Shown: positions 1 to 35,516 of the stretch, one piece after another
Numbering within the stretch: the first letter of the stretch is position 1
How the letters are laid out: each line of letters begins with the position of its first letter
Assembly: GCA_039831155.1 (NCBI GenBank)
Contig: JBDONT010000038.1
Coordinates: 1-35,516 of the forward strand
Length of the DNA: 35,516 bases
Direction: 5' to 3'
Source of the DNA: Nautiliaceae bacterium
GTDB lineage: Bacteria > Campylobacterota > Campylobacteria > Campylobacterales > Nautiliaceae
Notes under the pieces: model-generated
The model's input: the letters and a program-made list of their open reading frames with translations, nothing else
Told to the model about the DNA's origin: nothing
The model's database searches: none
Translations under genes and position numbers: made by a program

Positions 1-72
1 AGATTTCATTCAGCACTAGGTTATGATAAACCTATGAGTGTTTATAAAAAAATGTTACATAAAGTAGCTTAA
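1..72 (+). mobile_element. 3' end of IS3-family transposase (runs in from outside the window)
   Basis: Frame 1 reads RFHSALGYDKPMSVYKKMLHKVA*; RxHSxLGYxxP is the C-terminal motif of IS3-family integrase-core transposases. Confidence 0.8.
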
Positions 73-100
73 TAGATGGAAAACAAATCTTTTAATTTAT

Positions 101-125
101 TGTCTTGACAAATGGGGGCATTATA
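101..125 (+). repeat. Probable right terminal inverted repeat of the IS3-family element
   Basis: TGTCTTGACAAATGGGGGCATTATA lies just after the transposase stop and resembles IS3-family right ends; a different transposase frame resumes right after it. The left IR is outside the window. Confidence 0.6.
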
Positions 126-127
126 GG

Positions 128-277
128 TTTAGTAATGACGAATCATTATTTAAACTGGTTTACCTGATTTATAAGGATATTTCAAAAAAATGGCAAAAAT
201 CCATTTCAAATTGGGCTGAAATTATTTCACAATTTGCTATAATGTTTGAAAACAGACTGGAACCTTATTTAAAATGA
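128..277 (+). pseudogene. C-terminal remnant of IS256-family (Mutator-type) transposase, interrupted by the IS3 element
   Basis: Reads FSNDESLFKLVYLIYKDISKKWQKSISNWAEIISQFAIMFENRLEPYLK*, matching the typical IS256 C-terminus (FPNDES..KL.YL....SKKW..PI.NW....QF.I.F..R); no start codon. Confidence 0.85.
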
Positions 278-286
278 ATTTTATGA

Positions 287-311
287 TTTACACAAAGTAT
301 GAAGCGGTCTC
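287..311 (+). repeat. Probable right terminal inverted repeat of the IS256 element
   Basis: TTTACACAAAGTATGAAGCGGTCTC; TTACACA..(N)..CTC is the usual IS256 right-end pattern, located 10 bp after the transposase stop. Confidence 0.65.
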
Positions 312-618
312 TTTATGTCAATTTTAAAAGAGTAAAGTTGGAAAAACTTATTCAAAGTATTGCTATATTTATTGCTTTATTAATATCTCATTCTTTACCA
401 AAAGATTTTTTTAAGTCGGATTTATTTTTTTTATTAGTAGAGATAGTAGGGGTATTTATAATAATTTTTTTGATTAAACCTTTAAGAATATTAATTTTTA
501 GTTTGGCTGCTATTGCTTCTTTTTTTGCTTGTGTTGCAAGTATTATACATTTTCAAATATTACCTGCTGTAGGCTTTTTTTTCTAGCTTTATTATTAGGA
601 GCTTTTGCTCAGGAATAA
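312..618 (+). pseudogene. 3' part of a small membrane-protein gene, probably truncated by the IS and possibly frameshifted in a T8 run
   Basis: ORF 299-586 starts inside the IS256 IR and has several hydrophobic segments. It stops right after the T8 run at 575-582, and another frame continues LALLLGAFAQE* to 618. Confidence 0.4.
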
Positions 619-623
619 TTTAT

Positions 624-1667
624 TTAAATTAATATTTTATTTATTCTCCTTATCCCCTCAATTATAGACTTTTTTGGATTTTTTGGGTTGATGTAAGGTG
701 GGCGATATTTTTTATCCCATAAATTATTTTCTTTTATCCATTTTTCGCAACAGTTTTGGTTTAGGATGCTAAAAGTTTTTAAAGGATATTTTAGGGCTAA
801 TCCGTATAAAAATTTATTAGTTACAATTTTTGGGCGTTTTTTTATGGATATTTCTCTTTTTAGTTTGTTTGGAAGGTTAAGGATTGAGGTTAATTTATCA
901 GAGGGGATGTTTTTGGCGTATTTTAGATGATATAGAAAATAACTTTCAACAGGATTTATTTTGTAAAGTTTTGCAAGATGAAAAAATTCTTTTTTTGAAA
1001 ACTCTAAGTTTAAAAGTTTTTTTGCAATTTCTAAAATTATAAAATAGTAAAACCCGTAATATAAAAATTTGCTCTTAAACATCTTTTCAAATTCCATATA
1101 AATTCTCTCACGGCTTAAGTCACTTAAATCTATGTTTTGACAAAGCTTTATAGTTTTAGGAGCTATTTTGAATTTAAGTCTACTTGCAAACTGTATAGCC
1201 CTTAGAACTCTCAATGAATCTTCTATAAAAGTTTTATTATCAATATGGCGAATGACTCTTTTTTTGATATCTTCAATTCCACCCCAAAAATCAAGAATTT
1301 CATTTGTATAGATGTTTTTCATTAAAGCGTTCATTGTAAAATCTCTTCTGCGTGATGCTTCTTTTTCATTTTGGGTGAGTTTTACTTCAAAGCCTTTGTG
1401 GCCGTATCCCACTTTACTTTCCGTCCGTGGCAAGGCTATGTCAAAATTTTTCCATTTATATACAAAAAAACTTTTTCCAACCCCTTTTGCTCCCAGTTTT
1501 TGCATTAATTTATCAAACTCTTCTTGAGATATGTCATAAATTTCTAAGTCATACTCTTTTGATTTAATTCCTAAAATTTCATCCCTAACACATCCACCAA
1601 CTAAATAGACTCTTTTTGTATAAGGAGCAAAAAAATTTTTTAAAAATTTCAGGTCTTTATTTTCCAT
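624..1667 (-). CDS. cca: CCA tRNA nucleotidyltransferase
   Basis: YLVGGCVRD, DLE, RRDFTMNAL and FIEDSLRVLRAIQFASR motifs of class II nucleotidyltransferases. Confidence 0.9.
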   Translation of the reverse strand: MENKDLKFLKNFFAPYTKRVYLVGGCVRDEILGIKSKEYDLEIYDISQEEFDKLMQKLGAKGVGKSFFVYKWKNFDIALPRTESKVGYGHKGFEVKLTQNEKEASRRRDFTMNALMKNIYTNEILDFWGGIEDIKKRVIRHIDNKTFIEDSLRVLRAIQFASRLKFKIAPKTIKLCQNIDLSDLSRERIYMEFEKMFKSKFLYYGFYYFIILEIAKKLLNLEFSKKEFFHLAKLYKINPVESYFLYHLKYAKNIPSDKLTSILNLPNKLKREISIKKRPKIVTNKFLYGLALKYPLKTFSILNQNCCEKWIKENNLWDKKYRPPYINPKNPKKSIIEGIRRINKILI

Positions 1668-1917
1668 TTAGTTTTTCTTCTATTTTTACTAGGAGATATT
1701 CTAAGAAATTTAAAGTAACATCAAGTTTTACGTCTAAATTTTCGGTATTGGGAGATTGTAAGCCTTCAAATAAAATTAAAATTCTCTCTTTTATGTGCCT
1801 TAAAAACTCTTCGTCGCATTCAGATTTCGGTTTTAAAGTAAGTTCTTCTTCTGTAAGTTCTATATCGCTTTCTATTTCCTGGATTGTTTCTAAAATAGTC
1901 TCTTTTATATCTTTCAT
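1657..1917 (-). CDS. CiaD-like domain protein
   Basis: FL..IKERILILFEGL...KLDVTLNFLEYLL resembles Campylobacter CiaD (Cj0788), which also lies directly upstream of cca. Confidence 0.7.
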   Translation of the reverse strand: MKDIKETILETIQEIESDIELTEEELTLKPKSECDEEFLRHIKERILILFEGLQSPNTENLDVKLDVTLNFLEYLLVKIEEKLNGK

Positions 1918-2159
1918 TTTAACTCACTTAGCCATTTTTCAAATTCATATCTGTTTTTTTGGTTTATATTATTAAACTCTTTTAATTTTATAATATTTAC
2001 TCCGTCAAATTTTTTTCTTTTTTTTAATCTTTCTATAGCTTCTAAGATTTCTTTGTCGGGATTTTTTTTAGCGAGGTCCTCATAAATTTCCAAGGCTTCT
2101 TTTTTGAAGCCCTGGATTTCTAGTATTTGAGCGTAAGTTTTTGTTTTAGTGAGCGGCAT
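1914..2159 (-). CDS. Small TPR-like conserved hypothetical protein
   Basis: [24 protein letters not shown] resembles a single TPR-like helix pair; the gene overlaps both neighbours. Confidence 0.6.
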
Positions 2160-3210
2160 GGTCTGCTATTAAGCTACCCATTTCAGATGTGGTTACTACT
2201 TCTTTTGCATCAAATGATGCTAAATCTTTTGTTCTATATCCTTCTGCCAATACTTTTTTGATTGCTTCTTTTATTCTTTTCGCTCCGGATGTTTCTCCTA
2301 AATAATCAAGCATCATAGCAGCACTTAAAATTGTTGCAATCGGATTTGCTATACCTTGACCGGCAATATCAGGAGCACTTCCGTGAATTGGTTCAAACAA
2401 TCCAACTTTCCCACCTATACTTGCACTAGGAAGTAAACCAATGCTTCCTACAATCATACTCGCTTCATCACTTAAAATATCTCCAAAAATGTTTCCGGTT
2501 AAAATTACGTCAAATTGTTTAGGGTCTCTTACAAGCTGCATTGCAGCGTTGTCTACGTACATATGCTCAAGTTCAACTTCTGGATAATTTTTGGTAACTT
2601 CGTTTACAACTTCTCTCCAAAGTTCACTTACTTCAAGTACGTTTGCTTTATCTACGGACGTTACTTTTTTATTTCTTTTCATAGCTTCTTCAAATGCAAC
2701 TTTTGCGATTCTTTCGATTTCGTCTCTTGTATAAATCATTGTGTTGTAAGCTTTATTGTCATCTTTGTATCTAGGCTCTCCAAAGTAAATTCCACCGGTT
2801 AATTCTCTTACTACTGTTAAATCCACCCCTTTTATAACTTCCGGTTTAAGACTTGAAGCGTTAACGAGTTCGTCAAAAATAATAGCCGGTCTTATATTTG
2901 CAAACAGTCCTAAAGATTTTCTAAGTTTCAGAAGGCCACTTTCCGGTCTTTTTTCTTTTGGTAAATTATCCCATTTAGGTCCACCTATCGCACCGAATAA
3001 AATAGCGTCCGAATTAAGAGAACCTTTTATAGTTTCATCTGGACAAGGGTTGTCAAATACATCAACGGCGGCTCCGCCTAATAAGTATTCTTTATATTCC
3101 AAGTTAAACCCTTCTTTACTGGCTACTGCATCGAGTACTTTAATAGCTTCTTCTATAATTTCAGGACCTATTCCGTCGCCTTTTATTACGGCTATTTTAT
3201 AATTTCTCAT
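2146..3210 (-). CDS. leuB: 3-isopropylmalate dehydrogenase
   Basis: [34 protein letters not shown] and [12 protein letters not shown] motifs. Confidence 0.96.
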
Positions 3211-3707
3211 TTTTGTTCCTTTAACATTTCTTTTGCAAAGTTTATAAGACCACCGGCTGCAATTAAGTTTTGCATAAAAGGAGGAATCGGAGTAAATTTA
3301 TAATCTTTTCCGGTGTCTACGTTGTGGATAATTCCTTTGTCAAGGTCGATTTTAATTAAATCACCTTCATTGATTTCGTCACTCTCAAGAAGTTCGAAAA
3401 TCGGAAGTCCCATATTAAAACTGTTTCTGTAAAAAATTCTGGCAAAGCTTTTTGCAATTACAGCTGCAACTCCGGCGGCTTTTAAAGCAATCGGAGCGTG
3501 TTCGCGACTACTACCACTACCAAAGTTATATCCGGCAACTATGATATCTCCCGGTCTTACTTTTTTAGGAAATTCCGGGTCTGCATCTTCCATTACGTGT
3601 TTTGCGAGTTCGTGAGGGTCAGAAGTGTTTAGGTATCTTGCCGGAATAATTAAATCCGTATCAATATTATCACCAAATTTCCATACTCTTCCTGTAATAA
3701 TATTCAT
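3207..3707 (-). CDS. leuD: 3-isopropylmalate dehydratase small subunit (short LeuD type)
   Basis: [25 protein letters not shown] and SFARIFYRN motifs; overlaps the leuB start. Confidence 0.93.
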
Positions 3708-3728
3708 AAAGTTCCTTTTTTATTTTGA

Positions 3729-3737
3729 ATTTTAGCA
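3729..3737 (-). promoter_or_regulatory. Extended -10 promoter for the leuD-leuB-...-cca operon
   Basis: TGCTAAAAT on the minus strand about 20 bp upstream of leuD, followed by an AAGGA RBS. Confidence 0.55.
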
Positions 3738-3759
3738 AAAATGAATATAAAAAAGAAAT

Positions 3760-4989
3760 TCAGCTAAGTTTAATTAGCGTTAAAGCACTAAATAAAATAA
3801 CTGATTCTACTAAAAAAAAGATTAAAGATTTTTTTGCAAGTTCTTTTGAAAAAAACAAAACTATAAAGAATTTTGTAATAGTATTGCTTAAAGAGGCTAT
3901 CAAAATCCCTATACTTGCGTTTTTTAAGGATATGGATTTTTGGCTTAATTCTCCTAAAGAGAGGGTAATTGCGTCCACATCGCTAAATCCGGAAATAAAA
4001 GAGACTATAAAAATCCCGGCATTTCCGAAATTGTTGTGGGCGTATTTTATTAAGGCGTAAATTATTGCAAAGATAATCGCAAATTTTATGGCTTCGTTTA
4101 ATTCCAGAGGATTTTTTTCCAAAAGATTAAAAGATGTAACGGCTTTTGTGGATTTTTTGAAAAAGTAATAAGATATGAAAATTCCGTAAACTGTAGCTAT
4201 AAAATACGGTAAGAAAAGGTATTTTGAAAGTTGAGGATTTGTAATGTAGCTTTCTATAAACACTCTTGCAAACATTAATGTATTCGCTATGGAAATACCG
4301 GCTAGATATGTAAAGATAGATGTTTTAGATTCTTTATACATAGCACTAAAACTTGCAGTTACGGCAGTTGAACTTACAAACCCTCCGGCTGCTGCCGTAA
4401 ATAAAAGTCCTTTTTTTCCAAAAAACTTAACTCCTAAATATCCTATAAATGATAAAGAAGCGATAATTATGGCCATAAGCCAGGTTTTATAAGGATTAAA
4501 GAGATTTAAAAACGTTTTATTGGGAAGAATCGGTAAAAGTAAAAAGCTCATAACCAAAAGCAGTATAGCTGCGTTTATCTCTTTTGATGTGATTTTTGTT
4601 TCTATTTTTTGAAGCAGGGGTTTTATATTTAATATAACTATAGTGGTTACGGCTGTAAAAATAGCGTAGGTCGGGAGTTTATAGTAGACCATAGTCCCTA
4701 TTATAAAAGTTATCAAATAGGCTATATTTGTTGTTATTCCGTCTTGTTTTGTGTATTTTGTTTTAAGGAAATAGGCTGTTAGGGAAAAGATTGTTACTGC
4801 TAAAAAAGAGATTATTAAAAAGTTTTTTTCAAAAGAGTTTACCCAGGCACTTAAATAGCCAAAAAAAGATGTAAGGGCAAAACTTCTGCTTCCGGCAAAG
4901 GTGTTTTTGTAAGTTAAACTTCTTTGAAGTCCTATTAAAAATCCGAGTATCAATGTAAGAAGTAAAGATTTTATAATTTCTATTTGCAT
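3760..4989 (-). CDS. MgtC/SapB family membrane protein with DUF4010 domain
   Basis: LGFLIGLQR...FAGSRSFAL, GITT, LPILPN...NPYKTW, GGFVSSTAVT and SGFSDVDAITLS motifs; polytopic membrane protein. Confidence 0.85.
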   Translation of the reverse strand: MQIEIIKSLLLTLILGFLIGLQRSLTYKNTFAGSRSFALTSFFGYLSAWVNSFEKNFLIISFLAVTIFSLTAYFLKTKYTKQDGITTNIAYLITFIIGTMVYYKLPTYAIFTAVTTIVILNIKPLLQKIETKITSKEINAAILLLVMSFLLLPILPNKTFLNLFNPYKTWLMAIIIASLSFIGYLGVKFFGKKGLLFTAAAGGFVSSTAVTASFSAMYKESKTSIFTYLAGISIANTLMFARVFIESYITNPQLSKYLFLPYFIATVYGIFISYYFFKKSTKAVTSFNLLEKNPLELNEAIKFAIIFAIIYALIKYAHNNFGNAGIFIVSFISGFSDVDAITLSLGELSQKSISLKNASIGILIASLSNTITKFFIVLFFSKELAKKSLIFFLVESVILFSALTLIKLS

Positions 4990-5006
4990 ATCAGCCTTTT
5001 TTGGTA

Positions 5007-5031
5007 ATTATATAAAATTTTTTGATAAAAT
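5007..5031. promoter_or_regulatory. Divergent -10 elements for the mgtC-like gene and mobB
   Basis: TATAAT on the minus strand at 5007-5012; TGATAAAAT on the plus strand at 5023-5031. Confidence 0.5.
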
Positions 5032-5051
5032 TATGCAAAAAAAGGACTCTT

Positions 5052-5537
5052 TTGAGAAAAGCCATCGCTTTTACAGGCCCTAGTAATTCAGGTAAGACTA
5101 CGTTAATAGAAAAAATTGCCAAAAGATTAATAAGTTCGTATAAACTTGCCATTATCAAAAACGATCCTAGTGATAAAGCTGTTTTTGACAAAGAGGGTAA
5201 GGATAGTTATAAATTTTATCAAACCGGTGCTGAAGTTGTAGTAACGTCTCCTACGCGTACCACTTATTTTTCTCACAGGCAGAAATCTTTGGATGAAATT
5301 ATTGAGATGATAAAAGATTTCGATATTTTGCTAGTGGAGGGGTTAAAATATCTTCCTCTTCCAAGAATTGCTGTTTTTAGAGGGGATGTGGATGAGAGTT
5401 ATTTTAGATATATAAAAGCAGTAGCTGTTGATGAGAGTGTGGATAAAAGCAAAATCCCTCCTCATATTGAAATACTTGATTTGAATAATATCGATGAAAT
5501 TATCGAGTGGGTTTTAACTAACGCAGAGGATATATAA
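5052..5537 (+). CDS. mobB: Molybdopterin-guanine dinucleotide biosynthesis protein B
   Basis: P-loop [21 protein letters not shown] and LLVEGLK. Start placed at TTG 5052, after the AAAGGA RBS, rather than at 5022. Confidence 0.9.
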
Positions 5538-5547
5538 AGGAGAGAAA

Positions 5548-6396
5548 ATGACTGAAATTATCAATTCAATCAAACAAATAGCGATAGAAATTAAAGATGC
5601 TATAAAAACAAAAGATACTGGAAAAGTGGAAACGCAAAATGCCAGTGGAGATGTACAGGTAAAACTTGATGTAATAAGCGATGAGATAGTTGAGAAGTAT
5701 TTAATAAAAACTTCAAGTGTGGCAGAAATTATGAGTGAAGAAAAAGAAAAACCGGTTAGATGTAATGAAAACGGTGAATATCTTGTAGCTTATGACCCAC
5801 TTGATGGGAGCAGTCTTATCGATGTGGATTTGAGTGTGGGAAGTATTTTTGGAATTTATAAGGGAAGTTACAGTGGTCCTAATATAGTTGCAGCAGTTTA
5901 TGTTGTATATGGACCAAGAGTTGAAATGGTAATAGCTAGGGATAATGTAGAGCTTTTTAGATTAAATGAAAATACAAATGAATTTGAATTTGTAAAAGAG
6001 TTGAGATTAAACGAAAAAGGAAAAATCTTAGCACCGGGAGGTACTCAAAAACATTGGTATCCTTACCATAAAAAGATGATTGATTCTCTTTTTAAAGAAG
6101 GGTATAGACTTAGATATTCAGGTGGAATGGTTCCGGATTTACATCAGATTTTGCTTAAAGGTGGGGGGCTTTTTGCATATCCCGGAACTACCGATAAACC
6201 AAAAGGTAAACTTAGAAAACTTTTTGAGGTGTTCCCTTTTGCTTATGTTTATACAAAAGCAGGTGGACTTGCCATAGATGAGAGAGACTCTTTATTAGAA
6301 CTTGGAGTGGATGGTTATCACGATACGACGCCTTGCTTTTTTGGAAGCAATTATGAAATTACAAAAGTACTAAACACATATAAAAACAAAGGATAA
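5548..6396 (+). CDS. fbp: Class 1 fructose-1,6-bisphosphatase
   Basis: [27 protein letters not shown] and GKLR.LFE motifs. Confidence 0.94.
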
Positions 6397-6399
6397 AAG

Positions 6400-8304
6400 A
6401 TGGCAGAGTGTAAGAAATACTATTTAACGACACCTATTTATTACGTAAACGACATTCCTCATATAGGGCACGCTTATACGACTATTATTGCCGATACTAT
6501 TGCAAGATATAGTAGACTCAAAGGGCTTGATACGTTCTTTTTAACAGGGACTGACGAGCACGGTCAAAAAATTGAAGAAGCGGCAAAAAAAAGAGGGAAA
6601 TCTCCGAAAGAGTATGCCGATGAGATTAGTTCAAAATTTAAAGAACTGTGGGATGAATTTGAAATAAGCTATGATAAATATATAAGAACTACCGACCCGG
6701 AGCATATAAAAGGTGTGCAAAAAGCGTTTCTTGAAATGTATAAAAAAGGTGATATTTATAAAGACTATTATGAAGGCCATTACTGCGTGAGCTGTGAGAG
6801 TTTTGTAGCTCCAAGCCAGCTTGTAAATGATGAACTTTGTCCCGATTGTGGAAAGCTTACAAGGGTAATTAAAGAAGAAAGTTACTTTTTTAAACTTTCA
6901 AAATATCAAGACCAAATACTTGACTGGCTAAAAAACAAAAAACCAATCCTTCCGGAAGCTAAAGCGAATGAAGTTATCAGATTTGTAGAAGAAGGTTTAA
7001 AAGACCTTTCAATTACAAGAACTTCATTTGAGTGGGGTGTAAAACTTCCAAAAGAAATCAATGACCCAAAACACGTGGTTTACGTATGGCTTGATGCACT
7101 TTTTAACTACTTAACGGCTCTTGGATACGGAAGCGAAGATGAAAGCAACGTAAAAAAATACTGGCCGGCAGATTTACATATAGTAGGAAAAGATATTCTG
7201 AAATTCCACGCGGTTTATTGGCCTGCTTTTTTAATGAGTATTGGTTATGAACTGCCAAAACATATAGCCGCTCACGGATGGTGGACAAGAGACGGTGAGA
7301 AGATGAGTAAATCTAAAGGAAACGTAATAAATCCAAAAGAGGTTGCCGAGGCTTATGGAGTTGAGAACTTTAGGTATTTTATGTTAAGAGAAGTTCCTTT
7401 CGGTGCTGACGGGGATTTTAGTGAAAAAGCGTTAATTGACAGAATCAACAACGACCTTGGAAACGATTTAGGAAACTTACTAAATAGAATTATCGGTATG
7501 GCTTATAAATATTTTGACGGTAAAGTTACAAGTGAAAATGTTGAAAAATATTTTGCTAAAGAGTTAAATGAAGCAAGAGAGATTGTGACTCATTTAGAAG
7601 AGAAGTATCTTTGGAAAATGCAAACTCATAAATTTTTAGAAGAACTTTGGAAAGTTTTAAGTATAGGAAATAAAGCTGTTGATACGTATAAACCGTGGGA
7701 GTTGATGAAAAACGGAGAAACTCAAAAAGCAGCTGCACTGATAGGACTTATTGCAAATCTTTTGGCTATGGTTGCTGTAAACTTACACGCTGTTATGCCA
7801 AAGACAACTTCAAAAATAGCCGATGCTTTAGGATTTGAGATAAACAGTAATACTTTCAAAAAGATTATGCAAGGAAAATTGCTTAAAGATTTCGTAATTA
7901 AAAAAATTCCACCACTTTTCCCTAAAATTGAAAAACCTTTAATGAAAAAACCTGAAGTAAAAGAAGAAAAACCTCAAAATTTAATTACGATTGACGAATT
8001 CTTTAAAACAGAACTTAAAATCGGAAAAGTAGCAGTGGCAGAGGAAGTTAAAAAATCTAAAAAACTTCTTAGACTTGAAGTGGATTTGGGAGAAGGTAAA
8101 CTTCGTCAAATTATTGCCGGAATAAAAGAGTATTATAAACCGGAAGAATTGGTTGATACTTATGTTTGTGTAGTGGCAAATCTAAAACCTGCAAAACTTA
8201 TGGGAATGGTAAGTGAGGGTATGCTTTTAGGAGTGAAAGACGAGAGTGGATTTAGTTTAATTAGACCGGAAAAACCTAAAAAACCGGGTACTCTTATAAA
8301 ATAA
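6400..8304 (+). CDS. metG: Methionine--tRNA ligase with C-terminal tRNA-binding domain
   Basis: HIGH and KMSKS signatures, CVSCE/CPDCG zinc knuckle, C-terminal OB-fold (NLKPAKLMGMVSEGM). Confidence 0.97.
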   Translation: MAECKKYYLTTPIYYVNDIPHIGHAYTTIIADTIARYSRLKGLDTFFLTGTDEHGQKIEEAAKKRGKSPKEYADEISSKFKELWDEFEISYDKYIRTTDPEHIKGVQKAFLEMYKKGDIYKDYYEGHYCVSCESFVAPSQLVNDELCPDCGKLTRVIKEESYFFKLSKYQDQILDWLKNKKPILPEAKANEVIRFVEEGLKDLSITRTSFEWGVKLPKEINDPKHVVYVWLDALFNYLTALGYGSEDESNVKKYWPADLHIVGKDILKFHAVYWPAFLMSIGYELPKHIAAHGWWTRDGEKMSKSKGNVINPKEVAEAYGVENFRYFMLREVPFGADGDFSEKALIDRINNDLGNDLGNLLNRIIGMAYKYFDGKVTSENVEKYFAKELNEAREIVTHLEEKYLWKMQTHKFLEELWKVLSIGNKAVDTYKPWELMKNGETQKAAALIGLIANLLAMVAVNLHAVMPKTTSKIADALGFEINSNTFKKIMQGKLLKDFVIKKIPPLFPKIEKPLMKKPEVKEEKPQNLITIDEFFKTELKIGKVAVAEEVKKSKKLLRLEVDLGEGKLRQIIAGIKEYYKPEELVDTYVCVVANLKPAKLMGMVSEGMLLGVKDESGFSLIRPEKPKKPGTLIK

Positions 8305-8341
8305 GGATAAAACAGCTTAATTTTAATAATGAAGGAAAGCT

Positions 8342-9217
8342 TTGAAAATAGAAACTCTTGTAAATTTAGTGGGGGGAGAGCTTTTAAACTCCCCTTATAT
8401 CAGTGAAGTAACTTCTTATACTAAAAACGTTGATGAGGTAGTAAGGGGAAGTTGCTTTTTTGTTGAAAATGAAAGTGATATCCCTAAGGCTGTTAAAAAC
8501 GGAGCTTATGCTATTGTTTCCGAAAAATATGAAAATATTATCGATAATGAAATTGCTTGGATTAAAGTTGAGTCGATTCAAAAAGCTATAACCGATATTT
8601 TTAAATATGAAAATCTTCAGACCACTATCTATTTTTGTGACGAAATTACCGAACATATTGTTTCTAAAATGAATTTAGACAATAATTTGATTATTTTAAA
8701 ATCTTATGACGATTTGCTTTATTCTCTTAATTTTTCAAAAATACTTTTGACTTCAAAGCAGATTTTTAAAGAGCTTTTTTCCAATATAAAAGATATAAAG
8801 CAAAAAGATATTTCTATTAAGCAAGACGGGCTTTTTTACTGTATTTATAATAACCAAAAAATTTTTTTGCCTTATGTTTATAAGAGTGAATTTTCTAAAG
8901 CTTTAAATTTTTTTGAGGAGAATTCTTTGAAATATACTCTTGAGTTTGAACTTGATAGATTTAAACCGGTATTTGTAAACTATAAATTGCAAGAGGTAAA
9001 TTTCGGAGAGAGTGAGAGGGTTTTGATTAAAGGTATCAAAACCGATGATTTTTTCTTTAAAGAACTTAATTACTTTATTCAAAACACTAAACACGCCAAA
9101 AGTGTGGTGGTAAATGAGAGTATTAAAGAGCTTTTAAATTCTTTTTTTAATTTTGCTATGTTGGTTGATTTTGATATAGATACTGCAAAAAGTGAAAACC
9201 AGGAGGCTTTATTTTGA
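8342..9217 (+). CDS. Conserved Campylobacterota hypothetical protein with Mur-ligase-like N-terminus
   Basis: TTG start after AAGGA. The N-terminus (GEL...V.RGSCFF...AVKNGAYAIV) resembles the MurE/F N-terminal domain, and the position after metG matches Campylobacter synteny. Confidence 0.65.
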   Translation: MKIETLVNLVGGELLNSPYISEVTSYTKNVDEVVRGSCFFVENESDIPKAVKNGAYAIVSEKYENIIDNEIAWIKVESIQKAITDIFKYENLQTTIYFCDEITEHIVSKMNLDNNLIILKSYDDLLYSLNFSKILLTSKQIFKELFSNIKDIKQKDISIKQDGLFYCIYNNQKIFLPYVYKSEFSKALNFFEENSLKYTLEFELDRFKPVFVNYKLQEVNFGESERVLIKGIKTDDFFFKELNYFIQNTKHAKSVVVNESIKELLNSFFNFAMLVDFDIDTAKSENQEALF

Positions 9218-9789
9218 TTAAATTAGAAGAGATAAAAACAATTGCAAAAGGTAAATTTTTAGAGTTAAAAGAGGTGTTTTTTGAGTATAAAGGTAGACCC
9301 AGACGCTGGGAAGTCTGTTCTTCTATGGACAGTGTGGCTATACTTATTTATGATAAAGATTTAAAATCTATAGTATTGGTTAAACAGTTTAGACTGCCGG
9401 TTTATTTAAAAAATGGTGACGGATTTACTTATGAGCTTTGTGCCGGGCTTTGTGATAAGGATAAATGTTCTATTGAAATTGCTAGAGAAGAGGTTTTGGA
9501 AGAGTGCGGGTATGATGTTGATAGCAGTAGAATAAAAAAAATTACTTCAACGTGGGCTAGTGTCGGGACTAATGCTGCTAATCAGACTATTTATTATGTA
9601 GAAGTTGAAAAAAAAGATAAAATTCATAAAGGGGGAGGTGTGGACGATGAAGACATAGAGGTTTTTTATTTGGATGAAAGTAGAGTTGAAGAGTTTGTTT
9701 TTGATGAAACTAAAGTTGTTACGCCGGGGGCTAAATTTGCCCTTCTTTGGTGGCTTTATAAAAAAAATAATCAAAAGGAGAAGAGATGA
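9214..9789 (+). CDS. Nudix hydrolase (NudK/ADP-ribose/GDP-mannose pyrophosphatase-like)
   Basis: LVKQFR.P, ELCAGL...AREEVLEECGY Nudix box and GGG.DDEDIEV. Confidence 0.88.
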   Translation: MIKLEEIKTIAKGKFLELKEVFFEYKGRPRRWEVCSSMDSVAILIYDKDLKSIVLVKQFRLPVYLKNGDGFTYELCAGLCDKDKCSIEIAREEVLEECGYDVDSSRIKKITSTWASVGTNAANQTIYYVEVEKKDKIHKGGGVDDEDIEVFYLDESRVEEFVFDETKVVTPGAKFALLWWLYKKNNQKEKR

Positions 9790-11150
9790 AACATATTTTT
9801 AGAGAATATGATATAAGGGGTATTTTTAATAAGGATTTAAAAGAGGGTGTTGTTAAAAAAATAGGTTATTTTCTTGGAAAAAAGATTAATAAAGAGTATG
9901 TGTTTGTAAGCTATGATGCAAGGACTCATTCACCGATTCTTCATAATTGGCTTGTAAGCGGACTTAATAAAGCAGGTAAAAAAGTAATAAGTGGAGGAAT
10001 GCTTCCGACAGGTGCTAATTATTTTGCGAATTTTAGACCTTTGTGTGTTGAGAGTATCGGAAAAGTAGAAATAGGAGGAAGTATTCAAATAACAGGTTCT
10101 CACAATCCACCGGAATATAACGGATTTAAAATTACAATTGATAAAGCTCCTTTTTTCGGTAAAGATATTTATGCCCTGGGGGATGAAATTTTAAGCAGCG
10201 ATATAAAAATAGAAGATAATGAAGAAGTAATTGAATACGATTTAAAAAGTGATTATGTAGATTATCTGGCAAATCAATTTTCTCATTTAAAAGGGCTTGA
10301 TTTAAATGCGGTATTTGACTGCGGTAATGGTGTTGCCGGGGTTGTTTTAAGAGATGTTCTTGAAAGGGTAGGAGTTAAAAATTATGAAATTCTTTTTGAA
10401 AATCCGGACGGAACTTTTCCAAATCATCATCCGGACCCTACGGAAGAAGAAAATCTTGCATGGGTAAAAGAGGCTATTAAAAACGGAAGAGATTATGCGT
10501 TTGCATTTGACGGGGATGCCGATAGGATTGCGTTTTTGGATAAATATTATAACTACAAAGGTGATATCTTAGCTTACTTTTTTGCAAAAAATATGGATAA
10601 TCCTTGTGTTATTAGCGAAGTAAAAGCCACTCAAGTTATGTATGATGAAATAAATAAATTCGGACGTGCCATTATGTATAAAACGGGTCATAGTAATTTA
10701 AAAACTTTATTAAAAAAAGAAAATTGTGATTTGGCAGCAGAAGTGAGCGGACATATCTTCTTTAACGATAGATACTTCGGTATTGATGATGCTATTTATG
10801 TGGCTTTTAGGATAATGGAGCTTATAAAGAGTGGATTTAATTTTAAAGAAGAGTTTGAAAAACTTCCTCGTGTTTATAATACGGATGAGATAAAAGTAAA
10901 AACAACGGAAGATAAAAAGTTTAAAATAATTGAAGAGCTTAAAAAATATCTTCAAGAAAATAAAGAAAAATTTGCTATAAAAGAAATTGTAGATGTTGAC
11001 GGTGTGAGAGTTATTTTTGAAAACGGATGGGGGCTTGTAAGAGCTAGTAATACTACACCGGTACTTGTTACTAGATTTGAGGCTAAAACTACTGATGACT
11101 TACAAAAGATTAAAGAACTTCTAACAACTTCGTTAAATAAATTTCTTTAA
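9786..11150 (+). CDS. Phosphomannomutase/phosphoglucomutase
   Basis: FREYDIRG, ITGSHNP catalytic Ser loop, FDGDADR metal loop, EVSGH and RASNT. Confidence 0.94.
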   Translation: MKHIFREYDIRGIFNKDLKEGVVKKIGYFLGKKINKEYVFVSYDARTHSPILHNWLVSGLNKAGKKVISGGMLPTGANYFANFRPLCVESIGKVEIGGSIQITGSHNPPEYNGFKITIDKAPFFGKDIYALGDEILSSDIKIEDNEEVIEYDLKSDYVDYLANQFSHLKGLDLNAVFDCGNGVAGVVLRDVLERVGVKNYEILFENPDGTFPNHHPDPTEEENLAWVKEAIKNGRDYAFAFDGDADRIAFLDKYYNYKGDILAYFFAKNMDNPCVISEVKATQVMYDEINKFGRAIMYKTGHSNLKTLLKKENCDLAAEVSGHIFFNDRYFGIDDAIYVAFRIMELIKSGFNFKEEFEKLPRVYNTDEIKVKTTEDKKFKIIEELKKYLQENKEKFAIKEIVDVDGVRVIFENGWGLVRASNTTPVLVTRFEAKTTDDLQKIKELLTTSLNKFL

Positions 11151-11181
11151 TTTTTTTTCTTTCTTTTTTTACTTTATAAAG

Positions 11182-11202
11182 GTTGATTGACTCTGACTCA
11201 AT
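11182..11202. promoter_or_regulatory. HAIR-like operator (HspR-associated inverted repeat)
   Basis: GTTGATT-N7-ACTCAAT versus consensus CTTGAGT-N7-ACTCAAG; overlaps the -35 of the cbpA-hspR promoter. Confidence 0.75.
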
Positions 11203-11215
11203 TTTATTGTATAAT
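11187..11215 (+). promoter_or_regulatory. Sigma70-type promoter of cbpA-hspR
   Basis: TTGACT (11187-11192), 17 bp spacer, TATAAT (11210-11215). Confidence 0.7.
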
Positions 11216-11259
11216 GTTGCAATAAAATTGCATATATTGTATAATTCAAAGGAGGGGAA

Positions 11260-12126
11260 ATGAGTAAAAGTTTATATGAAGTATTAGGTGTTAGTGAAAA
11301 CGCTACACAAGATGAAATCAAAAAAGCTTATAGAAAATTAGCAAGGAAATATCACCCGGATATTTGTAAAAAACCGGAATGTGAAGAAAAGTTTAAAGAA
11401 ATCAATACTGCTTATGAAATTTTAGGTGACCCGGAAAAAAGAAAGCAGTATGACCAAATGGGTGATAGTATGTTTAACGGTCAAAATTTTCAAGACTTTT
11501 ATAGACAGCATAAAGATGTGGATTTAGAAGATATCTTGTCTCAAATTTTCGGTGGAGGATTTTCAAGAACCACATACGGAAGCAGAGGTGGATTTGGTGG
11601 TTTCGGATTTGACGGATTCGGAGGTTTTGGTGGAGGTTTTGCTCCGGATTTGGATATCCACGCTACTATTAAGATACCGTTTGATTTAGCGATGAAAGGT
11701 GGTGTTTATAGTATCAACCTAAACGGTGAGACTATAAAAGTTAAAATACCAGAAGGTATTAAAACTGGACAAAAATTAAGAGTTAGAAGAAAAGGTAAGA
11801 CTTTTCAGGGGCAAAGAGGTGATTTGATTTTAGAAGTTGAAGTTACTCCGTCTCCAGAATGGGAAAGAAAAGGTGATGATTTATATAAAAAAATTGATGT
11901 ACCTTTAAAAACAATGATTTTTGGTGGAAAAGTAGGTGTGGATACCTTTAAAGGGCATATTAATGTAAAAGTACCTCAAAACTCTAAATGTTGTCAAAAA
12001 TTAAGAGTTAAAGGATATGGAGTTAAAAATGGAGACTTATATCTTGAGTTAAGACCTATATTGCCGAAAGTTGAAAAACTTGATGAAGAGTTGGCAAAAC
12101 TTATGCAGGAGAAATTACCGTCATAA
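11260..12126 (+). CDS. cbpA: DnaJ-class co-chaperone CbpA
   Basis: J-domain with HPD, G/F-rich linker, C-terminal DnaJ domain, no zinc finger; followed by hspR. Confidence 0.88.
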
Positions 12127-12147
12127 TCTCATAAAAGGAGGTGAGCT

Positions 12148-12513
12148 ATGTATAGTTATGACGAACCGGTTTATTTAATCAGTGTAGTTAGTAAAATATT
12201 AAATATTCACCCTCAAACTCTTAGACAATATGAAAGAGAAGGGCTTATTAAGCCTAGCAGAACCGAAGGCAAAATGAGATTATATTCTCAAAGAGATATT
12301 GACAGGCTAAAGCTTATTTTATCTTTAGTAAGAGACCTTGGAGTTAATTTAGCCGGAGTTGAGATTATTTTACAGCTTAAAGAAGAGATTGAAGAGTTGC
12401 AAAAAGAGATTGAGATTTTAAAAAAACAACAAGGGCAAATTCCTAGAAATAGAAGTGTGATAATAAAAAAAGAAAATTATCAACTTATTTTGGTTCCTAA
12501 TAGAGAAAATTAG
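12148..12513 (+). CDS. hspR: Heat-shock transcriptional repressor HspR (MerR family)
   Basis: YDEPVYLISVV...IHPQTLRQYEREGL..P.RT.G..RLYSQRDI...GVNLAGV. Confidence 0.93.
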   Translation: MYSYDEPVYLISVVSKILNIHPQTLRQYEREGLIKPSRTEGKMRLYSQRDIDRLKLILSLVRDLGVNLAGVEIILQLKEEIEELQKEIEILKKQQGQIPRNRSVIIKKENYQLILVPNREN

Positions 12514-15359
12514 AATAAGTTAAAAGGTAATGTTACCGCTCTTTTAAATAGTTCGAAAGGAGAGAGTAAAATCTCTTTTCCTAAATCTTGCTCCACTTGA
12601 GGATTGTTTATATCTCCTTTTACTATAATTTTTACATCTATTCCCCCGTCTTTCCCAAAAATTAGATAACTTAAACCTTTGCCTATAATAGGTATTTTTT
12701 TGATTTTTATTTTCATATTTGCAGTAATTTTAATAAAGAGGTAGTTTTTATTGAAATCTACATATCCTTTTGCGTAAAAAGCAAGGTTTGTTCCTATTAT
12801 TTTTGCTTGTTTTATGTAAAGGATGTTTTTATAAAGTAAATAATTAATAAATCCGTTTTTTATTTTATAGCCTTTGGATGAAAATCCCGGTGATGATAAA
12901 GATAAAATAGAAGGAATAGTATTTATAAATGCAATTACGTTGTTTAATGTTTTTAGCTGATTCACCACCGCATGTTTAATATAAACTTTTCCACTATAAA
13001 AATCATCTGGAGATTTAACGAAAATAAAGTCCAGATCAATTTTTTTAAAAAAATCAAATTCGGGTAAAAAGGCTTTGAATTCTTCATTTGAAAAATTATT
13101 TCCCTCCATTAAGAAATAACCTTGTTTCGAATAACCTTTAATGGAGGAATGTTTATATGAAGATGTAATTGAAAAGTTGGAATTTTTATACAAAAGATTA
13201 GCTTTTTCAGATAAGAATTTATGATTTTTATATAAAATATTTGTATTTGTAGTCTTGATATTTATATTATTAGTGTTTTTTGAGGAGTTGTTTTCATTTT
13301 TGAATAATATTTTTTCTAAAGGAAATAAGTCGATATCTATATTATGTAATTCGGTTGAAATATTATTATGCTTTAATTGTAATCTTAAAAATCGGTTTGT
13401 AATTTCAATATTGTTATTTTTTATAAATATTTGAATCGGGATGTGAGTAATCGGTATTTTTGTTTTTGATGTGATTATTTGATTATTATGTTTAAAAAAT
13501 ATAGGAAGTTTAGGTGTAAAATAGGAATAGATATTAATAATTCCTTTATATGTGACATAAAGGATTCCGTTATCTATAAAATCTCTTAAAATAGTATGTT
13601 TTAGTAGTTCTTTTAAAGGGGAGACAATTAGATATTTTTCTTTTAAATTTATTAATATATGAGTTTTTTTTGTTGTTAAAGTATTTGATTTTAGATCCAT
13701 TGTTATAATTTCTTTGTAATTTGTAAACTTTATTATGTTTTTAAAGTGAAAAGTTAATTTTATATTCGATAATATGTTTTTTTTATTTAAATCAATCGAA
13801 CCATTCGAATCGAAAAATATTTTTGCATTTTGTAAATTGAGTATATTGTTTTTCGAATCAAATTTAATATTATCGTTGTTTAATATCGCATTTGTTTCTT
13901 GTGTGCTTAATTTTAAGTTTTCTATTCCAAAAACGGCATTTTTGATGCTTAATTGAGAATATATTTTTAAAGGATTTAATTTTAAAGAGGTAAAAAGATA
14001 ATTTTCTCCTTTAGTTTGGATTATAGGTATTTTTGTTTTAGTAAGTATTTTAATTATTTTTCTTAATTTGTCGTTTAAAAGGAGATTCGAATAAAAGGTA
14101 AGTGTATCGGAATTTAAATCATATGAAATATTGTATATTTTTATGGAGTTTATAAGAGCGAATTTTGCTTGTAATTTTTTATTGATTGATAATACGGTAT
14201 CTATTATTAAAATGGGAATGTTTTTAAAGTTTCCTTTTATAGTGGGAATTATTATTTGAGTTTCGTTGCCTTGCAAAAAAGGGGAATAAAATATTGTTTG
14301 TTGTTTCGGTATAAAGCATCTTATATTTTTAATGTAAAAAATCGGTTTTTTTATTTTATTAAAAATTAAGTTTTCGGCGGATATATTAAAATCTTTTAAA
14401 TTACCCGTAATTTTTTTAACGTTGAAATTAATATTTTTATTAAGAAGATTTAGAGAGTTGTTTTTTAAAGTTATTATATTTGTCGGATTTTTGATATTTA
14501 TTTTAATTAGAGGGGATTTGGCGTATAAGTAATTATATTTTAAGGAATATGATAAATTTAAATCTTTTATAAAAATTTTTTTCGGTTGAATAATATTTAC
14601 AGACGTATTATTTATTTTAAGTTTGTAATTTTTTAGATGTAAAACGGTATTGTCGGAATAAATTAAATAATTTTTATATTTTAATTTTATGTTTTTTAGA
14701 TAAGCTTTTATAATTAAATCGGAATTTAATAAAATTGAGGCGTTAATATCGCTTTTTAATGTTAAGTTTTTATTAAATGTAAAATTTTTGATGAATAATT
14801 TAGTGAAAATAAAACTTGGTTTTATTGATGTTTTCAGATAAGCTTTTTTTTGATTGATTTCAAAATTTGAAGAAAAGAAAAGAAAATCCGATTTTATTTC
14901 TGGCTCTATTAGTAGATTATTTATTTTTATATTGTATTTCGGAAAGCACATTTCTTCTATATTCATATAAAATTTGTTAGAATTTAAAATAGCTTTAAGG
15001 GTTAATTCGTTAGAAAGAATTTTTAGGTTTTGATTTTTAAAAAAAACATTATATTGATTATTGTTAAGGATTAATTTTTTTATTTGTATTTTTTCAAAAT
15101 AATTTAATAATTTTAATTCTTCTTTTATTTTTAAGAAATTTAATTTGCTTTTTTTATTCTTTTTTTGATTTTTTATAATTAATCCGTTTATTTTAAGTAC
15201 AATTTTATTATTTAATTTTACGAAAAGGTGTTTTACGGTTATGTTTTCTAATTTTAAATTTTTTAAAGAAATACCTTTAAATAGGCTGATGAAAATTACT
15301 ATAAAACATAAAAAAGCGGTTAAAATAATAGATTGTATAGAAGTTTTAATGATATTCAC
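12510..15359 (-). CDS. AsmA-like/YhdP-family envelope protein
   Basis: GTG start with AAGGA RBS, N-terminal TM helix, long beta-rich body, C-terminal NNVIAFINTIPS..PGFS..GY and KIPIIG..YLIFGKDG..G..NNP.V; adjacent to mltG. Confidence 0.8.
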   Translation of the reverse strand: MNIIKTSIQSIILTAFLCFIVIFISLFKGISLKNLKLENITVKHLFVKLNNKIVLKINGLIIKNQKKNKKSKLNFLKIKEELKLLNYFEKIQIKKLILNNNQYNVFFKNQNLKILSNELTLKAILNSNKFYMNIEEMCFPKYNIKINNLLIEPEIKSDFLFFSSNFEINQKKAYLKTSIKPSFIFTKLFIKNFTFNKNLTLKSDINASILLNSDLIIKAYLKNIKLKYKNYLIYSDNTVLHLKNYKLKINNTSVNIIQPKKIFIKDLNLSYSLKYNYLYAKSPLIKINIKNPTNIITLKNNSLNLLNKNINFNVKKITGNLKDFNISAENLIFNKIKKPIFYIKNIRCFIPKQQTIFYSPFLQGNETQIIIPTIKGNFKNIPILIIDTVLSINKKLQAKFALINSIKIYNISYDLNSDTLTFYSNLLLNDKLRKIIKILTKTKIPIIQTKGENYLFTSLKLNPLKIYSQLSIKNAVFGIENLKLSTQETNAILNNDNIKFDSKNNILNLQNAKIFFDSNGSIDLNKKNILSNIKLTFHFKNIIKFTNYKEIITMDLKSNTLTTKKTHILINLKEKYLIVSPLKELLKHTILRDFIDNGILYVTYKGIINIYSYFTPKLPIFFKHNNQIITSKTKIPITHIPIQIFIKNNNIEITNRFLRLQLKHNNISTELHNIDIDLFPLEKILFKNENNSSKNTNNINIKTTNTNILYKNHKFLSEKANLLYKNSNFSITSSYKHSSIKGYSKQGYFLMEGNNFSNEEFKAFLPEFDFFKKIDLDFIFVKSPDDFYSGKVYIKHAVVNQLKTLNNVIAFINTIPSILSLSSPGFSSKGYKIKNGFINYLLYKNILYIKQAKIIGTNLAFYAKGYVDFNKNYLFIKITANMKIKIKKIPIIGKGLSYLIFGKDGGIDVKIIVKGDINNPQVEQDLGKEILLSPFELFKRAVTLPFNLF

Positions 15360-16215
15360 GATTTTTATCCTTTTTTATTTTACTCAAAAAATAACCACTT
15401 CCAGAGTTGTATATATCCCTAAAGGTAGTGTAAATTATACAATAAAATCTTTACAAAAAAGAGGTTTTAATGTGGGTATTATTGATAAAGCGGTTCTTTA
15501 TTTTATCGGTAAACCTCAAGCCGGATGGATTGATTTAAAATCAACTTCTCTTACTCAACTTGATTTTCTTTATAAATTAACAACGTCAAAAGCGGCTTTA
15601 CAAAAAATTGTTATTATTCCGGGAGAAACTTCATATTTTGTTTATAATCAGATAGATTCTAAGCTTAAGTTACCTTATTTTAAATGCGATATTCCAGAAG
15701 GGTTTTTAAAACCTGACACTTATTTATTACCTATCGGAATGAGTAGAGAAAATGTTTGTAGATATCTTTATAATAATTCTTTGATGTATCATAAAATGAT
15801 AAGTAATAAAATTTTCGGTACTTACGATTATGATAAATATAGGAGATATTTAATTATTGCAAGTATTATTCAAAAAGAGGCTGCAAATAAAAAAGAGATG
15901 AAAAAGATAAGTTCTGTAATTTACAATAGATTAAAAAAACATATGAAACTTCAAATGGACGGAAGTTTGAATTACGGAAAATATTCTCATATAAAAATTA
16001 CTCCTAAAAGAATAAGAAGCGATAAGAGTCGTTTTAATACCTATAGATATTACGGGCTTCCTCTAGAAGCTGTTTGCATACCTTCAAAAGAGGCGATAAT
16101 CGCAGCTATTTTTCCTTTAAAAACCGATTATCTTTATTTTTACAAGTGTGAGAAAAAACATCTTTTTTCTGTTAGTTATAAGCAGCATTTAAAAAATATT
16201 AAAAGATGTAAATAG
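15289..16215 (+). CDS. mltG: Endolytic transglycosylase MltG
   Basis: IPGET, EG...PDTY, IIASIIQKEA, SVIYNRL...M.LQMDG and NTY...GLP. The start is uncertain (ATG 15289 chosen; 15241 or 15349 possible). Confidence 0.88.
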   Translation: MKITIKHKKAVKIIDCIEVLMIFTIFILFYFTQKITTSRVVYIPKGSVNYTIKSLQKRGFNVGIIDKAVLYFIGKPQAGWIDLKSTSLTQLDFLYKLTTSKAALQKIVIIPGETSYFVYNQIDSKLKLPYFKCDIPEGFLKPDTYLLPIGMSRENVCRYLYNNSLMYHKMISNKIFGTYDYDKYRRYLIIASIIQKEAANKKEMKKISSVIYNRLKKHMKLQMDGSLNYGKYSHIKITPKRIRSDKSRFNTYRYYGLPLEAVCIPSKEAIIAAIFPLKTDYLYFYKCEKKHLFSVSYKQHLKNIKRCK

Positions 16216-16271
16216 TTTCTTTTTGTAACATTTGTAAATAAATAAAAATCAGAATTGTTACTTTTCGTATA
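16215..16271. promoter_or_regulatory. Two GTTWC-N5-GWAAC-like sites upstream of icd
   Basis: GTTTC-TTTTT-GTAAC (16215-16229) and GTTAC-TTTTC-GTATA (16257-16271), followed by extended -10 TGATAAAAT (16278-16286). Confidence 0.5.
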
Positions 16272-16315
16272 AAAAACTGATAAAATTTAATAATAAAAAA
16301 TTAAAAGGAGAGTTT

Positions 16316-18532
16316 ATGAAGCCTACAATCGTATGGACAAAAATAGACGAAGCACCATATTTGGCAACATTCAGCTTACTACCAATCGTAGAAGCTTTTA
16401 CAAAAGATGCTAATGTAAATATTGAGTTAAGAGATATTTCTCTTGCCGGAAGAGTTATCGCAGAATTTTCCGATATGTTACCGGAGAATTTAAGACAACC
16501 GGATGAACTTGCTTATTTAGGTGAATTAGTAAATAAACCGGAAGCAAACGTAATTAAACTTCCAAACATTTCAGCGTCAATTCCACAACTTGTTGCTACA
16601 ATTAAAGAACTTCAATCTCAAGGATACCCTCTACCGGATTTCCCGGAAGAACCAAAAACAGCAGAAGAGGAAAAAATCAGATTAAAATATTTAAAATGTG
16701 TAGGTTCTAACGTTAACCCGGTACTTAGACAAGGTAACTCCGATAGAAGACTTGCAGAACCTGTAAAAGATTACGCAAAAATGCATCCACACAGTATGAA
16801 ATCAGTAGAGTCTACAAGTAAATCTTATGTAGATCATATGGATAAAAACGACTTTTATGCAAATGAAAAGAGCTTCACTGCTCCAAGAGATATGAAAGTT
16901 AAATTTATTTTCGAAGATAAAGACGGAAATAAAAAAGAACTTAAAGAAATTGAACTTCAAGAAGGTGAAGTATTTTCAGCTACATTCTTAAACAGAAAAA
17001 CTCTTAGAGACTTCTATGAAGAAGTAATTAAAGATGCAAAAGATAAAGATATTCTATTTAGTTTACATTTAAAAGCTACAATGATGAAAGTTTCTGACCC
17101 GGTAATGTTTGGGGATGCTATTAGAGTGTACTATAAAGAACTTTTCGATAAATTCGGAAAAGAACTGGAAGAAATCGGATTTAATCCGAACAACGGTTTA
17201 AGTGACTTAGAAGCAAAACTTTCTAAACTTCCGGAAGATAAACAAGAAGCTATTAAAGCTACTTTAAAAGAAATCTATGCAAAACAACCAAGACAATATA
17301 TGGTAGACAGTGATAAAGGTATTACAAACCTTCACAGACCAAACGATGTGATTGTTGACGCTTCAATTCCGGCAGTTATCAAAAACGGACTTAAAGGTTG
17401 GGGACCGGACGGTGAAGTTGAAGATTGTGTAATTACGGTTCCGGATAGAACATATGCAAGAATGTATAAAGAAATTGTAGCTGATATCGTTAAACACGGA
17501 CAATTTGACCCTACAAAAATCGGAACGGTTCAAAACGTTGGTCTTATGGCTATGAAAGCTGAAGAGTACGGAAGCCACGATAAAACATTCTTCCCACCAA
17601 AGGAAGGTAGAATTTATGTAGAAGATGATCAAGGTAATGAAATTATGAGTCATGAAATGGATGCCGGAGATATTTACAGAGCATATACTGCTAAAGATAT
17701 CGCTATTAAAGACTGGATTAAACTTGCAGTAAATAGAGCAAAAGATAGTGGATATCCAATTGTATTCTGGCTTGACAGCAACAGAGCACACGATGCCGAA
17801 CTTATCAAAAAAGTTATTAAATATCTACCGGAACACGACCTTGAAGGAGTTGAATATTATATTCTAGCTCCGGAACAAGCAATGAAATACACATTACCAA
17901 GATTTAGAGCAGGGCTTGGAACAATTTCTGTAACAGGTAACGTACTTAGAGACTATTTAACTGACCTTTTCCCAATTATTGAAGTTGGTACAAGTGCAAG
18001 AACTCTATCAATCGTTCCGTTACTTGCAGGTGGAGGATTGTTTGAAACAGGTGCTGGTGGTTCAGCTCCAAAACACGTTGAGCAATTCATTAGAGAAGGT
18101 CACTTAAGATGGGATAGTTTGGGTGAATTCCTAGCATTGGTAGAATCTTTAAAACTAGCTAAAAAACAAGGTGGAAGCGAAGAAATTACAACAATCGCAG
18201 AAGCTCTAAACAGAGCGGTAGGTAAATATCTACAAAATGATAAAACTCCAAAAAGAAAAGTTGGTCAACTTGATAACAGAGGAAGTCACTATTATTTAGC
18301 AAGATATTGGGCGGAAGAACTTGCAAACTGTGGTAATCCTACTCTTGAAGCTAAATTTAGACCGGTTGCAAAAGAACTTAAAGAAAATGAAGAAAAAATC
18401 TTAGAAGAAATTAGAGCGGTTGAAGGTAAACCTTGTGATATCGAAGGATATTATCATCCGAATGAAGAAAAAGTAGCTAAATGTATGAGACCAAGTGCTA
18501 CATTTAATAAAATTATTGATGCTTTAAGATAA
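16316..18532 (+). CDS. icd: Monomeric NADP-dependent isocitrate dehydrogenase
   Basis: 738 aa; DEAP.LAT, IKLPNISAS, NPVLRQGNSDRR, HLKATMMKVSDP and FETGAGGSAPKH. Confidence 0.96.
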   Translation: MKPTIVWTKIDEAPYLATFSLLPIVEAFTKDANVNIELRDISLAGRVIAEFSDMLPENLRQPDELAYLGELVNKPEANVIKLPNISASIPQLVATIKELQSQGYPLPDFPEEPKTAEEEKIRLKYLKCVGSNVNPVLRQGNSDRRLAEPVKDYAKMHPHSMKSVESTSKSYVDHMDKNDFYANEKSFTAPRDMKVKFIFEDKDGNKKELKEIELQEGEVFSATFLNRKTLRDFYEEVIKDAKDKDILFSLHLKATMMKVSDPVMFGDAIRVYYKELFDKFGKELEEIGFNPNNGLSDLEAKLSKLPEDKQEAIKATLKEIYAKQPRQYMVDSDKGITNLHRPNDVIVDASIPAVIKNGLKGWGPDGEVEDCVITVPDRTYARMYKEIVADIVKHGQFDPTKIGTVQNVGLMAMKAEEYGSHDKTFFPPKEGRIYVEDDQGNEIMSHEMDAGDIYRAYTAKDIAIKDWIKLAVNRAKDSGYPIVFWLDSNRAHDAELIKKVIKYLPEHDLEGVEYYILAPEQAMKYTLPRFRAGLGTISVTGNVLRDYLTDLFPIIEVGTSARTLSIVPLLAGGGLFETGAGGSAPKHVEQFIREGHLRWDSLGEFLALVESLKLAKKQGGSEEITTIAEALNRAVGKYLQNDKTPKRKVGQLDNRGSHYYLARYWAEELANCGNPTLEAKFRPVAKELKENEEKILEEIRAVEGKPCDIEGYYHPNEEKVAKCMRPSATFNKIIDALR

Positions 18533-18553
18533 CCCTTTGGGTTGTCTTTTTAT
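18526..18553 (+). terminator. Intrinsic terminator after icd
   Basis: AAGATAACCC-TTT-GGGTTGTCTT stem-loop followed by a T run. Confidence 0.6.
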
Positions 18554-18570
18554 TTTTGTAAAGGATAAAG

Positions 18571-19521
18571 ATGTCAAATAAAGTATCAATTGTAGGTGCA
18601 GGAAATGTTGGAAGTATTGTGGCGTATTCTCTTGCAATGCAAGGGCTTGCTCATGAAATTATTTTAGTTGACAGAGATACTGACAGAGCTAAAGGTAAAG
18701 CACTTGATATGAGCCATGCTGCAAGTGCCGTGAGAAGCCATTCCATTGTAAGAGCAGCTGAGAGTTATGAAGATGTAAGAGGAAGTAAAGTTGTTGTTAT
18801 TACTGCCGGATTTCCAAGAAAACCAGGAATGACAAGAGAGGATTTACTTCTTAAAAATGCAGAAATTATGAAAGAAGTTGTTACAAACGTAAAAGAAGTT
18901 GCTCCGGAAGCTATCTTAATAGTCGTATCAAATCCACTTGACGCAATGACTTATACCGCTTTAAAAATATCGGGTTTTCCTAAAAATAGAGTTATTGGAA
19001 TGGCCGGAATACTTGATAGTGCTAGAATGGCTTATTTTATTTATGAAAAATTGGGTTATGGTGCAGGTCAAATTAGAGCCAGTGTGATCGGAGGGCATGG
19101 AGATTTTATGGTCCCACTTCCTAAATATTCAACTGTGGCCGGAGTTCCTTTAAGTGATTTACTTTCTCAAAAAGAGATTGATGAGGTGGTGGAAAGAACT
19201 AAGCACGCTGGTGCCGAAATAGTAGGATATCTTAAAACCGGTAGTGCATATTTCGCTCCTGGAAAATCAACAGCTATTATGGTTGAAGCAATTTTAAAAG
19301 ATTCTAAACAGATTTTTCCTTGTGCAGCTTATTTAGACGGAGAATATGGGTATAAGGATATTGTAAACGGTGTACCGGTTATGATAGGAAAAGACGGAGC
19401 GGAAAAAGTTATTGAAGTAACTCTTGACCCTTGTGAAAAAGAGATGTTTAGAAAAAGTGTAAAAGCGGTTGAAGAGATGGTTGAAATTTTAAACAAAGAT
19501 TTTTTAAAGGATGTAAAATGA
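18571..19521 (+). CDS. mdh: Malate dehydrogenase (LDH-like)
   Basis: GAGNVG, TAGFPRKPGMTREDL (Arg specificity residue), VSNPLD, LDSAR and GGHGD. Confidence 0.93.
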   Translation: MSNKVSIVGAGNVGSIVAYSLAMQGLAHEIILVDRDTDRAKGKALDMSHAASAVRSHSIVRAAESYEDVRGSKVVVITAGFPRKPGMTREDLLLKNAEIMKEVVTNVKEVAPEAILIVVSNPLDAMTYTALKISGFPKNRVIGMAGILDSARMAYFIYEKLGYGAGQIRASVIGGHGDFMVPLPKYSTVAGVPLSDLLSQKEIDEVVERTKHAGAEIVGYLKTGSAYFAPGKSTAIMVEAILKDSKQIFPCAAYLDGEYGYKDIVNGVPVMIGKDGAEKVIEVTLDPCEKEMFRKSVKAVEEMVEILNKDFLKDVK

Positions 19522-20378
19522 GGGTAGTAAAATATGAAGATATTGTAAAATCAATTAAAGATATGATTATCTACTCAACTACTCACTTGGCTCCCGATAT
19601 GCTTGAAGCTTTAAAAAAAGCTTATGAAGAAGAAAAAAGTGAAGTAAGTCGTGCAGTGCTTAAACAACTTCTTGAGAATGCCGAAATAGCTGAAAAAGAG
19701 TGGAAGCCTTTATGTCAAGATACAGGTCTTGCGATTTATTTCGTAAAAGTTGGAGAAGATGTAAAGGTTGAGGGTGGAACTCTTAAAGAAGCAATTTATG
19801 AAGGTACAAGATTAGGATATGAAGGAGGATATCTTAGAGCCAGTACTTGTGACTGTTTTACAAGGTCTAATCTTAAAGAAAAAATAGGATACAATCTTCC
19901 ACCGATTATCTATTTTGATATAGTGCCTGGAGATAAGATTGAAATCGAATATGCGGCTAAAGGTGGGGGAAGTGAAAACGTTTCTCGTGCTACTGTTCTT
20001 GCTCCGGCTCAAGGAAAAGCGGGTATTAAAGAGTTCGTAAAAAAAGTTGTAAGTGACGCAGGTCCTAACCCTTGTCCACCGCTTGTTGTAGGAGTTGGAA
20101 TCGGAGGAAGCTTCGATATGGCGGCGGTTATGAGTAAACACGCTCTTTTTAGAAGTATAGGCACAGAAAATCCGGACCCGGAAATGGCTGAATTTGAAAA
20201 AGAACTTAAAGAAGAACTTAATAAACTTGGAATCGGTGCTATGGGTATGGGTGGTACTCAAACAGTACTTGCCGTGCATATTGAAACATATGAGGGAAGA
20301 ATGTGTCATATTGCATCACTTCCGGTAGCTGTTAATATTCAATGTCATAGTTCTAGACATTCTCATATAACTATTTAA
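19518..20378 (+). CDS. Fe-S fumarate hydratase, alpha subunit (two-subunit class I)
   Basis: PLCQDTG, KGGGSEN, NPCPP..VGVGIGG and HIASLPVAVNIQCH; TCA context. Confidence 0.88.
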   Translation: MRVVKYEDIVKSIKDMIIYSTTHLAPDMLEALKKAYEEEKSEVSRAVLKQLLENAEIAEKEWKPLCQDTGLAIYFVKVGEDVKVEGGTLKEAIYEGTRLGYEGGYLRASTCDCFTRSNLKEKIGYNLPPIIYFDIVPGDKIEIEYAAKGGGSENVSRATVLAPAQGKAGIKEFVKKVVSDAGPNPCPPLVVGVGIGGSFDMAAVMSKHALFRSIGTENPDPEMAEFEKELKEELNKLGIGAMGMGGTQTVLAVHIETYEGRMCHIASLPVAVNIQCHSSRHSHITI

Positions 20379-20387
20379 GGAGAAAAA

Positions 20388-20942
20388 ATGGCAGAATATA
20401 AATTAAAAACCCCACTTACTGATGAAGATGTTGAAAAATTAAGAGCAGGGGATATTGTATATTTAACAGGTGTAATTTATACTGCAAGAGACGCAGCGCA
20501 TAAAAGACTTGTTGATTTAATCGAAAAAGGTGAGGAACTTCCTTTTGATTTAAAAGGTAGTGTAATTTATTTCGTAGGACCTACTCCTCCAAAACCGGGA
20601 GACCCTATTGGAAGTGCCGGTCCTACTACAAGTTATAGAATGGATAGTTATTCTCCTATTCTTATAAAACACGGTCAAAAAGGTATGATTGGTAAAGGTA
20701 AAAGAAACGAAGCGGTAAAAGAAGCTTGTAAAAAATATAAAGCCGTATATTTCGGAGCGACGGGTGGAGCTGGTGCACTTCTTGCCCAAAGAATTAAAAA
20801 AGCGGAAGTTATCGCTTATCCGGAACTTGGACCGGAAGCTATTAGAAGACTTGAAGTGGAAGAATTTCCGGTAGTTGTAGTAAACGACTGTTATGGAAAC
20901 GATTTATACGAACAGGGTAGAAAAGAGTGGGAATCAAAATAG
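20388..20942 (+). CDS. Fe-S fumarate hydratase, beta subunit
   Basis: YTARDAAHKR, GPTTSYRM, MIGKG and LGPEAI. Confidence 0.88.
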   Translation: MAEYKLKTPLTDEDVEKLRAGDIVYLTGVIYTARDAAHKRLVDLIEKGEELPFDLKGSVIYFVGPTPPKPGDPIGSAGPTTSYRMDSYSPILIKHGQKGMIGKGKRNEAVKEACKKYKAVYFGATGGAGALLAQRIKKAEVIAYPELGPEAIRRLEVEEFPVVVVNDCYGNDLYEQGRKEWESK

Positions 20943-21060
20943 TTTCGAAAAGTAAAACTGTTTTGATATAAAAAACTTATAATTATCCAAACACTTCTAA
21001 AATATGATAAACTTTAATACTCAATTTTGGGAGTGTTATAAAAATTTAAAAGGAGAGTAA

Positions 21061-22233
21061 ATGAATATACATGAGTATCAAGCAAAAGAGATATTTAGAA
21101 AATACGGTGTGCCTACTCCTAGAGGTGGAGTTGCGTTTTCCGGACCGGAAGCTAGAAAAGTAGCTGAAAGTTTAGGTGGAAATCTTTGGGTTGTAAAAGC
21201 TCAAATTCACGCAGGTGGTAGAGGTAAAGCAGGTGGTGTTAAACTTGCAAAAAGTCTTGAAGAAGTAGAAAAAATAGCGGAAGAAATGCTTGGAATGACT
21301 CTTGTAACTCACCAAACAGGACCGGAAGGTAAAGTAGTAAAAAAAGTTTATATTGAAGAGGGTGCTGATATTAAAGATGAGTTTTATCTTGGTATGGTAC
21401 TTGATAGAGCTCTTGAAATGCCGGTAATGATGGCAAGTACTGAAGGTGGTATGGAAATTGAAGAAGTTGCAGCTAAAACTCCTGAAAAAATTATTAAAGT
21501 TGCAATTGACCCGGCAATAGGATTCCAACCGTTTCACGCCAGAAAACTTGCGTTCGGACTTGGACTTTCAAAAGAAGAACAAAAAGAATTTATAAAATTT
21601 GCAACTGCTTTATATAACGTATATATGGATAATGATGCAGAAATGATTGAAATTAATCCTCTTATTAAAACTGGTGACGGAAAATTCCTTGCACTTGACG
21701 CAAAAATGGGATTTGACGATAATGCACTTTACAAACATCCTGAAATCGCTGAAATGAGAGATTTAGACGAAGAAGAACCAACTGAAGTTGAAGCTAAAAA
21801 ATACGGCTTAAGCTACATTAAACTTGACGGAAACGTCGGATGTATGGTTAACGGAGCCGGACTTGCTATGGCTACAATGGATATTATTAAACACGAAGGT
21901 GGAGAACCGGCTAACTTCTTAGACGTTGGTGGTGGAGCAAATCCGGATACTGTTGCTAAAGGTTTCGAAATTATTTTAAGTGACCCTAACGTTAAATCAA
22001 TTTTTGTAAATATTTTCGGTGGAATCGTAAGATGTGACAGAATTGCAAACGGTATTTTACAAGCTACTGAAAAAGTAGAAGTAAACGTTCCTGTAATCGT
22101 AAGACTTGACGGAACGAACGCAGAGGAAGCTGCAGAAATTTTAAGAAATGCGAATATTAAAAATATTATTCCTGCTGAAAATTTAAAAGATGGTGCTAAA
22201 AAAGCTGTTGCAGCTGCGAAAGGAGAGTTATAA
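21061..22233 (+). CDS. sucC: Succinyl-CoA synthetase beta subunit
   Basis: [35 protein letters not shown] and [10 protein letters not shown]. Confidence 0.96.
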
Positions 22234-23114
22234 TGAGTATTTTAGTAAATAAAGATACAAAAGTAATAGTTCAAGGGTTTACTGGTAAAGAAGGTACTTT
22301 CCACGCTGAACAATGTATGGCTTACGGTACTAATATTGTAGGTGGGGTTACTCCGAATAAAGGTGGAATGACTCATCTTGGCAAACCGGTATTTAATACA
22401 GTTGAAGATGCGGTAAAAGCTACAGGGGCGACTGTTAGTATGATTTTCGTACCTCCTGCATTTGTTGCGGATGCCGTAATGGAAGCTGCGGATGCCGGAA
22501 TTGAACTTGCCGTAATTATTACCGAAGGTGCTCCGGTTAAAGATATGATGTATGCTAAACATTACGCACAAAAAAAAGGTATGAATACAATCGGACCAAA
22601 TTGTCCCGGAATTATTACTGCTGAAGAGTGTAAAATCGGTATTATGCCAGGAAACATCTTCAAAAAAGGAAACGTTGGGCTTATTTCTAAATCTGGTACA
22701 TTAACTTACGAAGCAAGTAACCAGGTAGTAAAAGAAGGGTTCGGTATCACTACTGCAGTTGGTATTGGTGGTGACCCAATTATCGGTCTAAGTTATAAAC
22801 AACTTCTTCCAATGTTTGAAGCGGACCCGGAAACCGAAGCAATCGTTATGATTGGTGAAATCGGTGGGGATCTTGAAATTCAAGCTGCAAAACTTATAAA
22901 AGAACAAATTACAAAACCTGTTATTGCATTTATTGCAGGTCAAACAGCTCCAAAAGGTAAAAGAATGGGGCATGCAGGTGCTATTATTAGTGGAAGTAAA
23001 GGTACTGCAGCTGAAAAAATGGCTGCACTTAGAGAAGCGGGAGTTTATGTAGTTGAATCGCCGGCTGATATTGGGATTACTGTTGCTAAAGCGTTAGCTG
23101 AAAAAAACAAATAA
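22233..23114 (+). CDS. sucD: Succinyl-CoA synthetase alpha subunit
   Basis: [27 protein letters not shown] and RMGHAGA (phospho-His). Confidence 0.96.
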
Positions 23115-23122
23115 CATTATCT

Positions 23123-23143
23123 TCCCCTTTTTGAGGGGATTTT
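23123..23143 (+). terminator. Intrinsic terminator after sucD
   Basis: TCCCCT-loop-AGGGGA followed by TTTT. Confidence 0.6.
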
Positions 23144-23158
23144 AAGTAAGGGTTTAAT

Positions 23159-24838
23159 ATGAAACTTAAAGTAAAAATGTTACTTACGGTTTTGATAGCT
23201 GTTTTTCTTACTGCATTTTCTCTTAGTCTTACTTTGGTGTTTGATTTACAAAAATTAGGTGATTATATTCATAAAAGTTTTAAGAGTGCTTTAACTGCCG
23301 ATATTCGAAACGAATTGAAAAGTAATGTTGAAATGGCGACAAATGTTGCAAAAAGTGTCTATTCGTTAACTCACAGTAAAAAAGACGTTATTAAAGTATT
23401 AAGTTCTATGAGATACGGTAAAAATAAAAACGGATATTTTTTTGCTTATACCTGGGATAATAATAAAAATTATTATTTTGCATTTCATGGGGTAAAATCT
23501 AAATTAAACGGTAAAAAAACGAATATTGATAAGCCGGATATAAAAGGCAATATATTTAGAAAAGAACTTATTCAAAAAGGATTAGAGGGAGGAGGATTTG
23601 TTAATTATTTCTATAAAAAACCTTCGACCGAAAAAATAGTTCCTAAACTTGCTTATTCAAAATATATGCCGGAACTTAATTGGGTAATAGTAACCGGTGC
23701 TTATTTAGATGATATTAATCAAAAAATTGTTAATGTAGATAAAAGAATTAAGGAGGCTATAAAAGTTATATTGGTTCATAATTTAGTGCTTAGTATTTTG
23801 ATTTTGTTTATTTCTTTAAGTATTGCATACTATATAATAGTTAAATTTATAGTTAATCCTATAGAAAAACTAAAAAATACGGTAAATGAGATAATAACTA
23901 CTAAAGATTTTACTAAAAAAATAGAGATAAAAACAAATGATGAAATTAGCGAAATTTCTAGAGGTATTAATAGATTAATTGAAAACATGGAAGATGTTTT
24001 AAGAGAATTTAACAATATTTCTTCGAATATTTCAAATTCCGTTGCTCTTGTGATAAGAGAGAGCGATATTATAAAGGAATTTACGACTCAAACTACGAAA
24101 TTAATCGATGAGTCCGCAGAGCTTATAGATTCCGTTACTAATAAATTGAATACTAATATTAGCGAATTTGAAAATGTAGAAAGAGATATCAAAGATATTT
24201 CAAACGAAGTTGGTGTTATTAATAACAATATAGCTAAACTTACTCAAAAAGTAGAAGTTACAAATCAGCAGGAAAATGAAATTTCTACCGGTATGCTTAG
24301 TTTAAACAGTAAAATGGATGATATTAAAAATATTCTTGTAACTATTAATGAAATAGCGGACCAGACGAATTTACTTGCGTTAAATGCGGCTATTGAAGCA
24401 GCAAGAGCCGGAGAGCATGGTCGTGGCTTTGCCGTAGTTGCAGATGAAGTAAGAAAACTTGCTGAAAGAACTCAAAAAAGTTTAAATGAGATTAAAACGA
24501 CTATTGAGCTTTTAACTCAATCGGTTGCGAATTTTGCTTCTATGATGGAAAGTAATGTTGAGAATTTTAGGGAAATAGAAAATATGGTAATGGAAATAAA
24601 AACAAAAAGTGATGAAATTTTCCTGAAAACTCAACATATTTATAAAACATCTGAAGAGACAATTAAAGAAACTTTTGAAATAGAGCAAGAAATAGAAAGT
24701 GTTGATAAACTTATGAAAAATGTTGATGAAAAAGCAAAAGATAATATTCGTATAGTTGATAAAATTAGTTCTTTGGTTAAAGGTTTTGAGAATAGTATTT
24801 TAAGCTTAACGAATAAGATTAAAGAATTTAAATTTTAG
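23159..24838 (+). CDS. Methyl-accepting chemotaxis protein with single Cache (sCache_2-like) sensor domain
   Basis: TM1, RYG..GYFF...GGGFV.Y...KP.....PKL.Y......W...TG.Y.DDI, TM2, HAMP and [40 protein letters not shown]. Confidence 0.93.
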
Positions 24839-24909
24839 TTTACCAAAAGTAACAAATTATTCGTTTATTTTTTATAGGTTTCTTTTTTCTTTTATAACTA
24901 TTTCATTTT

Positions 24910-24918
24910 TGATATTAT
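24910..24918 (+). promoter_or_regulatory. Extended -10 promoter for oorDABC
   Basis: TGATATTAT about 35 bp upstream of oorD, flanked by GTTWC-N5-GWAAC-like sites at 24839-24853 and 24921-24935. Confidence 0.5.
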
Positions 24919-24950
24919 ATATTACGTAAAGAAACGCAAAAGGAGTTTAA

Positions 24951-25250
24951 ATGGCACTAAATGTTGATTTTAAAATACCGGCACCGGAAAATACACCGGT
25001 ATGGGTTGATGAAAGTAAGTGTAAAAGTTGTGAATTATGCGTGGATTTTTGTCCGACGGGTGTTCTTGAAATGGTACCGGATCCTCATAATATTTTAGGA
25101 CAAATGGTAAAAGTATCTCATCCGGAATATTGTATCGGATGTAAAGAGTGTGAACTTGAATGTCCGGATTTTTGTATTTTTGTAGCCGAAAGGGATGAAT
25201 ATAAATTTAAAAAACTTAATGAAGTTAAAAAGTTAAAAGGAGAAGCGTAA
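24951..25250 (+). CDS. oorD: 2-oxoglutarate:acceptor oxidoreductase ferredoxin subunit
   Basis: Two CxxCxxCxxxCP 4Fe-4S motifs; ENTPVWVDE..CK typical of OorD. Confidence 0.9.
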   Translation: MALNVDFKIPAPENTPVWVDESKCKSCELCVDFCPTGVLEMVPDPHNILGQMVKVSHPEYCIGCKECELECPDFCIFVAERDEYKFKKLNEVKKLKGEA

Positions 25251-26389
25251 TGCCTAGAGAAATAGTAAGTACGGGAAATCAACTGGCAGCACTTGCGGCA
25301 ATTGATGCCGGTTGTAGATTTTTCGGTGGATATCCTATTACTCCGTCAAGTGAAATTGCTCATGAAATGAGTAAACTTTTACCTAAAGTAGGCGGTCAAT
25401 TTATTCAAATGGAAGATGAAATTGCGGGTATTTCAGTTGCACTTGGTGCTAGTATGAGCGGTGTTAAATCAATGACAAATACATCAGGACCTGGTATTTC
25501 TCTTAAATCGGAACAAATAGGACTTGCTTTTATGGCCGAAATACCTCTTGTAATTACAAACGTAATGAGAGGTGGACCGTCAACCGGACTTCCGACAAGA
25601 CCACAACAAGGCGATATTCTTCAAGCACTTGCTCCGACGCACGGGGATTATCAGTCAATTACATTATGTGCCGGAAGTCTTGAAGAGTGTTATACGGAAA
25701 CAGTTAGAGCATTTAACTTAGCTGAAAGATTTATGACACCGGTATTTGTGTTACTTGACGAAACACTTGGACATATGGTTGGTAAAGCGGTTCTTCCGGA
25801 GAAAGAAGAAGTTGAAAAAAATATAGTAAACAGAAGAGTTTTTGAAGGTGATCCAAAAGATTACAGACCTTATGATGTTCCTCAAGATGAACCGGCTATC
25901 TTAAACCCATTCTTTAAAGGGTACAGATATCATATTACGGGACTTCATCACGGACCGACAGGATTCCCTACAGAAGACGCTAAAATGTGTCAAGATTTAA
26001 TTGACAGACTATTTAATAAAATTTTAGCTCACAAAGATGAAATTGAAAGTTATGAAGAATTTATGCTTGATGATGCCGATATTGCTGTAATTGCATACGG
26101 AAGTGTGGCTTTAGCGGTAAAAGAAGCTATTAAACAACTTAGAGAAGAGGGTATTAAAGTGGGGTTATTCAGACCAATTACGCTTTGGCCATCTCCGGAA
26201 GAAAAAATTGCGGAAGTTTGTAAAAAATTCGATAAAGTACTTGTAACTGAAATGAATAAAGGTCAATATATTAAAGAAATTGAAAGAGTAAGTGGAAGAA
26301 GAGATTTAGATACGTTATTTAAAGCAAACGGTAGACCTATAAGCCCGGCGGAAATAAAAGCTAAACTTAAAGAAATGGCAGCAAAATAA
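25250..26389 (+). CDS. oorA: 2-oxoglutarate:acceptor oxidoreductase alpha subunit
   Basis: GYPITPSSE, QMEDEI, TSGPG and RGGPSTGLPT. Confidence 0.93.
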   Translation: MPREIVSTGNQLAALAAIDAGCRFFGGYPITPSSEIAHEMSKLLPKVGGQFIQMEDEIAGISVALGASMSGVKSMTNTSGPGISLKSEQIGLAFMAEIPLVITNVMRGGPSTGLPTRPQQGDILQALAPTHGDYQSITLCAGSLEECYTETVRAFNLAERFMTPVFVLLDETLGHMVGKAVLPEKEEVEKNIVNRRVFEGDPKDYRPYDVPQDEPAILNPFFKGYRYHITGLHHGPTGFPTEDAKMCQDLIDRLFNKILAHKDEIESYEEFMLDDADIAVIAYGSVALAVKEAIKQLREEGIKVGLFRPITLWPSPEEKIAEVCKKFDKVLVTEMNKGQYIKEIERVSGRRDLDTLFKANGRPISPAEIKAKLKEMAAK

Positions 26390-26405
26390 TTTATAAGGAG
26401 TAAAA

Positions 26406-27239
26406 ATGGCATTTAATTATGATTATTATTTAAGAACAGATAAAATGCCGACACTATGGTGTTGGGGATGTGGTGACGGTATTATTATGAAAGCTATGAT
26501 TAGAGCTTTTGCAAAACTAGGATGGGATAAAAATGATATCTGTATAGTATCGGGAATCGGATGTTCGGGAAGATTTTCAAGTTATATCGACGCAAATACT
26601 GTTCATACAACTCACGGAAGAACAGTAGCGTATGCAACTGGTATTAAACTTGCAAATCCGGATAAACACGTAATCGTTGTTGCAGGTGACGGTGACGGGC
26701 TTGCAATCGGTGGTAACCATACAATTCACGGATGTAGAAGAAATATTGACCTAAACTTCGTATTAATCAATAACTTCATCTACGGTCTTACAAACAGCCA
26801 GGTTTCACCTACTACTCCAAAAGGTGCATGGTCTGTAACAACTCAGTACGGAAACATTGACCCGACTTTTGACCCGGCGGAACTTGCTAAAGGTGCAGGT
26901 GCTACATTTATCGGAAGAGAAAGCGTTGCAGAAGCTCAAAAACTTGAAAGACTATTTGTAAAAGGTTTTCAACATAAAGGATTCAGTTTCTTTGATATTC
27001 ATTCAAACTGCCACGTAAACTTCGGTAGAAAAAATAAATTAGCCCAGGCTAAACAAAATATGGATTGGATTGAAAGTAACTTAATTCCTAAAAACAAATG
27101 GGATAAACTAAGCCCTGAAGAACAATACGAACTTAGAAAACAAGGTAAATTCCCAAGAGGAATTCTACATCACGTAGAAGAACCGGAATACTGCGAAGAA
27201 TACTATAAACTAATCGACAGAGTAAGGGGCAACCAATGA
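26406..27239 (+). CDS. oorB: 2-oxoglutarate:acceptor oxidoreductase beta subunit
   Basis: PTLWCWGCGDG, SGIGCS and GDGD...IGGNH...N..YG TPP-binding motif. Confidence 0.93.
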   Translation: MAFNYDYYLRTDKMPTLWCWGCGDGIIMKAMIRAFAKLGWDKNDICIVSGIGCSGRFSSYIDANTVHTTHGRTVAYATGIKLANPDKHVIVVAGDGDGLAIGGNHTIHGCRRNIDLNFVLINNFIYGLTNSQVSPTTPKGAWSVTTQYGNIDPTFDPAELAKGAGATFIGRESVAEAQKLERLFVKGFQHKGFSFFDIHSNCHVNFGRKNKLAQAKQNMDWIESNLIPKNKWDKLSPEEQYELRKQGKFPRGILHHVEEPEYCEEYYKLIDRVRGNQ

Positions 27240-27793
27240 GAAAACAACTAAGATTTACAGGGGTTGGAGGACAAGGTGTCCTTCTTGCCGGTGAAATTTT
27301 AGCAAGAGCTTATGTAAAAGCCGGTAAATACGGAGTTCAGGTAGGTACATATACATCTCAAGTTAGGGGTGGTCCTACTAAAGTTGACATTATATTAGAT
27401 GATGAACCGATTCTTTATCCTTATGCAGTGGATGGTGAGATTGATTTTATGCTTTCAGTTGCAGATAAATCTTATCAATTGTTCAAAGATGGTGTAAAAG
27501 ACGGTGGAATTATTGTGTATGAACCAAACTTAGTATATCCTACTGAAGAGGATAAAAAAAGATGGGATATGTATCCGATTGAAGTAATTACAATTGCAAA
27601 AGAAAAAGTAGGTAACGTAATTACTCAATCAGTTGTAGCACTTGCAATCGCTACAAGAATGAATAATCTTGATAAAGATCTTGTATTCCAAGCTATGATA
27701 GAAACAGTTCCGGCTAAAGCTGTTGAAGTTAACAAAAAAGCGTTTGAGTTTGGATATCAAGCGGCAGAAGAAGCTTTAAAAACTAAAGCTTAA
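27236..27793 (+). CDS. oorC: 2-oxoglutarate:acceptor oxidoreductase gamma subunit
   Basis: RFTGVGGQG and YTSQVRGG. Confidence 0.93.
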   Translation: MRKQLRFTGVGGQGVLLAGEILARAYVKAGKYGVQVGTYTSQVRGGPTKVDIILDDEPILYPYAVDGEIDFMLSVADKSYQLFKDGVKDGGIIVYEPNLVYPTEEDKKRWDMYPIEVITIAKEKVGNVITQSVVALAIATRMNNLDKDLVFQAMIETVPAKAVEVNKKAFEFGYQAAEEALKTKA

Positions 27794-27806
27794 TTTCTGC
27801 TTTTTT
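27764..27806 (+). terminator. Probable terminator overlapping the oorC 3' end
   Basis: GCAGAA-G-AAGCTTTA...TAAAGCTT-AAT-TTCTGC stem followed by T6. Confidence 0.5.
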
Positions 27807-27894
27807 CTTTTTTGTCTTTTATTGTGTCTGTCACTTAAATGAGAAACTTTTGTGAAAGGTTATAAAACGGTTATAAAAGACAGAAAGGAAAAAG
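27801..27894. repeat. Imperfect 22-bp inverted repeat spanning the oorC/ferritin-like intergenic region
   Basis: 27801-27822 versus the reverse complement of 27873-27894 match at 19/22 positions; tandem GGTTATAAAA at 27858 and 27869. Confidence 0.55.
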
Positions 27895-28725
27895 TTATTT
27901 TCCTTTTACTGCATCAAGTGCTCTTTGAAGAAGTTCTGCGTGATACACTTCCTGGCGAGATATAAATAGTAAAAAGTTGCTAAGTTCTTCATTTCCTATT
28001 TTTTGAGCTAAAATTAAGCATTGCTTTTCTGCATCTATTTCTTCTTCAATGTTTTCTTTTAAGAATTCCACAATGGCTATATTTTGATATTTTTCTTTCG
28101 GAATAGGTCTAGGAAGAATTAATACTCCCATTTGACTGGCAAGTTCTGCAAATCTTCTTAGATGATAAATAGAATCATATGCTAAGTCCGTAAATGCTGA
28201 ATTTGCGTCAACTTCGTTTGAATGTACTTTTAAATAGCTGTAAATTGTAATAAGTTCATACTCTTTAAATGTCTCTTCCATTAAGAAAAATACCAGTGCT
28301 GCTTTTGATTCTTCCGTTAACTCAATACCCGGTAGGATTTTTGATTGATTAAATGCACTTATGTTTCCTTCTAAATCAAGCTTTCTTAATTGAGATAAGA
28401 AATATTCATCATCGTTTTCAAATCTATCTGTTGATGGGGTTTTAATTTCTTTATAAAGTTTTAAATTTTCTTCCAAATCGTTAATTAATACTTCAAGTAA
28501 CTCTTCTTCAGTTTGTTGTTCTATTTTTTTTATCTCTTCCACTTTAAAGTCCATATTAAATTCAACATTTTCTTTTACGGCATCTGCCATTGCCCATACT
28601 ATATGGCGATATTTGAATATTGCTATATCTTCAAGTAATCTTTTTGCTACTTGTTCTTTTACTATAACGCTTGCGTAAATAAATTTAATGAAACTTTCGT
28701 GCTGAAATCTGATTAATCTTTGCAT
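27895..28725 (-). CDS. Ferritin-like superfamily protein (tandem helical-bundle domains)
   Basis: Helical protein with E..H-type motifs (KEYELITIY...DSIYH; EEEIDAE...QEVYH) and an AAGGA RBS. Confidence 0.7.
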   Translation of the reverse strand: MQRLIRFQHESFIKFIYASVIVKEQVAKRLLEDIAIFKYRHIVWAMADAVKENVEFNMDFKVEEIKKIEQQTEEELLEVLINDLEENLKLYKEIKTPSTDRFENDDEYFLSQLRKLDLEGNISAFNQSKILPGIELTEESKAALVFFLMEETFKEYELITIYSYLKVHSNEVDANSAFTDLAYDSIYHLRRFAELASQMGVLILPRPIPKEKYQNIAIVEFLKENIEEEIDAEKQCLILAQKIGNEELSNFLLFISRQEVYHAELLQRALDAVKGK

Positions 28726-28784
28726 TTTTTATCCTTTTTTTGTTTTAGTATATCCAAATTTTAGTGTAAAAAAATTGATTTATA

Positions 28785-29687
28785 TCAACTTTTTCTTTTT
28801 AAGATATATTTTATCGCATTTTCATAACTTTTTGTGTTTGCTTTTCCTTGGTACGCTATGTCAAAAGCGGTTCCGTGGTCTACGGAAGTGCGTAAAATCG
28901 GTAAATTTAAGCTCACGTTTATACTCTCTTCAAAATATAAAGCTTTTAGAGGGGCTAATCCCTGGTCGTGATACATCGCTATAAACACACCTTTTTTTGC
29001 AGTAAATGCTATATCCGGTACCAAAGGACCGTAAAAGATTTGGCGATTTAAAATTTTGTTTGCTTGAATGATGGCCGGGGATATCTCTTTTATCTCTTCA
29101 TCTCCTAAAACTCCACCGTCGCCTGCGTGTGGATTTAAAGCCAAAACACCTATTTTTTCAAATTTTGTACTTTTATAAAAATCTAAGAAAAATTTTATGA
29201 GTTTTTCTTTTTTTATTTTACTTGGTACTTCTTTTAAGGGGATATGTTCGGTGTACAACGCTACATACATTTTTTCGCAGCCTAGCATCATAATAGCTTC
29301 TTTTTTAAAGATATCTCTTAATACTTCCGTATGGCCTTTGTATTTTATTCCTGCTTTATTCCAGGCTTCTTTGTTGATAGGAAGAGTTGTTATTGCGTCA
29401 ACTTTTTTGTTTTTTGCCAGATCTATGGCTTTTAAGAAACTTTTGTATGAATATTTTCCGGATTTTGCGTCAACTTTGCCAGGATTTATTTCAAAGTCCC
29501 CTTCAACTTCAACTGTTTGAAAATCATCGGGAATAGGTGTTTTTAGAAGTTTACTTGCTTTTTGAAGCATAGTTTTATTTATACAGTAAATAGGGGTTAT
29601 TTTTGTTTTAATTTTGTCGTGGGCTTTTAGGGCTATTTCAAATCCTATTCCGTTTAAATCTCCTATGCTTATTGCTACTTTTTTCAT
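28785..29687 (-). CDS. pdxA: 4-hydroxythreonine-4-phosphate dehydrogenase
   Basis: GD.NGIG.E, GHTE, HIPL, NPHAGD, MYHDQG and RTSVDHGTAFDIA. Confidence 0.95.
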   Translation of the reverse strand: MKKVAISIGDLNGIGFEIALKAHDKIKTKITPIYCINKTMLQKASKLLKTPIPDDFQTVEVEGDFEINPGKVDAKSGKYSYKSFLKAIDLAKNKKVDAITTLPINKEAWNKAGIKYKGHTEVLRDIFKKEAIMMLGCEKMYVALYTEHIPLKEVPSKIKKEKLIKFFLDFYKSTKFEKIGVLALNPHAGDGGVLGDEEIKEISPAIIQANKILNRQIFYGPLVPDIAFTAKKGVFIAMYHDQGLAPLKALYFEESINVSLNLPILRTSVDHGTAFDIAYQGKANTKSYENAIKYILKRKS

Positions 29688-30298
29688 AATATATCCTTTA
29701 GTTCGATTTTGTATTTATTAAATCTGAATTCGGCTTCTTTTAAATAAAAAAAGAAGTTTTCGTTTTTTATACCTTTGAATTTTTTTATAAACTCTTCAAA
29801 GTACTCCCAAAACATCGGAATTGTAATATTTGTTTTGATTTTGATGATATGACTTTGGGTTAAAAGTTTTTTAATTTCCGTAGGGGATAAGTTTTCGTAT
29901 GCTTTCATATCGCTAAGCAAAATATTATAAACCTTTGCTCCATAGTCTATAGTTAAAAAATTTTGTGCTTTGTAAATTGCTGATTTTTGTTTTTTATTTG
30001 TTTTGGGGATATAGAGATATTCTGCAAACTCTTTTATGGATTCTTTTTTTAAAAACTCTTCTTCACATATTTTTGCCATTATTTTTCTTATATGTTGAAT
30101 TTCTTTAACTACGCTTGCATAGGAAAAGTTGTATTTATTTGCAATTTCACCGGGGGAGAGGTTTTGTAAAAATGAGTGCAGTATTTTTGCTTTTCTATCT
30201 ATTTTTTTGGGTGAAAATTTTCTTTTACACTTTGCACATTTATAATAGCCGTTGTTTAGTTTGTATATGATATAGTGGTTGCAGTAAATACAGCTCAT
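29684..30298 (-). CDS. IS1595-transposase-derived protein (Zn ribbon, HTH, degenerate DDE domain)
   Basis: C3xxC6...C21xxC24, HTH-like segment at aa 47-71, C-terminal FW.......KFKGI....F..YLKE.EFRFN signature. Has its own -10 (30325-30330) and RBS, and a 4-bp overlap with pdxA. Confidence 0.75.
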   Translation of the reverse strand: MSCIYCNHYIIYKLNNGYYKCAKCKRKFSPKKIDRKAKILHSFLQNLSPGEIANKYNFSYASVVKEIQHIRKIMAKICEEEFLKKESIKEFAEYLYIPKTNKKQKSAIYKAQNFLTIDYGAKVYNILLSDMKAYENLSPTEIKKLLTQSHIIKIKTNITIPMFWEYFEEFIKKFKGIKNENFFFYLKEAEFRFNKYKIELKDIL

Positions 30299-30346
30299 AT
30301 AAATCCTTTAAGTTTAGTTCTGAAATTATACAAGAAAAAAGAAAAT

Positions 30347-30377
30347 TTAATTAATTTTTAAGATTTTTTGATATTAT
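30347..30377 (+). promoter_or_regulatory. Promoter-like unit 1 (TTAA-N7-TTAAG...TGATATTAT)
   Basis: TTAA at 30347, TTAAG at 30358, extended -10 at 30369-30377. Confidence 0.45.
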
Positions 30378-30419
30378 TTAATTGACCGTTTTAGAAAGTT
30401 TCTTTTAGTGAATGAGTAT

Positions 30420-30451
30420 TTAATCTAATCTTAAGTTTCTTTTTTTATAAT
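30420..30451 (+). promoter_or_regulatory. Promoter-like unit 2, upstream of the candidate sRNA
   Basis: TTAA at 30420, TTAAG at 30431, TATAAT at 30446-30451. Confidence 0.5.
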
Positions 30452-30457
30452 TTTAAA

Positions 30458-30566
30458 GCCTTTTAAAAAGTTTCTTCTTAAGAAGAAACCTCCCTCTTTC
30501 TTTAGTGACTGACTCCTTTTTAGGTTCTTGTATATTTTTAGAACTTTGCCTTGAGTTTGTTTTTTT
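30458..30566 (+). ncRNA. Candidate small regulatory RNA with C/U-rich anti-SD motifs
   Basis: Follows a TATAAT. Contains a 20-bp perfect palindrome (30470-30489), CCTCCCTCTTTC (30489-30500), ACTCCTTTT (30512-30520), a second stem AGGTTCT...AGAACTT (30522-30546) and a downstream T run; no ORF. Ends are approximate. Confidence 0.45.
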
Positions 30567-30605
30567 AAAAGTTTAGTCCTAAAAATAAATAAGAAACTCT
30601 AAATT

Positions 30606-30636
30606 TTAAGTTTTTATTAAGTTTTTAGAGTATAAT
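30606..30636 (+). promoter_or_regulatory. Promoter of the nikMNQO operon
   Basis: TTAAGTTTTT direct repeat with 11-bp period (30606, 30617), TATAAT at 30631-30636, AAGGA RBS. Confidence 0.6.
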
Positions 30637-30658
30637 TTCTCAAAAAAAAGGATATAAA

Positions 30659-31300
30659 ATGCACATTCCTGACGGATATATTTCACCGGCGACTTGTGCT
30701 ATAACGTATGCGATTGCCGTGCCTTTGTGGTATGTGGGGTTTAAAAAGCTAAAAGAAAAGCTAAACGAAAACACTTTGCCTATTTTGGCTGCATTGAGTG
30801 CTTTGAGTTTTATTATTATGATGTTTAATATTCCGGTACCGGGAGGTACGTCAGCCCATGCGGTGGGGGCTGTTGCTATTTCTATTTTGTTTGGACCTTG
30901 GGTCGGATTTGTTGCCGTATCTCTTGTGCTTTTGATTCAAGCAATAATCTTTGGAGACGGTGGTATAAGTGCCTGGGCTATAAACTCTTTGGCAATGGGA
31001 TTTGTAGGTAGCTTTGTAGGGTACTATGTGTTTAATGCATTAAAAAAATATAAATTCGCACCTTTTATAGCCGGATATGTGGGAATTGTGGCTTCTGCTG
31101 TGGTAATAGGGGTGATTTTGGGTATTCAGCCTATGTTTTGGAGTGTTAATGGTGAGCCTGAATATTTTCCTTTCGGGTTAAGCGTATCTCTTCCTGCTAT
31201 GATAGGGGTACATCTGTTAATAGGTGTAGCAGAAGGTATTTTAACTCAAATCGTTTATAACTTGGTAGATGAAAAAATGAAAAAGGAAGTGGCGATATGA
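30659..31300 (+). CDS. nikM: ECF transporter substrate-binding component, nickel type (NikM/CbiM family)
   Basis: N-terminal MHIPDG (NikM-type; CbiM typically MHIMEG), GGTSAH, FGDGG and HLLIG..EG..T. Confidence 0.88.
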   Translation: MHIPDGYISPATCAITYAIAVPLWYVGFKKLKEKLNENTLPILAALSALSFIIMMFNIPVPGGTSAHAVGAVAISILFGPWVGFVAVSLVLLIQAIIFGDGGISAWAINSLAMGFVGSFVGYYVFNALKKYKFAPFIAGYVGIVASAVVIGVILGIQPMFWSVNGEPEYFPFGLSVSLPAMIGVHLLIGVAEGILTQIVYNLVDEKMKKEVAI

Positions 31301-31599
31301 AAAAGAAACTTTTTATTCTACTGGGGGTATTGATTGCATTGCTTCCTTTGGGGCTTTTAACTGACGCACCGGCGTGGGGTGAATGGGATAGTGAATATTT
31401 TAAAAAGGTTTTGGGTTATATTCCTCAAGGAATAGAGAGACTGGGGGATAAGTTTTCTTTTAAAGTGTTGTTTCCGGATTATTCGCTTCCGGGAAGCAGT
31501 GATATTATAGGGTATTATTTAAGTGCTATAGTGGGGGCTTTACTTATATTTGTAATTTACTATCTTATTTTTCTTGCAGTAAAAAGGAAAGAGAGTTGA
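31297..31599 (+). CDS. nikN: NikN/PDGLE-like auxiliary ECF component
   Basis: PLGLL...AWGEW...LFPDY...GY..SA.VG with two TM helices. Confidence 0.75.
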   Translation: MKKKLFILLGVLIALLPLGLLTDAPAWGEWDSEYFKKVLGYIPQGIERLGDKFSFKVLFPDYSLPGSSDIIGYYLSAIVGALLIFVIYYLIFLAVKRKES

Positions 31600-32126
31600 G
31601 GATTTTTTTTCTTTTCTTTTTTTTCGCTCTTCTTTATCTTAAAAGAATAGATATTATCTTAGGAGTAATCGGAGTTTTATTTTTACTGGATTATAAGTAT
31701 TTTTTTAAACGTGTGAAAAAGGTGTTTTTTTCAATTCTCTTTTTTAATACGGGAGTTAGTTTGGGGTATGTGTTTATGGCTTATTTTAAGGGGATTTCTC
31801 CTTGGCATTATATTGTTTATATTAATCTAAAAGTCTTTATGATGACTTATTTTGTATTTTGGTTTTTCAGCAAGGTAAATGTAGTTGAGTTTTTTTCTTT
31901 CTCTAAGGATTTTAGTTATCTTTTAACTATGACTCTTTCTCAAATCTTTTCCTATAAAAAGACCTTTGAAGATTTTAGAATGGCTTTTAAGTCTAGAGTT
32001 GTTAGTTTAAGGGATAAGGAAAAAAAGTTTATTTCGAATACTTTTAGGTTTTTTTTTAAAAAGGCTATGAGAGATTCTAAAGAAAAAGCACTTGCAATGA
32101 GGGCTAGAGGTTTTTTTGAAGATTAG
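31596..32126 (+). CDS. nikQ: ECF transmembrane T component (NikQ/CbiQ)
   Basis: Hydrophobic, with KSR and C-terminal AMRARGF motifs; lies between nikN and the ATPase. Confidence 0.75.
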   Translation: MRIFFLFFFFALLYLKRIDIILGVIGVLFLLDYKYFFKRVKKVFFSILFFNTGVSLGYVFMAYFKGISPWHYIVYINLKVFMMTYFVFWFFSKVNVVEFFSFSKDFSYLLTMTLSQIFSYKKTFEDFRMAFKSRVVSLRDKEKKFISNTFRFFFKKAMRDSKEKALAMRARGFFED

Positions 32127-32134
32127 GAGTATGA

Positions 32135-32887
32135 ATGGTTAAAATAGAAAACGGATATTTTGAATATGAGGATAGTCTGGCGTTAGACGGTATTGGTTTG
32201 GAAATTAAGAAAAATGAAAAGGTTATTTTATTCGGAAATAACGGAAGTGGAAAATCTACTCTTTTGAGAATTTTGGGGGGGCTTTATTTTTTAAAAAAGG
32301 GTAATTATTTTTTCGAAGATAAAAAAATAACTAAAAAAAGTGTAAATAAAGAGTTTAGAAAGAGTGTAGGGATTTTGTTTCAAAATCCGGAAGCTATGAT
32401 TTTTAATCCGACGGTTTATGATGAAATAGCTTTTTCGCTTAAAGAATTCGGATTTGATAATATAGATGATAGGGTAATTGAAATTGCAAAAAGGTTTGAA
32501 ATAGAGAAGCTTTTGAAAAAATCTCCTTTAGAACTTAGTGGAGGAGAAAAACAAAAAGTAATGTTAAGTGCGATTTTGGTATATGAGCCTAAACTTTTGC
32601 TTTTAGATGAACCTACAGCCGCAATGGACCCTAAAACGAGCGGGTGGTTTGTGGATTTTATGTATGATATCGATATTACTTGTTTGATAGCCACTCACGA
32701 TTTGGCTTTGGGGTATGAGCTTAGCAATAGAGCCGTTGTTATGAGTGAAGAGCATAAGATTATTTATGACGGCGATATGGAAAAGCTTATGGGAGATGTG
32801 GAGGTTTTATTAAAAGCGAATTTAATTTATAAACCCAAACATAATAAAAAAAGGTTTGTCAATTCTAATTATCATTTCCATTTTTGA
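32135..32887 (+). CDS. nikO: ECF ATPase (NikO/CbiO)
   Basis: GNNGSGKS, FQNP, LSGGE, LLLLDEPT and THD. Confidence 0.88.
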   Translation: MVKIENGYFEYEDSLALDGIGLEIKKNEKVILFGNNGSGKSTLLRILGGLYFLKKGNYFFEDKKITKKSVNKEFRKSVGILFQNPEAMIFNPTVYDEIAFSLKEFGFDNIDDRVIEIAKRFEIEKLLKKSPLELSGGEKQKVMLSAILVYEPKLLLLDEPTAAMDPKTSGWFVDFMYDIDITCLIATHDLALGYELSNRAVVMSEEHKIIYDGDMEKLMGDVEVLLKANLIYKPKHNKKRFVNSNYHFHF

Positions 32888-32893
32888 TATAAT
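32885..32893 (+). promoter_or_regulatory. Extended -10 promoter for hypBCD
   Basis: TGATATAAT overlapping the nikO stop codon, with an AAAGGAG RBS downstream. Confidence 0.6.
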
Positions 32894-32917
32894 CTAATAA
32901 AATTTAAAGGAGTTATA

Positions 32918-33628
32918 ATGGCTGAAATTATTAACGAAGATATTAAAAACAATCCTCAATTGTCTCATAAAGTAACGGTAATTGAAAAAATATTAAGCAA
33001 AAATAATGCAATGGCTGATGAGATAAGAAGTGAATTTAACAAACATAAAATCACTTGTTTTAATATGATGAGTAGCCCAGGAAGTGGAAAAACTACGACT
33101 CTTGAAAATCTTGCAGATAGACTGCCTTATAAGTTTGCGGTCATTGAAGGTGACCTTGAAACTAGTAGGGATGCTCAAAGACTTAGAAATAAAGGAATTT
33201 GGTCTTTTCAACTTCAAACCGGGCGTGCTTGTCACTTAGATGCCGGAATGGTAAAACACGCAATGCCTCATTTTCCGTTTGATGAGGTGGAAGTGGCTTT
33301 TATTGAAAATGTAGGGAATCTTGTGTGTCCTGCAAGTTATGATGTAGGGGCTCATTATAATATGGTGTTTGTAAGCGTACCGGAGGGAGATGATAAAATC
33401 GAAAAATATCCGGTAATGTTTAGAAAAGCCGATATTGTAATTATTACAAAAGCAGATATGGTGGATTATTTTGATTTTGATATCGAAAGAGCTATTGAAA
33501 ATGCAAGAAAACTAAAACCCGGAGTTCCGGTAGTGTTACTTAACAATAAAACCGGTGAAGGGCTTGATGAGATAATTGAGTGGATTAAAGAAAAACGTCA
33601 AGAACATTTAAAAAGTTTGGAGGGTTAA
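32918..33628 (+). CDS. hypB: Hydrogenase nickel incorporation GTPase
   Basis: SSPGSGKTT, EGD, ACHLDA, ENVGNLVCPA, EGDDK..KYP and TKAD. Confidence 0.95.
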   Translation: MAEIINEDIKNNPQLSHKVTVIEKILSKNNAMADEIRSEFNKHKITCFNMMSSPGSGKTTTLENLADRLPYKFAVIEGDLETSRDAQRLRNKGIWSFQLQTGRACHLDAGMVKHAMPHFPFDEVEVAFIENVGNLVCPASYDVGAHYNMVFVSVPEGDDKIEKYPVMFRKADIVIITKADMVDYFDFDIERAIENARKLKPGVPVVLLNNKTGEGLDEIIEWIKEKRQEHLKSLEG

Positions 33629-33629
33629 T

Positions 33630-33938
33630 ATGTGTTTGGCAATTCCTAGTAAAGTTTTGAGTATAGATGAGAATAATATTGCTGAAGTTGATACGTTGGG
33701 TGTTAAAAGACAAGTTAGTCTTGATTTGATTCAAGAAGAGGTAAAACCGGGGGATTATGTTTTAATTCACGTAGGGTATGCAATGGGAAAAATTGATGAA
33801 AAAGAGGCTCTTGAGAGTATAGAAATTTATAAGCAGTTGGCAGAAGCCGCTATGCAAGATGATTTCGCTATAGAACCTGAAAGGCTTGTCAGTGAAGATG
33901 GGCCTTTGCTTTATAAACCGGAGGAAGAGAATAAATAA
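33630..33938 (+). CDS. hypC: Hydrogenase assembly chaperone
   Basis: MCLAIP and GDYVLIHVGYA. Confidence 0.95.
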   Translation: MCLAIPSKVLSIDENNIAEVDTLGVKRQVSLDLIQEEVKPGDYVLIHVGYAMGKIDEKEALESIEIYKQLAEAAMQDDFAIEPERLVSEDGPLLYKPEEENK

Positions 33939-33951
33939 AAAAGAGGTGTAA

Positions 33952-35070
33952 ATGGAAAATTTAACATTAAAAGATTTATATTTTAAGTTTCGTGACCCTA
34001 AGGCTATGAAAACTTTAACCGAACTTATAAAAAAAGAGGCTGCAAAATTAAAAGAGCCTATGAGGGTTATGGAGATATGTGGAGGGCATACTCATACAAT
34101 TATGAAATATGGAATTAAGCAGCTTTTGCCTGAAAACATTACCTTTATCCACGGACCCGGGTGTCCGGTGTGCGTAATGCCAAAAGAGAGAATCGACCAC
34201 GCAATAGAATTAGCCAAACAACCGAATGTAATCTTAGCAACTCTTGGAGATATGATAAGAGTACCCGGAAGTAAATCAAGTCTTGCAAAAGTTAGGGCTG
34301 AGGGGGCAGATGTAAGACCTCTTCATTCGACTCTTGACGTTTTAAAAATCGCAAAGGAAAATCCAGATAAGAAAGTCGTATTTTTTGCCATAGGGTTTGA
34401 AACGACAACTCCAATGACGGCAGCACTTATGGATAGGGCTTTTAAAGAGGGCGTTAGAAATATTTACTACCATATAAATCACGTACTTGTTCCACCTCCA
34501 ATGCGTGCTATAATGGACACGGGAGATGCTAAAATTAACGCATTTATTGGACCAAGTCACGTGAGTGTGATAATAGGGGCTAAGGCTTATGAATTTTTAA
34601 CGTGTGAATATAATACCCCGGTAGTTGTAGCCGGATTTGAGCCGGTGGATGTAATGGAGAGTATTTATATGCTAATAAAGCAAAAAAATGAAGGTAGATG
34701 TGAAGTTGAAAACCAATATAAAAGAGCTACAACCTGGGAAGGAAACGTAGTAGCTCAAAAATTGATTGATAAATACTTAGAAGTTAGAGATACTTTTAGA
34801 TGGAGAGGGCTTGGAGATATTCCAAAGAGTGCTTTAAAGCTAAGAGATGAGTATGCTGAGTTTGATGCTGAGAAAGTTTTTGCTCATATACTTCCAAATG
34901 AACCAATTGATGACCATAAGCTTTGTATTTGTGGAGATATTTTAAAAGGTCTAAAAACTCCAAAAGATTGTAAAGTGTTTGGCACAGCTTGTACGCCATC
35001 TACCCCTCTTGGTAGCTGTATGGTAAGTGATGAAGGGGCTTGTAATGCGTATTATAGGTATGATAGGTAG
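33952..35070 (+). CDS. hypD: Hydrogenase formation protein
   Basis: MEICGGH, GPGCPVC, GFETT, PSHVS and a C-terminal 4Fe-4S Cys cluster (GSCMVS.EGAC). Confidence 0.96.
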   Translation: MENLTLKDLYFKFRDPKAMKTLTELIKKEAAKLKEPMRVMEICGGHTHTIMKYGIKQLLPENITFIHGPGCPVCVMPKERIDHAIELAKQPNVILATLGDMIRVPGSKSSLAKVRAEGADVRPLHSTLDVLKIAKENPDKKVVFFAIGFETTTPMTAALMDRAFKEGVRNIYYHINHVLVPPPMRAIMDTGDAKINAFIGPSHVSVIIGAKAYEFLTCEYNTPVVVAGFEPVDVMESIYMLIKQKNEGRCEVENQYKRATTWEGNVVAQKLIDKYLEVRDTFRWRGLGDIPKSALKLRDEYAEFDAEKVFAHILPNEPIDDHKLCICGDILKGLKTPKDCKVFGTACTPSTPLGSCMVSDEGACNAYYRYDR

Positions 35071-35073
35071 TTT

Positions 35074-35082
35074 TGGTATAAT
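35074..35082 (+). promoter_or_regulatory. Extended -10 promoter for the MNT gene
   Basis: TGGTATAAT immediately after the hypD stop. Confidence 0.55.
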
Positions 35083-35099
35083 AAATAAAAAGGCTTTTG

Positions 35100-35390
35100 A
35101 TGACTAAAAAAGAGATTTTAACTTTTCTTAAAAGCCATAAAAATGAAATTTATAAAAAGTTTAAAGCAAAAAAAATAGGACTTTTTGGTTTTTTTGCTAA
35201 AAATGAGAATAATAAAAAAAGTGATATTGATATCTATGTTGAGTTTGAAGAGAAAAGTTTTGATAATTTAGTTGGGCTTTATGAGTATTTGGAAAACAAC
35301 TTTCATCAAAGAGTTGATATTTATTATCCTCATAAGTTTAGTAATAAAAGAGTATTAGAAAAAATTAAAAAAGAAGTTATTTATGGATGA
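35100..35390 (+). CDS. Minimal nucleotidyltransferase (MNT) antitoxin-like protein with altered GS motif
   Basis: IGLFG(F)FAK.E....SDIDIYVEF...L..YLE..F..RVD; size and motifs fit the MNT family. Confidence 0.8.
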   Translation: MTKKEILTFLKSHKNEIYKKFKAKKIGLFGFFAKNENNKKSDIDIYVEFEEKSFDNLVGLYEYLENNFHQRVDIYYPHKFSNKRVLEKIKKEVIYG

Positions 35391-35460
35391 GAGTGATATT
35401 TGCAATGAAAAACTTGACGAGTTAAAAGAGAAAATTACTCAGTTGGTGTTTTTAGAATAA
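35383..35460 (+). pseudogene. Internally deleted HEPN (DUF86-like) toxin remnant
   Basis: A 25-aa ORF, MDESDICNEKLDELKEKITQLVFLE*, overlaps the MNT stop as HEPN partners do. It resembles only the last HEPN helix and has no RxxxxH motif. Confidence 0.5.
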
Positions 35461-35476
35461 AAGTAGCAAGAAAAGA

Positions 35477-35509
35477 AGCTGCTATCTTTTTGAAGAGTTT
35501 TTAGCAGCT
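35477..35509. repeat. Short inverted repeat (possible terminator or small repeat element)
   Basis: AGCTGCTA (35477-35484) and TAGCAGCT (35502-35509). Confidence 0.35.
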
Positions 35510-35516
35510 GCTCTTT

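Follow-up and report, generated by a model that had tools for sequence, protein, structure and literature searches.

A candidate regulator of nickel uptake and hydrogenase maturation in Campylobacterota, apparently exapted from an IS1595 transposase

Introduction

Transposases that turned into regulators are well documented in eukaryotes, e.g. SETMAR and FHY3/FAR1. Transposase-derived regulators of bacteria include the TnpB-derived TldR and the zinc-finger/HTH repressor InsA of IS1. Documented bacterial cases from DDE transposases are hard to find. A literature search found none for IS1595, and no IS1595-derived regulator tied to metal or hydrogenase genes.

Free-living Campylobacterota are key hydrogen oxidisers at hydrothermal vents. 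Their control of nickel uptake and hydrogenase assembly is largely undescribed; of such regulators, the accessible part of a 2019 review covers Helicobacter NikR and Fur alone. One preprint names a 'transposase' among the hydrogenase neighbours of a Sulfurimonas symbiont. The gene described here widely bears this label inside hyp/hydrogenase clusters, where it can mislead, as loci may be taken as mobile or disrupted. The gene family described here, represented by a gene of a Nautiliaceae bacterium, provides a concrete and testable candidate for nickel/hydrogenase control.

Results

The window and its genes

The window is the whole stretch of DNA analysed, contig JBDONT010000038.1 of assembly GCA_039831155.1, with 35,516 nt. 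Its features of interest are collected in Table 1. The original prediction had reported an intact frame for 204 aa, and this frame was recovered on the minus strand. The overlap with pdxA, also reported there, is real; it had been over-read, as it is confined to the own genome and its near-twin (G027) and is not family-wide. The divergent cluster comprises cbiM, a PDGLE gene (cbiN-like), a 176-aa membrane ORF, an ABC ATPase gene, hypB, hypC and hypD in this order, and is referred to as cbiMNQO-hypBCD.

Table 1. Features of the window gene, its neighbours and the intergenic region between them (strand "." for palindromes)
Feature	Position	Strand	Description
pdxA	28785..29687	-	Pfam PdxA, E 8e-89; overlaps the stop of the window gene by 4 bp; lineage-specific neighbour
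Window gene (IS1595-derived, apparently catalytically dead family)	29684..30298	-	204 aa, ATG start, no internal stops
Shortened DDE (RNase-H-like) remnant, residues 84-204	29687..30049	-	Alignment with bona fide IS1595 transposases, column counts
HTH DNA-binding domain and long connecting helix, residues 29-76	30071..30214	-	AF2 model, fold matches
CxxC...CxxC zinc ribbon, residues 1-27	30218..30298	-	C3, C6, C21 and C24 invariant
Proximal 20-nt box, including a TG-extended -10-like hexamer	30317..30336	-	19-38 nt before the start codon; conserved in Nautiliaceae orthologues
Box A, 17 nt	30381..30397	-	Conserved, some 60 nt farther upstream than the proximal box; no second exact site in the genome
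One-mismatch copy of the palindrome TGAAT-N4-ATTCA	30409..30422	.	Palindrome scan
Perfect 20-bp palindrome, mid-intergenic	30470..30489	.	Within a run of AGTTTCTT words
Second, inverted box copy	30525..30544	+	18/20 to the proximal box; 115 nt upstream of cbiM
Degenerate third box copy	30576..30595	-	4 mismatches; place and orientation of the relatives' cbiM-proximal copy
Putative target cluster, divergent from the window gene	30659..35070	+	Pfam scan and tblastn

A purine-rich ribosome-binding site and a TG-extended -10-like hexamer precede the start codon and are kept in orthologues, in agreement with the proposed own promoter and RBS. A -35 element is absent, and for this reason a generic promoter scan did not flag the site. 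An Rfam scan of the whole window returned no family at its gathering score, thus giving no sign of a riboswitch in the 360-nt leader. Contigs of a vent metatranscriptome are identical to the window at 29362-29705, 29690-29840 (depth 2) and 30402-30978, leaving parts of the window gene uncovered; contigs from RNA libraries may hold DNA. None of them spans the junction of the window gene and pdxA by 31 nt on both sides.

Descent from IS1595 transposases and loss of the catalytic residues

Taken alone, the window protein resembles IS1595 transposases weakly and in its C-terminal part. PF12762 was not matched by hmmscan and in a separate comparison scored 12.5 bits, below the cut-off of 27; NF033547 scored 13.7-16 bits, below its cut-off of 75. 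Within the exapted family, 18 of 37 members touch PF12762 and 16 of 37 touch PF12760. A search with the family profile collected 1614 proteins at E<=1e-3; of these, 334 reached <=1e-10 and 42 reached <=1e-30. It reached true IS1595 transposases at E values from 1e-39 to 1e-15, the result of the HMM comparison that the original prediction had proposed. Pfam annotation of 26 of the 150 matches listed gave PF12762 in 22, above the cut-off in 20 of these. In a tree with five active relatives, the exapted family forms one clade (support 100/100). The reach of the profile to bona fide IS1595 transposases establishes, at the level of sequence, that the window gene descends from the IS1595 family, with the catalytic set lost on alignment.

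The motif EFAE of the window protein aligns with E(L/V)DE of bona fide IS1595 transposases, so that A92 replaces the first catalytic D. The same alignment sets TIPMFW against NGIEGFW, so that P161 replaces the catalytic E. Both substitutions had been read correctly in the original prediction. The third catalytic residue can be N or H in some IS1595 subgroups (ISfinder). Position 161 is E in two of 37 family members. The K/R at +7 after the third catalytic position has become E168 in the window protein, and the family has E in 32, D in four and N in one member. A deletion has removed the whole segment that bears the second catalytic D and, after it, the H..(V/I)(N/D)H motif. SD130, previously suggested as a catalytic remnant, is no part of the triad: the D130 column is variable (S 13, D 11, N 5, others 8; n=37) and aligns with a non-catalytic stretch. 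An intact triad, named at the outset as a possible refutation of exaptation, is therefore absent on proper alignment. Position 92 is occupied by D in 17, E in 16, N in two, A in one and Q in one of the 37 members, i.e. by an acidic residue in 33, and E93 is kept in 36. This acidic pair could reflect metal binding or another role.

Domains and structure of the protein

The zinc ribbon, the HTH and the C-terminal LKE.EFRFN signature were all recognized initially and are retained. The four ribbon cysteines (C3, C6, C21, C24) are shared by all 37 members. An AF2 model has a pLDDT of 94-98 across residues 29-76. Residues 29-70 form a three-helix HTH, which VIA-align matched to the DNA-binding domains of resolvase, Tc3, SETMAR and IstA (Z 6-7, rmsd 1.2-2.4 A over 40-45 residues). 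Residues 84-204 gave weak matches to the DDE cores of ASV/RSV integrase, Hermes and ISCth4 (VIA-align, Z 5.3-5.9). The C-terminal YLKE.EF(R/K)FN helix is retained in the window protein; within its LKEAEFRFN motif, K187, E188, E190 and N194 are invariant in the family. These four residues are equally invariant in active transposases, outside their catalytic triad.

Foldseek against the PDB yielded nothing below E 0.1 for the window protein (best E 0.12), and a profile search of PDB sequences nothing meaningful (best E 0.079). Homodimer prediction with the family alignment scored 0.03 and 0.11 against a mark of 0.42, neutral as to dimerisation. Outside the zinc ribbon, a single His or Cys column reaches 50% among the 37 members (Cys, 57%), so that no nickel site like that of NikR is evident.

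Copy number, distribution and selection

The window gene is single-copy in its own genome, with no further IS1595 match. One copy was found in 14 of 15 high-quality genomes of the own taxonomic family. Full-length orthologues occur in 43 of 201 sampled genomes of the class, representing eight families, with one copy per genome except in G089. This genome harbors two diverged paralogues, each beside a different nickel-related operon. Holders are Nautiliaceae, Nitratiruptor, Hydrogenimonas, Sulfurovum relatives, Sulfurimonas, Sulfurospirillum and Arcobacteraceae. Orthologue identity ranges from 30 to 99% and drops with taxonomic distance. The gene tree needs 12 changes of taxonomic label, compared with 30.9 for shuffled labels. 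The families f1 and f7 form single clades and f4, f8 and f12 do not, so congruence with taxonomy is incomplete. The orthologue is missing in five of 11 sampled f7 genomes, and an f8 copy (G058) carries an in-frame TAG. Vertical inheritance in environmental Campylobacterota is the best explanation of this pattern.

For the four pairs whose dS was <0.5, NG86 gave dN/dS ratios of 0.034, 0.051, 0.096 and 0.118. All 13 ratios computable from 17 pairs were <=0.23; four pairs were saturated. Terminal inverted repeats flanking the window ORF were searched for and, as the original prediction had stated, none were found. The sole repeat pair with arms on both sides (29690-29706 and 30640-30656; 17 nt, 82%) represents the ribosome-binding regions of pdxA and cbiM. 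A phage search for the family gave no matches. Two plasmid matches were obtained, both rated non-mobilizable, and in the one inspected the gene lies inside a hyp cluster. These data indicate a single-copy host gene under purifying selection. The original prediction of a non-mobile protein exapted from a transposase had named single-copy, vertically inherited orthologues and a dN/dS well below 1 as its checks. It is supported by the copy numbers in genome, family and class, by the low ratios (0.03-0.12 in unsaturated pairs) and by the loss of catalysis. A mis-annotation had been suspected too, and public records indeed say 'transposase' or 'hypothetical protein'.

Genomic neighbourhood

Pfam annotation of 38 loci gave the gene context. 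In 36 of them, the family gene has a nickel-transport or Hyp/hydrogenase gene <=3 ORFs away, usually in divergent orientation. The immediate upstream neighbour is of the CbiM type in nine loci, HypB in ten, HupE/UreJ in two and a sub-threshold NicO in six. A Peripla_BP_2/FecCD/ABC operon takes this place in three loci, and in one more behind a small ORF. HypF is found <=3 ORFs away in 23 loci. The gene on the downstream side varies freely and may be pdxA, mutS, hypF, moeA, a toxin-antitoxin gene or another. In a RefSeq record of Sulfurimonas paralvinellae, the family gene is named 'transposase'; it is flanked by hypB and a HyaD-type endopeptidase gene and overlaps the start of the latter by 4 bp. 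It precedes HycI in three loci (L042, L050, L052). The link to nickel-transport and hyp/hydrogenase genes was missing from the original prediction and is new here. The near-constant adjacency to genes of nickel uptake and hydrogenase assembly suggests that the family is probably their DNA-binding regulator.

Boxes and palindromes in the intergenic region

The genome-wide box search consisted of exact and near-exact word scans. The 20-nt box has two sites with <=1 mismatch in the 1.53-Mb genome, one before the window gene and one, inverted, upstream of cbiM. In 23 of 40 other loci, a look-alike of the proximal box (>=14/20) occurs within the 130 nt upstream, compared with 2.7-6.4% of control windows. 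In five loci (L025, L026, L027, L028, L029), a second copy (16-19/20) is located 68-72 nt upstream of cbiM. This position is held even where a 3-kb ABC operon parts the family gene and cbiM. Further second copies precede hypB by 62 nt (L032) and, in Aliarcobacter (L059, with 31% identity at the protein level), a DUF4198-CbiM operon by 67 nt. Recurrence of the box ahead of cbiM or hypB is seen in Nautiliaceae and in Aliarcobacter. A score of >=16/20 against the window's box is reached in about 0.25% of random windows of 130 nt, i.e. about 0.5 per 12.6-kb locus on both strands. Second copies at this score are not rare by chance, and the argument thus rests on location and on the 18-19/20 matches, not on their count of 10/24. 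The box may mainly be a core promoter, as it holds the -10-like hexamer and overlaps the RBS in some loci. Some copies resemble a -24 element; a sigma-54 reading was dropped because no -12 element follows the box by eye.

Of 41 upstream regions, 19 have the palindrome TGAAT-N4-ATTCA with <=1 mismatch in the arms, compared with 0.09 per 400 nt elsewhere in the loci. The palindrome is missing from the hypB-linked subclade, and its one-mismatch form has 16 other intergenic sites in the own genome. The perfect 20-bp palindrome has no other genome site with <4 mismatches. The surrounding word AGTTTCTT occurs four times in 360 nt, with 0.04 expected. Before the hydrogenase structural genes and hypF on contig C38 of the own genome, no box-like or palindromic sites were seen by eye.

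Distribution of NikR

HypD was found in 198 of the 201 sampled genomes. In the same set, NikR is present in five of the 43 holders of the family gene and in 95 of the 158 non-holders. The own genome (96.7% complete) yielded no NikR. The two distributions are nearly complementary. This pattern may stem from few evolutionary events, relatives being non-independent. Five g29 genomes hold both genes, and in three annotated g29 loci (L051, L054, L056) they stand side by side. The relation is therefore not one of simple replacement. Campylobacter and Helicobacter have HypD and no family gene.

Discussion

The window gene is probably, with appreciable room for doubt, an exapted IS1595 transposase that now serves as a Zn-ribbon/HTH regulator of nickel acquisition and [NiFe]-hydrogenase maturation. 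The ancestral zinc ribbon and HTH have been kept and the DDE domain shortened to a catalytically dead remnant. The protein would bind specific sequences in the shared intergenic region via the conserved boxes. Its targets would be the divergent cbiMNQO-hypBCD cluster and its own promoter, with the 20-nt box or the TGAAT-N4-ATTCA palindrome as candidate operator and nickel, H2 or no signal at all as candidate input. DNA binding, these operators, the regulation of nickel/hydrogenase genes and such a signal are inferences from gene context, cis-elements and phyletic distribution.

The database name 'transposase' and the weak C-terminal likeness to NF033547 and PF12762 would suit an ordinary IS1595 insertion sequence, active or recently dead. 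This explanation is already refuted and keeps practically no probability, since the gene is single-copy, has no inverted repeats and lost the catalytic residues, while its orthologues span eight families at 30-99% identity with dN/dS far below 1. Some nucleic-acid processing, such as site-specific nicking or recombination, might have been retained via D/E92, E93, E188 and E190; E93, E188 and E190 are (near-)invariant and position 92 is mostly acidic. Such an activity is highly improbable, however, as E188, E190, K187 and N194 are just as invariant without belonging to the triad in active transposases. Moreover, the segment of the second D has been lost, position 92 of the window protein itself is A, and neither repeats nor rearrangement signatures were seen at the window locus.

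Two further explanations accept exaptation and place the function elsewhere. The protein could act directly in hydrogenase maturation or nickel handling and be no transcription factor, e.g. by assisting HypB, HypF or the endopeptidase as a zinc-ribbon scaffold or chaperone partner, or by serving as a structural protein associated with DNA or RNA. HypA and HypF contain zinc ribbons. The tightest linkage is to hyp genes and not to transporters in half of the lineages, the gene overlaps or precedes endopeptidase genes (HyaD type, HycI) in several loci, and the acidic pair 92/93 is retained. A direct role is nevertheless unlikely: after the ribbon, conservation and model confidence peak in a canonical three-helix HTH of the resolvase/Tc3 type, the usual layout of divergent transcription across conserved boxes bears the signature of a regulator, and Campylobacter and Helicobacter carry HypD without the family gene, which is thus not needed for maturation. 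Rather more unlikely is a DNA-binding regulator of other targets, whose neighbourhood would be inherited synteny after an ancestral IS landed beside hypF/hypB and whose box would be its own autoregulated promoter. Holders all belong to one class, so that the linkage may reflect history. A -10-like hexamer is part of the box, the box has no <=1-mismatch site elsewhere in the genome, and nothing box-like was seen before the hydrogenase structural genes or hypF on contig C38. Yet the downstream neighbour varies while the upstream partner stays a nickel transporter (four families) or hypB, and frozen synteny would not be expected to give neighbour turnover with constant function. The second box copy follows cbiM across the inserted 3-kb operon and recurs before hypB and the DUF4198-CbiM operon in other lineages, and the two paralogues of G089 each adjoin a different nickel-related operon.

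The preferred reading, a regulator of nickel uptake and hydrogenase maturation, can be extended tentatively, with the chances rather against the extended form. The family would then be the missing master regulator of nickel and hydrogenase maturation in NikR-less Campylobacterota of vents and sediments, a DDE transposase turned transcription factor. Its operator would be the 20-nt box at the old position of the left inverted repeat, descended from the end of the ancestral element and copied before nickel transporters and hypB. An ancient duplication would have led to transporter-linked and hypB-linked paralogues.

Comparison with known systems

NikR occupies the same niche as the family gene, beside nickel transporters and hyp genes, in a near-complementary set of genomes; the two coexist in one Sulfurospirillum-type genus. 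NikR combines a ribbon-helix-helix with NikR_C, whereas the window protein has an unrelated HTH fold and no Pfam match to NikR_C or RHH. The conserved His/Cys nickel site of NikR has no evident counterpart in the exapted family. By analogy, the family may act like NikR as a controller of nickel uptake, although it is not a NikR member.

IS1595-family (ISXO2-like) transposases (PF12760 and PF12762; NCBIfam NF033547) have the same order of parts, from ribbon to HTH to DDE-type domain. They share the ...FW...YLKE.EF(R/K)FN terminal helix with the exapted family, and the profile match is full-length. The exapted protein is 50-100 residues shorter. Missing from it are the G/R-rich loop after the first strand, the segment of the second D, the H..(V/I)(N/D)H motif and both the catalytic E and the +7 K/R. 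In contrast to IS1595 elements, the gene is single-copy without terminal repeats, in a conserved neighbourhood and under purifying selection. An active relative from an archaeal MAG (L067) has 29-nt terminal repeats, and the left one occupies -39..-11 relative to the start codon, where the window gene has its 20-nt box. Between this repeat, from one close active relative, and the box no sequence likeness is visible. A second active locus (L068) gave no convincing ends.

SETMAR, FHY3/FAR1, TldR and InsA likewise reuse the DNA-binding module of a transposase after catalysis was lost, as host genes under purifying selection. The family described here differs from them in representing a bacterial DDE (IS1595) lineage tied to metal and hydrogenase genes.

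Descent from IS1595 and loss of catalysis

The IS1595-derived gene is a dead transposase that accompanies nickel-uptake and hydrogenase-maturation genes throughout the clade. This companionship adds to the original prediction of a non-mobile protein exapted from a transposase, which is itself supported. Alone, the window protein has no significant match in Pfam and two faint ones in NCBIfam, of its N-terminus to an IS256 zinc-binding variant (E 2e-5) and of residues 155-195 to the tail of the IS1595 model (E 0.008). A profile of 37 aligned family members, searched against 1.84 billion representatives, retrieved 1614 proteins at E <= 1e-3, of which 334 reach <= 1e-10 and 42 reach <= 1e-30. Matches outside the core family are proteins of 240-345 aa. 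Among 26 of the 150 listed matches scanned with Pfam, 22 match DDE_Tnp_IS1595 (PF12762), with 20 exceeding the cut-off; most match the IS1595 zinc ribbon as well. In scans of single members, PF12762 is touched by 18/37 and PF12760 by 16/37. The family forms one clade apart from five active relatives (support 100/100). Exaptation from an IS1595 transposase is almost certain. One of the closest active relatives, a transposase of 256 aa, comes from an Aenigmatarchaeota MAG. The element that encodes it (L067:1462-2284) is of the IS1595 type, compact at about 823 bp, and has terminal inverted repeats of 29 nt that are 76% complementary.

Active IS1595 enzymes, in a joint alignment with the family, carry a first block E(L/V)DE.YFGG.RKGKRGRGA...VFG..ER.G.V, a block ending in ...Y(T/S)D....Y, followed by H..(V/I)(N/D)H, then NGIEGFW.(Y/F)AK and finally YLKE.E(F/W/Y)R(F/Y)N. 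The family lacks the G/R loop and has a deletion that removes the block carrying the second D together with the histidine motif. The first-D column holds D in 17, E in 16, N in 2, A in 1 and Q in 1 of the 37 members (A92 in the window protein). The catalytic E is present in 2/37 (P161 in the window), and the K seven residues further on is replaced by E, D or N in 37/37. The predicted loss of the catalytic motifs is confirmed by these columns. D130, proposed as a possible catalytic remnant, is variable in the family and unaligned to the second D, and this suggestion does not hold. The zinc ribbon, HTH and C-terminal signature are kept as predicted: the four ribbon cysteines, F43, Y60 and R71 of the HTH region, and F163, G176, F182, L186, K187, E188, E190 and N194 are invariant. 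Several of these residues show the same invariance in active enzymes.

An AlphaFold2 model computed with the family alignment is confident (pLDDT 89.5, pTM 0.83). Residues 29-70 match the HTH domains of serine recombinases, Tc3, SETMAR and IstA (Z 6-7), while residues 84-204 match the cores of integrase, Hermes and ISCth4 weakly (Z 5.3-5.9, values that common arrangements also give). Neither Foldseek nor the search of PDB sequences returned a significant match.

Immobility, distribution and inheritance

PF12762 and NF033547, searched over the whole assembly, match solely the tail of the gene, sub-threshold (12.5 and 13.7 bits, respectively); therefore, the genome is without an ordinary IS1595 element. 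The gene is present there in one copy. As predicted, the ORF has no stops and no inverted repeats flank it. No match was obtained by tblastn against 50,697 phage records, and the search against plasmids yielded two records, both rated non-mobilizable. In one of them, from Sulfurimonas paralvinellae, the gene lies inside the hyp cluster.

The latter locus (L069, NZ_CP041407.1 14975-27370, equal to L052) belongs to strain GO25. The whole hypABCDE-hypF-endopeptidase cluster is located on this 49.8-kb circular replicon, and hydrogenase maturation may be plasmid-borne in the strain.

A word-indexed protein search gave 180 matches. The 120 listed are about 200 aa long, share 60-99% identity, come from Nautilia, Caminibacter and Lebetimonas, and are named 'transposase', 'transposase-like protein/RpoP' or 'hypothetical protein'. 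The anticipated mis-annotation is evident among them and in the S. paralvinellae record, where the gene is called 'transposase'. In the window's taxonomic family, the gene was matched in 21/30 genomes, including 14/15 of high quality; none of the 21 showed internal stops, and second matches were contig-end fragments only, consistent with the predicted single-copy orthologue. Among 201 high-quality genomes drawn evenly from the class, 43 hold a full-length homologue (E <= 7e-13). By taxonomic family, these are 7 in f1 (the window's, its genome included), 4/5 in f4, 9/9 in f6, 6/11 in f7, 6/6 in f8, 7/7 in f11, 3/3 in f12 and 1/1 in f13. The large families f2 and f3 gave 16 matches, all short and C-terminal only. 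Holders named by exact look-up are Arcobacter, Aliarcobacter, Hydrogenimonas, Nitratiruptor, Sulfurovaceae and Sulfurospirillum. Identity drops with distance, from 77-99% in the genus to 61-72% in the family and 30-48% beyond.

Selection is purifying as expected, with NG86 dN/dS (dS) of 0.034 (0.18), 0.051 (0.15), 0.118 (0.15) and 0.096 (0.48) in four unsaturated pairs. Over the 17 pairs compared, 13 ratios were at most 0.23 and 4 pairs were saturated, giving no ratio. The tree requires 12 changes of taxonomic label versus 30.9 with shuffled labels, and f1 and f7 are single clades, yet f4, f8 and f12 are not; therefore, the expected vertical inheritance applies mostly, not purely. In one f8 genome (G058, C1:984532-985162), an in-frame TAG splits the homologue into two matches, a possible pseudogene or sequencing error. 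Just 3' of the gene in one f8 genome (L038:7035-7253) lies a Mutator-family transposase fragment (PF00872, last 62 residues), an unrelated insertion-sequence relic.

Neighbourhood

About 12.6 kb were fetched around 40 homologues, with ORFs called by a simple greedy caller. Pfam was applied to 37 fetched loci and the window, leaving out L026 (94% identical to L025), L060 (91% to L059) and L062 (98% to L061). In these 38 loci, the constant side is that of the immediate upstream, usually divergent neighbour. HypB occupies this place in 10 loci and a CbiM-type ECF transporter for nickel/cobalt in 9. In 6 it is a membrane protein of roughly 215 aa with sub-threshold NicO as sole Pfam signal (E 8e-6 to 2.5e-3), in 3 a Peripla_BP_2/FecCD/ABC operon (with a small ORF in between in 1 further locus), in 2 HupE/UreJ and in 7 something different. 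HypF lies at most 3 ORFs from the gene in 23/38 loci, and at least one nickel-transport or Hyp/hydrogenase gene does so in 36/38. The exceptions, L033 and L044, still have hypD at distances of about 10 kb and 3.4 kb. In the tree, a hypB-linked subclade (f6 and part of f11, support 94/97) stands apart from mostly transporter-linked lineages. One Arcobacteraceae genome, the sole such case noted, carries two diverged paralogues, one in each group; one is divergent from DUF4198-CbiM, the other from hypB-hypC, which suggests that an old duplication was followed by division of labour.

In a Hydrogenimonas-type locus (L035:6812-8993), the gene directly follows, on the 3' side, a short [NiFe]-hydrogenase pair (large subunit 432 aa, small subunit 296 aa) with a TetR gene near; this hydrogenase may be of the sensory type.

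The predicted four-base pdxA overlap is real, but pdxA occurs 3' of the gene only in the window's genome and its near-twin G027. It probably rides on the promoter of the putative regulator. G023 and G024, which belong to the genus of the window's genome, have mutS convergent on the gene in place of pdxA.

Features of the window around the IS1595-derived gene
Feature	Position	Strand	Remark
ORF, 276 aa	27895-28725	-	downstream of pdxA; no Pfam family at E <= 1e-5
pdxA	28785..29687	-	four-base overlap with IS1595-derived gene
IS1595-derived gene	29684..30298	-	intact ORF, ATG start, 204 codons
20-nt box	30317-30336	-	before IS1595-derived gene
Perfect 20-bp palindrome	30470-30489		intergenic region, which also holds several repeat families
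20-nt box	30525-30544	+	upstream of cbiM
cbiM-PDGLE-(176 aa)-ABC-hypB-hypC-hypD	30659-35070		divergent partner
Small nucleotidyltransferase-fold ORF (Polbeta/NTP_transf_2)	35097-35390	+	after hypD, where hypE might be expected; window ends soon after

Candidate cis-elements

The intergenic region before cbiM (360 nt, 21% G+C) contains internal repeats, with AGTTTCTT in 4 copies versus 0.04 expected. Aligned Nautiliaceae upstream regions share a conserved promoter module of about 100 nt, made up of box A (17 nt), two ACTTAAA words and a further box of 20 nt, whose -10-like hexamer is TG-extended. With at most 1 mismatch, the 20-nt box has two sites only in the whole 1.53-Mb genome. The window's box, read by coordinates, recurs at a match of at least 14/20 within 130 nt upstream in 23/40 other loci, 16 of them outside Nautiliaceae (background 2.7% of random and 6.4% of AT-rich control windows). 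A second copy (at least 16/20) is present in 10/24 box-bearing loci, a count not beyond chance by itself; the positions carry the weight. In L025 to L029, the copy lies 68-72 nt upstream of cbiM, oriented away from it, and is kept even where a 3-kb ABC operon separates cbiM from the IS1595-derived gene. It is found 62 nt upstream of hypB in L032 and, in Aliarcobacter L059, 67 nt upstream of a DUF4198-CbiM operon, behind hypA. With at most 1 arm mismatch, the palindrome TGAAT-N4-ATTCA is present in 19/41 upstream regions, while the remainder of the loci has 0.09 per 400 nt; it is absent from the upstream regions of the hypB-linked subclade. Judged by sequence, box and palindrome are candidate binding elements.

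Lebetimonas- and Caminibacter-type upstream regions (L027-L029, L031) have a second promoter-like unit beside the gene, in which a TGAATTATAATTCA palindrome, perfect except for one mismatch in L029, falls on a -10-like hexamer. It is likely an autoregulation site. A 577-nt vent metatranscriptome contig is identical to window 30402-30978, from 257 nt upstream of cbiM into cbiM. If this contig represents RNA (DNA carry-over is possible), cbiM has a long leader across the boxes.

Proposed regulatory role and comparison with known systems

HypD was detected in 198/201 class genomes; therefore, hydrogenase maturation is universal in the sample. NikR_C is present in 100/201. NikR occurs in 5/43 gene holders, all of genus g29, versus 95/158 non-holders; as relatives are not independent, this complementarity is a pattern, not a statistic. 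In the annotated g29 loci L051, L054 and L056, nikR adjoins the gene. No NikR was found in the window's genome (96.7% complete). Together, the companionship, the common cis-elements and the near-complementary NikR distribution make regulation of the nickel and hydrogenase-maturation genes by this protein the mechanism with the best support, one that is somewhat favoured.

Literature searches, judged from listings and abstracts, turned up no account of an IS1595 transposase that became a host gene in bacteria, and none of the present gene as a member of hyp clusters; the papers retrieved on IS1595 domestication all deal with eukaryotes or with ordinary insertion sequences. The hydrogenase neighbours listed for a Sulfurimonas symbiont include a gene named 'transposase', which may belong to this family (bioRxiv 10.64898/2026.10.05.756691). 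For nickel control of hydrogenase, Helicobacter NikR and Fur are the only regulators mentioned in the excerpt consulted (PMC6682613).
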